Source: an uncultured Lentisphaeria bacterium
GTDB taxonomy: Bacteria; Fidelibacterota; UBA8477; JABMPR01
DNA length: 64,000 nt
Assembly (NCBI GenBank): GCA_964508765.1
Contig: CAZDVD010000004.1
Span: 66,784-130,783 of the forward strand
Reading direction: 5' to 3'
How positions within the stretch are numbered: the first letter of the stretch is position 1; each line of letters begins with the position of its first letter. Positions 1-64,000 of the stretch are shown here, one piece after another. Position numbers and translations under genes: made by a program. The notes under the pieces are model-generated. The model worked only from the letters and a program-made list of their open reading frames with translations, made no database searches and had not been told where the DNA came from.

Positions 1-1045
1 TGGTGGAGAAAGCATAGAGAAAAGGTGCATCTGCTTTCTGGGACAATTCACTGAAACGTGCATTCAACATTTCGTGGTAAATCCGTTCCACAATATTATC
101 ACGATATTCACCGGCGGTGCGATCAACCCGAGCAGGATGTTTAAAAAGAATATTCACACTGGAACGGGTCGCTTCAGGATCAGAGGCAACAGCATATAAT
201 ACTTCGGCATGACCCGGTGCATCAAAAACAGTTCTTTCCCTGGTTTCAGATCGTTTTGGAATGGCTCCAAAAAGCGCTTTAATCCTGGCTTCAATATCAG
301 CAGGATCAAAATCTCCGACGGCGACAACAGCCATAAGATCTGGACGATACCAGTCCTTGTAAAAACGTCTTACTGTTTCATAACTGGCGTTCTCGATGAC
401 ATCCATAGACCCAATGGGGAGTCTGTCTGCATAACGAGAACCCTTGAACAGGATAGGGATTTGTTTGTCAAAAATACGTTGACCAGCACCCTGGCCCAAA
501 CGCCATTCTTCAATAACAACTCCACGTTCTTTGTCAATTTCTTCACCTTCAAGACTCACTTTGTGAGCCCAGTTTTCTAAAATCTTAAAACCTGTTGCCA
601 TCTGGTTGACACTATCAGTGGGAACCTGAAGCATATATACGGTTTCATCAAAACTTGTATATGCATTAAGATCGGGACCGAAACGCATTCCAATACCTTC
701 CAGATAGTTCACCAGATCCTGCTTGGGGAAATCTTCTGTACCGTTGAAGGCCAGATGTTCCAGGAGATGAGCCAAACCCAATTGGTCTTCATCTTCCAGT
801 ATGGAACCAGCATTAATAACCAGACGCAATTCAGCGCGATTCTCTGGTTTACTGTTTATCTTGATAAAATATTTTAAGCCATTGTCCAGTTGTCCTTCGA
901 TCAAACTGGGATCGACTGGCATTTGAGCGTTTAAGTCAATACTACTTTCAACAGCATCCTGACCTGTAAAAACACAGGCTGATAGTACTAGAGTGAGTGC
1001 GACCAGAAGTGACAGAAGACCTAGATGTGATCGTGAGCGGTGCAT
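1..1045 (-). CDS. M16 family zinc peptidase (insulinase/PqqL-like), N-terminal part; the gene runs off the window start
   Basis: Hand translation of the minus strand from the ATG at 1045-1043 gives MHRSRSHLGLLSLLVALTLVLSACVF (a lipoprotein-type signal with LSAC), followed by GLAHLLEHLAFNGT, the inverted HxxEH zinc motif of M16 peptidases. No stop occurs before position 1, so the gene is absent from the ORF track and the + and - ORFs at 209-580 are shadow frames. Confidence 0.75.
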   Translation of the reverse strand, partial: MHRSRSHLGLLSLLVALTLVLSACVFTGQDAVESSIDLNAQMPVDPSLIEGQLDNGLKYFIKINSKPENRAELRLVINAGSILEDEDQLGLAHLLEHLAFNGTEDFPKQDLVNYLEGIGMRFGPDLNAYTSFDETVYMLQVPTDSVNQMATGFKILENWAHKVSLEGEEIDKERGVVIEEWRLGQGAGQRIFDKQIPILFKGSRYADRLPIGSMDVIENASYETVRRFYKDWYRPDLMAVVAVGDFDPADIEARIKALFGAIPKRSETRERTVFDAPGHAEVLYAVASDPEATRSSVNILFKHPARVDRTAGEYRDNIVERIYHEMLNARFSELSQKADAPFLYAFST

Positions 1046-1173
1046 ATACATTTCTCCCTTAATTCGATATCAAAAAATTGCCTGCCAGTATAATTCTAAA
1101 CTGATGGGAATGTTATGTTTACTTGCTCACAGTAAAATAACGAGAAAAACAAGTATATCGTGTGAAAATGGCC

Positions 1174-1884
1174 TTATTTTGATGACTCGGCGACCAGCCA
1201 TTTGAATAAATCAATACCGACAATATCATTCGTTTCAGATTCGGGATGCCATTGAACTGCAATGAGGGGAATGGAGTTGTCTTTGGGTTCCAACACTTCA
1301 ATAAGTCCATCTGAACTTCGACCAGCTATACTCAAAGTTCCTGGTACATCCCTGACCGCCTGATGGTGAGAACTGTTTGCATCCACCTGCAATTGACCTG
1401 TCAGTTTATGGAGGAAGGACCCCTCTTCCAGCATGACGTCATGACGGGCTTCAAACCAATCCCCGATTTTGTGAACCAGCGGCTTTTTTGTTTGCGCTGG
1501 AATATCCTGATACAGAGATCCGCCTAAAAATACATTCACTTCCTGCATACCCAGACAGATAGCCAGAGTCGGTATTTTGTGCTCCCAGATATATTCAAAT
1601 ATCTGTCGATCATGTTCACCACGTCTTAGATGGAAAGGGTTTGGTGTCAGAGGGTCGCTGGACTCCCCATAATACTTGGGGTGCAGATCGTCTCCACCAG
1701 TGAGAACAATACCATCCAGTTTCTGGATGAGCTGAACCAAGTCTGTTTGCTCGATTATTGGAGGTATCAATACGGGAAGACCACCGGCGCGCTGAACGCT
1801 ATCCGTATATGATTTACCCAGGATACTTCTATCCATTTCCTTGTGTTCATAATATGAAGGAGTTAATCCGATGAGCGGCTTCAT
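1174..1884 (-). CDS. class I glutamine amidotransferase-like / gamma-glutamyl-gamma-aminobutyrate hydrolase family (PuuD-like, peptidase C26)
   Basis: 236 aa. A catalytic Cys lies in the LAICLGMQ context and a His in VQWHPE, the usual C26/GATase1 triad pattern. The start overlaps the upstream amidohydrolase stop (1881-1884). Confidence 0.75.
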   Translation of the reverse strand: MKPLIGLTPSYYEHKEMDRSILGKSYTDSVQRAGGLPVLIPPIIEQTDLVQLIQKLDGIVLTGGDDLHPKYYGESSDPLTPNPFHLRRGEHDRQIFEYIWEHKIPTLAICLGMQEVNVFLGGSLYQDIPAQTKKPLVHKIGDWFEARHDVMLEEGSFLHKLTGQLQVDANSSHHQAVRDVPGTLSIAGRSSDGLIEVLEPKDNSIPLIAVQWHPESETNDIVGIDLFKWLVAESSK

Positions 1885-3455
1885 ACTTTTTTCCCATCCA
1901 TGTAAACTGCCCTCACCAATCCCTCAGGAATTTCATCAACAGCATCGAGATGTTGAAAGTCAGGATCAAGGATGACAAAATCAGCAAGATGCCCGGCTTT
2001 TAACGTGCCGAGATCATGTTCACGAAAGCCTGCGAAGGCGGCATGATGTGTATGTGCTTTTACTGAGTCAACCATGCCCACTGCTTCATTCATATACCAA
2101 CCTGCCCGATGAATGGCTCCGTGAATAGTGGCAATGGGATCAGCTGGTGACACTGGCCAATCCGAGCCAAAAGCCAGTAAAGCATCAGTTTTCTGTAGTG
2201 ACTGGAAGGGATAGGCATAATCACAGCGGTTTCCCAGCAATTTTTCGCCATATAGTGCATCATCCACGCAATGGGCGGGTTGAACCGAAGCAATGATTCC
2301 CAGTTGGGCAAATCGAGATTGGTCATGGGGATGAATGTGCTGGGCATGCTCAATACGGAAGCGACGATCACGGGGACCATTCTCTTTGATAACCGATTCA
2401 TAAACATCCAATACTTCACGCACTGCGCGGTCACCGATGGCATGGATGACTGTTTGATAACCCAGCTTATCAGCCTCGGCTATCGTCTCTCGAATCAACG
2501 CAACATTTTTCCATTGATTGTCATAGATTCCTGAGGATTCGGGGCTATCCTCGTAAGGATCCAACATAAGGGCAGTATGGGAGCCAAGGCTACCATCGCA
2601 AAAACCTTTTAATCCCATATATTGAAAATACTCGCCTTCATGGATACCCGCTTCGATAAAGGTTTTCATCTCCTGCCATTCCAGAATCGGAGTATAGGCA
2701 GTTACTCGTACTTTAAGCTTTCCCTGACGAGCCATATCCTGGAGAAATCGAAAGTGATTCATATCGTAGATCATATCACCCACAGAAGTGACCCCGCGTT
2801 CCAGTAAATAATTTTGAGCAGCATCCAGATTATTGATAAGCTCTGCTTCAGACTCATCAGGCATTTTTTGAAACACTATCTCCATCGCGGCATCTCGCAG
2901 GATGCCTGTGGGTTGTCCATCTTCATCTTTATCTATGACGCCACCATAGGGGTTAGGAGTCTCCGAATTGATACCGGCCAGTTCGAGGGCTGCTGTGCTG
3001 GCTATGGCTGAATGTCCATCATGACGCGTAAGTAGCATGGGGTGCCCGGGTGCTGCTTCATCGAGCCACTTACGCTGAGGAAAGCTGTGATCATTAAAAT
3101 GGTGCTCGTTCCAGCCCCCACCTTTTAGCCAGGAACCAGTTTGACGACCCTTAGCAAATTTTCTTACGATATCTATGAATTCTTTTTTTGATCTAGCATC
3201 ATGGGCTGGAATTGTGAGCAGGGACTCCCCACCCCACAAAAAATGGACATGGGCATCAATAAAGCCTGGTACAACTACGGCACCCTCTAAATCGATGGTT
3301 TCTGTTTCTGCACTAATATGCTTGCTAAGATCATTTCCTACAGCTAGTATTGATTTGCCACTTGTGGCCAGTTGTGAAACCTGGGTTCTTTCAGCATCCT
3401 GGGTAAGAATGATGCCATTAACATATAAATTTTCGGCAATCTGCATATTTATCAA
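1881..3455 (-). CDS. metal-dependent amidohydrolase (Amidohydro_3 family)
   Basis: 524 aa. The HVHFLWGG metal-binding motif is near the N-terminus and the length and overall pattern fit large amidohydrolases. It overlaps both flanking genes by 4 bp, indicating translational coupling. Confidence 0.7.
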   Translation of the reverse strand: MINMQIAENLYVNGIILTQDAERTQVSQLATSGKSILAVGNDLSKHISAETETIDLEGAVVVPGFIDAHVHFLWGGESLLTIPAHDARSKKEFIDIVRKFAKGRQTGSWLKGGGWNEHHFNDHSFPQRKWLDEAAPGHPMLLTRHDGHSAIASTAALELAGINSETPNPYGGVIDKDEDGQPTGILRDAAMEIVFQKMPDESEAELINNLDAAQNYLLERGVTSVGDMIYDMNHFRFLQDMARQGKLKVRVTAYTPILEWQEMKTFIEAGIHEGEYFQYMGLKGFCDGSLGSHTALMLDPYEDSPESSGIYDNQWKNVALIRETIAEADKLGYQTVIHAIGDRAVREVLDVYESVIKENGPRDRRFRIEHAQHIHPHDQSRFAQLGIIASVQPAHCVDDALYGEKLLGNRCDYAYPFQSLQKTDALLAFGSDWPVSPADPIATIHGAIHRAGWYMNEAVGMVDSVKAHTHHAAFAGFREHDLGTLKAGHLADFVILDPDFQHLDAVDEIPEGLVRAVYMDGKKV

Positions 3456-4264
3456 AGTAGATTCTGACGCGCCTGGACCAATGCCTCAATCCGCTGAGGA
3501 TCGGGTTCATTCTTCCAGTTTCCGTCCTTTTTGAAATAGCTACCCACGATAAATGCGTCTGCCATATCAATGATTTGAGGTAGACCAGTTGGCGTTACTC
3601 CACTCCCTACTAGAACTGGAAGTTGTGCAGAAGCATATACACCACCAAGCTCATCTTGATTTACTGGTTTGCCTGTATGGGTCCCGGTGATAATGACACC
3701 ATCACTGAGAAAAAACTCCGCTGCTTCCACCGTATCCTCCAGGGACACATCTGATGTCATGGCATGACTACTATGCTTTTTCTTGATATCGGTGAATATG
3801 TGAATCTGATCGGCACCGATATGCTTCCGAAAGCGCAGGAGCTCACCAGCGTCGGATTGAAGCAATCCTTCATCAGCCATATGGCCAAAAACAAAACCCT
3901 CCGCTCGGATAAATTGTAATTCGGCAGCCTGAGCAACCGATAGAGCGGCCTGATTTGCTCCGGCTAGAATCTGGAGTCCCATGGGGAGTTCACTAACGGC
4001 ACGCACCTCTGAGCATATCCGGGTCAGGGTGGAGGTGATTTCTGGACCTACCTCTCGATTCAAATAGGGTACGTCATGCATATTTTCCAGCATGATGGCT
4101 TGCATTCCACTGGTAGCCAGAACTTTTGCTTCTTTCACTGCCTGGGCAGCAATTTCAGAAACAGACAAATGGTTTTGAGGGGTTCCTGGTAGAGCCTGCA
4201 CATGGATCATACCAATGAGACTCTTCTTCTCTGGAAATAAATTAGAAAACTTGGGTGTATTCAT
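3452..4264 (-). CDS. BtpA/SgcQ family TIM-barrel protein
   Basis: 270 aa, with N-terminal LIGMIHVQALPGTP and the glycine-rich TIM-barrel signature of BtpA/SgcQ proteins. It is the first gene of a three-gene overlapping operon. Confidence 0.65.
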   Translation of the reverse strand: MNTPKFSNLFPEKKSLIGMIHVQALPGTPQNHLSVSEIAAQAVKEAKVLATSGMQAIMLENMHDVPYLNREVGPEITSTLTRICSEVRAVSELPMGLQILAGANQAALSVAQAAELQFIRAEGFVFGHMADEGLLQSDAGELLRFRKHIGADQIHIFTDIKKKHSSHAMTSDVSLEDTVEAAEFFLSDGVIITGTHTGKPVNQDELGGVYASAQLPVLVGSGVTPTGLPQIIDMADAFIVGSYFKKDGNWKNEPDPQRIEALVQARQNLL

Positions 4265-4365
4265 ATGTAAAGTCCTGTCGTTATTTTGGGCTTACAATAT
4301 AGTGTGATATTGGGAGGAGTGAATTGATGTGACGATTTAAGTTATCTAAATATTTTGTCATTCAC

Positions 4366-5088
4366 TCACAAGGAGGTTTCGAGAAAGAGTTGTCGGGGTC
4401 TTTTAATGCCGAACTGTCTTAAGTTCTCTTTGATACTCTCCGCTTTAATTGACAGCGCATTAAATTCTTGTCTTTTTATCTCTCCTTGAAGGATTTCATT
4501 TATAATAGTTTCTATATTACTGATTTCCTCGTCATTCAGGACAACCTGCTTATCGTTGAGTAAAATTTCTTTTTTTAATATGTATAGTCCTGCCCCAACA
4601 ACGAGATTTTCAATCTCATCAGAGCTATAAGTGCTATCGTGAAATATTCCATTTAATCGATCTATTTCGGCGCGCAGGCCGTGAAAGTGACAGTAAGTAT
4701 GTTCTGCTTCAGTAAGATCATTACTTATCAGCTCGGTAATGACAATCTGACCCTGTGGCTTGATCAGTCGCATAAGCTCTGCAAGCACAGCGGGTTTATC
4801 CTGGAGATGATGCAAGGTATTCGATAGGGTTATGGTGGAGAAATGATCTGCTTCAATATCAAGGGGGAGCTTTTCTTGGACAATAAAACGGATGTCCACA
4901 TCAGCTAACGTTGCCCGCGCCTTCTCTACAGATTTTGGATTGATATCAACAGCGGTAACCGTATTGAAGGAAGTGTTGCGGTCCAGGACATATCTGAGGA
5001 ATCCTCCACCACCACAACCAAACTCCAGATAATCACCAAGATTCAGATTCTTAACCAATCTGGTAAGTGAATCATATTCATTGTACAT
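4366..5088 (-). CDS. class I SAM-dependent methyltransferase
   Basis: 240 aa with motif I LEFGCGGGGFLRYV (GxGxG SAM-binding). Confidence 0.75.
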   Translation of the reverse strand: MYNEYDSLTRLVKNLNLGDYLEFGCGGGGFLRYVLDRNTSFNTVTAVDINPKSVEKARATLADVDIRFIVQEKLPLDIEADHFSTITLSNTLHHLQDKPAVLAELMRLIKPQGQIVITELISNDLTEAEHTYCHFHGLRAEIDRLNGIFHDSTYSSDEIENLVVGAGLYILKKEILLNDKQVVLNDEEISNIETIINEILQGEIKRQEFNALSIKAESIKENLRQFGIKRPRQLFLETSL

Positions 5089-5114
5089 ATATGATTCCTA
5101 GCACCCCTAAGTAG

Positions 5115-6104
5115 TTAGTTTCCATATATTGAGAAATCCTCAATCATTTTATCAAAGAGGGTGTTGAGGTGAGTATCAATCTTCTGACGTTGTGGGGCTG
5201 CTTCATACCAGGCAACAATTTCCCTGGCGCCTTCTTCAAACGGAATCTCAGCCGAAAAATCTGGAACCAGCGTCTTAATTTTTGAATTGTCAAATATCAT
5301 GCTGTGGGCTTTGTCTCCCAATAACCCCTCGCCAAAAACAGGATCATAGCGGGCAATGATCTCAGAAGGAATATGAACGAGTTTTGGCTCAATGCCCAAG
5401 GCAGATCCCAGGTGATGAAAGATATTGTCCCAGGATAACCATTCATCTGAAGTGATATGATAGGCCTCATTGATGGCTTCCTGCTTGCCCAACAATCCAA
5501 CCAAACCTTTGGCAAAATCCTTGTGGTGGGTGAGGGTCCAAATGGAAGCACCATCGCCATGGGAAACCACAGGGAGGCCCTGTTTTAGGCGCATGAGTGT
5601 GGTGATCCCGCCTTGCAGGGGAATAAGCGTTTTGTCGTAGGTATGAGAGGGACGCACAATGGTGTAAGGAAAACCTTGCTCCTGATACGTTTTCCTCAAG
5701 AGGTCTTCGCAGGCAATTTTCTTGCGGGCATATTCCCAAAATGGATTGCTTAAAATTGTATCTTCGGTTATGGGCAACCTGCTGGGAGGTGTTTCATAGA
5801 GCGCAGCCGTGCTAATGTAAACATACTGCTCGGTTCGATCAGTAAACATATCAATATCACTCTGAATATGCTCTGTCGTGAAAGCTATCCAATTGACCAC
5901 GACATCAAAATGATGATCCCCTAAGGCAGCCTGTGTCTCAGCAAAATTTCGGATGTCTGCCTGGATGGTTTTCACCCCTGAGATGGGTCTCAAGCTCGAG
6001 CTTTTACCTCTATTCAGATGGTAGAGATCAATACCTCTCGAAACAGATAACTCTGAACAAGCTGAGCTGATGATACCGGTTCCACCAATAAATAATACTT
6101 TCAT
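5115..6104 (-). CDS. NAD-dependent epimerase/dehydratase family protein (extended SDR)
   Basis: 329 aa with the N-terminal Rossmann motif MKVLFIGGTGIISSA. Confidence 0.75.
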   Translation of the reverse strand: MKVLFIGGTGIISSACSELSVSRGIDLYHLNRGKSSSLRPISGVKTIQADIRNFAETQAALGDHHFDVVVNWIAFTTEHIQSDIDMFTDRTEQYVYISTAALYETPPSRLPITEDTILSNPFWEYARKKIACEDLLRKTYQEQGFPYTIVRPSHTYDKTLIPLQGGITTLMRLKQGLPVVSHGDGASIWTLTHHKDFAKGLVGLLGKQEAINEAYHITSDEWLSWDNIFHHLGSALGIEPKLVHIPSEIIARYDPVFGEGLLGDKAHSMIFDNSKIKTLVPDFSAEIPFEEGAREIVAWYEAAPQRQKIDTHLNTLFDKMIEDFSIYGN

Positions 6105-8350
6105 TCTTTCTCTTCCTTTATCAACTTATTTCTATTCAACCAGAACCGCTGCTCCTGGTTACCAACCTGCAATAGAAATGACCCATCCTCCAACACAGTC
6201 TGTCCCAACTTATCGGGAAAACTTAAGTCCCTCTCAGGATGTAACTCAAATTGATACGTGACGGTTTCATTGGGTTGGATATTCTTTTTCTCAAAGTAAA
6301 CCAGCTCTTTTATTGGTCTGGTAATTGATCCTACCTCATCAGCCACAAACCACAATACAGCCTCTTTCCCCGCACGATCTGAAGTGTTGGTAACGTCCAC
6401 TGATATCTTGATTGGAGCAGATCCCGAAGTTAGTGAAGTGTCCATTTTGAGATTTGTATAACTAAACTCAGAATAACTCAGACCCTCACCAAAACTTGCT
6501 ATGCTATAGCGTTTTAACTCATCTGAAACCTGTCTAATCGTAGAATATTCTGATCGTTTATGATTGTACGAGATTATATGGCCAGATTTTTTGGGGTAGG
6601 TAAATGCCATTTTTCCCGAAGGATTTACTTCTCCTGAGATTATTTCTGCGATGGCTTGCGCACCATAAATACCAGGTAGCCCGGCAAAGAGAACAGCTTC
6701 AATCTCATCATATACATCTGGAATCAAGCGGGGGCGTCCCTCCGTTAGTATGAGTACAACAGGCTTATTGGTTGCTATTGCTTCTTTTATTAGCGTGAGC
6801 TGAATTACATCGAGAGTGAGGTCATCGATACTCCCGCCCGTTTCTGCATAAGCATGATCTTCTCCAGTAGCGATGACAATAATATCTGCTTTTCGCGCAG
6901 CCTTCTTGATTGATCGCTTGCCCTGGTAGAGGAGTTTCTCTGAGCCAAACTCCTTTTCAAGGGCGTCTTTTATTGTCAACATATCTTCAGGAAACCAGCG
7001 ATCGCTATCCGCGGCAAAGCGGTAAGTCCATCCACCACATAGTGAAACCTTTTTATCATGAGTAAACCCCGTCAGTAGGATTTTCTTATCCTTCAGGGGC
7101 AGTGTTGCCTTTTCATTCTTCATTAATACCATCGACTCACGAGCGGTCTGTAGAGCCAGCTCAATATTCTGAGGGGAATTGATTTTATCGATATATTCAG
7201 TGGTGGGCATATAGAATTCAAATAATCCCAGATCCTGTTTCACCTTCAATATGCGCCGCACTGATTCATCAATACGTGACATAGGAATCCGGCCTTCTTC
7301 CACCAATTCCTTGAGGTATACACAGTAACTGGTATCAAGAGGCACCATTGACATGTCAACACCAGCCATGATAGCCTGAAAAGTTGCCTCTTTCTCATCT
7401 TCAGCTATAAAATGCATGGTTTCCAATGCTTTGATATCCAACCAGTCTGTCACGGCGATACCCTCAAAACCAAGTTCATCCCTGAGTATTTTTGTTAAGA
7501 TTTCATATGAGGCGTGTACAGGAATGCCGTTAATCTCACCACTGTTTATCATAATGGTAGCAGCTCCTGCATCGATGGCCGCCTTAAAAGGGGGGAGGAA
7601 AAATTCGCGAAGAATCTGATCTGGGATTTCTGCAGGGGATCGATCCCACCCCGATTTTGGATCGGAGTATCCCAGATAATGTTTTGCACAAGCCGCTACT
7701 TTATACGGTTTGGAGGCTGATTCATTTTGAAGTCCATTGACAACAGCCACACCCATTTGACTGGTTAAATATGGATCCTCACTAAAGGTCTCATAGAACC
7801 GACCCCAACTTTTGGCTTTGCCAATTCCAAGCACAGGTCCAAACACCCAATTGTGACCGAGGTGAGCCGTTTCGGAAACGGTTGTGATGGCAGCGTTATA
7901 GGCATGGGTCGTATCAAAACTACAACCCACATTCATATTGTGAGGGAAAATAGTACCGTTTTTTAGATAGCTCGCACCATGGACATGGTCAATCCCGTAT
8001 AAAATTGGAATCTCTGAGTATTCTGCATTGATGCTTTGAATGGTACTGGTTACGTACACCCAGTTTTCAGGAGTAACTGCACGTCCATTTAGAAAGGATC
8101 CGATATGCCAATTTTTGACATAGTCGATGACTTTAGCTGTATCCAATTCATAATCTGTCACCTCGCCATAATTTCGGGCAATACGATCCTTGACCAGGGT
8201 GGTGATATTAAGTTGGGTCATTTGGCCAATTTTCTGTTCCAGGGTCATTTCAGTTAGAAATTTATCGATCTTTGATTCTGTATTTTCTGCTGAGAGCAGC
8301 TGAAATGAGGTAAGTAGTAAAAGTAATATAATGCGGAAATATTTAGACAT
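6101..8350 (-). CDS. glycoside hydrolase family 3 (beta-glucosidase/BglX-like), secreted
   Basis: 749 aa with a signal peptide. The GH3 N-domain motifs GIDHVHGASYLKNGTIFPHNMNVGCSFD and ...ITDWLDIKAL (catalytic Asp region) are present, and the C-terminal fibronectin-like domain fits the length. The stop overlaps the epimerase start. Confidence 0.85.
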   Translation of the reverse strand: MSKYFRIILLLLLTSFQLLSAENTESKIDKFLTEMTLEQKIGQMTQLNITTLVKDRIARNYGEVTDYELDTAKVIDYVKNWHIGSFLNGRAVTPENWVYVTSTIQSINAEYSEIPILYGIDHVHGASYLKNGTIFPHNMNVGCSFDTTHAYNAAITTVSETAHLGHNWVFGPVLGIGKAKSWGRFYETFSEDPYLTSQMGVAVVNGLQNESASKPYKVAACAKHYLGYSDPKSGWDRSPAEIPDQILREFFLPPFKAAIDAGAATIMINSGEINGIPVHASYEILTKILRDELGFEGIAVTDWLDIKALETMHFIAEDEKEATFQAIMAGVDMSMVPLDTSYCVYLKELVEEGRIPMSRIDESVRRILKVKQDLGLFEFYMPTTEYIDKINSPQNIELALQTARESMVLMKNEKATLPLKDKKILLTGFTHDKKVSLCGGWTYRFAADSDRWFPEDMLTIKDALEKEFGSEKLLYQGKRSIKKAARKADIIVIATGEDHAYAETGGSIDDLTLDVIQLTLIKEAIATNKPVVLILTEGRPRLIPDVYDEIEAVLFAGLPGIYGAQAIAEIISGEVNPSGKMAFTYPKKSGHIISYNHKRSEYSTIRQVSDELKRYSIASFGEGLSYSEFSYTNLKMDTSLTSGSAPIKISVDVTNTSDRAGKEAVLWFVADEVGSITRPIKELVYFEKKNIQPNETVTYQFELHPERDLSFPDKLGQTVLEDGSFLLQVGNQEQRFWLNRNKLIKEEKE

Positions 8351-8455
8351 AAATGTCTTCCTTTAATTGATTGGATCGATCTTCTTTTTGCATCAACACC
8401 CCCAATAACGCAAAATCTATTTAACAGTTATCTCTAGGCGTGGGTTTTGGGCAAT

Positions 8456-8893
8456 TTACCCAGAAGACCCCATAGCCAATGGTGAAACTTGTGCAAACCA
8501 CGGGGCTGGGAAAACATCAGTATACATTCTCCATGAATAACATCCAACCCATGCTCCTTGCAATACTCGATAGCCTGAGCTGAAGTCCGAGCCCTGCTGC
8601 ATCCAAACTTTCTTGATACCTACCTTATGAGCCTCTTGAACCAGTTTCTCAGTCTGTGCCGGAGGGACCACATTAACAAGACCGCCCACATCATCTGGCA
8701 ATTCAAATAGAGATCCATAGCAAGTGACCCCATTTATTTCCTTTGCTGAGCGATGAACCAAAAACAATTTATAGTCTTTGCTACTCAACTCCTTATAAAC
8801 TGCATTACCAAATTTATTAGCTGTGCTGGATGCTCCTGCCAGTGCCAGTCTTCTCTCCGCGAGAAACGACTCAATAATACTTTGATCTACCAT
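8456..8893 (-). CDS. CoA-binding domain protein (YccU-like)
   Basis: 145 aa. The N-terminus RRLALAGASSTANKFGNAVYKELSSKDYKLFLV fits a CoA-binding Rossmann-like domain. Confidence 0.6.
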   Translation of the reverse strand: MVDQSIIESFLAERRLALAGASSTANKFGNAVYKELSSKDYKLFLVHRSAKEINGVTCYGSLFELPDDVGGLVNVVPPAQTEKLVQEAHKVGIKKVWMQQGSDFSSGYRVLQGAWVGCYSWRMYTDVFPAPWFAQVSPLAMGSSG

Positions 8894-8911
8894 AGCCCTC
8901 TCCCCTAATTT

Positions 8912-9361
8912 TTATCTCCGTCTAATGGACTGAATGACCACATCTAATTTCTGGAGAAATTCTGAACGATCTCGTTGTGTGAGAGGCGCTGGCCCCCCGG
9001 TGATTTCTCCAGCTCCCCTTAGCTCCGTCAGGAGATCTCGGGTAGCCAGGGTCTGACCAATATTATCATCGGTAAAGCGTTTTCCGGAAGGTCCCAGAAC
9101 TTCTGCCCCACCGGATATACAGCGACCAGCCAGTGGTATATCTGCGGTGATGACCACATCACCTTCCTGGACATGATCCACAATCCAATCGTCAGCTTCA
9201 TCAAAACCATCGCCAACAACTTCCAATTTGATCCGTGAACTTTGCGGTACTCGCATCCTGGAATTGGCCACAAGGGTGACCTTAAGCTCATATCTGTCTG
9301 CTACCCTGTAAATTTCGTTTTTAACAGGACAGGCATCAGCATCTATATAGATGTGCAACAA
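8912..9361 (-). CDS. YaiI/YqgV family protein (DUF188/UPF0178)
   Basis: 149 aa with N-terminal MLHIYIDADACPV, typical of DUF188. Confidence 0.7.
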   Translation of the reverse strand: MLHIYIDADACPVKNEIYRVADRYELKVTLVANSRMRVPQSSRIKLEVVGDGFDEADDWIVDHVQEGDVVITADIPLAGRCISGGAEVLGPSGKRFTDDNIGQTLATRDLLTELRGAGEITGGPAPLTQRDRSEFLQKLDVVIQSIRRR

Positions 9362-9414
9362 TTTATTACGTTCCCCTTGGGTTGGTCAGGTTCAAATAAA
9401 ACGCGACGTCTCAA

Positions 9415-10254
9415 TCAGGGCTTTTTGTAACCATCAATCTTCTTATGTGTTTTCAACCATTCCTGTCCCGCTGTGGTCAGAAAAAAGTCCATCCATTGAT
9501 AATACATACGCTTATTTTTTTCAACCGTAACCCAGTGGCTGGACCCGATGGGAATATGTAATATCTCCCACTCATGAAATCGGATTGAATCTGAATCCGC
9601 ATAAACCATAGCATCATTACCAGACAATCCCAGGAACAGCTGATCCAACATGGGATGCTCATGAGCACCTACTGCATCGGGACCCTTGGTGTCTACGGTT
9701 CCCATGGCAACCCTGGGCGCATGGTTTTTTGGTAGAACTGTGCGACTTATTGTGTTGGGACTCTTAATTTTCTCTGTATATGCTTCACATTCACTAAAAT
9801 TCCTGAAATAGATACCACTTCTATTCTCTGGGGGAAATGTTTTAATCTCTTTCATATCCAGCTTAGACAACTGCTTCTGTATGTGGACATAGTGAAGGGT
9901 GTCACCAGCAGCAACTACAAGTTCAACCTTCTTTTGGTTGTTGGTTAGTGCAATGGCTTCTGGTTCAATCTTGTAGGTGTCTGATCCCGATATTAAGGTG
10001 CCATTTCCCATAATAAAAATAAGGATGTGATCCTTTTTTCGGCCAAGTTTTTCACGATGTGACTGCGGACCAACAAGAATCTTGTGCTCAACTCTTGTTT
10101 CTGCAATTTCACCTATCATCAGCTTTTCTGTAAAATACTGATCACCAACAGGCATCTCCATGGTCAACGTCTGCAAGTGAATTTCGGAATTATCTCCATT
10201 GACAAGCGGTACTAGAGCAAATACGCTCAATATTATCATCAGGCTTCTTTTCAT
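9415..10254 (-). CDS. secreted hypothetical protein with a C-terminal cupin-like domain
   Basis: 279 aa with a signal peptide (MKRSLMIILSVFALVPLVNG). The C-terminal GAHEHPMLDQLFLG ... HIPIGSSHWV resembles the two cupin His motifs. Confidence 0.4.
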   Translation of the reverse strand: MKRSLMIILSVFALVPLVNGDNSEIHLQTLTMEMPVGDQYFTEKLMIGEIAETRVEHKILVGPQSHREKLGRKKDHILIFIMGNGTLISGSDTYKIEPEAIALTNNQKKVELVVAAGDTLHYVHIQKQLSKLDMKEIKTFPPENRSGIYFRNFSECEAYTEKIKSPNTISRTVLPKNHAPRVAMGTVDTKGPDAVGAHEHPMLDQLFLGLSGNDAMVYADSDSIRFHEWEILHIPIGSSHWVTVEKNKRMYYQWMDFFLTTAGQEWLKTHKKIDGYKKP

Positions 10255-10287
10255 GTCTTCCCTCCAAGTGGTAAGATAATGGATATT

Positions 10288-11211
10288 TTAGAACTGTTTA
10301 TTTTTCTCATTTTCCTTCAAATGTTTGTCCAGTAATGCGATCAATTCATCGCGGGAATAATTGTGTCGGGGATTTGCATTGGCCTGTAACAACTTTTCAA
10401 ACAAAGCATTTATAACCCTGTCCCCCTCCCATTTGGTACCTACCAAATAGCTATCTTGAGGATAGTCAGAAAAAAGGGCATGAAATACGGCGTCAGAGAC
10501 AATTGAAGGGTCAGAGGGTTTCCGATTGGTAGCTGATTCTAGTGCATCCGCTGCTTCAGGCGGTGGGGGGTTCTCAAAAGAAGCTAAAATTTCATCTGCT
10601 TCTGCTTTAAAGGGTGGTCTGGCTCGCTTTAACCGCTCCACAATCCCCGGCATACTATTGGGTCCAATATTGGAGACGACACCTCCCGGCTGAACAATAC
10701 TGACATGGATACCATAGGGCTCCAGCTCTTCTCGCATGGCTACCGTGTAGGCCTCCAGGGCATGTTTGGTCATCGTATAGGGTCCAAAGTACTTCTGGGT
10801 GATCTGGCCCCCTTGTGAGCCAATATTCACAATGCGCCCTCTGGACTCAATCAGTAATTCTAAAAAGGCATTACTCATTCGCCAGGGACCATAAACATTC
10901 ACATCAAACAACTCTTGAAGCTCTGCTTCACTCCAAGTGTAGAAAGCACCCAGTCCGCCTAAACCAGCGTTATTTACCAGCCCATACAGACTGGTACCTC
11001 TCGATTTTATATGCGATAATGCAGCATCAATTTCTTCTTTCCCGGTGACATCAAGATTGAGGGGTTCAGCGTTTTCGATTTTTGCCACTTTTTTCATGTC
11101 ATCTGGTGTTCTTACAGTGGCATAAACGCGATGTCCACGACTGGCTAGACTCCTCACGATATCGAGACCGATTCCTGTGCTGGCTCCTGTGACTAAGATG
11201 GCTTTTCTCAT
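10288..11211 (-). CDS. SDR family oxidoreductase
   Basis: 307 aa with a TGASTGIG cofactor motif and NAG at about residue 90, the classic short-chain dehydrogenase pattern. Confidence 0.85.
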   Translation of the reverse strand: MRKAILVTGASTGIGLDIVRSLASRGHRVYATVRTPDDMKKVAKIENAEPLNLDVTGKEEIDAALSHIKSRGTSLYGLVNNAGLGGLGAFYTWSEAELQELFDVNVYGPWRMSNAFLELLIESRGRIVNIGSQGGQITQKYFGPYTMTKHALEAYTVAMREELEPYGIHVSIVQPGGVVSNIGPNSMPGIVERLKRARPPFKAEADEILASFENPPPPEAADALESATNRKPSDPSIVSDAVFHALFSDYPQDSYLVGTKWEGDRVINALFEKLLQANANPRHNYSRDELIALLDKHLKENEKNKQF

Positions 11212-11245
11212 ATCTATTCAACTTTCGCGTGAAGAAAGGGGGTAA

Positions 11246-12046
11246 TTATCCTTTGGTGGGTATTACACCGATCAATTTCAATGCTTGTCGGGTGATTTCC
11301 TTATGATATTTAGCCTGCTCATTTGAAGTAATCTCAATATTTGTGGCAAAAAACCAGACTTGTTCTTGCTTTTCCACATAGCCTACCCACCAGGTGTGTT
11401 GGCCATCGCCCCGAACCGCCCATCCCGTTTTGGCACGCAAGGTATACTCATCTGATTGCTCTACTATCATGATATCTTTCACCAATCGGAGGTGATCCTG
11501 ATGGAAGGGTAAGTCATTGTTGTATAAGTTTTCAAGAAATGAAATTTGATCTTCAGCTGTGATTCGTAATTCACCATTTAACCAGAATCTGGTGACATCT
11601 GGACCTGTCTGCATATTGCCATAGTTTAGCTGTTTCAAATGATTTTGATATTTCTCATCTCCCACCCGTCTGGCCAATTCCTGGTAAAACCAGACACAAG
11701 AAACGGGAAAAGCTGTTCTCAGTGAATGATCCTGGTTCCAGGCATCAACAAATCGCACTTCACCATCCCATTTGAACACTTCATCGGGACTGGAAATGAC
11801 TGCCTCCTCCATGGCAATGAGGGTGTTGGGGATTTTAAAAGTTGATGCCGGAAGAAAGGGGGTTTTTGCCCTTTCCGGATAGGCTACATATTTCTGTCCG
11901 GTGGCAGCGTTGATTATGAATATCGTTCCCTCAACTCCTCGCTTTGTAAAAATGGCTTCTAATTCTTCCTGAATTGTTGCCTTCGTACAGGTACCAAGAG
12001 TTAGAACTGCAAGCATCAGGATTAAGTTTTTATTGATGATTTGCAT
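11246..12046 (-). CDS. class D (OXA-type) beta-lactamase
   Basis: 266 aa with a signal peptide. All class D active-site motifs are present in the correct order: STFK (active Ser/carbamylated Lys), SCV (SxV), YGN, KTG and WWVG (WxxG). Confidence 0.85.
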   Translation of the reverse strand: MQIINKNLILMLAVLTLGTCTKATIQEELEAIFTKRGVEGTIFIINAATGQKYVAYPERAKTPFLPASTFKIPNTLIAMEEAVISSPDEVFKWDGEVRFVDAWNQDHSLRTAFPVSCVWFYQELARRVGDEKYQNHLKQLNYGNMQTGPDVTRFWLNGELRITAEDQISFLENLYNNDLPFHQDHLRLVKDIMIVEQSDEYTLRAKTGWAVRGDGQHTWWVGYVEKQEQVWFFATNIEITSNEQAKYHKEITRQALKLIGVIPTKG

Positions 12047-12096
12047 ATATCGTCCTGTTTTATTGATGTTACCTATACAGTCAAATAATGGAGTGG

Positions 12097-12795
12097 CTAA
12101 CCCGGACTATTGAATTTTTCCCCGGCTTGAACAACTGCCTCTACCATTTTTTTATCATCCACTAACTTATCACCTTCTTCAAGGAATAGATCATAGACTT
12201 TGAGAGCCATAATGGCTAATTGAGTAGCATTACCAGGTAATTCACCGGGAGGAAACAGCTTCGATTTGTTTTTTAAAAATGAGGCTGATTTTTTAGCAGC
12301 CTTCTGAAGCTCAACATCTTCAGGTTTTGTCAGACTAAATTTCCAGCGTTCAACTTGCCGGTTAATGAGGATTTTGTCTTTTCCACTTATCTGAATGCCC
12401 GTCGCCGGGAATATTCTGCAATCATAGCTACGGCAGGTTAAAGGACGGTGCTCATAGATGGAACAGGCCCCGTTTTTGAGCATGGGGCAGTGACCCTTCT
12501 CGTCATAGCCCATGAGCACGTTTCCCTCTGGTAAACCTGGGGCAGGAAATAAGAGTTCTCCAGGGATATGAGACAGGGTATCTGTTTCGTCGGGTTTGAT
12601 ATGGATAAAGTAGGATGATCTACAGCAGGAATTACATTTCCCACAAGGGACATCCATCTCAGTATCATTTTTTAGTGCTGTGAGAGTATCTCTAAGCCAG
12701 CTCGAAAATTCTCCTGCTTCAATTTCCTGCAGTTTTAACATAGCCTTTAGAATGCGCCCCATTTTTGTTTCCCAGGGATATAATAGGAGGGGCAA
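12097..12795 (-). CDS. YkgJ family cysteine-cluster protein (UPF0153, Zn/Fe-chelating CxxCxxCC)
   Basis: 232 aa containing CGKCNSCC and the downstream Cys cluster typical of YkgJ. The true start is probably the internal Met at about 12741, which removes the 49-bp overlap with the next gene. Confidence 0.65.
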   Translation of the reverse strand: MPLLLYPWETKMGRILKAMLKLQEIEAGEFSSWLRDTLTALKNDTEMDVPCGKCNSCCRSSYFIHIKPDETDTLSHIPGELLFPAPGLPEGNVLMGYDEKGHCPMLKNGACSIYEHRPLTCRSYDCRIFPATGIQISGKDKILINRQVERWKFSLTKPEDVELQKAAKKSASFLKNKSKLFPPGELPGNATQLAIMALKVYDLFLEEGDKLVDDKKMVEAVVQAGEKFNSPG

Positions 12796-13274
12796 AGGAA
12801 GCGGAACATTTTAGCAATGCTATGGGCTCGATCAGCTTTTTCCTGACTTTCTTCCAGCATTTTCTGAAGCTCTTCACCGAAGGTTTCTGCAAAGTAAGTG
12901 TCTGCAGCTTTTTCCCGATCTGATTCGGTGGTGAATTGATCACGGATTTGACCCAGTTCCCCAGCATCCAGCCAAAAACCACCACAATTGGCGCATTCAT
13001 CAACTTCCACATCACGTTTGACACTCATGAAATGTTTCATCATAATCACACCCTCACACTTGGGGCAGGCTCGTTTTTGACTGTAGTCTACAGTAACACT
13101 TGGATTCTTTTTTGTATTGAGAAGGGCTTCTCCAGCGGCTTCGTGTTTTTCATCGACATGCTTCAGCTCATAATTATCAAACCAGAGACCTCCACAACCA
13201 TTTTTACAGACATCAACTGTGATCTCACCAACCTTTGTTGCAACAAGTGTATTGGCACATGCCGGACATTTCAT
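12747..13274 (-). CDS. tandem zinc-ribbon protein (two zf-TFIIB-like CxxC...CxxC modules)
   Basis: 175 aa. It contains MKCPACANTL...CKNGCGGLWFD and a second copy CPKCEGVI...CANCGGFWLD, i.e. two copies of a Zn-ribbon module. Confidence 0.5.
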   Translation of the reverse strand: MKCPACANTLVATKVGEITVDVCKNGCGGLWFDNYELKHVDEKHEAAGEALLNTKKNPSVTVDYSQKRACPKCEGVIMMKHFMSVKRDVEVDECANCGGFWLDAGELGQIRDQFTTESDREKAADTYFAETFGEELQKMLEESQEKADRAHSIAKMFRFLCPSYYIPGKQKWGAF

Positions 13275-13372
13275 TTCAAACCCCTATTCTATGCATTGAT
13301 TTAACTATAATCGTTCGATGGATAATTTCCAGTTTAAAGCGGAGTATCAAAGCTAAAATTTTCTAGGGCGAG

Positions 13373-13738
13373 CTATTCTTCATCGCGATGAACAGACGCT
13401 GGAGAAAATGCTGGTAAACACACCGCGATATATTCAGCACCGTCCTCCCCAGGGGTACTATAACGAACCCATTCTCCAGGGTCTGTGATAATGGATTGTC
13501 CAGTTATCACGTCGCTTGCACCATCGGCATACTCAACGTGAAGTCGCCCCTTTAAAACCAGGGTGATTTCCATAAATTCAGGCCGTTGACCTGGTTCCAC
13601 CCATCCCCCTGGTGATACCATGCGAGCCACACTCACTTCTCCCTGATTTGAATTGACATGGCCCACGAATTCTTCAATACGCTTGGGTTTGTTACCTACC
13701 GATTCGATGATGGTTGGTGATTCTATTATTTTGGGCAT
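13373..13738 (-). CDS. cupin domain protein
   Basis: 121 aa with the cupin core pattern (GxxxxxH...E...G and P.G..H). Confidence 0.5.
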   Translation of the reverse strand: MPKIIESPTIIESVGNKPKRIEEFVGHVNSNQGEVSVARMVSPGGWVEPGQRPEFMEITLVLKGRLHVEYADGASDVITGQSIITDPGEWVRYSTPGEDGAEYIAVCLPAFSPASVHRDEE

Positions 13739-14031
13739 TTTTTAATCTTCCTCTCAGGAGTGGATTCGGGCTCCACTTATTTTAATAGGAGCACCTTGTG
13801 TGTTGAGACGAAGTTCCCCTGCTCCAATTTCACAAAATAAATACCTGCTGAAACATGGCAACCTGACTGTCATCATAGAGTAAATCAAGATCACTACCAC
13901 TCAAAAGGCTGCAAAGAAGTCCCAGTGAAATAAGCACATTTTTCATCATGCAAAGGTAGCTTTGGAAATGGCCCAGAGAATTGATTCCTCGTCACATATT
14001 AAAAATAAATTGGCCGACCCTTCTCCGTAGG

Positions 14032-15750
14032 TCATCCCTGATCGGTTCTTCTCAGAACAGAAATAAGGCCTTCGATAACCATCCAGATCGCCAGGAGGAA
14101 TACAATGGCATTGAGAAAAATCAATAGACCATGGCCGCTTTCCCAATAACTGATTTCGTTGAGAAAGATCGCCCAAATGGTCATGGTCAGAATGATCAAT
14201 GCTGGGATTGCTGTTATCAAATATGTGAGACCTTTTCTTTTCTTCTTCAGATAAATGCTTATGACGATCAAAGCCATTCCAGCCAGAAGTTGATTGACTG
14301 CCCCAAATAGAGGCCAGAGTGTCAATGCCCCTTTGCCATCTGCTCCAGTGATAAATGCCAGTGCAGCAGCAGTCAGGACAGCAAAGGCTGTGGCAATGTA
14401 GCGATTGGTGAATACTTTCACTTTTATATCGCGGAACAATTCGGTGATGACATAGCGCTGGATACGAGTTGCTGAATCCAGGGTCGTCCCTGCAAATGAA
14501 GCAATAAAGACGCCGATGATGATGATCCCCAGGCTTTTGGGAATCCAGATCGATTCCATCATGTTGGCTGAACCAATAATGACGGCGTTAATTTTTGAAG
14601 CTAAACCCTGGGAAGCCGCCCAAGTCGCGTAGTGCTGATGCCAGGCTGCGGTACCAGTTAGGATGGAACCATCAGCCTGCTCATAGGCAAGACCGATCCC
14701 CGCCCCCACTGCAATCACCACGAGAGTTGCCAGGATGGCTTCCATGAGCATGGAGCCATAACCAATGAAGAGAGCATCCGGTTCATTGGCAATCTGTTTG
14801 GAAGTGGTTCCAGAAGAGACGACAGCGTGAAACCCCGAAAGCGCCCCGCAGGCGATGGTGATGAACAGGAAAGGCAGGAGTGGTGGTGCCCCGGCTGGTG
14901 AAACATTGAGAGCGGGTGCCACCATTTCCAAATCTCCCCACAATCCGGATATCATGATTCCCGCTACCAGAACACCCATTGCGATAAAGAGCTGCCAGGC
15001 ATTTATATAATCTCTGGGTTGCAACAAACGGTTCACGGGAATGACGGAAGCAACTCCGGCGTAAATCAACAGGATGATGGTCCAGACACCCGTTGCAGGC
15101 AAACCACCGATAGCAGGCATGCTAAAGGGCAGATAGTGCCCCAGAAATACGGTTATATACATCAAGGTCACTGCTGCTGCAGTTGAAATGAGAATATTGG
15201 CACTGCGTTTATATATCAACCAGCCCAGAGTGATTGCTATGGGGATTTCCATCCAGACAGGAAAAACGGATTGGGGGAACATCTGAAAGATCATGGCAAT
15301 AATGACCCCAAAAATAGCGATGATGATCAGTAACTCCAAAAAGATGATGAGAAAAGCGATATATCGCATTCGCAAATTGACATAGCGGGCAGCAAACTCT
15401 GAAAGTGATTCGCCCCTGTTTCTCAGGGATAACACCAAAGATCCAAGATCATGGACAGCCCCCATAAAAATAGAGCCGAAAAAGATCCATATCATGGCCG
15501 GCACCCAGCCCCAAATTATTCCGATGGCAGGACCCACAATTGGTCCCGTGCCAGCAATGGAGGTATAGTGGTGACCAAAGATGATACTCTTCCTGGTTGG
15601 GATAAAGTCAACCCCGTCTTCCAACTCTCGTGAGGGTACCTGACGATCAAGCTTTAATTTGAAAATCTTGCGTGCCAGAAATTTACCATAGGTATGATAG
15701 GCAATCAGATAACCCACAAATGAAAACAGCATCAAGGCTACAACTTTCAT
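14032..15750 (-). CDS. cstA: carbon starvation protein A (CstA family peptide/pyruvate transporter)
   Basis: 572 aa polytopic membrane protein. The N-terminal YHTYGKFLARK and overall length match CstA. Confidence 0.85.
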   Translation of the reverse strand: MKVVALMLFSFVGYLIAYHTYGKFLARKIFKLKLDRQVPSRELEDGVDFIPTRKSIIFGHHYTSIAGTGPIVGPAIGIIWGWVPAMIWIFFGSIFMGAVHDLGSLVLSLRNRGESLSEFAARYVNLRMRYIAFLIIFLELLIIIAIFGVIIAMIFQMFPQSVFPVWMEIPIAITLGWLIYKRSANILISTAAAVTLMYITVFLGHYLPFSMPAIGGLPATGVWTIILLIYAGVASVIPVNRLLQPRDYINAWQLFIAMGVLVAGIMISGLWGDLEMVAPALNVSPAGAPPLLPFLFITIACGALSGFHAVVSSGTTSKQIANEPDALFIGYGSMLMEAILATLVVIAVGAGIGLAYEQADGSILTGTAAWHQHYATWAASQGLASKINAVIIGSANMMESIWIPKSLGIIIIGVFIASFAGTTLDSATRIQRYVITELFRDIKVKVFTNRYIATAFAVLTAAALAFITGADGKGALTLWPLFGAVNQLLAGMALIVISIYLKKKRKGLTYLITAIPALIILTMTIWAIFLNEISYWESGHGLLIFLNAIVFLLAIWMVIEGLISVLRRTDQG

Positions 15751-15881
15751 GACGTGATCCCCTCCTCTTTCAGTTCTGAATTTTAGTCGGGCAGGAAGAT
15801 AATGAATCAGGGTTTTGAGCCAAGGGGGAAGTCATAGCTGTAGGGATTGACATTTCGATGAACTCAATGTCCAGGTAGGAG

Positions 15882-16826
15882 TTATGATTTTACTTCAGTA
15901 AGAATAACCTTGCGGGCAGCGACAATTCCGATATTCAACTCAAAGCCAATAATGATAGCGAGAGCATAACAAAAAACCATTAACATGATAATGGGGAGGG
16001 TCCCAATGGAACCATATAGGGCATTGTAGCGACTAAAATGATCGATATAGAATCCAAAACCAGTGGTAATCAAAATAGATAGGACTGTAGCCAGACTCGC
16101 CCCAGCTGAGATGAATCGGTATTGGCTCTTCTTTGAAGGACCCCAATAATAGAGGAAAGAATATGCAAAATAGAATACGGTTAGAATCACCACCCATTTA
16201 CCAGTATTCACCATATAGTATAGCCAACCCTGTATCATGAGTTCTTTGGCAACCAAAAAATCCATCAGTCTGTGGGTGATGGTCATGAGAGAGACACCAA
16301 TTGTGACCAGGGAAAACAGGGAGATTACCAGCACCAGAGCAACGGCGCGCTGCATCAACCAGCTACGACTCTCCTCCACGTGGATAGATACATTAAAAGC
16401 ATCTATGAGTGCGACAATACCGTTGGTGGAAAACACCAAAGCAAAGGCAAAACCAAATGACAACAAACCACCATGTTTGATCGTTATGATATCCTCAATG
16501 ATTCTCTGAACCACTACATAAGTACTGGCAGGCAGAATGGATTGAATCATCAGAAGGAGATCAACTTGAAAATTATCAACGGGAATCAGGGGTATGAGGG
16601 TAAAGAGGAAGAGAATGGCTGGAAAAACAGCTAAAACCAGATTAAACGAGACTGCTTCAGCTCTTGAAATCACGCGGCCATCACGAATACCCCTAAAGAA
16701 AAATAAAAGCACATTGAATACGGGGACCCGGTCAAAACCAGGGAAAGAGGCCTGCTTGGCTCTATTGATATAGGGAATCATCCAGCGAAACTGTTTTCTA
16801 TGGTAAAAGTGGTGTTGGTCATTCAT
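15882..16826 (-). CDS. YihY/BrkB family inner-membrane protein
   Basis: 314 aa with about 6 TM segments and the FNLVLAVFPAILFLFTLIPLIP motif of YihY/virulence factor BrkB. Confidence 0.75.
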   Translation of the reverse strand: MNDQHHFYHRKQFRWMIPYINRAKQASFPGFDRVPVFNVLLFFFRGIRDGRVISRAEAVSFNLVLAVFPAILFLFTLIPLIPVDNFQVDLLLMIQSILPASTYVVVQRIIEDIITIKHGGLLSFGFAFALVFSTNGIVALIDAFNVSIHVEESRSWLMQRAVALVLVISLFSLVTIGVSLMTITHRLMDFLVAKELMIQGWLYYMVNTGKWVVILTVFYFAYSFLYYWGPSKKSQYRFISAGASLATVLSILITTGFGFYIDHFSRYNALYGSIGTLPIIMLMVFCYALAIIIGFELNIGIVAARKVILTEVKS

Positions 16827-16894
16827 AGTTAATCAGAGAACCTACAAAAATTAATTCTGCATTCAATTTCTTTTGATGTTCAAACATTAATCAT

Positions 16895-17674
16895 CTAAAA
16901 ATTATATTCCCTATTCAATACTGCAGAACGAGCCTCAATCACAGCCGCTTCAGCATCAAGTGTAATGGCAATATAGACTTTTAGAATCTCAGAATATTCT
17001 TCAATTTTCTGGATGGTTTCTTTTTCCTCTGGCAATTCTGCAGCATGCCCAACTTCAATCAGCTTCTCTTTGTATCTTTTTATCCTGTTATCAATACGCC
17101 TCACCACAATTCGAGTATAATTCTGTCTACGATAAATATCGTGGAGTTCTTTCATTAATCGATTATCCAACATCTCAGGATGAAATAGAAACAGATCATT
17201 AATTTGATCTCGCAGAGGGTTGATCTTTAAAGCTTCACTGGCTGCCTGAGAGTACAATCTAGTTACCTCATTGATCAATTTGATGGTATCCTCTGAGATT
17301 CCACTAATGCGATAATCCTTCATCTCTTCAAACCATTTAAGCTCTGAACTGAGATGGTCGATGGTTTGTTGCTCGAAATGAGGGGCAATGCTTCGAATTA
17401 AGGAGACGAGGTCATTCATGTTGTCGATAAGTTGGGCACGCAATCGGCTACGTTTTTGTCGGACACGCAAAACTGATTCAATAATTCTAACACTCAGCCA
17501 GACTCCCAGTAACTCTGTACCAATATTCGGAACAATGGCTTCAAAAAACAGGGATTCAGGGTTTCCGCCCTCAACACTGTTGATGTAGTAAATCACCAAA
17601 GCCAGACCAACACCAAAGACAGGTATATCTATAAATGACCAGCGGAAAAACCATTTTTTTAACCAGTCCATCAT
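16895..17674 (-). CDS. hypothetical membrane-anchored coiled-coil protein
   Basis: 259 aa with one N-terminal TM helix followed by charged helical sequence. No family recognised. Confidence 0.35.
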   Translation of the reverse strand: MMDWLKKWFFRWSFIDIPVFGVGLALVIYYINSVEGGNPESLFFEAIVPNIGTELLGVWLSVRIIESVLRVRQKRSRLRAQLIDNMNDLVSLIRSIAPHFEQQTIDHLSSELKWFEEMKDYRISGISEDTIKLINEVTRLYSQAASEALKINPLRDQINDLFLFHPEMLDNRLMKELHDIYRRQNYTRIVVRRIDNRIKRYKEKLIEVGHAAELPEEKETIQKIEEYSEILKVYIAITLDAEAAVIEARSAVLNREYNF

Positions 17675-17731
17675 AGTGGATGCTCCCGAGCTAGATACAG
17701 GGTAAGTAATATTACTTGTTAAAAGCCTGAC

Positions 17732-19111
17732 TTAATGAACATCATAAATACTGCCACCTATAAATTCACGGAAATGCGAGGTTTCGGGGATGGGAGATTC
17801 GTCTGCAACTGGAGTGACAGATTCCAGCATTTCCCGTACTCTTTTGGCTCTTAGATAGGCATCTACGCGACGTGGATCATTCTTATAGTCCTGCTCCCAC
17901 TCCCTGAAGTGCTCCAGTAGACGATTTCTCATCACCGGCAATTCATAGGGTACAGCTCCATTGATGATATAATCAGCCGTTGTGATATAGGGTAGGATAT
18001 TTCGCAATTCTGCATTGCGGACGTAATGCCAGTGTGTCAATGTTTGACGGGGATCATAAGCACGGTGCTGTTCATCACGAATCATGCGACGCATGAGTCT
18101 CAGATCAGTCCAGCGGATAAATTTTCCGTTAGCACCTTTCATCTGCAACAAAGTTTCGATATACACTTTAAAAACGGTGCTCTGGTCAATTCCGTTGAGC
18201 ATGTCACCGTAAAGTCCATGGAGGCTATCAATGAGGATGACATCTGTGGATTTAATCTTCAGGGGAATCTGATCCAGAGTCCGTGTGCCTGACTTGAAAT
18301 CGTAGGATGGAGTGAGCACTTCCTCACCTGCCAACAATTGTTTAATATGTTGATTGATAAGGTGGAGATCCAGAGCTTGAGGGGTCTCAAAATCATGGTC
18401 ACCAAATTCATCTACAGGATGCATTTCGAGATCAAAAAAGTAGTGATCAACATTCAGCTCAACCAGACCCATGCCCTTTTTTGAGAGATAGTGAGCCAGC
18501 TTGCGCGTCGTGGTGGTTTTTCCCGATGAGGATGGACCCGCCACAACCACGATCCGAATGTATCCATCACGCTCGCTGATCAGTTCGGCAGCGGCTTGAA
18601 CATCAGATTCATAAGCAGCATCTGCTTCCAGACAAATCTGGGGAAATTCACCATTGGCAATTCGCTGGTTTAATTTTTCAACGGAATTGAGATCATGATC
18701 TGAAGCCCAGACTAATACCTCATAAATTTTCTGATACGGGATATTCCCTGTGTGAACCGTGCTTTTGCTGAGCTTGGCCTTGCGCTTTTCATTCTGAGTT
18801 GCCCTGTATATAATAAAGTGTTTGGCAACGGTGGCATGGCCTTCTTCAATGAGCACTTTTTCAACGATATCCTGGATAGCTTCCACCATGGGTGGTTGTT
18901 CAACAGAATAGTTCTCACAGATAATGCCCTCGATTTTCAGCGCGAGTTCATCAGCTTTGTCCTTATCACGTCCACCTACTGCTACAGCGGCCCTATAAAT
19001 GGCGTTGCTGATACGTTTGCGGGAATAGGGAACGTAGGTTCCATCACGTTTAAATACATGGGTCAGCTTACAAACTTCACTCATCGCTATCACCAAACTT
19101 GATCTCGTCAC
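17732..19111 (-). CDS. ATP-cone domain fused to a uridine kinase/phosphoribulokinase-like P-loop kinase
   Basis: 459 aa. The N-terminus (VFKRDGTYVPYSRKRISNAIYRA) is ATP-cone-like. Walker A VVAGPSSSGKTTTTRKLA and ILIDSLHGLYG match the PRK/UK nucleoside kinase family. Confidence 0.6.
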   Translation of the reverse strand: MTRSSLVIAMSEVCKLTHVFKRDGTYVPYSRKRISNAIYRAAVAVGGRDKDKADELALKIEGIICENYSVEQPPMVEAIQDIVEKVLIEEGHATVAKHFIIYRATQNEKRKAKLSKSTVHTGNIPYQKIYEVLVWASDHDLNSVEKLNQRIANGEFPQICLEADAAYESDVQAAAELISERDGYIRIVVVAGPSSSGKTTTTRKLAHYLSKKGMGLVELNVDHYFFDLEMHPVDEFGDHDFETPQALDLHLINQHIKQLLAGEEVLTPSYDFKSGTRTLDQIPLKIKSTDVILIDSLHGLYGDMLNGIDQSTVFKVYIETLLQMKGANGKFIRWTDLRLMRRMIRDEQHRAYDPRQTLTHWHYVRNAELRNILPYITTADYIINGAVPYELPVMRNRLLEHFREWEQDYKNDPRRVDAYLRAKRVREMLESVTPVADESPIPETSHFREFIGGSIYDVH

Positions 19112-19538
19112 TTAATTCATTGACATCGTCTGCTGCCACAGGAAAGTATTTTGCCAGATTTTCACCTAATTTGTGAATACCAGCCAATAATCCTTCACGC
19201 ATATTACCCTGACCAAATTGAGCTCTCATCTCATCCACGGTTTCTTCCCAGAAGTCTACCGGAACTTTTTCATGGATACCCACATCGCCATAAACAGCAA
19301 ATTTATGCTCAGAAAGAAAAAGAACGATGAGTGTGGCATTACGCTCTTTAGTCTGATGAAGCTTCGCTTTTTCGAATATTCGCTTGGCAGTTTTATAGGG
19401 TTGATTGTGTGAGCTTGTATTAAAACTGATGACAATCTCACCACTGGTTCGACCTTCAAAAGTTTTTATCTCAGCAGATATATCCTGCAAATCCTGGTCA
19501 CTAAAAATCTCTTTTGCCAGTTTCTCAGCTTTGCTCAT
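19077..19538 (-). CDS. TPM domain protein (TLP18.3/Psb32/MOLO-1-like phosphatase fold)
   Basis: 153 aa with GEIVISFNTSS...LIVLFLSEHKFAVYGDVG, typical of the TPM domain. Its 3' end overlaps the kinase gene start. Confidence 0.55.
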   Translation of the reverse strand: MSKAEKLAKEIFSDQDLQDISAEIKTFEGRTSGEIVISFNTSSHNQPYKTAKRIFEKAKLHQTKERNATLIVLFLSEHKFAVYGDVGIHEKVPVDFWEETVDEMRAQFGQGNMREGLLAGIHKLGENLAKYFPVAADDVNELSDEIKFGDSDE

Positions 19539-19558
19539 AAACGCTCCTCAGATCGACA

Positions 19559-21115
19559 TCAATAATCGTCGGTGATGTCTTTACCTTGTTTCTTACTGAT
19601 CACTCGGAATTCATCCATGTTTTTGGATTCATCCTCGACAATTTCAACTTTGATAAAATGCTGCCACTGAATAGAGCGGACCACATTTTTACGACCAGAT
19701 CTTAAAAATTTCGCCAATTCAGGATTGACCACCAGTTGAAGTCTAAATTCACGTTTCTTGGAATGAAAGCGACGGAACCAACCCTCAATCTGTGTGGTAA
19801 GGGCAGCTTTGGACATAATGCGACCCCGTCCCTTACAAACGGGACATTCCTCAGTAGCAGAAAGCAATAAGCTGAGACGAATGCGTTGGCGGGTCATTTC
19901 CAGGAGACCGAAATCGGAAATGTAACTTACAGCTACCTTAGCACGGTCTTTACGTAATTCACGTCGGAGTTCGTAATAGACTTTCTTCTTATTGTCCTCA
20001 CGGGACATGTCAATAAAGTCAATAACGATTAATCCACCCAGATCTCTGAGACGTAGTTGCTGAGCAATCGCTCTGGCAGATTCTAGATTGATCTTCACAG
20101 CATTGGCTTCATGGTCTTTGCGGCCAATAAATTTTCCTGAATTCACATCGATGGAAACCAGAGCTTCCGTCTGTTCAATAACGATAGAAGCGCCACTCTT
20201 CAGGCCCACTTTGCGAGACATGGAGATATCGATAGCCTTCTGGACATTATAGGCATCAAACATGGGCAATTTTTTATTGTAATGAATGAGTCGATCCAGC
20301 AATTGGGGAGCAGCCCCTTTGAGATAGCTGCTGGTTTGCTTGTACATAGATTTATTATCAGTGATGACACGCTGAACATCATTGGTAAAAAGATCCCGAA
20401 TAAGACTGGAGACCGTCTCCATGTCTTTATAGACAAGCACAGGACCAGGTTTGCTTTTTACCACCTTTTCCATGCGTTTGTAGGAGTCCATGAGGTTATT
20501 TAAATCAGCACCCAGGGCTTCATCATCTTTGCCTTCTGTAACCGTTCTGGCGATCAAACCAAAGCCTTCAGGTTTCAATTCCTGACAAGTACGTCTAAGG
20601 CGACGCCGCTCAAAATTGTTGTAAATTTTCCGCGAGATTCCAATAGAATTTGAATTCGGTACCAAAACCAGGAAACGACCTGGAAGGGAGATATTCGTTG
20701 TAACTCGAGCCCCTTTACCCATATAAGGTTCTTTGATAACCTGAACGAGAATCTGCTGTCCCGTCTTTAATTTTGGGGCATTGTGCCTTCTATGATCATG
20801 ACGTTGATTCTGATTTCTTGAACGACCACGCCCACCTTTGCGAGGTTTTTCATCCTCATCGTCCTCATCCTGATCCAGGAGAAAGGATTCACCTTCTACC
20901 TCAGAAAAGGGCAAAAATGCATTGGCTCCAATGCCAATATCAACAAAAGCCGCCTGCATACCAGGCAACACATTTTCAACAACGCCTTTGTAGATATTGC
21001 CAACAATCCTGATGTTTTCGGGTTTTTCAACATAAAGTTCTACGAGAACGTCATCCTCATGGATGGCAATCCGAGTTTCCTTATGTGTTTGGTTTATAAA
21101 GATGTCCTTCTTCAT
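19559..21115 (-). CDS. rng: Rne/Rng family ribonuclease (RNase G-like)
   Basis: 518 aa with an N-terminal S1 domain (IVGNIYKGVVENVLPGMQAAFVDIG) and the DNase I-like catalytic core. A basic/acidic insert (DEDDEDEKPRKGGRGRSRNQNQRHDHRRH) lies inside the S1 region. Confidence 0.85.
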   Translation of the reverse strand: MKKDIFINQTHKETRIAIHEDDVLVELYVEKPENIRIVGNIYKGVVENVLPGMQAAFVDIGIGANAFLPFSEVEGESFLLDQDEDDEDEKPRKGGRGRSRNQNQRHDHRRHNAPKLKTGQQILVQVIKEPYMGKGARVTTNISLPGRFLVLVPNSNSIGISRKIYNNFERRRLRRTCQELKPEGFGLIARTVTEGKDDEALGADLNNLMDSYKRMEKVVKSKPGPVLVYKDMETVSSLIRDLFTNDVQRVITDNKSMYKQTSSYLKGAAPQLLDRLIHYNKKLPMFDAYNVQKAIDISMSRKVGLKSGASIVIEQTEALVSIDVNSGKFIGRKDHEANAVKINLESARAIAQQLRLRDLGGLIVIDFIDMSREDNKKKVYYELRRELRKDRAKVAVSYISDFGLLEMTRQRIRLSLLLSATEECPVCKGRGRIMSKAALTTQIEGWFRRFHSKKREFRLQLVVNPELAKFLRSGRKNVVRSIQWQHFIKVEIVEDESKNMDEFRVISKKQGKDITDDY

Positions 21116-21635
21116 TTCAATTCCTTAGATATGAATTGAACCGGTAAAAGAAGAAGGTTGAGGCATTTACTCTCAACGGGGAGGTCATTCACTCTCCTTG
21201 AATGAACCTTTCACAAAATTTTTGTGGCGCTTACTCTACTTGAGCGGACTCTCTGTAGTCCTATTCTATCTGATCTTGCGCACTATCGATTCGGAATTTT
21301 TTCAGGAATCGATTAAATTCTTTTACCAATTCTGGTTTTAGCAGTCTTATGAGCTGCTATTAATTCAGGTGCATCAAAAGATGTTCACCTGTTTTGCAGT
21401 CGTAAAAAGCGTTCCCCTTGCTTGGGTCGAATTTTTATATAAGCGGGAACGTAATGACCTGACAGTAATCCTAGAATAAACAGATTTCAGAATATCCCAC
21501 CGATCTAAACCTCAATGTTTTTAGGTATGCCGGGGTTGTCTCTCAGAGACAAACATGGATAAACCGCTATACAGACGGGAGGTGTGGATCTGTTCAGGTT
21601 CTTTTTACAACGGTACTCACCGATCGTCCAACCAA

Positions 21636-24209
21636 TCACGCTGTGAAGTTCATGAAAACAGCTTCTCTTTGAACAGTGTGTATTGGTAGGCTTTCGATCG
21701 GAACTTCAAAAAACGCGGGGAGAAATTCGTTTAATCGGATTCCCTTCCCGTTTTGAACCAGAGTGATAACTTCGAGGCTATTACCCTTTATTTCAATAGA
21801 CTGGATATATACTTTTATATCCAGGGATATTACGCGCTGTTTTCGCTCGCGTTTAATATACACATTTTTCTTCTGTTCAAAGTTTTGTTTCAATTCCTCC
21901 AGAGACATTTCAGCAGGAATATCTTCCAGGTCAATTCTCTGTTTAATGGAGGAAATCTGACCCGTCACAGAATCTATTCTACCCTTGTGCCACGCCACTT
22001 CAAGCACAGCAACACCAGCAGGTAGATATTTATTTAAACCCTCAACGATTGAATCAACTTGGCGAAAGAGTAGAATATCCATGTATTCAGCTTCAGATGT
22101 GTAACCCAGTGGTAACGCTGGTCCACTGGATATTTTAGGACGGCTATTAAAACCCTGAGAAAAAACAACAGGTAAACCGGCTAGACTGATAGCTCGCATA
22201 AAGGAGTTCTGAACATCAAGATGACCGAGATAACTGGCCATGCCTGACTTTGAATATCTCAAGCGGGCAGTATGCACCGGTGTGGTGTTTAGCAGCTCGG
22301 GAAGGGGCTCTCTTTCAGGGGCAACATAGGGTTCTGGTTTGATAGTGGATTCACCTGCTGTACCATCTTTGACAACCCGCATAAAGAGTTCGTCGAAATC
22401 GCAAACACCACAAGCCAGACAGCCATCTCGACAATCAATAACGGTTGCTTCTTGATACGCATTCCGTTTTTCTCGACGTAGAAACTTTTTCAGGATGCCG
22501 TTATCCACAATATCCCAGGGTAGAATCTCTTGATCATCCCGGGCATCCAGATAATCCTGGTAATTAATACCTGCCGTTTCAAAGGCATTCATCCAGCGAT
22601 CATAGCGGAAGTAATCACCCCAGCTATCAAAGCGGGCACCTTCTCGCCATGCTTCATAGATGGCGGCAGCAACCTTTCGATCCCCCCTGGATAACACTCC
22701 CTCAATCTCGGAGTATTTCGGATCACGATAGGAAGCTTTCACATTTTTATGCTTCAAATTTTTCATCAGGAAATCAACCTTTTCCCGGATGACCTCCTTG
22801 CTGTCTTGTGCTTCCCATTGGAAGGGTGTTTCCGGTTTGGGAATGAAGGTGGACAGGGTCACATTAATTTTTATCCTACCGTACGGGTTGGACATTTTAC
22901 GGACATCATTGATGAGATCTACGATTCCCTGCAAATCAGCCTGTGTTTCTGTGGGCAGACCCAACATGAAATAGAACTTGAGTGTCTTCCAGCCCCCATC
23001 CAGAGCAATCTGTACCGATGAGTATAAATCTTCATCACTGATCACCTTGTTGATGACCCGGCGCATCCGCCACGTACCGGCTTCAGGAGCAAAGGTTAAA
23101 CCTGATTTGCGCTCCTCTGAAGCAATTGAAGCAATCTCTTTGGTAAATGTATCTAGGCGCATTGACGGAAATGAAACTGAGACCCGATTTTCTCTGAGAT
23201 AGGGTTTCATACCCTCAACCACTTCAGTCAGACCTGTATAGTCACTGGTAGATAGCGACAAGAGCGACATGTTTTTCTGACCAGTATTGGCTAGTGTGGT
23301 TTTGGCTGTCTCAATGAGTTCTTCGGGTTTACGCTCGCGAACAGGACGATATACCATGCCAGCATGACAGAAACGACATCCCTGTGTGCAGCCCCGCATG
23401 ACTTCCAGGGCAAACCAGTCCTGGGCTGTTTCAACAATGGGAACGATGGGCTTTGTGGGATAATTGGAGGCTTCCAAAACGGGGATTTTGGCGCTTTTCA
23501 CCCGATCAGGAGCTTTATCAAAATTTTTGGTGATGGCGATTAATTTACCCGAGGTATCCGTTTCAAAGTCATAGAACGCTGGCACATACACACCTTCAGG
23601 CATAGATGCCAGATCCTCCAGTATCTCACGCCGGGAGCGTTTTACTCGACGTCCTTCGCCAATACGGCGCACCAGTTCAACCACCAGTTCCTCGGCATCT
23701 CCAATGATCACAAGATCAAAAAAATCTGCCACGGGTTCTGGATTGTAGGCATTGGTTCCACCAGCAATAACAAAGGGATCTTCCTCATTCCTGTCTTTTG
23801 TCCAGATGGGGATATCAGATAAATCCAGCATGGTCAAAATGTTGGTGTAGAGAAGATCATAGGGTAGTGAAAACCCTACAATATCAAAGTCACGCAAATG
23901 ATGCTTGGTTTCAAGACTATGCATGGGCAAGCCATGCTCGCGCATAAGTCCTTCCATATCAGGCCAGGGTGCATAGACCCTTTCTGCTGCGATATCTGCT
24001 TCCCGATTCAGGATATGATACAGTATCTGGAAACCATTATATGGCATGGCTGTATCATAGACATCAGGAAAAGCTAAAGCGATACTTGCTCTAATTTTAT
24101 CCCAATCTTTGATGATAATGTTGTATTCGTTTCCCAGATATCGTCCGGGTTTGGCTACTTTGGGAAGTACCCGCGTATGTAAAATGTGTTCTATTTCTTT
24201 GGGTTGCAC
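21636..24209 (-). CDS. B12-binding radical SAM protein (TIGR03960-like) fused to a C-terminal DUF2344 (TIGR03936-like) domain
   Basis: 857 aa. The CxxxCxxC motif appears as MRGCTQGCRFCHAG, with an N-terminal B12-binding-like region before it. The C-terminal roughly 230 aa match the radical-SAM-linked DUF2344 family. Confidence 0.7.
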   Translation of the reverse strand: MQPKEIEHILHTRVLPKVAKPGRYLGNEYNIIIKDWDKIRASIALAFPDVYDTAMPYNGFQILYHILNREADIAAERVYAPWPDMEGLMREHGLPMHSLETKHHLRDFDIVGFSLPYDLLYTNILTMLDLSDIPIWTKDRNEEDPFVIAGGTNAYNPEPVADFFDLVIIGDAEELVVELVRRIGEGRRVKRSRREILEDLASMPEGVYVPAFYDFETDTSGKLIAITKNFDKAPDRVKSAKIPVLEASNYPTKPIVPIVETAQDWFALEVMRGCTQGCRFCHAGMVYRPVRERKPEELIETAKTTLANTGQKNMSLLSLSTSDYTGLTEVVEGMKPYLRENRVSVSFPSMRLDTFTKEIASIASEERKSGLTFAPEAGTWRMRRVINKVISDEDLYSSVQIALDGGWKTLKFYFMLGLPTETQADLQGIVDLINDVRKMSNPYGRIKINVTLSTFIPKPETPFQWEAQDSKEVIREKVDFLMKNLKHKNVKASYRDPKYSEIEGVLSRGDRKVAAAIYEAWREGARFDSWGDYFRYDRWMNAFETAGINYQDYLDARDDQEILPWDIVDNGILKKFLRREKRNAYQEATVIDCRDGCLACGVCDFDELFMRVVKDGTAGESTIKPEPYVAPEREPLPELLNTTPVHTARLRYSKSGMASYLGHLDVQNSFMRAISLAGLPVVFSQGFNSRPKISSGPALPLGYTSEAEYMDILLFRQVDSIVEGLNKYLPAGVAVLEVAWHKGRIDSVTGQISSIKQRIDLEDIPAEMSLEELKQNFEQKKNVYIKRERKQRVISLDIKVYIQSIEIKGNSLEVITLVQNGKGIRLNEFLPAFFEVPIESLPIHTVQREAVFMNFTA

Positions 24210-24377
24210 CCCAATGTTCCTTTCATCAGCTCCCAGCTAAGCCCGCGATTATAATGGTGTTTTATCAAGAAACCATCTTTTCGTGAACTTTCAAATTGCG
24301 GCCTCTCCCTTTTTACATTGAGCAAATCAGTACATTTATAGTTAAGTTTAGGCCTTAACTATAAACAGGAGGTAGTC

Positions 24378-24632
24378 ATGAATATGAGTGATGAAAAAAA
24401 GTGGGTTGAACTTCGGACTGTTGAAGGTGATATTACTGCTGAAATGCTTCGTGGTGCCCTTGAAAATGCTGATATCCCTTGCGAAATTAAACGCAGTATG
24501 CTGGCCTCTGGATTGGGTGCTCATTCTGTCTCCCTGGCAGGAAACCAAGCCACCCTTATGGTCCCTGAAGAAAATCTGGAAGCAGCCGAAGCCGTTTTGG
24601 AAGCCATCGATTTTGAACCAGGAGAAGAATAG
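24378..24632 (+). CDS. DUF2007 small protein (putative signal-transducing protein)
   Basis: 84 aa. The pattern WVELRTVEGDITAEMLRGALENADIPCEIK resembles DUF2007. Confidence 0.5.
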   Translation: MNMSDEKKWVELRTVEGDITAEMLRGALENADIPCEIKRSMLASGLGAHSVSLAGNQATLMVPEENLEAAEAVLEAIDFEPGEE

Positions 24633-24710
24633 GTTTCGATTAGCTCAAATCTAACTGCTCCCCACGGTTAGAGATGCAAATTATCCAAGAAATCAATTCT
24701 CACTGAGAAA

Positions 24711-25280
24711 CCCATGATTTCAATCATGGGCAGGTGTCCAGATCCAATAGCAACCGCAACCATTTTAATGGTTTATTAGTAGTTTATGGTTTTCCATTAA
24801 CCTTTCATATTCTTCTAAGAAGGTCATGGTTCGATGATGTTCTTGTTGATTCTGGATATAGTATTCGACCTTGCCCACAGCGGATTCACTTACTGAAAAT
24901 CCTCCATAACCTACTTGCCAGGCAAATTTAGCATGGATCATATCATTCTGATTTACCCAATGAAATGATTCACCTTTGATCGATTTCATTACTTGAGCAA
25001 TAGAAAGCTCCCTGGGCAACAAGAACAACGCATGGATGTGGTTACTTGTGCCGTTTATACTCCTTACCCCACAGCCTGTCTTCTCCATTTCTTGCTGGAT
25101 ATGTAAGAATAGTTCTTTTCGTATATCATCCTTTATCAATGACCTGCGCCCCTTGGTTCCAAATACGCTGTGTATCCATATCCTAGTTAGTGAGTGGCTC
25201 ATCTTGGTGTATCTCCTTTAAACCGTTGAAACGGTTTTCGTTTTTGGGGGCATATTTTACCCCACGATTAAAATCGTGGG
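24711..25280. mobile_element. IS200-like minimal element or RAYT unit bounded by near-identical hairpins
   Basis: The left hairpin CCCATGATTtcAATCATGGG (24711-24730) and right hairpin CCCACGATTaaAATCGTGGG (25261-25280) have the same architecture and differ by one compensatory pair. Additional hairpins AACCATTttAATGGTT (~24760) and AAACCGTTgAAACGGTTT (~25222) lie inside the element. Confidence 0.5.
24765..25202 (-). CDS. tnpA: IS200/IS605-family Y1 (HuH) transposase / REP-associated tyrosine transposase-like
   Basis: 145 aa. The HuH motif HIHALF is present and the overall TnpA_IS200 pattern fits, with YxxxQ in the C-terminal half (YYIQNQQEHH). Confidence 0.8.
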   Translation of the reverse strand: MSHSLTRIWIHSVFGTKGRRSLIKDDIRKELFLHIQQEMEKTGCGVRSINGTSNHIHALFLLPRELSIAQVMKSIKGESFHWVNQNDMIHAKFAWQVGYGGFSVSESAVGKVEYYIQNQQEHHRTMTFLEEYERLMENHKLLINH

Positions 25281-25537
25281 TAGCGATTCCCATTTATTAG
25301 TTATTCTGGAATTCCAAGCTATAAAGCTTGGTGTTCTAACCGTATTTTGCATGGAATGAGACTAAATTTGGGATTGTGGGTTAGCTAAGCCCTTAAAATA
25401 TAATCATGAAAGCCACCGTTTCAATTATGAGCTGATTATTCCCAAAAAACATACTTAAGAGCTTCCTTTTTTTCATGAAAGTGGTTTTACTCTGCATGCC
25501 CTTTTCAAAGTTGCCTGAACGATGTCCAATAAACGTC

Positions 25538-25566
25538 TTGACGTTATAGCGTCATAACGCTATTTT
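25538..25566 (+). promoter_or_regulatory. putative sigma70-type promoter with overlapping inverted repeats (candidate antitoxin operator)
   Basis: TTGACG (25538-25543), a 17-nt spacer, then TATTTT (25561-25566). The inverted repeats GACGttatagCGTC and AGCGTcataACGCT overlap the spacer. GGAGGA (25579) sits 9 nt before the ATG at 25594. Confidence 0.35.
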
Positions 25567-25593
25567 CACTCCCTATCTGGAGGAGAATAGCCT

Positions 25594-25827
25594 ATGAAAA
25601 AACTATCAACTCGGGCAACGGTTTATCTGGAGCCCACTATTCACAAAGCTTTGAAGTTAAAAGCAGTAGAGACATCCCTCTCTATTTCCCAGATTATCAA
25701 TGATGCCTTGCGTTCTGATTTATTTGAGGATGCAGAAGATCTGGAAACTTTTCAGAATCGAATTGATGAGCCCTCATTGGATTATGAGACTTTTGTTCAG
25801 GAATTGAAGCGAGATGGCATTCTATAA
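25594..25827 (+). CDS. type II antitoxin (ribbon-helix-helix, ParD/RelB-like)
   Basis: 77 aa, located immediately upstream of the RelE/ParE toxin and overlapping it by 14 bp. The N-terminal ATVYLEPTIHKALKLKAV resembles an RHH domain. Confidence 0.6.
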   Translation: MKKLSTRATVYLEPTIHKALKLKAVETSLSISQIINDALRSDLFEDAEDLETFQNRIDEPSLDYETFVQELKRDGIL

Positions 25828-26071
25828 GATTGAATTTAAAAAATCGGTCAAAAAGGATCTTAGACACCTTCCCAAAAATGATATTGTTAAAATTTTAGAC
25901 CGCATACATAGATTGTCCACCAACCCTAGACCTCAGCAATCAAGAAAATTGTCCAGCCAAGAAAAATATCGTTTACGGCATGGGAAATATCGGATCTTGT
26001 ATGAAATCCGAGACCAGTTATTGCTTATTACAATTGTAAAGGTTGGCCATAGAAAAAATATCTATCAATAG
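25814..26071 (+). CDS. RelE/ParE family toxin
   Basis: 85 aa. YKIEFKKSVKKDLRHLPKNDIVKILDRIHRL...RLRHGKYRILYEIRDQLLLITIVKVGHRKNIY is the classic RelE/ParE pattern. Confidence 0.75.
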   Translation: MAFYKIEFKKSVKKDLRHLPKNDIVKILDRIHRLSTNPRPQQSRKLSSQEKYRLRHGKYRILYEIRDQLLLITIVKVGHRKNIYQ

Positions 26072-26130
26072 GACTCAATTCTATATTGTATGGCTGATGC
26101 AGTGAACCCAAAGATGAAAGCGACCTAGTC

Positions 26131-27390
26131 ATGCCGCAAAAAGTACAACGTGTAAAAGGTGTCAATGACATACTCCCTGGTGAGACGAAACAATGGCAAG
26201 CCCTGGAATCAGTTGTGAAGCATGTCATGGATAGCTACGCTTTTGGTGAGATTCGTCTGCCCATTTTTGAAAAAACTGAGCTCTTCGCCCGGGGTGTTGG
26301 TGAAGATACTGATATTGTTTCCAAGGAAATGTATTCCTTTACGGATATGAGCAAATCATCTCTGACTTTGAGACCTGAGCTTACAGCAGGTGTTGTACGC
26401 AGCTATATTCAGAACAATCTCCAGCAGATTTCACCAGTACAAAAGCTTTGGTATGAGGGACCTATGTTCCGCCAGGAACGTCCCCAGAAAGGACGCTATC
26501 GTCAATTCTGGCAATTTGGGGCAGAAGCCATTGGTTCACCCAATCCTGAACAGGATGCCGAGATGATCGCCCTTTTTTATGCCATTCTCAAAGAGTTGGG
26601 TATTGAGAAATCAGTGACCCTTAAAATTAATAGTGTGGGTGATAGTGAAAGCCGGGCGATTTATCGTCATTCGCTACAGGAATATCTACGACCACAGCTC
26701 AGCTCACTTTCTGAAACCAGTCAGAAACGTTTTGAATCAAACCCACTACGAATTCTAGACAGCAAAGCACCCAATGACAAAGAGCTTGTGAAAGATGCTC
26801 CGAAAATTCGCGAATGTCTCAATGAAGCATCAGCAGCACATTATTCCGAAGTCCTGAAAATGCTTGAAGCCATGGACATACCTTATGTTCAAGACGACTT
26901 ATTGGTGCGTGGATTGGATTACTACACCCACACCATTTTTGAATTCACCAGTGATGCTCTCGGTGCACAGGATGCCATCTGTGGCGGTGGACGCTATAAC
27001 GATCTGGTCAAGGAGTTGGGTGGACAAGATGTACCTGCTATTGGCTGGGCCTCTGGCATTGAAAGGCTCCTTCTGGTTGTGGAAGCGTTACAACCTCTGA
27101 AAACCGATTCTGGATTGGACATTTTCCTTACTGTTCAGGGTGAGGCTCTGAGAGTTCAAGCACCAAAACTTATTAATGCATGGCGAAGCGCTGGATTGAA
27201 GTGTGACATGGACACCCTACGTCGAAGCATGAAGGCTCAGATGCGGGAAGCGAATCGTCAGAAAGCACGTTATGTGGCTATCCTCTGGGAAGAAGAATTT
27301 GGACAAGGCATCGTGCAGCTCAAGAATTTCGAAACGGGTGAGCAGGAAGCTGTTGCTTTTGATGATGTGGTCGATGTTGTCCAGGGATAG
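26131..27390 (+). CDS. hisS: histidine--tRNA ligase
   Basis: 419 aa with class II aaRS motifs and the HisRS-specific N-terminus RVKGVNDILPGE. Confidence 0.9.
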   Translation: MPQKVQRVKGVNDILPGETKQWQALESVVKHVMDSYAFGEIRLPIFEKTELFARGVGEDTDIVSKEMYSFTDMSKSSLTLRPELTAGVVRSYIQNNLQQISPVQKLWYEGPMFRQERPQKGRYRQFWQFGAEAIGSPNPEQDAEMIALFYAILKELGIEKSVTLKINSVGDSESRAIYRHSLQEYLRPQLSSLSETSQKRFESNPLRILDSKAPNDKELVKDAPKIRECLNEASAAHYSEVLKMLEAMDIPYVQDDLLVRGLDYYTHTIFEFTSDALGAQDAICGGGRYNDLVKELGGQDVPAIGWASGIERLLLVVEALQPLKTDSGLDIFLTVQGEALRVQAPKLINAWRSAGLKCDMDTLRRSMKAQMREANRQKARYVAILWEEEFGQGIVQLKNFETGEQEAVAFDDVVDVVQG

Positions 27391-27397
27391 CAACATC

Positions 27398-27535
27398 ACG
27401 TCTTTGCGAGGAGCCCTTCGACTGCGCTCAGGACAGGCTCCGCGACGAAGCAATCTCGGATTCGAGATCGCCGCGCTTCCTCAACTCTTCGAGTTGATTC
27501 GCTCGCGATGACAATTCTCTTTTTTATGTGTGAGA
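27398..27535. repeat. intergenic inverted-repeat element ('LRFARND'-type extragenic repeat), copy A
   Basis: It shares GCAATCTC..ATTCGAGATCGCCGC and ATAGCAACATC with copy B at ~32540-32770. Its termini GTCTTTGCGAGGAG and TCGCTCGCGATGACA are mutual reverse complements. Confidence 0.5.
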
Positions 27536-27567
27536 ATAAAATTCTGCTATCCAAGGAAGGTCTGTAA

Positions 27568-28326
27568 ATGTCGTCACTCCCCTCACTTCTAACCAACGCC
27601 CAAACCGCCAGCTACCGGGCTCTCAAACGCTCTAAATTCCGCAAGCAGGAAGGTCTTTTCTTGTTAGAGGGTGCCAGGCTTTGCGAAGAAACCCTTCAGT
27701 CAGACCTGGAGATCATTGCCTGTATTACCTCCAAGAATTTTGATAAATTTCCGATTCCTTCTGATGTAAAGCACTTCGAGGCAACTCCAGTTCAAATCGA
27801 ACAAATTTCAGATAGCAAAAGTCCCCAGGGAATCATTTGTGTGGCTCGCATTCCTGGGGTTCAGACAGAACCTGACTTGGAAAATACGAAAATCCTCCTG
27901 GTACTAGATCGTATCTCTGATCCAGGCAATATGGGTACCATTTTCAGGTCAGGTCGATGGTTTGGAGTCACGGATATCCTCCTGGGACCGGAATGCGTGG
28001 ATCCCTTTAGTCCAAAAGTAGTACGAGGCAGTATGGGAGCCGTCGCCACTCTGAATTTACACACATCCAGCGATCTCTTATCAAGTGCTGAGGAATGGAA
28101 TGTCGCTGGAGGTGAGGTTGCCGCTTTGCATATGCAGGGCACTGCCATACAAACCTTCAAGCCAGGCAAGCCCCTCTTTCTTATTGTGGGTTCTGAGGCT
28201 CATGGCGTTGATCAGAATCTACTTCAAATATCGACACTCCTCTCCATAGAGAAACCTGGTGCAGGTGAATCACTCAATGCTGCCATGGCTACAGGTATTG
28301 CTCTATTTGAGCTCACCAAACCCTAG
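27568..28326 (+). CDS. TrmH/SpoU family RNA 2'-O-methyltransferase (RlmB-like)
   Basis: 252 aa with the SpoU motifs LVLDRISDPGNMGTIFRS and IVGSEAHGV...SLNAAMATGIALFE. The SD AAGGAAGG precedes the ATG. Confidence 0.8.
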   Translation: MSSLPSLLTNAQTASYRALKRSKFRKQEGLFLLEGARLCEETLQSDLEIIACITSKNFDKFPIPSDVKHFEATPVQIEQISDSKSPQGIICVARIPGVQTEPDLENTKILLVLDRISDPGNMGTIFRSGRWFGVTDILLGPECVDPFSPKVVRGSMGAVATLNLHTSSDLLSSAEEWNVAGGEVAALHMQGTAIQTFKPGKPLFLIVGSEAHGVDQNLLQISTLLSIEKPGAGESLNAAMATGIALFELTKP

Positions 28327-28551
28327 CTGCTCGTCATCACCAACTTAAAGGCATCCAGGAACATCGTCTTGGTATCAGTCTTCAACCCATATATATTGCT
28401 TGGCCTTACCCTGATGGGTGAGGGAAAGCATTGAAAATTACAAAGATGAAGCCGGTGGGAGACATTACCTAATTCCAATAAATGGTAGCGGCTAAATTTG
28501 ATTATAAAATTGACCGTGTGATCAACACATTGAACTGAAAAAGGATCAACA

Positions 28552-31500
28552 ATGGATTTTCTAAAACCTCGTGACATGGTGAAAACCCTCATGGCACTTT
28601 TCGTGCTGGTATTCACCTTTTTGATTTACCTGGACACCATGGCGCCGACGGTTTCATTCTGGGATTGTGGTGAATTTATCGCTGTTTCGCATACCCTAAG
28701 TGTGCCTCACCCTCCTGGCTCACCACTTTATCTCCTCTTGGGGCGAGTCATTTCCATGCTTCCCATTGTAGGTGGCGCTGCCCTTGATCCTGTTTTAAAT
28801 GAACCCCAGTTCCACAATATTGCCTATCGTATCAATCTTTTGTCACCGCTGGCTACTGCTTTTGCCAATATGTTTCTATTTCTTATCATCGTCCGTTTGG
28901 TTGAAGAGTGGCGTGGAAGAATTAAAGAAACAGCCGACAAGTGGATCGCATATGGTGGTGCGTTGGTGGGATCACTCACCATCGCCTTCTCTGATAGCCA
29001 TTGGTTTAATGCAGTGGAAGCTGAAGTTTATTCCATGAGTATCTTTTTTACAGCTATTGTAGTATGGCTAATTCTTAAATGGTCCGAGAAGGTGGACGAA
29101 GGCGGAGCTGGTTCCCGCTACATTCTGATCATCTCCTATATGATGGGTCTGGCCATCTCGGTTCACATGCTCAACTTGCTTACGATTCCATTTATCGCTC
29201 TCATCATGTACATGAAGCTTAATCCTAAAGAGGATGGCATCGAGATGATGACCCATATGCTGGCTGTTGTGGCTATCATGGCCATCGCCCTCTTGATTGG
29301 TGTTGAAATAGCACTCCCCGACACCTCTGGTGAATACATGCGTCTTCCCTCCAGTGATTTGAGCTCAGCACTTATGGTTCTCGGGGTGATTTTTGCCATT
29401 ATAACCGGTGGTGGACTCTGGGGTTTATCCCAGGCTTTTAAGGGTGAACGACGCAGCCGATTCTGGAAGCAAGTTCTGCTTATGGGTGCAGCTGGCGCTT
29501 CTTATCTCGTCATATATCTTGGAATTATCAAGGGCATGCCCAAACTGGCCAACTTCATGGGCAACATGATGAATACGGAGAATGCCGTATCAGCCATTGG
29601 CGCTACATTTACAGTAAGTATTCTCATTCTCATGGCTTTGATCTGGTTTGCTCCATCAATCTATCGTGCCCGTGCAACTGAGATCAGACTTTCTGTAATG
29701 GCTCTTCTCATGGTACTTGTGGGTTTCACCTCTTACGAAACCATATTCATCCGTTCAGCCCAAAACCCTAATATTGATGAAAATGATCCTGAAACTGTAT
29801 CTCGAGCCGTATCCTATCTGGAACGTGAGCAGTATGGTAGTTATCCCATGTTTTACCGCGATCGCTGGGGTGAAACCCCCCTCAATAGAAATTCTGCAAC
29901 TCCTGGACGTGTTGTCAAGATCAACAGCACCGGAAAAATCGGAGAGGTTGTTTCTGTTAATGGAGATCAGGTTGTGGTGGGTGTTGGAGGACGAGATGTT
30001 AATCAGCGGATGAACAATTTGAGTGTCATCAATGGTGGTTATCGATCGAATTCAGAGTTTTTCTGGCGATATCAGATAAATAAAATGTACATCCGTTACT
30101 TTGCCTGGCAATTCTGGGGACGAGATGGGGATAGACCGGATGTTTCTCAGCTCTGGGGCATTCCCTTTCTTTTGGGTCTAGCGGGAATGATTCATCATTT
30201 TTCCAAGGATTCACGCCGAGCTTTTGCTGTAATGGCTCTATTTATGCTGACAGGATTTGCCATCCTGCTCTACCTTAATCAGGATGATCCCCAACCGCGC
30301 GAGCGAGACTATTCGTATGTGGGGTCCTTTTACGCCTTTGCCATCTGGATAGGTATAGGTGCAGCCGCCCTCCTTGAAAAACTCAAAGATTGGCGCAAAG
30401 ATTCTCCAATATATTTTGGTTCAGCCATAGCAATAATGCTCCTGGCCGCACCAGCGAATATGCTGAAAGCCAATTATCATACACATGATCGTTCCGGCAA
30501 TTATGTCGCCTGGGAATATTCATATAACTTGCTCAATACCTGCGAGCCCGATGCCATCCTTTTTACAAATGGAGATAACGACACCTTCCCACTCTGGTAT
30601 TTACAGGAGGTAGAGGGGATACGCAAGGATGTGCGTGTGGTTAACTTGAGTCTGCTCAACACGCCCTGGTACATCAAACAATTAAAACACATGGAGCCGA
30701 AGGTCCCCATCAGTCTCGAGGATGACGAAATTGAAAAGATGAGTCTCTGGAGATGGGAGGAACGTCAAATGACCCTTCCTGGACCGACTCGTTCTGGTGA
30801 TAAGCCGGAATCTGGATCCTTGGAACAGGACTCAGCCGGTATTACCTGGAATTTGCAGCCTACCATCTCAAGGCAAAAAAATCCCCAAACGGGCAAACTC
30901 ATGGGCGGTCTACGCGTACAGGACATCATGATTTTTGATATCATGCGGATGAATGAATGGAAACAACCCATATACTTTGCCGTAACCGTTTCCCCCAGTA
31001 ATCAAATTGGTCTGGGAGATTACCTGCGTATGGATGGACAAGCTTATCAAGTGATGCCATATAAGGTGGGCCTGAGTATCGATGTGGATGTCATGTATGA
31101 CAAAATCATTGACACATATCGCTATACCAACCTGGATGACCCAGATGTGTACTATCCACCAAATGTCCAGCGTCTGCTACAAAATTACCGCAAGGGTTTC
31201 CTCCAGCTCGTTTATGAATATGGTTTAGATGGTGATGAGAACCGCGCGAAGGCCCTGCATGTCCTGCACAAAATGGACGAACTGGTTCCCGATGAAACCA
31301 TTCCTGTGACTTATATGGATCTTTATCTTCAAATCGCTCAGATGTATTACCAGCTTGAAGATGACTCCAGCGCCTATCGCTATATGGAAAATGCCTTTAG
31401 TAACGGTCGTGAAAACGCCCCTCTCATGGAGCGGGTCAAGGTTGCTTCCATCTGGAACGACCTCTTTGATGAGACGGAGAAAAGTTTGGATATCCTGCTT

Positions 31501-31692
31501 CCCCTCAGCATGGAAGCGCCTATGAATGCACAGCTCATCTACGAGATTGCCCGCGCCTATGTGAAAGACGGCAACACGGTTGATGGTGAGGAGTGGGTCT
31601 CTCGTCTGGCCGCAATCGCGCCTATGGCCAGAGAAACCCGTACCCTTCAGAATGCGATAACCAAGCTCAAGGCAGACTCGACGGATTCATAA
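28552..31692 (+). CDS. DUF2723 family large polytopic membrane protein (putative GT-C-like glycosyltransferase) with a C-terminal TPR region
   Basis: 1046 aa. The N-terminal YLDTMAPTVSFWDCGEFIAVSHTLSVPHPPGSPLY is characteristic of DUF2723. About 11 TM helices and a soluble C-terminal helical/TPR-like domain are present. Confidence 0.65.
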   Translation: MDFLKPRDMVKTLMALFVLVFTFLIYLDTMAPTVSFWDCGEFIAVSHTLSVPHPPGSPLYLLLGRVISMLPIVGGAALDPVLNEPQFHNIAYRINLLSPLATAFANMFLFLIIVRLVEEWRGRIKETADKWIAYGGALVGSLTIAFSDSHWFNAVEAEVYSMSIFFTAIVVWLILKWSEKVDEGGAGSRYILIISYMMGLAISVHMLNLLTIPFIALIMYMKLNPKEDGIEMMTHMLAVVAIMAIALLIGVEIALPDTSGEYMRLPSSDLSSALMVLGVIFAIITGGGLWGLSQAFKGERRSRFWKQVLLMGAAGASYLVIYLGIIKGMPKLANFMGNMMNTENAVSAIGATFTVSILILMALIWFAPSIYRARATEIRLSVMALLMVLVGFTSYETIFIRSAQNPNIDENDPETVSRAVSYLEREQYGSYPMFYRDRWGETPLNRNSATPGRVVKINSTGKIGEVVSVNGDQVVVGVGGRDVNQRMNNLSVINGGYRSNSEFFWRYQINKMYIRYFAWQFWGRDGDRPDVSQLWGIPFLLGLAGMIHHFSKDSRRAFAVMALFMLTGFAILLYLNQDDPQPRERDYSYVGSFYAFAIWIGIGAAALLEKLKDWRKDSPIYFGSAIAIMLLAAPANMLKANYHTHDRSGNYVAWEYSYNLLNTCEPDAILFTNGDNDTFPLWYLQEVEGIRKDVRVVNLSLLNTPWYIKQLKHMEPKVPISLEDDEIEKMSLWRWEERQMTLPGPTRSGDKPESGSLEQDSAGITWNLQPTISRQKNPQTGKLMGGLRVQDIMIFDIMRMNEWKQPIYFAVTVSPSNQIGLGDYLRMDGQAYQVMPYKVGLSIDVDVMYDKIIDTYRYTNLDDPDVYYPPNVQRLLQNYRKGFLQLVYEYGLDGDENRAKALHVLHKMDELVPDETIPVTYMDLYLQIAQMYYQLEDDSSAYRYMENAFSNGRENAPLMERVKVASIWNDLFDETEKSLDILLPLSMEAPMNAQLIYEIARAYVKDGNTVDGEEWVSRLAAIAPMARETRTLQNAITKLKADSTDS

Positions 31693-31722
31693 GTCTTTAG
31701 CCTGACAGACAAAGAAACTCAA

Positions 31723-31751
31723 AGCCCCGGATTATTTCGGGGCTTTTTTTT
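31723..31751 (+). terminator. Rho-independent terminator after the DUF2723 gene
   Basis: AGCCCCG gattattt CGGGGCT followed by TTTTTTT. Confidence 0.6.
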
Positions 31752-31815
31752 AAAACTTCCATGGTTATTTTTAAAAAATAATCTTTAGATTAAGCACCAA
31801 CCCCGGGAGACTCCT

Positions 31816-32178
31816 TTGAATAGAAAAAGTCCGAGCTGCAATTCCAAAAAAACGGGTCGTCCATTAATGGAATATGACTCCAAGGCCGAGGCAAACTCTG
31901 CGGCCAAGCACGCCAATCTTAACTATGCTGGAAACCACATGGTTCCGTATAAGTGTAGCAAATGCGGATTCTGGCACCTTTCACCAGAAGATCGGCAAAC
32001 CCCTAGCAAGACCTGTACAATTTGCCGAGGCGCGGATGGTAACTTGAAAGAGTCCTATGCCACGGAACGTGATGCTCTCCGACGAGCGGGTCATCTGCGT
32101 AAGGAGCAGGGTGTTAAATTACATGTTTATGAATGCGAACACGGGAACGGCTGGCATTTAACAAAAAATCAGAATTAG
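31816..32178 (+). CDS. hypothetical protein with two tandem Cys-containing modules (putative zinc ribbon)
   Basis: 120 aa with the internal duplication ...NYAGNHMVPYKCSKCGFWHLS... and ...KEQGVKLHVYECEHGNGWHLT.... The start is uncertain; an internal Met at ~31867 is possible. Confidence 0.35.
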   Translation: MNRKSPSCNSKKTGRPLMEYDSKAEANSAAKHANLNYAGNHMVPYKCSKCGFWHLSPEDRQTPSKTCTICRGADGNLKESYATERDALRRAGHLRKEQGVKLHVYECEHGNGWHLTKNQN

Positions 32179-32504
32179 CTTTCCAGAGGATCAATGGTGG
32201 ATTGCCATTGATATTGCCGTAAGGGTATCACCCCGGCAACCGTGAATACCACACCTTCATCTTCCAATAATTTCCGCTGAACCGCTCCACCCATATCGAG
32301 GTTCAAACTGATTTTGCCCTGTGCATTGATAACTCGGTGCCAGGGAATATCATCTGATGGAACCGCATGGAGAGCATAGCCCACCTGCCGTGCTTGACGG
32401 TAATACCCAGCCAATGTGGCGATTTGTCCGTAGGTGGCAACCTTACCTGCAGGAATCTGCTTCACCACAGAATAAATCTGTTCCCATTTACTAAGTTTGG
32501 TCAT
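32175..32504 (-). CDS. alkyltransferase-like protein (ATL; MGMT DNA-binding domain with Trp replacing the active-site Cys)
   Basis: 109 aa. YGQIA...PWHRVIN replaces the PCHRV of O6-alkylguanine transferases, which is the hallmark of ATL proteins. No N-terminal methyl-acceptor-independent domain is present. Confidence 0.7.
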   Translation of the reverse strand: MTKLSKWEQIYSVVKQIPAGKVATYGQIATLAGYYRQARQVGYALHAVPSDDIPWHRVINAQGKISLNLDMGGAVQRKLLEDEGVVFTVAGVIPLRQYQWQSTIDPLES

Positions 32505-32535
32505 TTACACCTGCTTCATTAATATAACGGTTTTG

Positions 32536-32770
32536 CATTGCATGAGTAGTCATTGCGAGGACACCGCTTTAGGCGGGGGACGTGGCAATCTCTATTTTCG
32601 AGATCGCCGCAGTCCTTACACTCCCTCGCGAAGACAGTAAACAAGGACATTGTGCTTGTCGAAGGGTTTCATCAGATAGCAACATCCTCGATGACAAAGA
32701 GTCGACGTTCCGCTCACGCTTCGTCCCTCGACTCCGCCGGGATGACACATGCTCAGCGTGACGACTTAAT
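32536..32770. repeat. intergenic inverted-repeat element, copy B (two sub-units)
   Basis: AGTCATTGCGAGGACACC ... CACTCCCTCGCGAAGACAGT form inverted termini. It shares CGAGATCGCCGC and ATAGCAACATC with copy A. Confidence 0.5.
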
Positions 32771-32829
32771 GACCTAATTACGGCGGTTCAAGCTAGCTCA
32801 GTCATCGATAATGAGAATTGCCTCTTTCT

Positions 32830-33267
32830 CTACTCCACCCGCTGGAGGGTAAGGATCGTTTTGAATAAGAGATAGCCCTCATCTCGGGTTCCATCATTGG
32901 CCACATTGTCCTTAATCTCAAGACGCATCTCATCATCATCAATATCACACTGATAGATAGCTCTACCACCCACAAAAGCAGGTGTCTTTGCTACCTCAAC
33001 ATAGGTGGTCAACTCCGTGCCTGACAATTCATAGCGACCCGTATTGGTCACGATGGAGTTATAACTCTGAACCTTTTCTGCATCATTTGGATGCCACTGA
33101 TCGGCATAGGCTTCCTGCTGCACTTTTAGAGGCATCCAGGTCATACTATAATGATCCTCTGTAAAAATGAAGAGACCAGGAAGTGCTGGGTCAATGGTCG
33201 TGACGTCTTCGCCAGATACATAAACGACAGTCAATAGCTTCCACACACCAACAATGGCATTCCCCAT
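32830..33267 (-). CDS. hypothetical lipocalin-like domain protein
   Basis: 145 aa. MGNAIVGVWKLLTVVYVSGED... resembles lipocalin-like (DUF, calycin) beta-barrel N-termini. No catalytic motifs. Confidence 0.35.
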   Translation of the reverse strand: MGNAIVGVWKLLTVVYVSGEDVTTIDPALPGLFIFTEDHYSMTWMPLKVQQEAYADQWHPNDAEKVQSYNSIVTNTGRYELSGTELTTYVEVAKTPAFVGGRAIYQCDIDDDEMRLEIKDNVANDGTRDEGYLLFKTILTLQRVE

Positions 33268-33271
33268 AGCT

Positions 33272-33727
33272 CTAGCCCTTCTTTTTCTTTCTGGACTTAC
33301 GCTTCTTCTTTTTTATCAGATGTCTATTCTCATGGAAAAAACTGGCCATGATTTTCGAGACCGCAGCAGGAACCACTTTTTTAATGGCTTGCTTGGGAGT
33401 GAGCAATTTCCGCTTTCGAAAATGTTTCTCATCCCAGTTGTCTTTGAGCTTGGTGACCTCCATGTAATAGAGACGCACCTTGTAGCTACCCCCCAGTTTT
33501 TCATAGGTGTAGGTCCCGATTTCATCAGGAAGAACTTCTCCTTTGATTCCGGCTTCCTCCAAGGCTTCCTTGGCAGCAGATTCCTGGGCTGAAAGCTCCC
33601 AGTCAATGGATCCCTTGGGAATAATCCAGCGTTTGCTACCTCGGGCGGTAATAACCACTACCCTCCCCTTGCAAACAGGGATCACCCCAGACTGTTTAAA
33701 ATATTTTAGCTTTATTTTTGAAGACAT
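33272..33727 (-). CDS. NUDIX hydrolase
   Basis: 151 aa with a Nudix box: GSIDWELSAQESAAKEALEEAGIKG. The C-terminus is a lysine-rich tail. Confidence 0.8.
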   Translation of the reverse strand: MSSKIKLKYFKQSGVIPVCKGRVVVITARGSKRWIIPKGSIDWELSAQESAAKEALEEAGIKGEVLPDEIGTYTYEKLGGSYKVRLYYMEVTKLKDNWDEKHFRKRKLLTPKQAIKKVVPAAVSKIMASFFHENRHLIKKKKRKSRKKKKG

Positions 33728-33745
33728 CTAATCGAATACAAAAGA

Positions 33746-34363
33746 CTAAGGGTTTCTTAATTCTGCGATGCGCTTAACCAGGCTACCGTCTTCCAGGTAA
33801 CGATAGATATCCTTACCAGGACACAAAGTCTCTGTATAGTCTTTATGGCTTTTGATCAGGTCATTGGATACAGCATACTTATCTGCCAGCATGGCTGTCA
33901 ACAGGGCGAGTTGTTCGAACTGGATTTTACTCAGAATCTGGTGCTCATAATTGCCCATAACGCAAATAAGGGCATGTCCACGTACATCATAGTCCGTGTT
34001 TGTGTCACCAGGATATTCGATGGGACGTGCTTCATAGATATTTCCCTTCAAGTCAATCATATAGTGATAAGGATTATCAATCCAGTTTTTGTCAGATCGA
34101 CTCCAGGATTGTAAACCAATCAAATATTTGATAGCATCCTTGTCTTCGGGGAAATCCTCACCGCCGTGATGGATGGTGATGTATTTGATCTCATGAGTTG
34201 GAATGGTATCAGTGAGAGAGACCCATCCCCATTCAGCGCGTGTCATAATCTCAAGTTGGGGGGCAATAGGTTCAGGTGTAACTGTCACCACATTTTCCAC
34301 CTGGGGGGTGCAACAAGCCAGGAATAGTGCAGCAACAAGTACGAGGAGAATTCTTGGGGCCAT
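33746..34363 (-). CDS. N-acetylmuramoyl-L-alanine amidase (Amidase_2/PGRP-like) lipoprotein
   Basis: 205 aa with a signal peptide and Cys (LFLACCT). ITIHHGGE...HYMIDLKGNIYEARP...VRGHA...CPGKD matches the amidase_2 Zn-binding pattern. Confidence 0.75.
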   Translation of the reverse strand: MAPRILLVLVAALFLACCTPQVENVVTVTPEPIAPQLEIMTRAEWGWVSLTDTIPTHEIKYITIHHGGEDFPEDKDAIKYLIGLQSWSRSDKNWIDNPYHYMIDLKGNIYEARPIEYPGDTNTDYDVRGHALICVMGNYEHQILSKIQFEQLALLTAMLADKYAVSNDLIKSHKDYTETLCPGKDIYRYLEDGSLVKRIAELRNP

Positions 34364-34382
34364 TTTCGTTTCTTTCTTTTGA

Positions 34383-34997
34383 TTACAAGGTATTGAGTGA
34401 CTGGCCTGAAGTCAGCATATTTATACATTTCTTAATGCGATTCTGGCGAGTCGTTTCTCTTTTGGCCTGAGCAATCCATCCTAAGTATTGCTGTCGATGA
34501 GATGGTGGAAGTTTGTCCCACTTGTTCCTGAGACCTATTGAGGCTTCCAGGGCTGATGCTAATACCCGGGATATTTCAAATTGATTGGGACTCGTGCGAA
34601 TCACATCCCACTCCCCTGTGGCTCGGGCATGATCGATGAGAACCTGACCAGGTGCTTCAATGAGACCTGCCTCCTCAAGTTTGCTTACGCGTTTCTTGTT
34701 AACTTCTGACCACTGACTGTCAGGTTTCCGAGGTGTAAACTTCTGCATATACTTTTCATCATCAATGCCTTTGACCAGACTATCAATCCAACCAAAACAG
34801 ATAGCATCATCCAGTGCTTCAATTTTGGTAATTGTTTGTTTACCTGAATCTTTTTTATAGATAACCAGCCATACCTCATCACGATTACTATAATTGTGCT
34901 CCAACCATTCTCGCCATTCCATGCGAGATTTCACACGCAATGCTGGTTTTCCATCGATGAAATGATTCTGTATCTCAGTCCCATTTTGGAATGTCAA
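34383..34997 (-). CDS. YdeI/OmpD-associated family protein
   Basis: 204 aa. WREWLEHNYSNRDEVWLVIYKK...CFGWIDSL is typical of YdeI/DUF1801-like 'bacteriocin-protection' family proteins. Confidence 0.55.
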   Translation of the reverse strand: MTFQNGTEIQNHFIDGKPALRVKSRMEWREWLEHNYSNRDEVWLVIYKKDSGKQTITKIEALDDAICFGWIDSLVKGIDDEKYMQKFTPRKPDSQWSEVNKKRVSKLEEAGLIEAPGQVLIDHARATGEWDVIRTSPNQFEISRVLASALEASIGLRNKWDKLPPSHRQQYLGWIAQAKRETTRQNRIKKCINMLTSGQSLNTL

Positions 34998-35112
34998 AAT
35001 ATAGTCTCCTCCTTTTTAATTCAAATGATCCACTCTCTGAAAACTGCAAGAACATAAAAAAATTTGCGTTTTCTGATTTCGGAGTATTTTCATGGCAGAA
35101 AAGGAGTCTTCA

Positions 35113-35877
35113 ATGCGGATAGTTTCATGGAATGTTAACGGTATACGTGCCGTTGTTAAAAAGGGTTTTTGGGATTGGTTTAACCTGGCTACACCGGATA
35201 TTATGTGCTTTCAAGAAACCAAGGCACAGCCTGATCAACTGGATGAGTCTTTGACAAAACCTCTGGGATATCATGCCTATTATCATTCGGCAGAAAGAAA
35301 AGGCTACAGCAGTGTGGCAACTTGGTGTAAAACAGAACCTCTTTCTGTAGAGACAGCCATTTTGGATGATGCATTCAATCGTGAAGGCCGCATTGTCCTC
35401 ACCGAGCAAAAAAAATTCTTTTTGTATAATGTCTACTTCCCCAATGGACAAAAAGATCAGGACCGCCTCGATTATAAATTACGTTTTTATGGTGCCTTAC
35501 AGGAACACATCAGAGAGAAGGATAAAATTAAGCCGGTAATTGTCGTGGGCGATTTTAACACGGCTCATACAGATCTTGACCTTGCTCGTCCAAAGCCCAA
35601 TGAAAAAACCTCAGGCTTTCTACCTGAAGAGCGAGTTTGGATAGACCGATATCTGGATACGGGATTTGTTGACACCTTTCGTCAGGAGCATCCTGGCGAC
35701 AAAGGTTACTATTCCTGGTGGAGCTTTCGATCCAATGCCCGCGTTAACAATGTGGGTTGGAGAATTGACTACTTCCTGGTCAGCGAAAAAATTGCTGATG
35801 CTGTGGATGCTTCCCGTATTCATCCCAACGTCACCGGTTCTGATCACTGCCCCATCAGCCTCGTCCTTAAGGCTTAA
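35113..35877 (+). CDS. xth: exodeoxyribonuclease III
   Basis: MRIVSWNVNGIRA start is preceded by AAGGAG (the ORF track begins 21 nt earlier at 35092). ExoIII/AP-endonuclease motifs are present throughout (IMCFQETK, GDFNTAH, SDHCPI). Confidence 0.85.
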   Translation: MRIVSWNVNGIRAVVKKGFWDWFNLATPDIMCFQETKAQPDQLDESLTKPLGYHAYYHSAERKGYSSVATWCKTEPLSVETAILDDAFNREGRIVLTEQKKFFLYNVYFPNGQKDQDRLDYKLRFYGALQEHIREKDKIKPVIVVGDFNTAHTDLDLARPKPNEKTSGFLPEERVWIDRYLDTGFVDTFRQEHPGDKGYYSWWSFRSNARVNNVGWRIDYFLVSEKIADAVDASRIHPNVTGSDHCPISLVLKA

Positions 35878-36090
35878 TTATCTTCTTGTACAAAAAGTTT
35901 TCAACCGCGAAGGGCACAAAGAGCGCAAAAAAAGTGAAATACGAAACGCTCACAACCCCTTCTCAATCTCAGGGAAGAAATGATCAATGGTTATGAGTTC
36001 TATCCTGCTGATAAATATTCAAACTTTGCGTCCTCAGCGTCCTTTGCGGTTTGACTGTGCGATTTCCACATTCAATTTGGCTGAAGTTTA

Positions 36091-36888
36091 GTGCCTGAAC
36101 TTCCTGAAGTAGAAACCGTCGTACGAGGTCTTCAGAACACCATCGTAGGTGAGACCATCGTGGATTTGGAAGTTCCCTGGGAAAAAGCCCTGGTAGCCGA
36201 TGATCCATATGAGTCCATTGTTGGCAAAGCCATCACGGGGGTGCGTCGAAGAGCCAAATATATTGTTATTGAGTTAGACCACGGCGCCCTGCTTGTTCAT
36301 TTGCGCATGACCGGCAAACTCACACCGGTTTTTCCAGAAAAGCACGTGACTGTTATTCTGAATTTTGAATCAGGAAGTAGTCTGTATTTTCAAGATACAC
36401 GCAAATTTGGGCGCATGGAATATGTCCATAACCCTGATGATACCCTGGACCACCTGGGACCAGAACCACTCAGTGTGGAATTCACTGTGGATGCGTTTTA
36501 TGATATGCTCAGGGGTAAAAAACGGCAGATAAAACCTCTGCTACTGGATCAAACCTTTCTGGCGGGTCTAGGGAACATCTATGTGGATGAGGCTCTTTTC
36601 CAGGCGGGTATTCAACCCTTGAGTATTGCCTCTGTCATACCGAAGGCTCGAGTGGATAGCCTTCATTCAGCAATTCAGTCCATTCTCTCAGCCAGCATTA
36701 AGGCTCAGGGAACCACAGTACTCAATTTTAGTCATGGGGATAATCAGAGTGGGACTTATCAGGCTGCTCTACAGGTTTATGGTCGTAAAGATGAGCCCTG
36801 TCTCATCTGCGATACCCCTGTTACCAAAATCAAGGTTGGTCAGCGAGGTACCCACTATTGCTCGAGCTGTCAGAAGAAATTCACATAA
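36091..36888 (+). CDS. mutM: formamidopyrimidine-DNA glycosylase
   Basis: GTG start giving MPELPEVETVVRGL (catalytic Pro2/Glu3). The H2TH motif and a C-terminal zinc finger (CLICDTPVTKIKVGQRGTHYCSSCQ) are present. Confidence 0.85.
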   Translation: MPELPEVETVVRGLQNTIVGETIVDLEVPWEKALVADDPYESIVGKAITGVRRRAKYIVIELDHGALLVHLRMTGKLTPVFPEKHVTVILNFESGSSLYFQDTRKFGRMEYVHNPDDTLDHLGPEPLSVEFTVDAFYDMLRGKKRQIKPLLLDQTFLAGLGNIYVDEALFQAGIQPLSIASVIPKARVDSLHSAIQSILSASIKAQGTTVLNFSHGDNQSGTYQAALQVYGRKDEPCLICDTPVTKIKVGQRGTHYCSSCQKKFT

Positions 36889-36919
36889 TTATTTTAATGA
36901 TTTTTAAGAAGGAAGTTAT

Positions 36920-37354
36920 ATGCTTTTAGAACAAATCGTTCCCGCTCTCCAGCTTTCCATCGGACCAGTTATTGTCATCTCTGGTGCCGGTCTTGTGTTG
37001 TTATCCATGACCAACCGCTATGCTCGTGTAATTGATCGTGCACGTTCACTGGCTGAAGCACTACGGCAAATTTCAGGTGGAAAAAACCAGCGCATTCAAT
37101 CTCAAATTCAGATTATCTCTCGTCGAGCCCGTAATCTTCGTTTAGCCATAGTGTTTGTTTCCACGTCCTTATTGCTGGCAGCCGTACTGGTAATATCTCT
37201 ATTCCTTATTGCTCTATTCGATCTTCATGCCGTCGGTTTGATTATGGGGCTTTTCATTTTGTGTATGGGTGCATTAAGCATCGGGCTGATTATTTTTATC
37301 CTGGATGTGAATGATTCGATGTCTGCCTTGAAAATTGAAATCGATGGAGAATAA
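36920..37354 (+). CDS. DUF2721 family membrane protein
   Basis: 144 aa with two TM segments. The N-terminal LSIGPVIVISGAGLVLLSMTNRYARV is the DUF2721 signature. The SD AAGGAAG precedes the ATG. Confidence 0.6.
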   Translation: MLLEQIVPALQLSIGPVIVISGAGLVLLSMTNRYARVIDRARSLAEALRQISGGKNQRIQSQIQIISRRARNLRLAIVFVSTSLLLAAVLVISLFLIALFDLHAVGLIMGLFILCMGALSIGLIIFILDVNDSMSALKIEIDGE

Positions 37355-37661
37355 TTGGAGTCGGATAACTAGAATTCTTTTAATGATCTAGATGCCAATG
37401 AAAGCATGTTGTTCCGGCAACACAATCATTCTTATTCATACTTACTTACAGAAACTCACTCCTGAGTAAATCCTACAATTGAGCTATGAACAAGAGGTTT
37501 TCAACCCCCTTCATTTCAATTATTCGGTGAGGAGAAACAACGTGATTCAAAGCAAAAGCATGAAAACCAGTTCTCAATGGATGTGGAGATTTGTTACCTG
37601 AAAGACGGTTCTATTTAGAGATGCGTTAGTTGTTTTCTATTCGAGTTGAGTGATTTATTGA

Positions 37662-38534
37662 TCAGAAACTTTGAACATCACCGAAGTTATGTAGAGTTAC
37701 CTGATCCTCATCAATCTTAAGTTGGGCAATCCCACTCCCCCCAACGAATAATTCAGCCTCAAATTCTTCACACAAACTCCGAAGTTCCTCGAGCTCAGCT
37801 TGGGCTTCAGGTACATTTTCAATATATACTGAAGAAAGGTACACGCGTTCAGGCTTGAATGACTCAAAGACGCTTATTGTATCACCTGCTGGGGTTTTTT
37901 GACCGCTGAAAAGGACTTGAAAACCGCGTTGCTCCAGGAGGTGTTGAACCATTTTAGCTGGTATATCATGAAGCTCCTCACTCAAAGTAAGAACGAAGGC
38001 TTTACCCTGTGATTTTTCCGGTTTGACGACCACATCCTGGAGTTGAATGATGTCATCACGAATGGTTTGAGAAGCAAGATGCTCCTGAGAAACGCTTAAC
38101 TTTCCATCCATCCATAATTCACCGATTTGATGGAGTACGGGTGTAAGCAAGTCATCATAAATACTAGCTAAATTTTGATTCACCATATACAGACCATTCA
38201 AAACTGTTTTGACTGAGGACTGATCGCAGTAGATAGCTCGATCCAGAATGTAGGGAATGAGTTCAACATAGTCAGCTCGTAATATCTGGTGGCTAAGCTC
38301 AAGATTCAGCTGGTTGTCCAGAGGTAACAGGGACAAGCGTTGTGAATACTTCTCATGCTCCATGGCAAAGGCGGCAAGATGTCTCAGTAAGAATTTTCTA
38401 TGCCCACCAGCAGTTTTGACACAGTCCAGTTTACCGGAATCTGTCCATCGCTTTACTGTGGCGACATTCACACCAAGGATTTTGGCAACATCAACGCTGC
38501 TGATTAAAGAGGTACTATTGGCAGTTTTTTGCAT
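37662..38534 (-). CDS. HTH (excisionase/MerR-like) transcriptional regulator with a CarH/LitR-like cobalamin-binding domain
   Basis: 290 aa with the N-terminal HTH VDVAKILGVNVATVKRWTDSGKL. The central B12-binding_2 signature is LTPVLHQIGELWMDGKLSVSQEHLAS. A Rossmann B12-binding region follows, with an ELHDIP variant of the DxHxxG motif. Confidence 0.6.
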   Translation of the reverse strand: MQKTANSTSLISSVDVAKILGVNVATVKRWTDSGKLDCVKTAGGHRKFLLRHLAAFAMEHEKYSQRLSLLPLDNQLNLELSHQILRADYVELIPYILDRAIYCDQSSVKTVLNGLYMVNQNLASIYDDLLTPVLHQIGELWMDGKLSVSQEHLASQTIRDDIIQLQDVVVKPEKSQGKAFVLTLSEELHDIPAKMVQHLLEQRGFQVLFSGQKTPAGDTISVFESFKPERVYLSSVYIENVPEAQAELEELRSLCEEFEAELFVGGSGIAQLKIDEDQVTLHNFGDVQSF

Positions 38535-38575
38535 CTATCATCATTCCTGTTCGGTTTCAAAATAACCCGTTAGAC

Positions 38576-40843
38576 TTAAATTTCTGCACTTATTCCAATG
38601 GTGGGCAAAATCCCAAAACCCTGGTTCTCCGAAACCTCACCCGTATTTGGATCAAAAGCGGGGGCAGAAGATGATTTGCGGTTATAAACATTCTGTACAT
38701 CAATGTAAGTAATCAAACCCCAACCGTTATTGGCCCAACGACGATCCAGACGCACATCGAGATTATGGTTTGCATCCAACCGGAGTGCATTATATGCCTC
38801 GGTCATCTGAACTCCTGAATCATTGAGGGGTGTGTAGGGTCGACCAGAAGCATAGCGGAACTTGGCACTGAACTCCCATTTCTCATTGAATACATATCCA
38901 CCACCCAGATTCATGATCCAGGTCTGATCAAAACTTCCTGGACGCTCAATACCATCCAGAGCCGTAAACATGGACTGGTTATAGCTCATACTGATAGTAC
39001 CATAGTAGGGAACCTCAGACATTTTCTTCTGGACAAAGAATTCCAGTCCACGTGCCCAGCCTGTTCCTTCACTACTGAGAGGATCAACACCAAAGGATGC
39101 AAAACCTTCCGTTGAGCCACCAAAGCCAGCACCTGTATTCACCATAACGAGATAATCTCGAGTTAGACTTACTGGATACTTACGATACTGTTTCGTATAT
39201 GCTTCCAGAGTGACTTTTGTATCTGAACGCCAGAGATACTCCAAACCCAGAACGAGTTGATCGGCCTGAATGGGATCAAGATCTCGGTTGCTCTCATTGG
39301 AGACCAACCAGATCGTGCTGGGGAATTGGTTATATCTCCCAATACTGGTTGATACGCTCACATCACCACTTAGCTTGTAGTTCATGGAAAAGCGGGGTGA
39401 CAAAACTGGATCTGTATTTAAAAAGGTTGAGTGGTCTGCTCTTAGACCGGCTGTATAGTTAAATCGGAAAAAGCGCTGGGATAATTGAGTATAAACACCG
39501 GATTTATAACCCACCTTCGCATACTCCTCTTCAATGCTCAAGGTACCAATACCCGGAACGTCATTTTGATTGAGAACCAGGTCTGAAGCAAAATCAACTC
39601 TACTCAATTTTGCTCCGGTACTGAGACGGAGTGATTTACTCAGCTTCCAGGTCAAATCTGATTTAAGGGCGGTCTGTCGGTCATAACTGGCATTGCTAAA
39701 AACGGGTGTTAGGTCGGCATTTCTCTGAAGAAAATCATATTCCACATTCACCTGACTCAGGCTTGTGGTAAAAAAACCAGAACTCATTAAATGTCTGTAA
39801 TTGATACCGGCGACGAACTGCTGCTGGTCACTTCCCAATATCTGGCTATTTGAGTTGCGCTGTTCTTTGGTATCATTAAACCACTTCACATTATTCAGAG
39901 CTGCAATACCCAGGAAGGTAATCTGATCAGTCTGATTTAAATCGAAGGTGGCTTTTGTTAAAAAATCCCAGTATTCTGGTACGAAACCAAAACCTGCAGC
40001 TTTAAACAAAAAATCAAGATAGCTACGTCGTGCTGAGAAAAGAAAATTACCATTTTGGGGTAAGGCACCTTCCAGGTTGAATCCAAACTGGCTGGCTGAG
40101 ATGGTTGTTTTTGAAGCGAGTTGGTCGCTGAGACCTTCACGAAGTGAGATGTCCAGGACAGAGCTGAGACGATCACCATATTTGGCAGTAAAGCCACCTG
40201 TGGAGAATGATGTTTCATCAACAAAATCCAGATTTACATAACTCTGCGGACCTCCACTGGCACCCTGAGTTCCAAAGTGATTGATGTTAGGTACTTCAAT
40301 ATTGTCAATAATATAGAGGTTTTCACTGGGGGCTCCACCACGAACAATGAGGTCATTCCGACCACCATCAGCCTGGGCAACACCAGGAAGAATAGAGATC
40401 GCACGAACGACATCTTCAAATCCACCAGGAAGTCTTCTAATCTCTTCACTTGATTGGACCTGAGTGCTGGAGGGTGTATCGGGGCTTTTTGTGAAATATT
40501 CTGCAACTACAACTGTGGCTTCCAGCTCGAGAATGGTTTCCTGTAATTCAATATTGATAACAGCGGGTCTATTTGATTTTACCACGACATCACTCATGAT
40601 ACGTGATTTATAACCGATGTAATCCACTCTCAAACGATATGTACCAACGGATACGGACTGGATATAAAAATTGCCATCAATATCTGTTGCTGATCCGCGG
40701 TTCGCGTCTTCTACAATGACATTTGCTCCAATAATAGGCTGTTGAGTCATTTCATCAATCACCTTACCCTGTATGGAACTGCTCCCCTGGCCAAAGAGGG
40801 TTGTAGCGCTTAATATGATGATACTGAACAGTAGGTTTTTCAT
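38576..40843 (-). CDS. TonB-dependent receptor with an N-terminal carboxypeptidase-regulatory-like domain
   Basis: Likely start MKNLLFSIIILSATTLFGQ at 40843 (the ORF track extends to 40930). The plug motifs are IRRLPGG..DVVRAISILPGV...GGRNDLIVRGG...NLYIIDNIEV, followed by a long C-terminal beta-barrel. Confidence 0.8.
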   Translation of the reverse strand: MKNLLFSIIILSATTLFGQGSSSIQGKVIDEMTQQPIIGANVIVEDANRGSATDIDGNFYIQSVSVGTYRLRVDYIGYKSRIMSDVVVKSNRPAVINIELQETILELEATVVVAEYFTKSPDTPSSTQVQSSEEIRRLPGGFEDVVRAISILPGVAQADGGRNDLIVRGGAPSENLYIIDNIEVPNINHFGTQGASGGPQSYVNLDFVDETSFSTGGFTAKYGDRLSSVLDISLREGLSDQLASKTTISASQFGFNLEGALPQNGNFLFSARRSYLDFLFKAAGFGFVPEYWDFLTKATFDLNQTDQITFLGIAALNNVKWFNDTKEQRNSNSQILGSDQQQFVAGINYRHLMSSGFFTTSLSQVNVEYDFLQRNADLTPVFSNASYDRQTALKSDLTWKLSKSLRLSTGAKLSRVDFASDLVLNQNDVPGIGTLSIEEEYAKVGYKSGVYTQLSQRFFRFNYTAGLRADHSTFLNTDPVLSPRFSMNYKLSGDVSVSTSIGRYNQFPSTIWLVSNESNRDLDPIQADQLVLGLEYLWRSDTKVTLEAYTKQYRKYPVSLTRDYLVMVNTGAGFGGSTEGFASFGVDPLSSEGTGWARGLEFFVQKKMSEVPYYGTISMSYNQSMFTALDGIERPGSFDQTWIMNLGGGYVFNEKWEFSAKFRYASGRPYTPLNDSGVQMTEAYNALRLDANHNLDVRLDRRWANNGWGLITYIDVQNVYNRKSSSAPAFDPNTGEVSENQGFGILPTIGISAEI

Positions 40844-41078
40844 GGTAAATCTCCGATAATCAAGGTCAAATCTGTCATTTTTATTCTGCATACATGACGA
40901 ATATAGACATGATTTATCCGAACGCAACAAAAAAGAGCGTTATGCGCGTTTTGTTTTAACAACCACAAACGGGAACGCCCTGTTGCAGTTGTTTTCACGC
41001 CTTTTTGCTACTGCATGGATTGCGCGTTTTGTCTGTGTATCATAGATTATTGAAGAGAAGTGTACTTAATGGAGCTGC

Positions 41079-42380
41079 TTAAGCGCTTGTAGGCGCTTCA
41101 ACTTTATAGATAAACACCAGTAGTCCAGCCGCAACCAAACTCAGACTAAGGGTATAGAGTGGAATGGTTCCGAATGATTCAACGATAAGACCGGCGACTG
41201 AAATGTATACAACGATAAAAGGTGCTACTGCTGTATCCAGAGCAGCGTAATACAGTTTTCGGTCTCCCAGTTCTCCAGCAAACTCATAAACAAAGACCAT
41301 AAAGGAAGACTGACCAGCCCCAAACCCCATGCCCACAAAGAGGAAGGCGAGGTAGGCCATCCATGGCTCTGTAGCCAGGATCGCTGTGAGACCTGCCAGG
41401 AAATGACCAATAAAGAATCCGCTGATGGCCATCTTGCGACCAAAGATGTCGCCAATATATCCAAACACAATGTTGAAGATGGCCTGGCCCACAACCAGAA
41501 AGAAGGTGAAGGTACCCGCTGAACTCAGAGGCAAATCAAACCTGTTTTGTAAATCAACACCATAAAAAGCCAGGGGCATCATGGTCGCTGCTGCCAAGGC
41601 TCGGCTGAAAATATAATTACGGAAATTCCTGTCCTGAGTGTAGATCGTTTTTAAGCGTGTCCACCAGTGATCAACGAGTTCTTTCTTTGCTAACGGAGGA
41701 TGAATAACCCTCATGAAGATGAAAAAGATATTCCCCACGAGTATGGCCAGGGTCATAATAAGAAAGGCCACGCCAAAATTGCTGGGGAAGCTTAAGGATT
41801 CTAGGGAAAGGACTTCTTTCAGAACGTACCCTCCCACCATCCCAAGTATGGCATTCACTGTAAAGGTGATCCCGAAAAATCTTCCTCGACGACCTGCCAC
41901 TGTCACAGAAGCTAAAAAATCAGCCCAAACGGGAACCAGAAACCCCACCCCCAATGACCAGATAACCCACAGTATCAAATAAACCATGATTCCGGTCTGG
42001 CCAACAAACTCAAAATAGTAGAACGCCAGACCTATCAGAAATGCAATAGGAGCCATGGCAAAATGTAAACCCACATTGAGCTCTTTAATTCGCGTTGAAC
42101 CACGAAAAAGATTAGCTGAGAGCAACTGGGGAAGGGCAACGAGTAAGATAAACCCTCCCGGTATCAAGCCAATGATGAAGGCAGAAGCGCCCATTTGGGC
42201 AAGAAACATGGGAATGACTGAATTCATATTGTGAAAAGCCATAGCAAAGCCCCACAAACCCTCACCGCTTGCATTGAGAACCGTATTGCGTGTATGAATC
42301 TGTTGTGGGTTGGTACTCCTCATGCCTGGAATATAATCGGCACGGCGAATCAAATAATATTTTGATTTGATGCTCTGCAA
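41079..42380 (-). CDS. MFS transporter
   Basis: 433 aa with 12 predicted TM helices and MFS-type loop motifs. Confidence 0.75.
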   Translation of the reverse strand: MQSIKSKYYLIRRADYIPGMRSTNPQQIHTRNTVLNASGEGLWGFAMAFHNMNSVIPMFLAQMGASAFIIGLIPGGFILLVALPQLLSANLFRGSTRIKELNVGLHFAMAPIAFLIGLAFYYFEFVGQTGIMVYLILWVIWSLGVGFLVPVWADFLASVTVAGRRGRFFGITFTVNAILGMVGGYVLKEVLSLESLSFPSNFGVAFLIMTLAILVGNIFFIFMRVIHPPLAKKELVDHWWTRLKTIYTQDRNFRNYIFSRALAAATMMPLAFYGVDLQNRFDLPLSSAGTFTFFLVVGQAIFNIVFGYIGDIFGRKMAISGFFIGHFLAGLTAILATEPWMAYLAFLFVGMGFGAGQSSFMVFVYEFAGELGDRKLYYAALDTAVAPFIVVYISVAGLIVESFGTIPLYTLSLSLVAAGLLVFIYKVEAPTSA

Positions 42381-42416
42381 TGAAAGATTGGGACACGAAG
42401 CAAAAAAAGGAAAGAT

Positions 42417-43055
42417 ATGTCCATCTTCATAGATTCAACAGATCTGACACATGTTAAAAAAGCGCTTGAGCAAGGATGGGTTAAGGGTATTACGACCAAC
42501 CCGCTGCTTCTGGCTCAATCTAGTCTGGAAACCTCCGCATTGCTCAAGGCACTCAAGCAGCTGAGTGATGGACCCATTTTTTACCAACTAACATCAAACT
42601 CCTTTGACTCATCTATTACAGAAGCCCATCAAGCCCTGGATATCCTTGAAAAACAGTTGGTGGTTAAATTGCCACCCACCGATCTGGGCTTTCGATTGTG
42701 TGCAGAGTTGTCATCCCGAATGGTCTGCTGTCCCACAGCTATCTACGCACCCGCTCAAGCCCTGGTTGCCCGTGAGGCTGGCGCTCAGTATCTGGCTGTT
42801 TATGTTAATCGCGCGACTCGCCTCATGGGTGATGGAATCAAATTGATTGAGGATATTGCTGTGATTTTAGAGGGTAGCTCAACCCGGCTTCTCGCTGCCA
42901 GTCTGAAATCATCAGAAGAAACCAGCCAGGCATTTGCCGCTGGAGCAGATGATTTGACGCTGCCCTATCAAACCCTCCTGGAAATGACAAAGCATCCTCT
43001 GAGCGAGGAGGCCATTAAGCAGTTCCAAAGTAAGGGTACCGGTATAGTCGGATAG
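42417..43055 (+). CDS. transaldolase family protein (fructose-6-phosphate aldolase/TalC-like)
   Basis: 212 aa. MSIFIDSTDLTHVKKALEQGWVKGITTNPLL is the hallmark N-terminus of FSA/short transaldolases, and the Schiff-base Lys region VKLPPT is present. Confidence 0.8.
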   Translation: MSIFIDSTDLTHVKKALEQGWVKGITTNPLLLAQSSLETSALLKALKQLSDGPIFYQLTSNSFDSSITEAHQALDILEKQLVVKLPPTDLGFRLCAELSSRMVCCPTAIYAPAQALVAREAGAQYLAVYVNRATRLMGDGIKLIEDIAVILEGSSTRLLAASLKSSEETSQAFAAGADDLTLPYQTLLEMTKHPLSEEAIKQFQSKGTGIVG

Positions 43056-43127
43056 GTTCTTAGCCGGTAGTGGCAGGGTCGGATTGCAATCCGACCTTAC
43101 ATCTGATAGTTCGCCACAAATCCTTAC

Positions 43128-44036
43128 CTAAACCAGGCCTAATAGGATAGAACGATACTTGCTCTCTGCATCATCAGAGCGGCTCACAAGAAGAATGGGC
43201 ACACGGGCTCCAACAATGACTCCTCCAATTTTGCAACCCCCCAAAACGGAGAGCCCTTTCACAAGATGATTGGCTGCTGTCGTATTGGGCATAAGGAAGA
43301 CATCGATCTCCCCCGATATTTCAGAATCCAGACCTTTTTTCATGGCTGCCTTTTTGGAGAGAGCGACGTCTGGTGCAATGGGTCCTTCGATAGAAACCCT
43401 TTTTGATAAGTTCTTAACCACATTCTGAGCGACAACCGTCTCAGGAATTTTATCACTCACATTCTCCACGAGAGTCATCATTCCAAAACGCGGGTCATCA
43501 ATACCAAGTTGCTTCAAGTATTGAGTGTTATTTACTATCATTTGTTCAAAAACATGCTCATCGAGATGAAGATTTATACCGCCGTCACTAATGAAGAGAA
43601 GCTTGTGATAATAGGGAGATTCGATGACAGCAATATGGTTCAGCAGTTCACCCTGACGTAAACCTGTCTCCTTATCTAGGATGGCCCTTAACAATTCACC
43701 TGTCTGAATCCTGCCCTTCATCAACAGATCAGCCCGGCCAGCATGAATGTGCTTGATTGCATCATCAGCTGGATTTTGACTATCTACGATTTCAAAAGCT
43801 GCTACATCCGGTGGAATAAGTGATTCAATTTTTCGGGCATCCCCAAATAGTATGAATTGAGCAAGACCTTCTTCCTGGGCGCGTGTGGCTACTTGAATGA
43901 GTACTGGATCTTCAGCAGCAACAACAGCAACCCGCTTAGGTGTGGCGTCTTTGACTAATTGATGAAGTTCTTGGAAACTGGATATCATATTTCGTTGCGT
44001 GTGTTGTGTATGAGCCGAAGATCTCAACAAGCTCAA
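43128..44036 (-). CDS. phosphate acetyl/butyryltransferase (PTA_PTB family)
   Basis: 302 aa. RVAVVAAEDPVLIQVATRAQEEGLAQFILFGD matches the Pta/Ptb N-terminus. The probable true start is the internal Met (MISSFQEL, ~43988). Confidence 0.75.
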   Translation of the reverse strand: MSLLRSSAHTQHTQRNMISSFQELHQLVKDATPKRVAVVAAEDPVLIQVATRAQEEGLAQFILFGDARKIESLIPPDVAAFEIVDSQNPADDAIKHIHAGRADLLMKGRIQTGELLRAILDKETGLRQGELLNHIAVIESPYYHKLLFISDGGINLHLDEHVFEQMIVNNTQYLKQLGIDDPRFGMMTLVENVSDKIPETVVAQNVVKNLSKRVSIEGPIAPDVALSKKAAMKKGLDSEISGEIDVFLMPNTTAANHLVKGLSVLGGCKIGGVIVGARVPILLVSRSDDAESKYRSILLGLV

Positions 44037-44087
44037 TTATCGGCCAAATCTGAACATTGAGCTTGTCGAAATATCTGATTCTATAAA

Positions 44088-44687
44088 TTATTCTCCCAGA
44101 AAGGAGCGAATACCAAATTTTATGAGCAGTTGCTGAGTATCGATATCGTTGACATCAGTACCTTTTTCGAAATTGTACTCTGCCTCAACTGTGAGACCCA
44201 CATTTTTTGCGAGATTTAATAAGAGACCAGCACTGGCAACCAGACCGAGCTCAGATTCATCCCTGAAAATTTCATCATCATTATAGAGAGTTTTATTCAC
44301 GAGGTAGTTTGCACCCCCTTTGATAAAGGGGGTTAGTTCGCTATTTTTTCCACCGAAAAAGAAATATACCCTTGGTCCAAGTGACAGGGTGACATTTTCA
44401 AGAACATTGGGATCGTCCTCATCACCGCTTTCATCCATTTCCTTTCCATAGCCCAGATCAATTCCAGCTGCAAACTGGGGAAACAAAAATAAAGCGATAT
44501 CAGAATTGATGCCCCATACTGAGGATCTCAAGTCCTCACTCAGATCCGTTTGATAAGATCCTGTTCCTGAGATCATAATAGTTCCAGAGCCCCGGGATGT
44601 TGAATAGCTTGATTGAGCAAACGCTGCGGTGGCGAATGTCAAAACAGTGAGTGTCATAAAGATTTTTTTCATATTTTTCTCCTTCAT
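44088..44687 (-). CDS. outer-membrane beta-barrel protein (OmpW/porin-like)
   Basis: 199 aa with a signal peptide (MKKIFMTLTVLTFATAAFA). It shows the alternating amphipathic beta-strand pattern and a C-terminal aromatic-rich terminal strand. Confidence 0.5.
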   Translation of the reverse strand: MKEKNMKKIFMTLTVLTFATAAFAQSSYSTSRGSGTIMISGTGSYQTDLSEDLRSSVWGINSDIALFLFPQFAAGIDLGYGKEMDESGDEDDPNVLENVTLSLGPRVYFFFGGKNSELTPFIKGGANYLVNKTLYNDDEIFRDESELGLVASAGLLLNLAKNVGLTVEAEYNFEKGTDVNDIDTQQLLIKFGIRSFLGE

Positions 44688-44784
44688 TAACCAGTACTAA
44701 TTAAAATCCACAAAAAGTAGCCTGTCTTCAATGTTTATATGTGATGGTGATCATTTTTTATCTGAGTTGTGATTTCAAACACAA

Positions 44785-45126
44785 TTAGTCCCAATTCTCA
44801 CTTCTGAACTTGTTTATGCGCACATCCGTTCTGGTGAGCAAGCCTTCCTTGAGCATGGGCTCGATTTGATCAACAAAACTGTCAATTTTTGGAATCCTTC
44901 CAACAAACTCCAGCAGAAGAGGTAAATTATCGGACATGCGGAGGATTTTCATTGAATGAATCTCACCATGTGCGCCAAAACCTTCTCTACCCCGAATGAC
45001 AGTGCCGCCAGATAATCCATTCTCCAGAGCTATTTCCAGAAGGAGCTCATATAAAGCGCGACCCTCATATTTATCATCCTCTCCAATAAATATGCACAAC
45101 TTTTGTCCGGTATAATCTTCATTCAT
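44785..45126 (-). CDS. DUF190 (COG1993, P-II-like fold) protein
   Basis: 113 aa. KLCIFIGEDDKYEGRALYELLLEIALENGLSGGTVIRGREGFGAHG...NLPLLLEFVG is the DUF190 pattern. It is a paralogue of the N-terminal domain of the next gene. Confidence 0.7.
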   Translation of the reverse strand: MNEDYTGQKLCIFIGEDDKYEGRALYELLLEIALENGLSGGTVIRGREGFGAHGEIHSMKILRMSDNLPLLLEFVGRIPKIDSFVDQIEPMLKEGLLTRTDVRINKFRSENWD

Positions 45127-45283
45127 GATGTTCCCTGCAAACTCTAAAAAGGTTCAAAAAACTTCACAACAATTTGCACGAATGATACGAATCTAAAACA
45201 ATAAATCAAATTACTTCATTGGTTTCTTTAGATTTTTTGTAGAACAAGGGAATTGTATATCAAAGATTGTTTTTTGTGTTTAA

Positions 45284-46498
45284 TCACTTTTTAAATAGCT
45301 CTGAAAAATAATTTTTCATATCTTCTTCTTTGTTATCCTTATCCTGAATCTTCTGGTCTTTACTGGCACTTTCACCCTGTTCATCCCCCGATGAATCAAC
45401 CGGCTCTTTATCCGAAGTTGTTTTACCCACAGAATCTATATCTGTGTCAACCATACTGGCCCCGCCGACCTCTTTAAGCATATCGTCAAAAGTGCTTTCA
45501 AATTTCTCGTTACGCTCATCAAATAACTTGTCAATATCTTCTTCTGTCTTCGGTTCTGCAGATTCAGTTCCATTAGATTTATCCTCCACGGTTCCGTGTG
45601 AGTCATCCATTTCGAACTTGTCCGCACTACTTTCTTCAGCCTGCGTTTCACTCATATCTGTCAATTGGTATACTGGATCGTCTTCATTAGGTCCTTCATC
45701 AGGTCCTTCATCAATAAATGAATCTCTTTCAGCATCAGGAGCATCATTCACAGCATTTTCTTGGATATGATTGTCATCCATCGAAGTATCTGGTTCGTCC
45801 TCATCTCCCTCCGCTCCAACAAATGAATCCCCTGCAACGGGGGGATCAGGAACCTCTTTTACTTCATCTTCACGAATGCTCTCTGGGTCTGTATCCAAAG
45901 ATTCAAAGGCAGGGCTGGAATTGTCGTCGTCATCCTCAAATGAAGGAATCTCGATATGAGGTTCAGCGGTATCAACCTCGTCTTCCTCTGTCGTCTGATC
46001 CTGATCCAGTTCAAGAAATTCAGATTCACTTTTTTTATCTTTATCCACCTTAAATTCCTGGCCTGGTGGGTGTGAGTCGGGGATGTCTGCCCCTTCAACA
46101 TCTTCATCAAATATTTGTGATTGATCCTCGTTTTCCTGGTCTTGAAAATCGGTAGTGTCTTCATCGGTTGAGTTGAATTTGGTGATCCGGACATCTGTTC
46201 TGGTAAAAAGCCCATCTTTTATCATCGGTTGAATACGTTCGATATATCTATCAATTCTATTCGTCATGCCCTGAAATTCCAAAACCACAGGTAAGTTTTC
46301 AGAGGACCTAAGGATCTTTAGCCTGGTGGATTCATCCTGAGCTCCAAAAAAACCTTTATCCCCTATGGTGACAGTGCCACCTGACAAACGGCTATTGAAG
46401 GCAATCTCTAAAAGCAGTTCATAAAGAACGATGCCTTCATACTTATCGTTTTTACTGATAAAAATACAGAGCTTCTCGCCTGGGTAATCTTCATGCAT
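45284..46498 (-). CDS. DUF190 (P-II-like) domain fused to a ~290-aa poly-acidic low-complexity C-terminal tail
   Basis: 404 aa. The first ~110 aa are paralogous to the protein at 44785-45126 (KLCIFISKNDKYEGIVLYELLLEIAF...GGTVTIGDKGFFG...NLPVVLEFQG). The remainder is D/E/S/T-rich with no TM segment or motif. Confidence 0.65.
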   Translation of the reverse strand: MHEDYPGEKLCIFISKNDKYEGIVLYELLLEIAFNSRLSGGTVTIGDKGFFGAQDESTRLKILRSSENLPVVLEFQGMTNRIDRYIERIQPMIKDGLFTRTDVRITKFNSTDEDTTDFQDQENEDQSQIFDEDVEGADIPDSHPPGQEFKVDKDKKSESEFLELDQDQTTEEDEVDTAEPHIEIPSFEDDDDNSSPAFESLDTDPESIREDEVKEVPDPPVAGDSFVGAEGDEDEPDTSMDDNHIQENAVNDAPDAERDSFIDEGPDEGPNEDDPVYQLTDMSETQAEESSADKFEMDDSHGTVEDKSNGTESAEPKTEEDIDKLFDERNEKFESTFDDMLKEVGGASMVDTDIDSVGKTTSDKEPVDSSGDEQGESASKDQKIQDKDNKEEDMKNYFSELFKK

Positions 46499-46516
46499 AT
46501 TTGAATTCCATTTTCA

Positions 46517-46915
46517 TCACCACAACTTAGCGATACTAACCCCAGCCCACACGGCAATAAGTGTCCCAACAATATTGGCAAGAATATTCAAACCAGCAAA
46601 CATCCACTCTCCATTTCGCATGAGATTGAGTGTCTCTAAAGAGAAGGTTGAATAGGTGGTAAACGCACCTAGCACACCAACTAGGAGAAACAATCTCATC
46701 TCCTGATTTACAATCATCTTTTCCAGAAAAAGCGTGGCAAAGAGTCCCAGAACAAAACTACCCAACAGGTTAACAGATAAGGTCCCCAGGGGGAATCTGT
46801 CGCTCAATTTCTGAGCCAGACCACTGATCCAATAACGTCCGACAGCACCCAAAAATCCACCCAGGCCAATAGCAATAATTTTACTCATATCCATCATTTT
46901 ATTGCTCCACTTCAT
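46517..46915 (-). CDS. crcB: fluoride channel CrcB/Fluc
   Basis: 132 aa with 4 TM helices. Motifs GGFLGAVGRY, GTLSVNLLGSFVLG and GVLGAFTTYSTFSLE match the CrcB signature. Confidence 0.85.
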   Translation of the reverse strand: MKWSNKMMDMSKIIAIGLGGFLGAVGRYWISGLAQKLSDRFPLGTLSVNLLGSFVLGLFATLFLEKMIVNQEMRLFLLVGVLGAFTTYSTFSLETLNLMRNGEWMFAGLNILANIVGTLIAVWAGVSIAKLW

Positions 46916-47753
46916 GGGGCAGTGGAATCAAGTAGACTTCCTCACAGACCACGGGTTTCATACTTTTAAAATATAACCATCCCGCGCTGAAGAGCACCAC
47001 CGAGACAATAATCCAGGTAAGCCCCAGGTCACCCAGTGTGGATGCTTCTTCATCCAACCCCAAAAACAGACCGGAAAATGCTGAAAGATTAAACAGGGCA
47101 TGGGTTAGCATGGGAATCAGAATATTGCCTGTCTTCGCCATAAGCCAGGCCAACAAAACACCCAAGGCGAGGAGCTCTAACATCGCTGGCAAATAAAACA
47201 GGTAGCCCACATGGAAGAGGGCAAAAATGACGGTGGGAATCACCATAGATGGTATGAGTGATCCAAAATGATAAAACAAGCTTTGCTGAAGCAGTCCCCT
47301 GAAAAGGAATTCTTCAACAATCGGGGCAACCAGGATTGCTGCAGAAATCAGCACAATATTGGCAAGAATACCCCCATCAAAGAGTGTTTCGTCCAAAGCC
47401 CGTAAAAAGTCTGGTACAGGGAAATATGGTAAAATAAGGACCTCAAATACAGAAACCAGACCAATGATTCCACCAATAAATAATACCGACATGGCCACAG
47501 TCACTGGAGACACCTTATGGAAGGGAAGCACATCAAAAAAGCCAAGCTTACGCTGGTTTAATATGAACAGGGGTGGAACCAGAATAGCGATTTCACTAAA
47601 GAGCATGACGAGTCGATCAAGGAGTTCATTGTTCTCAATTCCGGAAATCATACTCTGGAGGCTCAGGCCAACAAATAAACCTAGAAACATACTTGCAGCC
47701 ACCATGAGGTAGGCTTCTCGCGTACTAAAAATATGGAATGAAAATCGTTTCAA
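46899..47753 (-). CDS. CPBP family intramembrane glutamic endopeptidase (CAAX protease/Abi)
   Basis: 284 aa polytopic protein with motif 1 PIVEEFLFRGLLQ and motif 2 FALFHV. The track start is TTG; the probable ATG is at 47705. The 3' end overlaps crcB by 17 bp. Confidence 0.7.
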   Translation of the reverse strand: MKRFSFHIFSTREAYLMVAASMFLGLFVGLSLQSMISGIENNELLDRLVMLFSEIAILVPPLFILNQRKLGFFDVLPFHKVSPVTVAMSVLFIGGIIGLVSVFEVLILPYFPVPDFLRALDETLFDGGILANIVLISAAILVAPIVEEFLFRGLLQQSLFYHFGSLIPSMVIPTVIFALFHVGYLFYLPAMLELLALGVLLAWLMAKTGNILIPMLTHALFNLSAFSGLFLGLDEEASTLGDLGLTWIIVSVVLFSAGWLYFKSMKPVVCEEVYLIPLPHEVEQ

Positions 47754-47866
47754 TCAACGCCATCTTTTCTAAGAGTTATTTGCTTCTAGAAACAAAAACG
47801 GGGCGAAAATAAAAGTTGAGATTACAACCATCACTTTCACCCCATGAGAATTGTCAGTGAGTCAGG

Positions 47867-48310
47867 TTATTCTTTAATAACCCAGACTTTAACTTCAGCT
47901 TTGATATCTGTGGCAACCTTGATGGGAACATTATAGATACCCAGTGCTTTGAGGGGTTCCTCAAGCAGGATGTCACGTTTGTCAATCTCATAGCCTTTTG
48001 CGGCCAGGAGTTCAGCAATATCAGCAGCTGTAACGGCACCAAAAACCTTATCTTCCTCACCAACCTTCACAGAGGTTTCGAGGGAGATGTTTCCGAGCTT
48101 GGCAGCCAGTTGCTCAGCCTGTGCAGTTGCACGGGCGTTGCGGTTATCCTTCAATTTTTTCTCTTCTTCGAAAACACGAGAAAAACTACGGGTTGCTGGA
48201 TAAGCAAGCTTCTGAGGAATTAGATAATTCCTGGCATAACCATCTTTTACATTGACGGTTTTGCCAGCCTGCCCTAGAGATTCAATATCTTCACGTAAAA
48301 TAATTTTCAT
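47867..48310 (-). CDS. rplI: 50S ribosomal protein L9
   Basis: 147 aa. MKIILREDIESLGQAGKTVNVKDGYARNYLIP is the canonical L9 N-terminus. Confidence 0.9.
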   Translation of the reverse strand: MKIILREDIESLGQAGKTVNVKDGYARNYLIPQKLAYPATRSFSRVFEEEKKLKDNRNARATAQAEQLAAKLGNISLETSVKVGEEDKVFGAVTAADIAELLAAKGYEIDKRDILLEEPLKALGIYNVPIKVATDIKAEVKVWVIKE

Positions 48311-48326
48311 GATCAGATCCTTTCTC

Positions 48327-48560
48327 TTAGGCGTTCTTTACGTCATTGGTATATGGCAGTAAAGCAATATTCCGGGCACGTTTGATAGCTGTTACCAGTG
48401 ATCTTTGATGCAGGGAGCAAGTACCTGTAATACGACGTGGTAAAATTTTTCCCTGCTCTGTCACAAAGCGACGTAGCATGGAGGGGTTTTTGTAATCAAT
48501 TTCCATTTTCTTATTTTCACAGAATTTGCAAATCTTTTTTCTATAGGTGAACATTTTCAT
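48327..48560 (-). CDS. rpsR: 30S ribosomal protein S18
   Basis: 77 aa. [38 protein letters not shown]...LVTAIKRAR is canonical S18. Confidence 0.9.
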
Positions 48561-48591
48561 ATAGAATTCTCTCTTTCTCTAATCCGGCCGA

Positions 48592-49254
48592 TTACTCTGC
48601 GTCAGCAGGCTTTTCAGCTTCTTCTTCAGGTTTTTCGTCTGCGGATTCTTCAACTGCAGGTTCAGCTTCAGCTACGGCAGGCTCTTCAGCCACAATTGCT
48701 TCTTCAACAACAACTTCAGTTGCTTCCTCTGTGACTTCAACCGGTGTCTCTTTAACCACTTCGGCTACTTCAGCTTTTTCTTCAGCTGCTTCAACAACAA
48801 CTTCAGCGCCATCTTCAGATGCTACTGCTGCTGGTGCTTCAGCTGGTTTTTCTTCATAGCGTCTTGGTCTGTGACCATCTCTGGAATCTCTAGAATCTCT
48901 ACCTCCAGGACGTCTTCCACGGTCAGCCTCGAAAGCCTGTGGAACAGTCAGTGTTTCAAAATCAGGAAACTCATCGAGACGAATAGTCATATAATGAAGC
49001 ACGCCTGATTCGATTTCAAATTCACGAGCAAGCTCAGAGATATCTGGGTTTTCGCCTTGAAAATGCATTAAAACATAATTTCCATAGCGTTCTTTATCGA
49101 TAGCGTAAGCCAGCTTGCGTTTGCCCCAATGTTGGGTATTTGCAAGCTCACCGCCTACATTCTTCAGGACTTCTTCCACTCTTGCAACAACGGCGGAGAT
49201 TCCTTCACTATCAAAGTTGATATTTACAATATAAAGGCACTCATACTTTTTCAA
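48592..49254 (-). CDS. rpsF: 30S ribosomal protein S6 with a ~110-aa Glu/Ala/Pro-rich C-terminal extension
   Basis: The N-terminal 100 aa are canonical S6 ([11 protein letters not shown]...[10 protein letters not shown]). The remainder is a low-complexity acidic tail. Confidence 0.85.
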
Positions 49255-49266
49255 GAGCGAACCTCC

Positions 49267-51429
49267 TTATAGACCTATGGTTGCAATCAGTGGTGCAATC
49301 ACCAGTGATACAACCGACATTAATTTTATCAAAATATTCAGTGATGGTCCTGAGGTATCCTTGAAAGGATCACCCACGGTATCACCAACGACGGCAGCCT
49401 TGTGAACATCGGAACCTTTTCCATACTTAATTCCGTTTATCTCTACTCCGTCTTCTACCATTTTTTTAGCATTGTCCCAGGCGCCACCAGCATTTGACTG
49501 GAAGATGGCCATAAGAACACCTGTTACCGTCACACCGGCAAGTAAACCACCCAGAGCTTCAGCACCAAATATGTAACCCACAACTACTGGTGTTAGAATA
49601 GCCAGTAAACCGGGAAGCATCATTTCTTTGATAGCAGCTTCAGTGGAAATCGTAACACATTTACCATACTCAGCTTTACCATCAGCAGCATCAAAGACCT
49701 TCTTGTCTTCTACAGACATTTCCTCATCTTCTTCATACTTTTTCATCACAACCAACGCTGCAGCAAGCTCAGGGATGGTTTTAAACTGACGACGGACTTC
49801 TTCAATCATAGCCATGGCGGCACGACCAACAGCTCCCATTGCCATTGATGAAAAGACAAAGGGTAGCATACCACCAACAAACAAACCTGCCATAACCGTG
49901 GGATCTGTAATACTGATACTCATTGAGCCGCCACCACGAATAACTTCTACTGTGGTGCGAAAAGCAGCAAAAAGAGCCAGTGCTGTTAAAGCAGCTGATC
50001 CAATTGCAAAACCTTTTCCTACAGCTGCAGTGGTGTTACCCACAGCATCCAGCTTGTCAGTACGCTTACGAACCTCAGGTGGCATTTGAGCCATTTCAGC
50101 AATACCACCGGCATTATCAGAGATAGGACCATAGGCATCAATTGCCAGCTGCATTCCAGTGTTGGCTAACATTCCCAGGGCAGCCATGGCAATACCATAG
50201 AGACCTGCAAATTCAAAAGCTGCCATAATACTGGCTGCGATAATCAGTACAGGAACAGCGGTTGACTGCATACCTACACCCAGACCAGCGATCAAGTTGG
50301 TTGCTGCGCCTGTCTGTGATTGGTTTACGATGGAGTTCACAGGTCCTGAATTGGTTCCGGTATAGTGTTCTGTAATAAAACCAATACCCAGACCGGCAGC
50401 CAGACCAATGGTACTGGCCCAGAACACGCCATAACTGGTATATTCAACACCACCCAGCGTGAATGTGGCCGGTAGCATCATGGTAATCATGAAAAACATG
50501 ACTACAACCATGATACCCGATGAACCAAACTCACCAATATTGAGACCCCTCTGAGGGTCTCCACCTTCTTTTACAGAAACCATAAAGGTACCTGTAATAG
50601 AAACGAGGATTCCTGCTGCTGCAATGAGCAAAGGCAAGAATACGAATTCAGGTGCTAGAGCGCCACTCACCATAATGGTGGCTCCCAAAACCATTGAACC
50701 CACAATTGATCCTACATAGGATTCGAAAAGATCAGCACCCATACCAGCAACATCACCAACGTTGTCACCCACATTATCAGCAATAGTGGCAGGATTCAGA
50801 GGATGATCCTCAGGAATACCGGCTTCAACCTTGCCAACAAGATCAGCACCAACATCAGCAGCTTTGGTATAAATACCGCCACCGACACGGGCAAACAATG
50901 CAATGGAGCTGGCTCCCAGTGAAAAACCGGAAAGCACAGACATCACCATGCTCATATCTGTAAATATTTCTCTATAGACCAGGAATAGACCACCCAGACC
51001 AATCACGCCTAACCCTACAACGCTCAGACCCATGACGGATCCACCAGCAAAGGCAACGCCCAGAGCTTTAGCCAGACCTGTACGGGCTGCTTGAGATGTG
51101 CGATAATTGGCTTTGGTAGCAACGCGCATACCCAGAAAGCCAGCCAGGCCAGACGCCAGGGCACCCACAACAAATGATGCGGCTACGAGGGGACTTTTCC
51201 CTTCCCCACTATTGGCTACACCCAATAGAATGGCTACTGCCACAATAAAGATTGCCAGTACACGATATTCAGCTTTCAGGAAGGCCATGGCACCATCAGC
51301 AATGTGCTTGCCGATAAGTTTCATCTTATCTGAACCTTCATCCTGTTTATTGACCCAGCCTGTTTTCCAAAACGCAAACGCCAAGGCAACAAATCCCGAG
51401 ATGGGGACCCAGATCATCATTTCACTCAT
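49267..51429 (-). CDS. hppA: membrane-bound proton/sodium-translocating pyrophosphatase
   Basis: 720 aa with about 16 TM helices. Conserved motifs [20 protein letters not shown] and DNVGDNVGD are present. Confidence 0.9.
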
Positions 51430-51430
51430 A

Positions 51431-52030
51431 TTAATTTTCCTCCTTTAAATCCTCAGCCTGAGCTTTACGGGGATTGATATTGAAACGATTCATCGTGTTA
51501 TCAATATCATCTTTCAACCAATACTCGAGAGCATCAGCCGCTTTACCCAACTGCTCAGGGAGAACAGTCAAATCATTTTTGGAATAATTCTCTAATACAA
51601 AATCTTCAGAAAGTCGACGACCCTGATCTCCACCAATGCCCATGCGAATGCGTGGGAAAGTTGTGTCGCTCAGGTGTTGGATGACCGATTGCATACCTCT
51701 GTGAGTTCCAGCACCACCCTGCTTACGCAGACGCATTTCTGGAAAGAGAATGTCAAGATCATCAAAAACAATCATACAGTCTTCTGTGGCAATTTTGAAA
51801 TAATCGACCAAATGACGTACGGCCTGGCCACTGTTATTCATATAAGTGGTTGGCTTCATCAGGATTGCATCCCGTTGTGCGCTTTTAGCAAAGACATAAC
51901 TGCCCTTGCCTGGTTTAAAGCTGACCTGCCAACGTTGGGCAAGTTCATCAATGACCATGAAACCGGCGTTGTGTCGGGTCTTTGCATACCGATCACCCGG
52001 ATTTCCAAGACCAATGATTGCTCGTAGCAC
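51431..52030 (-). CDS. pth: peptidyl-tRNA hydrolase
   Basis: 199 aa. [21 protein letters not shown] is the canonical Pth N-terminus, and the gene sits in the conserved prs-ctc-pth order. Confidence 0.9.
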
Positions 52031-52051
52031 AATACGTCTCTTTGATATCGA

Positions 52052-52729
52052 TTATTTTTCGTCACTACCTGTATCAGATTCTTTTTTCTCACCGTCTTCT
52101 GATTCTGATCCTTCTTCATCCTCGAATTCCAGATCATCTTCATCAACTTCAACAACAACTTCTTCCATTTTCTGTGGTAGAACGACAGAAATGATTGTGA
52201 TGTCTTCAGCAATGAGAACTTCATAGTCATCACTCTGGATATCACTGGCGTGGATACCGTCACCGATGTTCAATTCAGATACATCGACTTCAATGGAATC
52301 AGGTACATCCTCACCTTTACAGCGAACCACAACCTCATGGATAGGCTGCTGGAGAACACCACCTTCTTGTACACCAAGTGCCAGTCCATTAGCGATCACG
52401 GATACGGGAATTTCGATGATGTCACGAAGACGTACACCGAAGAAATCCATATGCAGGATTTTGTCTGTTACTGGATGCCATTGGACATCTTTCACCATGG
52501 CTCGGCGTTGCTCGCCGTCAATAGTGATGTTAAAAATTTGTTCTCCTGAATGCATAGCTTCGCGCAGATGTGTTTCGGTCATAACATAGGACTGAGCTTC
52601 TTCACCACCTGAATAGAAATTCACGGGGACATAGCCATTCCTGCGGAGTGCTTTTGCAGCTTTCCGACCAAATTCACTTCTCTGCTCAATCTGCAATTCG
52701 AAACGTTCTTTTTTCTTTGCTTGAGCCAT
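52052..52729 (-). CDS. rplY: 50S ribosomal protein L25/general stress protein Ctc with an acidic C-terminal tail
   Basis: 225 aa with a Ctc-form L25 N-terminal beta-barrel and C-terminal domain, followed by a D/E-rich tail. Confidence 0.85.
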   Translation of the reverse strand: MAQAKKKERFELQIEQRSEFGRKAAKALRRNGYVPVNFYSGGEEAQSYVMTETHLREAMHSGEQIFNITIDGEQRRAMVKDVQWHPVTDKILHMDFFGVRLRDIIEIPVSVIANGLALGVQEGGVLQQPIHEVVVRCKGEDVPDSIEVDVSELNIGDGIHASDIQSDDYEVLIAEDITIISVVLPQKMEEVVVEVDEDDLEFEDEEGSESEDGEKKESDTGSDEK

Positions 52730-52753
52730 TTTTACTTCCTTTATCTCTTTATA

Positions 52754-53686
52754 CTAAATATCAAATAAAACACTGATTGATTCTTCGTTATGAATCCGCT
52801 GAATCGCTTCCCCGAAAACGGGAGCCACGCTAATGGACATCAATTTATCGATGCGCTTTTTAGCGCCGATATTGATGGTGTCCGTTACCAGGATGTGATC
52901 AATAGGTACCTTGCTTAGGCGCTTAATGGCAGGACCCGAAAGCACACCATGGGTGACAGCGGCATTTACTGAAAGGGCTCCCATCGCTCGCGCTTTTTTT
53001 GCTGCTGCGACCATGGTACCAGCTGTATCGACCATATCATCCATGATTAACACATTCTTTGCTCCAACCTTACCAATCAAGTGCATAACTTCAGCCTTAT
53101 TGTGTTCAGGTCGACGTTTGTCAATAATTGCTAAACTCGCGTCCAGTAGCTTTGCATAAGATCGTGACATGGGGACAGAACCAATATCTGGTGCCAATAC
53201 GACCATATTTTCAAGACCAAGATCCTTAATCGCCCCGACCAAGACTTTCTTGGAGTAGAGGTGATCGAAGGGAATGTTGAAATATCCCTGGATCTGGCTA
53301 CTGTGAAGATCCATTGAGACCACACGGTCAGCTCCAGCAGTTTGAATAAGATCAGCAAACAATTTGGCGCTGATGGGGACGCGGGGTTGATCTTTACGAT
53401 CCTGTCTCGCATACCCGTAGTATGGAATGACGGCCGTGACACGTCGAGCTGAAGCTCTTTTAGCTGCATCCAACATCAACAACAATTCAATCATATTCGT
53501 ATCTGGTGGATTGGTGCTTTGGATAATAAAGACATCTTCGCCACGAATATTCTCATCGAAGCGAATCCATAGCTCACCATCACTAAATGGCTTGATTGTC
53601 ATTTTCCCTAACTCAATGTTCAGATACTTGGCGATAGCTTTGCCAAACTCTGGGTTGGCTCTACCACAAAAAAACTTGGGATTCAT
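52754..53686 (-). CDS. prs: ribose-phosphate pyrophosphokinase
   Basis: 310 aa with the PRPP-binding motif VLIMDDMVDTAGT and the N-terminal FSDGE region. Confidence 0.9.
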   Translation of the reverse strand: MNPKFFCGRANPEFGKAIAKYLNIELGKMTIKPFSDGELWIRFDENIRGEDVFIIQSTNPPDTNMIELLLMLDAAKRASARRVTAVIPYYGYARQDRKDQPRVPISAKLFADLIQTAGADRVVSMDLHSSQIQGYFNIPFDHLYSKKVLVGAIKDLGLENMVVLAPDIGSVPMSRSYAKLLDASLAIIDKRRPEHNKAEVMHLIGKVGAKNVLIMDDMVDTAGTMVAAAKKARAMGALSVNAAVTHGVLSGPAIKRLSKVPIDHILVTDTINIGAKKRIDKLMSISVAPVFGEAIQRIHNEESISVLFDI

Positions 53687-53796
53687 TCGCTCTACTTCCG
53701 TTTGTTGGTTGGCGTTTTGGGTAAGTGCCTATTCAAGTCGTCCCAGCTCTGACTTTTGTCAGGGCCCAGGTACATGTTGACTTGAAATAGAAAGTG

Positions 53797-53867
53797 TTCC
53801 GGGAGGAGGATTCGAACCCCCATGACCAGCTCCAAAAGCTGGTGTCCTACCTTTGAACGATCCCGGA
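53797..53867 (-). tRNA. tRNA-Gln (anticodon UUG)
   Basis: Hand-folded cloverleaf on the minus strand. The acceptor UCCGGGA/UCCCGGA has a U1-A72 pair typical of tRNA-Gln. The D-stem is GUUC/GGAC, the anticodon stem CCAGC/GCUGG with loop UUUUGGA (UUG), and the T-arm GGGGG-UUCGAAU-CCUCC. CCA is not encoded. Confidence 0.8.
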
Positions 53868-53876
53868 AGGCAATAT

Positions 53877-54722
53877 TTAGATGACGGGGAGGGTGATCTG
53901 GGTATGGTAACGGTTTATAAAAAACGATTGAGCAACTTTTGCTTGTTCAAGGTTGTCAAAGATGCCATACACAGTCGAGCCACTACCCGACAAACTGGCA
54001 AAATATGCTCCTTGATTAAGGAGTTCGCTTTTTAGCGTGCCAATTTCTGGATGTATATGAAAAACTACAGATTCAAATTCGTTATCAAAAAACCGTACCA
54101 GTGTTGCCTTTTCTAAAAGGCGGCCAAAAGTAAACGGAGCCTTAGGGGGTGTCAATGGTATTTTTAGTGCTTCAAATGCCTGTTTTGTAGAGACATGAAT
54201 GGGCGGAATAATGAGTAGTATAAACCCTTCGAAGCCCAACTTCAGTTTCTCAAGTTTCTCACCAACACCTTGACCGTGCTGTAAGCCGCCTTCAATAAAG
54301 AAAGGTACATCAGCTCCCAACTCCAAAGCCAGCTCAAGCAAATGCTCAGTTGACAGTGGAAAACCAGCAATCTGATTTAAGCCTTTGAGCACAGCCACAC
54401 CATCGGCACTCCCCCCGCCAAGCCCAGATCCAGGTGGCACTTTTTTCTCAAGGGTAATCTTTACTGGAAGTGCTTTCCCAGTGGCTTCTCTGAAGAGTTG
54501 CTTCGCATGAAGACAGATATTATTGCCACCATCATCAAAGCTAAGGCCCTCCATACTGAAACTGAATTTTTCTGCTGGTTCGAAATGGAGGATGTCACCC
54601 CAATCCAACTCCTGAAATACTGTATCCAGGTCATGATAGCCATCTGGTCTTTTACGGATAATGCGTAACTTTAAATTTACCTTGGTGTGAGCAGAAATAT
54701 CGAATGGTTTAAAGGGCTTCAT
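53877..54722 (-). CDS. ispE: 4-diphosphocytidyl-2-C-methyl-D-erythritol kinase
   Basis: 281 aa. KVNLKLRI..RPDGYHDL (N-terminal), the GHMP kinase motif PPGSGLGGGSADGVAV, and the conserved ispE-prs neighbourhood. Confidence 0.85.
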   Translation of the reverse strand: MKPFKPFDISAHTKVNLKLRIIRKRPDGYHDLDTVFQELDWGDILHFEPAEKFSFSMEGLSFDDGGNNICLHAKQLFREATGKALPVKITLEKKVPPGSGLGGGSADGVAVLKGLNQIAGFPLSTEHLLELALELGADVPFFIEGGLQHGQGVGEKLEKLKLGFEGFILLIIPPIHVSTKQAFEALKIPLTPPKAPFTFGRLLEKATLVRFFDNEFESVVFHIHPEIGTLKSELLNQGAYFASLSGSGSTVYGIFDNLEQAKVAQSFFINRYHTQITLPVI

Positions 54723-55604
54723 TTCTCAATCAATTTAGACCAGAACTGTGGATGCTCAAAGTGTTGCCAGTTTGAATTTGTGATGAGCATTTGCACAACA
54801 ATCGATTTTCACACTACTTGCCACAAAGCATGTATACTTTTATACTCAACGGTTTGACTTGTTATCAGATCGAACAGGACAAACATAAACATTTACATGC
54901 GGGAAATTCACATGTCACTTTTTAGAATCAGTTTCATCTAGAGCTGGGACTCTCAAGCGGCATAAGCAAGCATCATCTCAAAGGCAGCATCTTTATTTCT
55001 AAGCTGGAGAACTATATCTTTGCCCGAGTAGACTCCAGTGTTAATCGAGTCTTTCTCCCTTGTAATGAACCAAAGGTATCCAAGGTCTTCCAGAATTTGG
55101 ATCAGGCCCAGCAACTGGGGTTTGAACTCACAGCAGATGGTGTCATCATACCAGCACTCCACTATGAGTTTGCCATCGCCTATACTTGAGGTGAAAATCT
55201 GGACAATGATACACCTCTCCCAGAAATGCCACCCCTTGAAACCGTATTGAATTTGAGGTACAGCTTTAAAGCACTACCCCTGTGGGTTCAGACAGAGGGA
55301 CGCTGGGTCAGTGATCAGGATCGTGTGTCTGTGGAAAAGGGTGAAACGGCCACAAAAGGGTTTCAGGTTTATAACATCAAATCCGGGTTCTCAATGGAGA
55401 ATGGATTGTCGCTCAGGGTTTCAACAATATATTTGACACGGCTTACCATGAACACCTCAGTCGCAATTTTATTAAAAACACAGCAGATAGTGGCCTACCG
55501 CTTTATGAACCTGGCAGGAATATTATTCTGGTTGTTGCTTATAAACTTTGAAAGGGTGAAACCAAAGCAGTTCCGTTTTTGCTTCAACTCAAGGGCAATA
55601 TTTT

Positions 55605-56054
55605 TTAAAGTGTTCTTAAATATTCGAGGATTGCCCGAGCGTCATCTTCAGTCACGTTCTGAAAAGTCATAGGCACAAAGTACTCAGCCAACATGGCTTT
55701 CACTTCAGGATGTTTCTTGACCATTTCATCCGGGTTCAGAATCATATTCAGAATGAATGCAGGTGAGCGTTTATTTGTCACACCAGCAAGAGGTGGTCCT
55801 ACCAGACGCTCACTCACTTTATGACAGGCCACACATTTTACTGTAAAAACATCAAGTCCTTTTTGGACCAGAGCATCATTCTGCGGACCGAGGGTGAACG
55901 AAACAATGGGGCCAATCCCATGTTTAATCTGATCTTGAGTGAGGCCTTCCGGGCTCAATTTTGGTACGTTTGCTTCCCTGGCAGTTTCGCTATCACCACC
56001 ACAACTCATTAGTATCAAGGCCAAAATCAGGATTATTCCTGTCTTTTTTATCAT
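55605..56054 (-). CDS. mono-heme c-type cytochrome, lipoprotein
   Basis: 149 aa with a signal peptide and lipobox (LMSCGG). It has a single CVACH heme-binding site and a downstream Met ligand candidate. Confidence 0.7.
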   Translation of the reverse strand: MIKKTGIILILALILMSCGGDSETAREANVPKLSPEGLTQDQIKHGIGPIVSFTLGPQNDALVQKGLDVFTVKCVACHKVSERLVGPPLAGVTNKRSPAFILNMILNPDEMVKKHPEVKAMLAEYFVPMTFQNVTEDDARAILEYLRTL

Positions 56055-56165
56055 TCTTTTCTCCTATTCATATCACGCAAGAATGTGTGAGATTATTTGT
56101 CATATTTTCGGTCAAAAAAAGAGTCTAGTATTCTTTTGTTTGCCTCATATTGCTTATTTGTATCG

Positions 56166-56795
56166 TCAATGTGTATCTTTTCCTTCAGAGAGATTCTCTT
56201 TGACGATGGCATAACGATGAATGAGAAAAGCACTTACAATTGCCACAATCACAATGGATACAGCAGTATTATAGCGTTTGAGATAGACTCCGATCTGCTC
56301 CCAATTTTCACCAATTGTGCTACCCAGCCAAATTAAGGTGCCATTCCATAACAAGCTGGAAATGGTTGAGAGAATGATAACTTTCCAGATATTGAGTTTT
56401 CCGATCCCTGAAAAGAGCCCAACCACACTTCTCAGTCCTGCCAGAAAGCGGTTGATAAGCACAACGCCGTAACCCCATTTTTCAAACAAGAGTTCAACCC
56501 GCTGTAAGCTTTTTGGTGAAAACCAGGTCTGTTGTTTGGAGTACATAAATCCCCGTCCATACTTGTATCCCGCCAAATAGAGAGTGAGAAAACCCAGGAC
56601 ACTGCCCATGAGGGTTGTGACCAAGGCCATGGAAAAGGAAAGTTCACCTCGACCAACAAGGTAAGCACCAAAAATCAGGATGGTATCACCAGGAACAGGG
56701 GGGAAAATGTTTTCTATATAAGAGGCTAAAAAAACAGTAAGGAAAACCAGCCAGGCTGGCGATTGTTCGATAAAGCATAAGAGGGGTTCCAACAT
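56166..56795 (-). CDS. DedA family membrane protein (SNARE-associated/TVP38)
   Basis: 209 aa. The motif FLASYIENIFPPVPGDTILIFGAYL is the DedA signature. Confidence 0.8.
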   Translation of the reverse strand: MLEPLLCFIEQSPAWLVFLTVFLASYIENIFPPVPGDTILIFGAYLVGRGELSFSMALVTTLMGSVLGFLTLYLAGYKYGRGFMYSKQQTWFSPKSLQRVELLFEKWGYGVVLINRFLAGLRSVVGLFSGIGKLNIWKVIILSTISSLLWNGTLIWLGSTIGENWEQIGVYLKRYNTAVSIVIVAIVSAFLIHRYAIVKENLSEGKDTH

Positions 56796-56810
56796 GTTAG
56801 AACAACTGGG

Positions 56811-57323
56811 TTATCGTTTTGAAAGGAAACAAACAGCCTGGGCAGCTACCGCATCTCCACTTCCAGTCATACCCATACCTTCTGTTGTTGTCGCTTTTAC
56901 AGATACAAGATCAATGGGAATTTCCAGGGCATCTGCCAGGTGTTGGCGCATCTCTGGTAAAAACCCCATGACTTTGGGTCGCTGAAGTATAAGGGTCGCA
57001 TCAAGATTTGAAACCCCATAGCCCCGTTCCCGAATCAGGGAATTCACATGCTTCAAAAGATCGATGGAATAAACTCCTTCAAATTCAGGGGATGTATCTG
57101 GAAAATGTTGACCGATATCCCCCAAGGCTAGCGCACCAAGAACAGCGTCTGCAATCGCGTGGGTTAGAGCGTCTCCATCAGAATGTCCCAATGTACCTTT
57201 TTCGAAAGGAATTTTAACGCCGCCCAAAACCAAATCCCGACCTTCCACCAGACGATGGACATCATAGCCTGTACCTACTCTGAGGTTAGGGGTTAGGGGT
57301 TGGGTGTTAGACGTTTCACTCAT
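56811..57323 (-). CDS. ispF: 2-C-methyl-D-erythritol 2,4-cyclodiphosphate synthase
   Basis: 170 aa. RVGTGYDVHRL...GHSDGD...H is the IspF metal-binding pattern. Confidence 0.85.
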   Translation of the reverse strand: MSETSNTQPLTPNLRVGTGYDVHRLVEGRDLVLGGVKIPFEKGTLGHSDGDALTHAIADAVLGALALGDIGQHFPDTSPEFEGVYSIDLLKHVNSLIRERGYGVSNLDATLILQRPKVMGFLPEMRQHLADALEIPIDLVSVKATTTEGMGMTGSGDAVAAQAVCFLSKR

Positions 57324-57414
57324 ACTATTTTACAATGCTCTCGCAAAGTGCGCAGAGACGCAAAGTTATTTAACCGCTCTTTTCGAGAATATTCGTGTCG
57401 ACATAATTATACTT

Positions 57415-58470
57415 TTACGAAATGAACATGGCATCGCCATAACTGAAAAAGCGATACTTCTCTTCGACTGCAATGTTATAGGCCTTGAGAATTTTCTCCT
57501 TGGATGAAAAGGCTGAAACCAGCATGAGAAGCGTAGATTTAGGTTGGTGAAAATTGGTGATAATGCCATCAACCACCCTGAAAATATAGGGGGGATAAAT
57601 GAACTTATTTGTCCAGCCATCACCTGGTTCCAACTCACGAGGATACATCACGGCTGATTCAAGAGCCCGTACGACCGTGGTCCCCACACCGATGATCCGC
57701 CGACCTTCTTCTTTAGCTTTTTTTATTGCGGTAACCGTTTCTTCAGGGACATTAAAATATTCAGCATCCATCTGATGCTTCGTGATGTCTTCAACATTTA
57801 CCGGCCTGAAGGTTCCCAGTCCAACATGGAGGGTCACGTATTGAATTTCCACCCCTTTGGCCTTGGCCTTTTTCAAAAGTGCTTCAGTAAAATGCAATCC
57901 AGCAGTAGGAGCTGCCACAGCACCACGATGCTTGGCATAGACAGTTTGATAACGATCTTTGTCATCATCATTGGCTTCACGAACGATATAGGGAGGCAAT
58001 GGCCATTTACCGACTTCATCAAGAATGGAATAGAAATCACCACCATTTTTATCAAAACGCACGACACGTCCACCCGAGACCGTATTGTCTACCACATCGC
58101 AGGTGATTTTGTCTTCGATAACCAGCTTGTTACCAACTCTAACCTTGCGGGCAGGTTTCACCAGCGTTTCCCATAAATTGTTTCCCAATTCACGAAGCAA
58201 AAACAATTCGATTTCTGTGTCGGTTTTATCCTTGCGGGCATAGAGTCTTGATGGAAAAACTTTAGTATTATTGAGAACGAGAACATCTCCTGATTTTAGA
58301 GAATCTACCACATTCGAAAATTTGCTATGCTCCACTTCACCGGATTGGGCATCCATAACAAGCAATCTGGATCCATCACGTTTGGCGGTTGGATGTTGGG
58401 CAATTAACTCATTTGGTAATTCATAATCAAAATCAGATAAGGTCAGGGCTTTTGCGCGATCAAACAGCAT
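57415..58470 (-). CDS. queA: S-adenosylmethionine:tRNA ribosyltransferase-isomerase
   Basis: 351 aa. The N-terminus LSDFDYELPNELIAQHPTAKRDGSRLLV is canonical QueA. Confidence 0.9.
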   Translation of the reverse strand: MLFDRAKALTLSDFDYELPNELIAQHPTAKRDGSRLLVMDAQSGEVEHSKFSNVVDSLKSGDVLVLNNTKVFPSRLYARKDKTDTEIELFLLRELGNNLWETLVKPARKVRVGNKLVIEDKITCDVVDNTVSGGRVVRFDKNGGDFYSILDEVGKWPLPPYIVREANDDDKDRYQTVYAKHRGAVAAPTAGLHFTEALLKKAKAKGVEIQYVTLHVGLGTFRPVNVEDITKHQMDAEYFNVPEETVTAIKKAKEEGRRIIGVGTTVVRALESAVMYPRELEPGDGWTNKFIYPPYIFRVVDGIITNFHQPKSTLLMLVSAFSSKEKILKAYNIAVEEKYRFFSYGDAMFIS

Positions 58471-58473
58471 ATA

Positions 58474-59508
58474 TCATTCTTTCTTTCTTTGGAACATGTT
58501 GGTTTGGGATAACTCGGCTTTTAAAACAAAGCCTAAATGTCTATAAGCTTGAGGAGTTGCCTGTCTGCCACGGGCAGTTCGAACCAGAAACCCCTCCATA
58601 ATCAAGAATGGTTCATAAACTTCTTCCAGGGTATTGGCTTCTTCACCAACTACTACTGAAAGCGAGCTTAGTCCAACAGGACCACCGTCAAATTTTTCTA
58701 TAAGTGCCTTGAGTATGCGTTTATCCATATCATCGAGACCATACTCATCGACGTTTAACATGCCGAGGGCATCATCAGCTACTTGTTTGGTAATGGAGCC
58801 ATTGCCTTTAACCTGGGCAAAATCTCGGGTCCTTCTAAGCAGGCGATTGGCAATACGAGGTGTGCCCCTGCTGCGACGGGCCAGCTCTAAGGCACCATCA
58901 TCATCAATGGGAACATTTAAAATATTGGCTGAGCGTTTTACAATTAGTTGAAGCTGCTCTGGTTCATAAAAATCCATGCGGAGTACCACACCAAAACGAG
59001 CACGCATAGGGGGCGTTAAAAGACCAGCACGTGTGGTGGCACCAACCAGAGTGAATGGTTCAAGATTCAGCTGAACACTCCGAGCACTCGGCCCTTGATC
59101 AATCATGATGTCAATGCGATAGTCTTCCATGGCTGAATAGAGATATTCTTCAACTACAGGGTTCAAGCGATGCACTTCATCAATAAAAAAGACATCCCGC
59201 TCCTCGAGATTGGTGAGTAAGCCGGCCAAATCAGCAGCTTTAACAAGCACAGGTCCAGAGGTAATTTTAATACTCACGCCTAATTCTTTGGCGACCAGCA
59301 TTGCCAGAGTGGTTTTACCCAGTCCCGGAGGTCCAAATAGAAGGACGTGATCCAAAGCTTCATTACGCTGTTTGGCAGCCTCAATAAAGATTTTTAGTTG
59401 AGCAACTGTATCCTCCTGACCGACGAAATCTTCCAGACTTTGTGGTCGCAGAGCACGGTCAAACTCCTGTTCTTCGGTCAATAGTTGGGGTTGTGTTAAA
59501 TCACTCAT
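58474..59508 (-). CDS. ruvB: Holliday junction branch migration helicase RuvB
   Basis: 344 aa. Walker [15 protein letters not shown], Walker B FIDEVHRL and sensor motifs are present. It is 4 bp from the queA start. Confidence 0.9.
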
Positions 59509-59665
59509 CTTATCAATCTTTACTTGCCTCTCTTTGAATTTTGGTCTCTGGAACTTCTATTCAAAATGTGCCGGCAAATATAGTCGGTGGGGGTGCCTGT
59601 TTCCAAGTGAAGCCTTGGAGGGGCTATTCGCACACTATTCGGATATGTCCTTCCTGGAGACAATA

Positions 59666-62488
59666 TTATTTCGCCAACATGTCTTTGAGGTAATATCCTG
59701 TATAGGATTGCTTAACCCTGGCGACTTCCTCAGGAGTTCCGGAGGCCAGGAGTTCTCCACCTCCATCACCACCCTCAGGTCCGAGATCGATCACGTGGTC
59801 AGCAGACTTAATCACATCAAGATTATGCTCAATGACCAGGACGGTATTGCCCTTGTCAACCAGGCGATTCAGAACCGTCAATAGCATGCTTACGTCGGCA
59901 AAGTGGAGGCCAGTTGTGGGTTCATCCAGAATATAAAAAGTACGGCCCGTACCCACCTTGCTTAGCTCACTGGCAAGTTTCACCCTCTGGGCTTCGCCGC
60001 CGGATAGCGTAGTGGCCTGTTGTCCCAGCTTGATGTATCCAAGACCCACTTCGACGAGCGTTTTAAGTTTTCTCTTGAGAGCTGGTATGGCTTTAAAGAA
60101 GCCGAAGGCTTCCTCCACTGACATATCCAGTACTTCAGAAATGTTTTTTTTCTTGTACTGAATCTGTAATGTTTCTCTGTTGTAACGTTTTCCCTTACAG
60201 TCTTCGCACTGGACATAAACATCGGGTAAGAAGTGCATCTCAATTTTGCGGATACCATCACCCCGACAACTTTCGCAGCGTCCACCCTTCACATTAAACG
60301 AGAATCGACCTGGCTTATAGCCACGCAACTTCGCTTCAGGAAGCTGGGAGAAGAGATCCCTGATAAATGTGAAAGAGCCTGTATAGGTAGCGGGGTTGGA
60401 TCTGGGGGTCCTGCCAATGGCGGATTGATCAATATTAATGACCTTGTCGATATATGCCAAACCTTCTACACGATCATACGGTAGCGTGGTAATCTTCGTA
60501 TTGTATATGGACCGTGCCATGGCTGGATAAAGAGTTTGATTAATGAGGGATGACTTACCTGATCCAGATACCCCAGTCACACAGATGAATTTCCCCAGGG
60601 GGAAATCAATGTTAAGTTTTTGAAGATTATTCCCACGAGCTCCAACCAGACTGATTTTACTGTTTCTTCCTTCTCGTCTTTGCATGGGAACCGGGATAGA
60701 TAATTCACCCGTTAAGTATTTTGCAGTGAGGGAGTTTTTGTTTTTCAAGAACGTTTTTGGTGGGCCTATGGCCACAATCTCGCCACCATGTTCACCTGCA
60801 CCAGGACCCATATCTACCAATATATCTGCCTCTTCCATGGTTTCCTGATCATGTTCAATAACAATAACCGTATTGCCCAAATCTCTAAGATGTTTTAAGG
60901 TTTCAATTAGACGTCGATTATCACGCTGATGCAGACCAATTGATGGTTCATCCAAAATATAAAGCACGCCGACCAGTTGCGAGCCTATTTGGGTTGCCAA
61001 GCGAATTCGCTGCGCCTCGCCACCAGATAAAGTTCCAGCGGTGCGGAATAAGTTTAAATAATCCAATCCAACATTAACTAGAAAACTTAATCTTTCTTTA
61101 ACTTCTTTTAAGATTTGTTTTCCAATCTGCTCTTCTGTTTTAGAGAGTTTTAATTCATTGAAAAACACAAGCAGTTCTTTAATTGGTAAATAGCTCAGAT
61201 CTGTGATACTCTTTTTCCCGAGGAGGATATGATTTGCTTCAATACGAAGACGAGAACCGCCACATGTTTCACAGGGTAAAGAACTCATGTAGCCCTCAAT
61301 CCATTTCCTTACGCCTGGTGATGTAGTCTGTTTATATCTGCGTTCCAGATTGGGGATAACCCCTTCAAAACCGCCTTCGTACTCACCTTTCCACCGATCT
61401 GATTCATAGGCCATTTTGATTTTCTTGTCCCCGGTACCCCTTATAATGGCCTCCTTTGCCTCATCACTGATACTGCTCCAGGGTTGAGTGAACTTGAAAT
61501 TGTAATGTGAAGCCAAGCTTTTAAGGATAGCAGCGTACCAGTTTCCGCGGGGCTGCTCACCAAGCGGTGCTATGGCGCCCTGTAATAGGGACTTCCTTTT
61601 ATCAGGCACGATGAGTTTAATATCTATACTTGTTTGCATACCTAGTCCATCACAACTGGGGCAAGCGCCATATGGGCCATTAAAGGAAAACAAACGAGGT
61701 TCAAGCTCAGGATAACTTATCTCGCAATAAGGACAAGCGTAGTGCTCAGAGAATACATGTTCTTCTTCACCTACAACATCAATAATGACCATGCCTGTTC
61801 CATGTTTTAAGGCCAACTCAACGGACTCTGTCAACCTATCTTTAAACTCTTCATTGATAACAAGACGATCTATGACAATTTCAATTTTATGTTTTTTGTT
61901 TTTATCAAGATTTATTGATCGACCAACTTCTTGAATCTTTCCATCTACACGTACCCTTACAAACCCCTCTCTCTTTATTTCCTTAAATATTTCTTTAAAC
62001 TCACCCTTGCGACTCTTAACAATGGGAGCTAGAATTTGTATGTGTGCATCGGCTTTTAGATTTAAGATGGAGTCAACTATCTGTTGAACCGTTTGCCGGG
62101 TAATTGGCCGGCCACAGTTATAGCATTCCGGTTTTGCTATTCTAGCAAAAAGCAAACGGAGGTAATCATGAATTTCTGTAACTGTCCCCACGGTGGACCT
62201 TGGATTTCTTCCAGCTGATTTTTGTTCAATCGAAATAGCAGGGGATAGGCCATCAATATAATCCACATCTGGTTTTTCCATTAACCCCAGAAATTGACGT
62301 GCATATGCAGAGAGAGATTCTACATAACGTCTCTGACCTTCGGCGTAGATGGTATCGAAAGCCAGGGAAGTTTTACCTGAGCCGGAAAGTCCAGTTATAA
62401 CTATAAATTTATCTCGTGGGAGTTCGAGATTAACATTTTTCAGATTGTGCTCACGGGCACCATGTACAACTAATTTATCACTTCTCAT
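59666..62488 (-). CDS. uvrA: excinuclease ABC subunit A
   Basis: 940 aa with two ABC ATPase modules ([19 protein letters not shown] and [15 protein letters not shown]) and zinc-finger Cys clusters. Confidence 0.9.
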
Positions 62489-63511
62489 AAAATCCTCAAT
62501 TCAAACTTTTAAGATATTTGGAGGACTAGCCTGGTGGAAGCAGAATTTAGATTTTCCTGTATAAATATTGTAATTGATTCCACAAGTACAAGTTTGTTGG
62601 AATACCACAAAAATAATGCCTGTATGTGCACCACCTGCCTTTGCATCATACTGTACGCTTCAATATTCATTTACCTCCACTCATGACCTCTGCATAGGAC
62701 CTAACATAGCCTTGGCTTAAGGGCTCTGATACTGTGTGATAGTTATCCACACTTATGACCTGCTTTCCAGGTTGCTCTCGATTCCGCAGAATTCTCTCTT
62801 TGCAAGCCACCATGCATACGTCAATTGCCTGTATTAATGGGTTTAGTAGGTTTTAATGTCAATTTTAGAAATTTATCTTCTTCATTTATCAAATTACTAT
62901 TGTCGCAATTATGGCTCATATTGACCAGCTGGTCATAAGGCTATCTATTGTTCCCCGTCTGGCGTAAAAAGCTTTAACCTGTTTTATTGTCTGTATTTGC
63001 TGCTCCAAAACGCTACATTTTACCCGCCTTGCCGTATTGTGCACCACAAAATTATTGCTATTCACCTGGGCTTCCTAAGATCTATTATCGGTGAGAAATT
63101 CTAAATCAAATCAGCCTTTCTGGTCAATTTCACTCATTTTCGAATGATCTCTGCTCTTTAACAGCACTGAGCCCAGCTTTTTAACCAACCCTTACCCACA
63201 AACCGCTATTTCAACCTTATGAAAACACCATTATTAATTAAAACTCTCAGCTCGAAACCAAGAATACATAAAACTATTATATTCGATTTATTAACTATAA
63301 TTCATAATATTGTTCTTTATCAATTAACCTCATAGTACCCCCATCACACCGTTCCTCTTTTCATGATTTCCTTTTATATTTCAATGTCTTAGTCGATAAC
63401 CTATGCCGGTTAGCGTCCCTGTTTTCAACTCAACGAATATTTCCCACCTTCTCAACAACCCGTTTATATTGATCCGATTTTGAAAAACATCTTCATATAA
63501 GGATTCACTGC

Positions 63512-64000
63512 ATGAATGCTCTGTCGCTCAACAATATTACAAAAACCTTCAATGATTTTACTGCTGTGGATCAGCTTTCACTGGAGGTCCCGGAAGGTAG
63601 CATCTATGGCTTTATAGGTCCTAATGGCTCTGGTAAGACAACTACAATACGTATGATCATGAATATTTTGCATCCAGACAATGGCGATATTCAAATTTTG
63701 GGTTTTCCTCGAGCATCCATTGATAATGACCTTGTTGGTTACCTTCCTGAAGAACGCGGATTATACAAAAAGATGAAAATCCGTGAGTTGCTTCAATTCT
63801 ATGGTCAACTCAAAACAGGACATAGGGTTTCAGAGGACGTTGACTTTTGGTTGGAAAAACTTGATCTCTCTGAATGGGGCAATAAGAAGGTGGAAGCCTT
63901 AAGTAAGGGTATGAGTCAAAAGGTGCAGTTCATTGCAACCGTTGTTTCCCATCCCAAGCTTGTCATTCTTGATGAGCCCTTCAGTGGACTTGATCCAGTA
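63512..64000 (+). CDS. ABC transporter ATP-binding protein (ABC-2 type), 5' part; continues beyond the window end
   Basis: ATG at 63512. Walker A GFIGPNGSGKTTTIRM, Q-loop and signature region LSKGMSQKV, and Walker B LVILDEPFSGLD at the window edge. Confidence 0.8.
   Translation, partial: MNALSLNNITKTFNDFTAVDQLSLEVPEGSIYGFIGPNGSGKTTTIRMIMNILHPDNGDIQILGFPRASIDNDLVGYLPEERGLYKKMKIRELLQFYGQLKTGHRVSEDVDFWLEKLDLSEWGNKKVEALSKGMSQKVQFIATVVSHPKLVILDEPFSGLDPV

What the first reader, a model, noticed from the sequence alone, without database searches (positions are those of the whole stretch)
44785..47753. crcB fluoride-channel operon carrying a CPBP protease and two tandem DUF190 (P-II-like) genes
All four genes are co-directional on the minus strand with near-zero or overlapping junctions; the CPBP 3' end overlaps the crcB start by 17 bp. 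CrcB/Fluc and DUF190 (COG1993) are a recurrent but functionally unexplained gene pair. Here DUF190 is duplicated and a CPBP (CAAX/Abi-type) intramembrane protease leads the operon. I could not find a fluoride riboswitch upstream of either candidate start. That suggests either non-riboswitch regulation or a function not strictly tied to fluoride. The locus offers a compact, testable model for what DUF190 proteins do next to fluoride channels.
Basis: partly seen in the sequence, partly recalled or inferred. Interest (0 to 1): 0.7.

Follow-up and report, generated by a model that had tools for sequence, protein, structure and literature searches.

The report
Marinimicrobial fluoride-channel cluster with variable DUF190 genes
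This is a real gene cluster, conserved in marine Marinimicrobia, that joins a membrane protease and a fluoride channel to small regulator-like DUF190 proteins; one DUF190 has lost family-signature residues and gained a 290-residue acidic tail, which makes the locus a moderately interesting variant of a known gene pairing.

Summary
All four genes exist on the minus strand, and the HMMs confirm them as CPBP/Rce1-like, CrcB and two DUF190.

Three details of the finding are wrong:
- One DUF190 is 404 aa, not small. It has a P-II-like domain plus a tail of about 290 aa that is 35% Asp/Glu and mostly predicted to be disordered.
- The two DUF190 genes lie 157 nt apart. That spacer holds a conserved promoter-like element.
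- The 17-nt CPBP/crcB overlap depends on which start codon is chosen. A start 1 nt after the CPBP stop fits the orthologs better.

No fluoride riboswitch was found in the window or in 14 orthologous loci. A positive control was detected, and most other crcB loci I checked lack one too.

The organism is a Neomarinimicrobiota (SAR406) bacterium. CPBP-crcB is conserved across the clade, down to 33% CPBP identity. The DUF190 slot varies among none, short only, short then long, long only, and long then short (seen only in this window's lineage).

The long paralog forms one derived clade. It has lost residues kept by the short copies and by both solved DUF190 structures, and its tail has no homolog elsewhere. 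The CrcB carries Tyr at a pore position where Phe-to-Tyr abolishes flux in E. coli Fluc-Ec2, but this variant also recurs in other phyla.

Verdict: a new variant of a known kind, of moderate interest.

The parts
47790..47844 (-). Conserved stem-loop plus T-run just after the rplI stop codon (47867). It looks like an intrinsic terminator and leaves only about 38 nt before the CPBP start codon.
   Evidence: RNAalifold on 12 orthologous intergenic regions gives 17 pairs, 8 of them with compensatory changes, followed by a T-tract. The alignment is and the sequence was read.
46899..47753 (-). CPBP (Rce1-like, glutamic-type) intramembrane protease, 284 aa from a TTG start. It has about 7 hydrophobic segments and all three catalytic motifs: EEFLFR at 147, FALFH at 177 and HALFN at 218.
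   Evidence: Pfam PF02517, E=4.3e-19. The N-terminal extension is conserved as protein across orthologs while the internal ATG is not. The discrete ortholog group holds 82 proteins at 51% identity or more. All NCBIfam subfamily hits fall below their cut-offs.
46517..46915 (-). crcB/Fluc fluoride channel. The ORF is 132 aa; the probable true start is the ATG at 46897 (126 aa), 1 nt after the CPBP stop. The pore motif reads TTYSTFS, with Tyr at the position of Phe80 in Fluc-Ec2.
   Evidence: Pfam PF02537 at 103.6 bits. TIGR00494 at 108 bits against a cut-off of 80.45. PDB Fluc-Ec2 and Bpe hits. K+R counts are 4 versus 3 on the two faces.
45284..46498 (-). Long DUF190 paralog ('L'), 404 aa. The P-II-like domain covers about residues 1-110 (roughly 46169-46498). 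The acidic tail covers residues 113-404 and holds conserved islands (NEDQSQIF; QLxDxSE; LFDExxExFExxFxxMLK) and a conserved C-terminal amphipathic helix (MKNYFSELFKK).
   Evidence: Pfam PF02641, E=3.6e-17, at residues 9-105. The alignment of 21 homologs shows the conserved islands. AF2 predicts beta-alpha-beta-beta-alpha-beta for residues 8-108, a disordered tail, and helices at 320-345 and 391-403. The tail is 35% D+E with net charge -79; the C-terminal hydrophobic moment is 0.54. The tail has no homolog outside this family.
45158..45217 (-). Conserved non-coding block inside the 157-nt spacer upstream of the short DUF190. It contains a sigma-70-like TTGATT-N16-TATCAT at 45209-45182.
   Evidence: The promoter scan flags the site, but such sites are not enriched over shuffles. 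The block is 85% identical over 60 nt to the crcB-to-short-DUF190 spacer of L008, L010, L007 and L014. The hexamers are conserved in 5 genomes.
44785..45126 (-). Short, canonical DUF190 ('S'), 113 aa, P-II-like.
   Evidence: Pfam PF02641, E=1.5e-29. PDB homologs are PH1503 (2DCL), E=3.2e-22, and TM0021 (1O51), E=4.7e-15. It is 59.6% identical to the long paralog's domain and keeps the family-signature residues.
44088..44687 (-). Small outer-membrane beta-barrel protein, the conserved downstream neighbour. It lies 10-20 nt after the long DUF190 in every sister genome where the long DUF190 comes last, and may belong to the same transcript there.
   Evidence: Pfam PF13505, E=6.6e-9. It is present in every orthologous locus that reaches that far.

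Best explanation
This is a lineage-specific version of the known crcB-DUF190 fluoride-resistance module, fixed in marine Neomarinimicrobiota (SAR406).

**Shown**
- A CPBP intramembrane protease gene with intact catalytic motifs abuts a single crcB gene. The pair stays together across the whole clade.
- Downstream is a slot for DUF190 (P-II-like) genes that has been remodelled repeatedly.
- The ancestral state is one short canonical DUF190.
- A duplication produced a long paralog. It lost family-signature residues in the first beta-alpha unit and at the base of the T-loop, and gained a clade-specific, mostly disordered acidic tail of about 220-320 aa. The tail ends in a conserved amphipathic helix.
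- No fluoride riboswitch is present.

**Inferred**
- CrcB forms a dual-topology homodimeric fluoride channel. It is expressed constitutively, or by read-through or re-initiation after the rplI terminator, which would suit seawater's constant fluoride.
- The short DUF190 is a trimeric cytoplasmic sensor or regulator that acts on the channel or on a fluoride-sensitive target, by analogy with GlnK and AmtB.
- The long paralog is a neofunctionalised version. Its C-terminal helix and the helix at residues 320-345 dock it to the membrane or to a partner protein through a long polyanionic tether.
- CPBP is co-expressed with the channel. Whether it acts on the channel or on the tail is unknown.
For: - **Family assignments:**
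- **Channel residues:** R19, T37, N41, F83 and E86 (Ec2 numbering) are invariant in all 118 aligned relatives, close orthologs and more distant homologs alike. K+R counts are balanced between the two faces, 4 versus 3.
- **Organism:** named Marinimicrobia hits.
- **CPBP-crcB adjacency:** present in every orthologous locus examined. These are 14 GTDB species genomes and further metagenome contigs. L091 is included: its CPBP is only 33% identical and its upstream synteny is broken, yet CPBP-crcB-DUF190-OMP-PTA persists.
- **Specificity of the link:** none of 66 distant CPBP loci in other phyla has crcB or DUF190 within 5 kb.
- **DUF190 slot variants:** none in L087 and L090. Short only in L015, L017-L020, L089 and L091. 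Short then long in L007, L008, L010, L011 and L014. Long only in L003, L005, L009 and L012. Long then short in the window's lineage alone.
- **Long paralog is derived:** in the tree, the long paralogs form one long-branched clade beside the short ones. They show GE(D/N)DK to SKNDK, EGR to EGI, RG..GFG to IG..GFFG, and loss of the loop His. The short copies, PH1503, TM0021 and the other single-copy DUF190s aligned mostly keep these residues.
- **Tail:** conserved islands, AF2 disorder plus two helices, composition and hydrophobic moment, and no homolog outside the family among 1.84 billion representatives.
- **Riboswitch:** none in the window or in 14 orthologous loci. RF01734 was detected in the Hymenobacter control at 41.2 bits.
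- **crcB-DUF190 pairing elsewhere:**. DUF190 is also flJ in the Streptomyces fluorination clusters, with duplicates (PMC9173684).
Against: - **No function is shown.** There are no expression, binding or transport data.
- **Synteny weakens the adjacency argument.** The whole neighbourhood (pth-hppA-rpsF-rpsR-rplI upstream, OMP-pta-tal-MFS downstream) is syntenic across the clade, so adjacency alone says little about a functional link between CPBP and crcB.
- **The pore carries Tyr.** The Ec2-F80 position is Tyr here, and F80Y abolishes flux in Ec2 (PMC5636608).
- **Symmetry mismatch.** A P-II-like trimer does not match the symmetry of a Fluc dimer, so a GlnK/AmtB-style plug is only an analogy.
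- **DUF190 is dispensable in some lineages.** Two lineages keep CPBP-crcB with no DUF190 at all.
- **The membrane-anchor idea is thin.** It rests only on a hydrophobic moment that 2.9% of shuffles also reach.
- **No promoter identified.** I could not find a convincing promoter for CPBP-crcB. Only about 38 nt separate the terminator T-run from the TTG start.
Confidence: 0.6

Rival explanations
1. The CPBP protease is a working partner of the module. It either processes the long DUF190, for example by cleaving or releasing its tail or C-terminal helix, or it acts as scaffold or quality control for the dual-topology Fluc subunits. Protease, channel and P-II-like protein would then form one regulated complex.
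For: - The CPBP stop and crcB start overlap or lie 1-2 nt apart in most genomes.
- The pair survives where upstream synteny is lost and CPBP identity has fallen to 33%.
- The catalytic motifs are intact and invariant.
- The nearest NCBIfam models include Mrt-type CPBPs, which process C-terminal sorting signals of neighbouring substrates.
- The long DUF190 has an invariant C-terminal motif.
Against: - All Mrt-type hits are far below their cut-offs (for example MrtJ at 43.6 against 75).
- The long DUF190 has no signal peptide and no C-terminal transmembrane segment of the kind Mrt substrates carry.
- CPBP-crcB exists in lineages with only the short DUF190 or with none, so the tail cannot be the ancestral substrate.
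- L020 and L087 have gaps of 86-120 nt between CPBP and crcB.
- No CPBP-crcB link exists outside this clade.
Confidence: 0.15
2. The cluster is not really about fluoride. The Tyr-bearing CrcB has altered selectivity or gating, and with DUF190 and CPBP it handles another small anion or signal. That would explain the missing riboswitch.
For: - Tyr replaces the first Phe-box residue in about 100 orthologs.
- F80Y in Fluc-Ec2 reduces flux more than 10,000-fold, and that study describes natural replacements of these Phe residues as rare (PMC5636608).
- No fluoride riboswitch in 15 loci.
Against: - Every other residue known to be essential is kept: R19, N41, F83 and E86, plus the TM3 motif.
- An ortholog with canonical Phe sits in the same synteny (L090).
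- Tyr also occurs in single-gene crcB loci of other phyla, and in one subunit of a Streptomyces crcB pair.
- Position 106, where Asn kills Ec2, is Asn, Ser, His or Thr in natural sequences that have canonical Phe boxes. Ec2 mutagenesis therefore does not transfer between backgrounds.
- The protein passes the curated CrcB equivalog threshold.
- Most crcB loci I scanned lack riboswitches.
Confidence: 0.08
3. The genes are only neighbours. CPBP, crcB, DUF190, the outer-membrane barrel gene and pta are kept together by slow genome rearrangement in a streamlined lineage, and only crcB-DUF190 is a functional pair.
For: - Synteny extends at least 6 genes on each side in most loci.
- The short DUF190 has its own conserved promoter-like element.
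- DUF190 can be lost without loss of CPBP-crcB.
Against: - CPBP-crcB stays joined when the upstream r-protein operon is replaced by a histidine-kinase gene.
- The junction is translationally coupled in most genomes.
- The terminator immediately upstream leaves little room for a separate crcB promoter, so the two genes are almost certainly co-transcribed.
Confidence: 0.17

Closest known systems
crcB-DUF190 (COG1993/UPF0166) gene pairs in bacteria and archaea. One example is the Hymenobacter sp. GOD-10R plasmid operon: fluoride riboswitch, CLC, crcB, DUF190, DUF190. Others are Cereibacter crcB-crcB-DUF190 and Streptomyces crcB-DUF190-crcB.
   Same: crcB is followed directly by one or two DUF190 genes on the same strand. 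Tandem DUF190 pairs with diverged signature residues also occur there.
   Different: - No riboswitch here.
- A CPBP gene leads the cluster.
- One DUF190 carries a roughly 290-aa acidic tail not found anywhere else.
- DUF190 copy number and order vary among orthologous loci.
Fluc-Ec2 and Fluc-Bpe, the structurally and functionally characterised dual-topology fluoride channels (PDB 5A43, 5NKQ)
   Same: - Same family, length and four-helix layout.
- R19, N41, F83 and E86 and the TM3 break motif are conserved.
- A single gene and balanced K+R fit a homodimer.
   Different: - Tyr at the F80 position and Asn at H106. Both changes abolish flux in Ec2.
- Val at T114, which is tolerated in Ec2 (PMC5636608).
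- Function was not tested here.
GlnK-AmtB, a P-II protein that regulates a co-encoded channel
   Same: A small P-II-fold protein is encoded next to a channel gene. The fold is supported by homology to PH1503 and TM0021 and by the AF2 model. The same analogy was proposed earlier for DUF190 proteins next to putative channels in Pelobacter (PMC3543383).
   Different: DUF190 is a separate family with no known ligand or target. Fluc is a dimer, not a trimer, so the T-loop plug geometry cannot be copied. The long paralog has lost the conserved loop residues.
Mrt-type and other bacterial CPBP intramembrane proteases (MrtJ, MrtS, myxosortase, MroQ)
   Same: Same Pfam family and the same three catalytic motifs. 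These are the best NCBIfam matches.
   Different: All scores are well below the curated cut-offs. No sorting-signal substrate is evident. This subfamily is a discrete Marinimicrobia-only group: 82 proteins at 51% identity or more, then nothing down to the E<=1e-10 limit of that search.

Membership tests
CrcB/Fluc fluoride channel (PF02537, TIGR00494) | HMM match above the curated threshold | tested here: met
   Pfam 103.6 bits against 32.9. TIGR00494 equivalog 108 bits against 80.45.
CrcB/Fluc fluoride channel (PF02537, TIGR00494) | Small four-helix protein of about 125 aa with little K+R bias (dual topology) | tested here: met
   126-132 aa with four hydrophobic segments. K+R is 4 on one face and 3 on the other, using a simple count.
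CrcB/Fluc fluoride channel (PF02537, TIGR00494) | Pore residues: TM2 Asn (N41), both Phe-box residues (F80, F83), TM1 Arg, TM3 Glu | tested here: inconclusive
   N41, F83, R19 and E86 are present, but F80 is Tyr. F80Y is inactive in Ec2. However, Tyr recurs naturally in single-gene crcB loci of other phyla.
CrcB/Fluc fluoride channel (PF02537, TIGR00494) | Fluoride-selective conduction or fluoride resistance | not testable with these tools
   Needs a flux assay or complementation.
DUF190 / UPF0166 (PF02641), P-II-like | HMM match above the gathering score | tested here: met
   Short copy 102.5 bits, long copy 62.9 bits, against a cut-off of 23.4.
DUF190 / UPF0166 (PF02641), P-II-like | Ferredoxin-like beta-alpha-beta-beta-alpha-beta P-II fold | tested here: met
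   The short copy matches solved PH1503 (2DCL) and TM0021 (1O51) by sequence. The AF2 model of the long copy gives E8-14, H20-35, E39-45, E71-77, H79-94 and E103-108 at pLDDT of about 70-80.
DUF190 / UPF0166 (PF02641), P-II-like | Signature residues shared by PH1503, TM0021 and most single-copy members: GE.DK, (R/K)PL, RG..GFG, loop His | tested here: not met
   This verdict applies to the long copy only; the short copy meets the feature. The long copy has SKNDK, EGI, IG..GFFG and no loop His. It is therefore a divergent member by HMM, not a canonical one.
CPBP / Rce1-like intramembrane protease (PF02517) | HMM match plus the EExxxR, FxxxH and HxxxN/D motifs in a polytopic membrane protein | tested here: met
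   69 bits against 22.4. EEFLFR at 147, FALFH at 177 and HALFN at 218, with about 7 hydrophobic segments. The motifs are invariant in orthologs.
Mrt-type sorting CPBPs (MrtJ, MrtS, myxosortase) and MroQ | Score above the NCBIfam equivalog cut-off | tested here: not met
   MrtJ 43.6 against 75, MrtS 36.9 against 130, Mrt_core 26.7 against 100, MroQ 18.7 against 270.
Fluoride riboswitch (Rfam RF01734, crcB motif) | Covariance-model match upstream of the operon | tested here: not met
   No match at the gathering threshold in the window, at E<=10 in 44000-48600, or in 14 orthologous loci. The model did detect the Hymenobacter control at 41.2 bits.

The most novel reading that the evidence does not exclude
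CPBP, the Tyr-variant Fluc and the DUF190 proteins form one regulated membrane complex peculiar to SAR406. The long DUF190 would be tethered to the membrane or to the channel by its C-terminal amphipathic helix through a polyanionic linker, and the CPBP protease would tune the complex by cleaving the tail or clearing unpaired Fluc subunits. That would be the first protein-level regulation described for a fluoride channel and the first function for DUF190. A smaller version of this reading: the clade is a natural, single-gene Fluc with Tyr in the Phe box that still conducts fluoride, which would contradict the strict Phe requirement inferred from Ec2.
Probability: 0.12. Interest if true: 0.7.

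Novelty: new variant of a known kind. Interest (0 to 1): 0.38.

Why it matters
DUF190 is a widespread P-II-like family with solved structures but no known function. Its only consistent clue is genomic linkage to fluoride channels and to fluorination clusters.

This clade offers a natural experiment. Orthologous loci carry zero, one or two DUF190 genes, and one paralog has shed conserved residues and gained a partner-docking type of tail. Comparing them could show which residues and partners matter.

The invariant Tyr in the Phe box of what appears to be a single-copy Fluc is a concrete test of how strict the fluoride-coordination chemistry really is.

The value is limited in three ways. The organism is uncultured, better-behaved crcB-DUF190 loci exist in culturable bacteria, and nothing here demonstrates that CPBP is functionally tied to the channel.

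Tried and rejected
- **Literature on DUF190 function.** I searched DUF190, COG1993, PF02641 and UPF0166; TM0021, PH1503, 1O51 and 2DCL; and Fluc with PII and GlnK. Only passing mentions turned up: flJ in fluorination clusters, and a speculative 'channel modulator' role in Pelobacter. No functional study was found. Two searches were swamped by prefix matches ('fluc' hit 'fluctuation', 'DUF190' hit 'DUF1908').
- **'The CrcB is non-functional or non-fluoride because of F80Y and H106N.'** Downgraded. Position 106 is naturally Asn, Ser, His or Thr, and Tyr80 recurs in lone crcB genes of other phyla.
- **'The short DUF190 is a recent re-duplication of the long one's domain.'** Rejected. The window's short copy groups with the short copies of other genomes, not with its neighbour. 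It also moved together with its own upstream spacer.
- **'The internal ATG (47705) is the CPBP start.'** Rejected on conservation.
- **'The acidic tail is a domain shared with other proteins.'** Rejected. Only 9 hits were found, and all eight full-length ones belong to the long-DUF190 family; the ninth is a 130-aa fragment.
- **CPBP against the PDB by sequence.** No hit.
- **Second crcB in the window.** None. Whole genomes could not be checked.
- **Two Rfam calls failed on the size limit** and were repeated with fewer loci.
- **Promoter for CPBP-crcB.** None was convincing. The generic scan is not enriched over shuffles.

Full report
**1. What is at the coordinates**

The minus strand of 44785-47753 carries four ORFs:

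| Coordinates | Length | Start |
|---|---|---|
| 46899-47753 | 284 aa | TTG |
| 46517-46915 | 132 aa | ATG |
| 45284-46498 | 404 aa | ATG |
| 44785-45126 | 113 aa | ATG |

- Pfam assigns them to Rce1-like/CPBP (PF02517, E=4.3e-19), CRCB (PF02537, E=8.2e-30), DUF190 (PF02641, E=3.6e-17, residues 9-105 only) and DUF190 (E=1.5e-29).
- CrcB also exceeds the curated NCBIfam equivalog threshold: TIGR00494 scores 108 bits against 80.45.
- The short DUF190 matches the solved structures PH1503 (2DCL, E=3.2e-22) and TM0021 (1O51, E=4.7e-15).
- CPBP has about seven hydrophobic segments and all three catalytic motifs: EEFLFR at 147, FALFH at 177 and HALFN at 218.
- The finding's accession 'PF02534' for CrcB is a slip; the correct accession is PF02537.

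**2. Corrections to the observation**

- *One DUF190 is not small.* It is a 404-aa protein. Its last 292 residues are 35% Asp+Glu and 8% Lys+Arg, with net charge -79.
- *Junctions are not uniformly tight.* The spacing is crcB, 18 nt, long DUF190 (L), 157 nt, short DUF190 (S), 97 nt, an outer-membrane beta-barrel gene.
- *The 17-nt overlap depends on the start codon.* It holds only if crcB starts at the ATG at 46915. Distant orthologs lack that N-terminal extension. Most homologs are 125-126 aa, which matches the ATG at 46897, 1 nt after the CPBP stop codon. Either way the two genes are tightly coupled.
- *The TTG start of CPBP at 47753 is supported.* The encoded N-terminal peptide (KRFSFHIFSTREAYL) is conserved as protein in all orthologs. 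The downstream ATG is replaced by Leu or Ile codons in distant ones.

**3. Regulation**

- Rfam finds no fluoride riboswitch in the window at the gathering threshold. It finds none at E<=10 over 44000-48600 and none in 14 orthologous loci.
- The same model detected a riboswitch (RF01734, 41.2 bits) upstream of a CLC-crcB-DUF190-DUF190 operon on a Hymenobacter plasmid. The negative result is therefore meaningful.
- It is not unusual, though. Four of the five non-Marinimicrobia crcB loci I scanned also lack one.
- A conserved hairpin plus T-run (about 47790-47844) lies between rplI and CPBP. It has 17 predicted pairs, 8 with compensatory changes across 12 genomes, and is most simply the terminator of the rpsF-rpsR-rplI operon.
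- Only about 38 nt remain before the TTG start, and I could not identify a promoter there. Transcription may depend on read-through or on a promoter overlapping the hairpin. This is unresolved.
- Part of the 157-nt spacer before S is conserved: 85% over 60 nt with the crcB-to-S spacer of four sister genomes.
- That conserved part contains TTGATT-N16-TATCAT (45209-45182), kept in five genomes. S probably has its own promoter.

**4. Organism and conservation**

- Homologs are named Candidatus Marinimicrobia/Neomarinimicrobiota.
- A scan of 185,579 species genomes with the CPBP alignment returned 14 Neomarinimicrobiota genomes with orthologs at 57-88% identity. It also returned 66 unrelated CPBP loci at 42% identity or less.
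- All 14 orthologous loci have rplI | CPBP-crcB-DUF190(s)-OMP-pta. The short contig L016 ends just after crcB.
- None of the 66 distant loci has crcB or DUF190 within 5 kb.
- The CPBP ortholog group is discrete: 82 proteins at 51% identity or more, then nothing down to the E<=1e-10 limit of that search.
- In L091 the CPBP is only 33% identical and the upstream gene is a histidine kinase instead of rplI. Even so, CPBP-crcB-DUF190-OMP-pta remains intact. This is the best evidence that CPBP-crcB is more than residual synteny.
- The downstream synteny is conserved as well, so the argument is not conclusive.

**5. The DUF190 slot is dynamic**

Orthologous loci show five states:

| State | Loci |
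|---|---|
| No DUF190 | L087, L090 |
| S only | L015, L017-L020, L089, L091 (the most distant lineages) |
| S then L | L007, L008, L010, L011, L014 |
| L only | L003/L013, L005, L009, L012 |
| L then S | the window and its near-identical contigs only |

- In a neighbour-joining tree rooted with PH1503, the L domains form one long-branched clade beside the S clade. The window's S groups with other S copies, not with its neighbour L.
- S and the L domain are 59.6% identical.
- S, PH1503, TM0021 and most single-copy DUF190s from other phyla share GE.DK, (R/K)PL, RG..GFG and a loop His. L has SKNDK, EGI, IG..GFFG and no loop His.
- I conclude that an ancestral single S was duplicated, and one copy evolved rapidly and acquired the tail. 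Unequal recombination between the paralogs then produced losses and the order swap seen here. The mechanism is an inference.
- The window's S travelled with its own upstream spacer, which fits that scenario.

**6. The tail of the long paralog**

- The 21-sequence alignment shows an almost invariant domain followed by a variable-length acidic region of 220-317 aa.
- Within it are conserved islands: NEDQSQIF just after the domain; QLxDxSE; LFDExxExFExxFxxMLK; and the C-terminus DKNHTEEDMKNYFSSLFKK. Y397, F398 and F402 are invariant.
- AlphaFold2 gives a P-II-like beta-alpha-beta-beta-alpha-beta domain with pLDDT of about 70-80 and a disordered T-loop at residues 48-66. The tail is below pLDDT 50 except for helices at 320-345 and 391-403.
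- The C-terminal 12 residues have a hydrophobic moment of 0.54, similar to the E. coli FtsA membrane-targeting helix computed the same way (0.57). Shuffles reach this value 2.9% of the time. This is suggestive only.
- A full HMMER scan of 1.84 billion representative proteins with the tail alone returned 9 hits. Eight are full-length members of this long-DUF190 family and the ninth is a 130-aa fragment. The tail is a clade-specific invention, not a shared domain.
- Within the window, only ribosomal proteins S6 and L25 have comparably acidic stretches.

**7. The channel**

- Aligned to Fluc-Ec2, the window's CrcB keeps R19, T37, N41, F83 and E86 and the TM3 motif. It has Tyr at F80, Asn at H106, Thr at S110 and Val at T114.
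- In Ec2, F80Y and H106N abolish flux (more than 10,000-fold), while T114V and S110A are active (PMC5636608).
- Tyr is invariant in about 100 Marinimicrobia orthologs.
- Four observations argue against reading this as loss of function:
  - The rest of the pore is under strict conservation.
  - A Phe-type ortholog sits in the same synteny (L090).
  - Tyr-type CrcBs occur as lone crcB genes in a Nitrospirales genome and next to a DUF190 in another metagenome contig.
  - Position 106 varies naturally, including Asn in sequences with canonical Phe boxes, so Ec2 point-mutant phenotypes are background-dependent.
- The homolog search is word-seeded, so I cannot give an unbiased frequency of Tyr.
- No second crcB is present in the 64-kb window. 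Whole genomes could not be checked.

**8. How it most likely works**

- *Shown:* the gene content, the family memberships, the conserved CPBP-crcB coupling, the absence of a riboswitch, the duplication and divergence of DUF190, and the nature of the tail.
- *Inferred, for the channel:* CrcB is a dual-topology homodimeric fluoride channel. Its K+R balance is 4 versus 3. It is expressed without fluoride-responsive RNA control.
- *Inferred, for S:* it is a trimeric P-II-like cytoplasmic regulator or sensor associated with the channel.
- *Inferred, for L:* it is a neofunctionalised paralog whose conserved helices dock it to a partner or to the membrane through a polyanionic linker.
- The GlnK-AmtB comparison is an analogy only, because trimer and dimer symmetries do not match.
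- Whether CPBP acts on this system is open. Its nearest NCBIfam relatives are C-terminal-signal-processing Mrt proteases, but all fall far below their cut-offs. CPBP-crcB also predates the tail.

**9. Comparison with what is known, and novelty**

- crcB-DUF190 pairing is recurrent. I saw crcB-crcB-DUF190 in Cereibacter, crcB-DUF190-crcB in Streptomyces, CLC-crcB-DUF190-DUF190 in Hymenobacter, and adjacency in Chroococcidiopsis.
- DUF190 is flJ of the Streptomyces fluorination clusters, with duplicates (PMC9173684).
- Three things are new here:
  - the CPBP partner conserved throughout a phylum-level marine clade;
  - a DUF190 paralog with degenerate signature residues and a unique acidic tail;
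  - a clade-wide Tyr in the Phe box.
- These are variations on a known module, not a new kind of system.
- I found no functional study of DUF190 in the searchable literature.

**10. Verdict**

- Novelty: a new variant of a known kind.
- Interest is about 0.38. The locus offers useful comparative leads for DUF190 and Fluc specialists, but nothing is demonstrably surprising, the host is uncultured, and the CPBP link is unproven.

Noticed in passing
window 47790-47844 (- strand): The hairpin plus T-run after rplI is unusually well conserved for a terminator. It keeps 17 pairs, 8 with compensatory changes, across genomes whose neighbouring CPBP proteins are only about 55% identical. It lies only about 38 nt before the CPBP start, so it could also act as an attenuator or processing site for the downstream genes.
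   Followed up: partly
window 48592-49254 (rpsF) and 52052-52729 (L25/Ctc), - strand: Ribosomal proteins S6 (220 aa) and L25 (225 aa) carry long acidic C-terminal extensions, with up to 40-42% D+E in a 60-aa window. They are the only other strongly acidic stretches among about 59 ORFs in the window. The S6 length varies from 180 to 251 aa among related contigs.
   Followed up: partly
L007 about 6190-6435 and L010 (crcB-to-short-DUF190 spacer): The spacers in these two sister genomes contain extra GC-rich insertions (for example GCCTGCCTTCGCCGAAGG...GCGCAGGCAG) that are absent from the window and from L008. They look like small inserted repeats.
   Followed up: no
window 44088-44687 (- strand) and orthologs: A small outer-membrane beta-barrel protein with a highly conserved C-terminal half (…NFEKGTDVNDIDTQQLLIKFGIRSFLGE) follows the DUF190 slot, or crcB itself where there is no DUF190, in every locus that reaches that far. 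The gap is only 10-20 nt in every sister genome where the long DUF190 comes last. It may be part of the same transcript, and its function is unknown.
   Followed up: partly
L094 (Hymenobacter sp. GOD-10R plasmid NZ_CP141185.1), locus 753-3718: This is an annotated operon: fluoride riboswitch, CLC-type channel, crcB, DUF190, DUF190. Both DUF190 copies deviate from the canonical RG..GFG..H signature. It would be a culturable alternative model for tandem DUF190 function.
   Followed up: partly
L015 (CAZOBQ010000005.1): This record is labelled 'uncultured Lentisphaeria', but it carries the full Marinimicrobia-type block (rplI-CPBP-crcB-DUF190-OMP-pta) with a CPBP 57% identical to the window's. The bin is probably misclassified.
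   Followed up: no
window 53797-53867 (- strand): A single tRNA gene (Rfam RF00005, 59 bits) is the only Rfam match at the gathering threshold in the 64-kb window.
   Followed up: no

Follow-up and report, generated by a model that had tools for sequence, protein, structure and literature searches.

A PII-like DUF190 protein with a long, predicted disordered acidic tail beside the fluoride channel gene crcB in marine SAR406 bacteria

The tailed gene and its cluster

The window (the whole stretch of 64,000 nucleotides that was analysed) comes from a marine SAR406 (Marinimicrobia) bacterium. It carries a gene whose 404-residue product had been described in the initial annotation as containing a DUF190 domain. 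Both the open reading frame (45284..46498, minus strand) and a Pfam DUF190 match covering aa 9-105 agree with this. An identical protein, P0001, is present on public contigs. The gene lies within the following cluster, given in the order of transcription:

46899..47753, minus strand: CPBP/Rce1-like intramembrane protease (Pfam PF02517, E 4e-19; synteny)
46517..46915, minus strand: crcB, fluoride channel Fluc (Pfam CRCB, E 8e-30; NCBIfam TIGR00494, 108 bits against a cutoff of 80.45)
45284..46498, minus strand: DUF190 gene with tail, 404 aa, a PII-like head followed by an acidic disordered tail (ORF; Pfam PF02641)
44785..45126, minus strand: canonical short DUF190 paralogue, 113 aa, tail-less (Pfam, 102.5 bits; BLASTP)
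44088..44687, minus strand: small outer-membrane beta-barrel protein (OMP) (Pfam OMP_b-brl, E 6.6e-9; synteny)

The conserved cluster starts with the CPBP protease gene, which shares 17 nt with crcB. A gap of 18 nt separates crcB from the tailed gene downstream, which has the same orientation, and the two are adjacent in every locus examined (~30). The short DUF190 gene follows 157 nt downstream of the tailed gene, and the OMP gene is the conserved last member. This operon order (CPBP protease-crcB-DUF190-OMP) is kept in all ~30 loci. No fluoride riboswitch reached the Rfam gathering score over the window, nor was any found at E<=10 over positions 44600-48400. The idea that the CPBP protease might act on the conserved C-terminus in the manner of a CTERM-sorting enzyme was considered and dropped: the NCBIfam MrtJ/MrtS scores are far below their cutoffs, and the lack in the tail of a transmembrane segment plus Arg cluster also counts against such sorting.

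The head, a diverged DUF190 paralogue

46169..46498, minus strand: PII-like (DUF190) head, aa 1-110 (AF2 fold; Foldseek; PDB sequence matches; paralogue alignment)

The head matches the Pfam profile PF02641 (DUF190, UPF0166) with 62.9 bits (cutoff 23.4, E 3.6e-17), aa 9-105 aligning with positions 2-97 of its 97 positions. This score is lower than that of the short paralogue (102.5 bits). AF2 predicts the beta-alpha-beta-beta-alpha-beta, PII-like arrangement of DUF190 proteins, with elements E8-14, H20-35, E39-45, E71-77, H79-94 and E103-108. The best Foldseek matches are 2dcl and 1o51, accompanied by SbtB, CPII and GlnK (7egk, 7r31, 5d4p, 6yc6), and a PDB sequence search retrieves 2dcl (E 3e-14) and 1o51 (E 3.5e-7). 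Similarity to canonical PII proteins (GlnB/GlnK) is at the fold level only (12-20% identity in Foldseek); the head is not a member of that family by sequence, the Pfam P-II profile giving no match at E<=0.01. A word search with the N-domain alone returned 2 fragments. The head has a net charge of -1 and a dN/dS of 0.03-0.18.

Canonical DUF190 proteins carry the sequence xRGxxGFG followed by a basic loop, whereas the tailed head reads TIGDKGFFGAQDEST at this position. All tailed proteins share TIGDKGFFG, in which the Arg is changed to Ile and one residue is inserted, and the loop that follows is acidic (AQDEST) instead of basic. In our alignment xRGxxGFG is present in PH1503, TM0021, a distant protein from locus L030 and all short paralogues, and we infer that it is a hallmark of the family. 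The short paralogue of the window, 60% identical to the tailed head (BLASTP, E 2e-44) and 75-89% identical to its own orthologues in other loci, retains RGREGFGAHGEIHS where the tailed head has the acidic loop and no canonical Arg. Judged from these alignments, the tailed head is a diverged paralogue of the canonical short DUF190 gene with an altered loop, a relation that the initial annotation missed. In a neighbor-joining tree the sister group of the tailed heads comprises all Marinimicrobia short copies (90% bootstrap). The stem branch of the tailed clade is long, however, and long-branch attraction is possible, so that this tree does not fix the timing of the duplication.

Compared with the known members of DUF190/UPF0166/COG1993 (2DCL, PH1503; 1O51, TM0021; Streptomyces cattleya FlJ), the tailed protein has in common the PF02641 match, the PII-like fold and the adjacency to crcB. 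It differs by the lost Arg of RGxxGFG, the one-residue insertion, the acidic T-loop and a clade-only tail of 294 aa, while the canonical members examined are ~100-127 aa long and tail-less. In the 2DCL crystal the DUF190 protein is a homotrimer (three chains).

The contrast between the two paralogues raises the possibility of an intramolecular or inter-paralogue regulator, in which motifs or acidic stretches of the tail would fold back on their own head, or on the basic T-loop of the short paralogue in mixed trimers, and auto-inhibit the binding of a ligand or partner. The acidic loop and missing Arg of the tailed head, set against the sequence retained by the short copy, are consistent with this, as are the adjacency of the two genes in most loci and the position of the first tail motif, just ~10 residues past the head. 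On the other hand, the short gene is missing from six loci that have the tailed one, the net charge of -1 leaves no electrostatic target on the tailed head, and a fold-back switch would not require ~290 residues. We give this possibility a small chance.

Composition, conservation and motifs of the tail

45284..46168, minus strand: acidic intrinsically disordered tail, aa 111-404 plus stop (294 aa, 885 nt) (composition; pLDDT; orthologues)
45682..45713, minus strand: 12-bp x 2.7 in-frame micro-duplication (DEGPDEGP) (Tandem Repeats Finder)

The interval 45284-46168, proposed earlier to encode an acidic tail of ~290 residues, corresponds exactly to aa 111-404 plus the stop codon, and the 294 residues are indeed acidic (35% D+E, 8% K+R, net charge -80). 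The most frequent residues are D (19%), E (16%), S (9%), K (7%), T (6%) and P (6%). The tail had been called almost entirely D/E/S/T/P/N, which overstates a share of 59%; hydrophobic or aromatic residues account for 18%. AF2 assigns pLDDT <50 to aa 111-318 and 346-386, the exceptions being two helices, and finds no confident tertiary packing (pTM 0.23-0.27). Together with an FCR of 0.43 and an NCPR of -0.27, the low pLDDT over most of the tail fits the earlier suggestion of an entropic bristle. The micro-duplication is the sole DNA tandem repeat detected in the tailed gene by Tandem Repeats Finder, and a DNA repeat origin of the tail was rejected on this ground. Antisense ORFs were also rejected as genes: 4 open antisense stretches of at least 50 aa are observed, for 4.8 +/- 1.3 expected from 500 codon shuffles. 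They are by-products, as the initial annotation had proposed, of codon composition and not of the low-complexity repeat to which it attributed them.

Acidic tails also occur on two ribosomal proteins of the window, S6 and L25. Acidity is thus not specific to the fluoride locus.

The tailed gene has ~30 orthologues, all from Marinimicrobia and all with the tail kept in frame, so that the outcome that would have refuted the initial annotation (tail absent or frameshifted) did not occur. MAG labels (SI053, SI036, BS150m) hint at a habitat in oxygen-minimum zones and other anoxic marine or brackish waters. More than 20 of them (21+, 45-74% identity) align from M1 through the C-terminal motif. Among 21 orthologues the tail is 222-319 aa long, with a net charge of -59 to -109 and 32-40% D+E. 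NCPR stays at about -0.25 to -0.27, and this charge density is kept even in P0026, the single member with a Pro/Glu-rich spacer (18% Pro). Twelve orthologous genes contain 0 stops, and all their indels and micro-repeats are multiples of 3. An exhaustive comparison of the tail profile with 1.84 billion representative proteins matched 10 clusters, all from the tailed-DUF190 family, which bears out the view that the architecture is unusual. A word-index search with the tail gave 5 matches, again all tailed-family members; the PDB profile search gave 0 matches at E<=10, NCBIfam no match, and Pfam at E<=10 noise only (Cadherin_4, E 0.065). From these comparisons, the tail is real, in frame, presumably translated, conserved and confined to a SAR406 clade.

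The same data bear on a neutral origin, by slippage-driven expansion or as an annotation or assembly artefact, which would leave the tail with no function of its own. The tail as a whole has a dN/dS of 0.35-0.45 (0.1-0.3 in the conserved islands described below), but the spacers evolve fast (0.4-0.56), small tandem duplications such as one of 81 bp x 2 in L010 alter their length, and a frameshifted variant (P0023) exists on one 507-bp contig, all of which would agree with a neutral origin. However, dN/dS is below 1 even in spacers, tail length stays within its 222-319 aa range, the frame is intact up to the conserved C-terminal motif in ~30 independent assemblies, and invariant residues occur up to 400 aa from the start. 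The comparative data largely refute this explanation, to which we attach hardly any probability. Moreover, six loci contain no DUF190 gene besides the tailed one, which is therefore not a dispensable by-product.

A second proposal is that the polyanion acts as a cation sponge, binding or buffering Mg2+ or Ca2+ (together with MgF+ or CaF+) close to the fluoride channel, thereby modulating fluoride toxicity or export. The conserved charge density of all orthologues and the adjacency of the tailed gene to crcB in every locus point in this direction, as does the presence of a DUF190 gene, flJ, in a fluorination gene cluster (PMC9173684). Against it, the acidic positions are poorly conserved while aromatic and hydrophobic motifs are conserved instead. 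The EF-hand loop (PROSITE PS00018) and DxDxDG are found in 0/21 tails, and the protein of the window has no D.[DN].[DN]G sequence; a low-affinity, calsequestrin-like mode of ion binding is still conceivable. The ~40 divalent ions that a chain might hold would be few compared with millimolar cytoplasmic Mg2+, acidity is shared with S6 and L25, and sister lineages operate the same operon with a tail-less short DUF190 alone. Buffering of Mg2+, Ca2+ or fluoride by the tail is less favoured and seems unlikely.

Conserved segments of the tail are as follows:

46109..46138, minus strand: motif 1, QENEDQSQIF, aa 121-130 (orthologue alignment)
46004..46024, minus strand: SEFLELD, aa 159-165 (consensus SEFLEPD), moderately conserved (orthologue alignment)
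45929..45952, minus strand: EIPSFEDD, aa 183-190, one [DE][ITV]PxF copy (orthologue alignment)
45641..45676, minus strand: PVYQLTDMSETQ, aa 275-286, PVLQLTDxSETQ island (orthologue alignment)
45461..45544, minus strand: amphipathic helix A, EEDIDKLFDERNEKFESTFDDMLKEVGG, aa 319-346 (AF2; hydrophobic moment)
45287..45343, minus strand: C-terminal motif DKDNKEEDMKNYFSELFKK, aa 386-404 (AF2 terminal amphipathic helix; orthologue alignment)

The alignment of 21 orthologues reveals four conserved islands (aa 123-130, 275-286, 325-345 and 386-402) separated by fast-evolving acidic spacers. The islands are short and aromatic or hydrophobic in character, and the invariant tail residues that they hold are of the types N, Q, F, Y, D and H; N123, Q126, F130, F326, F337, D386, Y397, F398 and F402 are invariant. 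In the island at aa 275-286, Q278, L279, D281, S283 and E284 are at least 90% conserved, and [DE][ITV]PxF occurs in 1-3 copies in 17/21 orthologues. Helix A (AF2 helix 320-345) includes F326 and F337, and the terminal helix spans aa 391-403; they have the highest hydrophobic moments of the tail (muH 0.51-0.55 for the terminal helix). When the C-terminal 93 aa were folded alone with AF2, both helices were predicted at pLDDT 83-87 (~83 for helix A, ~87 for aa 388-403), joined by a disordered link of 37 aa. The spacing Y-F-x-x-L-F at the C-terminus is common to all 21 orthologues, 7 of which have 1-2 extra residues after the terminal motif (range 0-2). The last 10 aa, KNYFSSLFKK, form the only net-positive part of the tail: their net charge is 0 to +4 in 21/21 orthologues, that of the preceding 30 aa -4 to -12. 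The statement that the tail has no hydrophobic segment or recognisable motif was therefore wrong. As far as the alignment tells, selection holds constant the aromatic and hydrophobic motifs and the two predicted amphipathic helices, not particular acidic residues.

Motif 1 deserves a separate comment. Its Qxx[IM]F core, present in 21/21 orthologues, fits the relaxed beta-clamp-binding pattern. Taken with the net charge of -80 on an extended polyanion, this might suggest a nucleic-acid mimic or electrostatic decoy for polyamines or for basic proteins that bind DNA or RNA, or a device for exclusion from nucleoid and ribosome-rich zones. However, Qxx[IM]F is short and permissive, and the cluster encodes membrane proteins, with no functionally linked DNA- or RNA-related gene in the context. 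Known DNA mimics are folded proteins with patterned charges, which also speaks against this. The mimic is very improbable in our view, and a beta-clamp-binding role of Qxx[IM]F is a low-probability lead.

A possible tether

The favoured reading, by analogy with the systems discussed below, is that the tail forms a disordered polyanionic tether equipped with motifs for interaction and, at its end, a multivalent anchor helix; we put this at a little under even odds (roughly 45%). Duplication and divergence of a DUF190 gene would have produced a head, presumably trimeric, carrying a selectively maintained polyanionic extension. Its acidic spacers would keep the chain expanded and self-repelling, and the short aromatic or hydrophobic linear motifs between them, followed by the two amphipathic helices, would make the tail modular. 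The whole would then work as a flexible tether or scaffold built as folded oligomer, disordered linker and conserved terminal peptide. Trimer formation, the tether function and the binding of a membrane or partner by the terminal helix are inferred. Alternatively, a clade-wide habit of acidic tails for solubility (cf. S6 and L25) could account for most of the chain with no need of a tether role.

This layout resembles that of FtsZ and SSB, with a folded N-terminal oligomerising domain, a fast-evolving linker that varies in length and, at the C-terminus, a short conserved motif. There is no homology to either protein, and the linker of the tailed DUF190 protein is far more acidic and holds several conserved motifs. 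The acidic tip of SSB ends ...DDDIPF-COOH and needs a free C-terminal Phe, whereas the tip of the tailed protein is basic (...LFKK), is extended by 1-2 residues in 7/21 orthologues, and [DE][ITV]PxF is found only internally.

The terminal helix itself resembles the membrane-targeting helices of MinD, FtsA and FlhG. It shares with them the extreme C-terminal position, a length of ~10-15 residues, an alternation of two hydrophobic, two polar and two hydrophobic residues (FL-KR-LF in MinD, YF-SS-LF here) and a net positive charge, and is predicted to be a short amphipathic helix of the MinD type. According to a review on MinD (PMC6803595), membrane binding by such helices requires at least two copies. 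This valency-dependent binding would suit a trimer, which would display three copies of the KNYFSSLFKK helix. They could form an anchor of low affinity, dependent on valency, that binds the inner membrane or a partner and holds the PII-like head and the motifs near the CrcB and CPBP membrane proteins of the same cluster. Unlike that of MinD, the helix has acidic residues before it and extends from a polyanion, not directly from a folded ATPase; its membrane role is a prediction, and the acidic EEDM just before it would oppose binding to anionic lipids.

The head shares its fold with GlnK (of GlnK-AmtB), SbtB (of SbtB-SbtA) and CPII, and its gene likewise adjoins a membrane transport gene. It differs from them in lacking sequence-level membership, and GlnK, SbtB and CPII are not known to carry a long disordered tail. 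Fluc is a twofold antiparallel dimer, a symmetry that does not match a threefold PII-like trimer, so that a plug of the GlnK-AmtB kind is not obvious. A published genome analysis (PMC3543383) put forward, as speculation, a GlnK-like modulation of channels by DUF190 proteins; the literature searchable here assigns no function to DUF190, and no papers were found on crcB with PII-like proteins or GlnB. A bolder version of the tether, which we hold to be doubtful, would make the duplicated protein a membrane-tethered multivalent hub. The three acidic arms of each trimer, with 5-7 docking motifs each and an anchor helix, would organise or gate the fluoride-channel module (CrcB, CPBP protease and OMP). 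If true, this would be the first member of the PII superfamily working via a disordered scaffold, and would provide a handle on DUF190 function.

The PII-like DUF190 family is widespread and linked to fluoride genes, and the conserved peptide motifs of the tailed copy could serve as baits for its partners. Bacteria seldom have long disordered regions that are under selection. The tailed gene offers a clean case of one arising and then being shaped, charge density and a few motifs being held as the spacers drift and lengthen through in-frame micro-duplications. The SAR406 clade, abundant, uncultivated and marine, provides a natural experiment in which a single operon exists in three states: with the short gene alone, with both genes, or with the tailed gene alone.

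The tailed DUF190 gene and its neighbourhood

The DUF190 domain (PF02641) spans aa 9-105 of the tailed protein (E 3.6e-17, 62.9 bits). The poly-acidic tail placed at 45284-46168 by the initial annotation corresponds exactly to aa 111-404 and the stop codon.

45284..46498, minus strand: tailed DUF190 gene, ORF of 404 aa
45682-45713, minus strand: 12-bp x 2.7 micro-duplication (DEGPDEGP), the sole report of Tandem Repeats Finder

The tail contains 19% D and 16% E (D+E 35%) and 8% K+R, with a net charge of -80. The acidic tract is therefore real and extreme, but its description as almost entirely D/E/S/T/P/N was overstated since these six residues make up 59%; hydrophobic and aromatic residues account for 18%. 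It had also been taken for a low-complexity repeat, whereas at the DNA level the single micro-duplication is the only repeat reported. The antisense ORFs covering the region are indeed by-products, but of codon composition, with no DNA repeat behind the tail: four antisense open stretches of at least 50 aa are observed vs 4.8 +/- 1.3 expected from 500 codon shuffles.

The gene lies in a cluster with the order CPBP/Rce1-like intramembrane protease, crcB, tailed DUF190, short DUF190 (113 aa), small OMP beta-barrel and phosphotransacetylase-family gene, preceded at a distance of ~110 nt by the ribosomal genes S6-S18-L9. The crcB product scores above the NCBIfam CrcB equivalog cutoff. An 18-nt gap (46499-46516) separates the end of crcB from the tailed gene, and public gene calls place the crcB start 18 nt later (product of 126 aa). 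From its earliest start, the CPBP protease ORF overlaps crcB by 17 nt (46899-46915). This protease was considered as a CTERM-sorting enzyme and rejected, its matches to the MrtJ and MrtS models being weak and far under the cutoffs. No fluoride riboswitch (crcB motif) was detected upstream of the cluster, even at E<=10 (window 44600-48400). Read from its earliest possible start, the downstream OMP gene overlaps the tailed-gene stop by 4 nt in many loci, among them the compared public loci listed here.

OMP start/tailed stop overlap, earliest possible OMP start: L003 6269-6272; L004 6287-6290; L009 5254-5257; others

The OMP start lies ~20 nt further downstream in public gene calls. Translational coupling of the OMP gene to the tailed gene is possible.

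Conservation and composition of the tail

An identical protein (P0001) occurs on public metagenome contigs. A database search retrieved 22 proteins (45-100% identity); most are 330-430 aa long, and most align across the full query. Named relatives, labelled "DUF190 domain-containing protein" by NCBI, come from "Candidatus Marinimicrobia / Neomarinimicrobiota" MAGs (phylum Fidelibacterota, SAR406, FCB group); the tailed gene is present in 8 species-representative genomes and in further metagenome loci. Among 21 aligned orthologues, tails range from 222 to 319 aa, with 32-40% D+E and a net charge of -59 to -109. No internal stop was found in 12 orthologous genes, and indels and micro-repeats are all multiples of three. 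By the Nei-Gojobori method, dN/dS is 0.03-0.18 in the head and about 0.35-0.45 in the tail, where it falls to 0.1-0.3 in conserved islands vs 0.4-0.56 in spacers; the least saturated pair of loci (L003/L010, dS 0.2) gives 0.40 for the tail. The initial annotation had proposed that a tail frameshifted or missing in orthologues would indicate an artefact. This is not the case since the orthologues retain it in frame, without stops and at dN/dS below 1. Sequence comparison thus indicates that the tail is real and maintained, and neutral expansion or artefact, contradicted by both the alignment and the dN/dS values, is extremely improbable.

An 81-bp unit (27 aa) is duplicated in tandem and in frame within the tail of locus L010, at 5519-5676 (gene positions 1089-1246); all other micro-repeats in 15 orthologous genes have shorter periods (6, 9, 12 or 24 bp). 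Tail growth therefore proceeds by duplications that keep the frame. One database protein, P0023 (135 aa, 507-bp contig), is a tailed variant that leaves the frame just past the head and reads ...NSPRRRRGSRASSKRGSVSSL. With about 30 other assemblies in frame, the probable cause is a frameshift introduced by sequencing or assembly, a contig-end effect or a rare allele.

An exhaustive search of 1.84 billion representative proteins with a profile built from 16 tails gave 10 matches at E<=0.001: 9 tailed DUF190 proteins and a 130-aa fragment of a tail from this family. At E<=10 the tail had no match in the PDB and only noise in Pfam, and NCBIfam contains no model for the tailed protein.

The tail had been reported to lack any hydrophobic segment or motif. 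Alignment of the 21 orthologues shows otherwise, with conserved islands and invariant residues (N123, Q126, F130, F326, F337, D386, Y397, F398 and F402).

aa 123-130: conserved island NEDQSQIF
aa 275-286: conserved island PVLQLTDxSETQ
aa 325-345: conserved island LFDESNEKFESTFDDMLKQAG
aa 386-402: conserved island DKNHTEEDMKNYFSSLF

Weaker motifs are SEFLEPD and the recurring [DE][ITV]PxF (1-3 copies in 17/21 orthologues). AlphaFold2 run on the family alignment predicts the PII-like head, while tail pLDDT is below 50 outside helices 320-345 and 391-403. Prediction restricted to the last 93 residues places the helices at aa 319-346 (pLDDT ~83) and aa 388-403 (~87), joined by a 37-residue link with pLDDT <50; this C-terminal region shows no confident packing (pTM 0.23). 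Nowhere in the tail is the helical hydrophobic moment higher than in these two segments (0.55-0.61 vs a mean of 0.23 +/- 0.13). In all 21 orthologues the final ten residues carry a net charge of 0 to +4 and the 30 preceding residues -4 to -12, so that charge is locally reversed at the extreme C-terminus of a chain whose net charge is -80.

P0026, which diverges most from the other members, has PEPKPEP-type sequence (18% Pro) in place of much of the acidic spacer and retains an FCR of 0.43, an NCPR of -0.25 and every motif. Together with the alignment, this implies that what is conserved is charge density, approximate length, a few aromatic/hydrophobic motifs and the two helices, a pattern characteristic of disordered linkers with short linear motifs. 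A polyanionic tail binding or buffering divalent cations near the fluoride channel would agree with the crcB neighbourhood and with a charge density that is conserved. However, the tails have no dedicated binding loops, specific acidic positions are not conserved and sister lineages do without such a device, making this unlikely. The charge and the Qxx[IM]F pattern alone would suggest a nucleic-acid mimic or decoy, but the pattern is permissive and we consider this very improbable.

The PII-like head and its paralogue

With 60% identity to the 113-aa canonical DUF190 protein, whose gene lies 157 nt downstream, the head is on sequence grounds a diverged paralogue of that protein. A fold search confirmed the PII-like fold, matching 2dcl, 1o51, SbtB, CPII and GlnK. 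Every tailed head has the loop TIGDKGFFGAQDEST (aa 43-57, window 46330-46370). At the same position, short paralogues, PH1503, TM0021 and the distant DUF190 of locus L030 carry xRGxxGFG and then a basic loop. In the tailed copy, an Arg shared across the family has therefore been lost, one residue has been gained and the T-loop is now acidic, suggesting that ligand or partner binding may be altered. The opposition of acidic (tailed) and basic (short) loops could reflect regulation by the tail, through fold-back or between paralogues. This fits poorly with loci containing only the tailed copy and appears doubtful.

Three locus states are observed. Five loci from more distant relatives (L025-L029) have only the short copy in the same operon. 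Both copies are present in the order crcB-tailed-short in the window, L001, L002 and L016, and crcB-short-tailed in every other two-copy locus, i.e. most loci (L003, L007, L008, L010, L011, L014, L017-L024); this difference points to local rearrangement. Only the tailed copy is found in L004, L005, L006, L009, L012 and L013. In a neighbour-joining tree of heads, tailed heads are monophyletic (100% bootstrap) and all Marinimicrobia short copies together form their sister group (90%). However, the tailed heads have a long stem branch that may have influenced this placement, and the duplication may be older or younger than the split from the short-only lineages. Tailed-only loci are scattered over no fewer than three parts of this tree, suggesting that the locus has repeatedly lost its short copy and kept the tailed one.

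In the literature searched, DUF190 is a known family with no assigned function, appearing only as FlJ of fluorination clusters (PMC9173684) and as a speculated GlnK-like channel modulator (PMC3543383). The same literature contains no report linking crcB to PII-like proteins, and the tailed architecture, its motifs and the three-state evolutionary pattern are undescribed there.

A possible tether or scaffold

Sequence comparison and structure prediction thus describe a conserved polyanionic tail that is predicted to be disordered, carries internal motifs and ends in a predicted basic amphipathic helix. The gene for the tail and the PII-like head that bears it comes immediately after crcB. By analogy with PII-like proteins and the three chains in 2DCL, the head would form a trimer, giving three long acidic arms per trimer. 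Self-repulsion could hold these arms expanded, the terminal helix would anchor them to the membrane or a partner, and internal motifs might bring other proteins close to the CrcB/CPBP membrane module. The terminal helix resembles the membrane-targeting sequences of MinD, FtsA and FlhG in its C-terminal position, length (10-15 residues), Y-F-x-x-L-F spacing and flanking lysines. Membrane binding by the MinD helix needs two or more copies (PMC6803595), and a trimer would supply at least two. This valency and the MinD-like helix lead us to favour a tether or scaffold, with a probability of roughly 45%.

Several observations argue against it. Acidic residues lie just before the terminal helix. A threefold PII-like trimer does not match the symmetry of the twofold dimer of the CrcB channel (Fluc). 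In addition, two ribosomal proteins of the window also have acidic tails.

48592-49254, minus strand: ribosomal protein S6, 220 aa, Pfam domain aa 3-92
52052-52729, minus strand: L25/TL5, terminal 40-aa tail with 49% D+E

The S6 tail following the domain is 128 aa long, Ala/Glu/Val-rich and of net charge -27; S6 measures 217-237 aa in related loci. A clade-wide tendency to acidic C-terminal tails may thus explain part of the DUF190 tail. The RNase E/G homologue (518 aa; 19559-21115, minus strand) also has a brief acidic stretch, LDQDEDDEDE, in or close to the region of its S1 domain.
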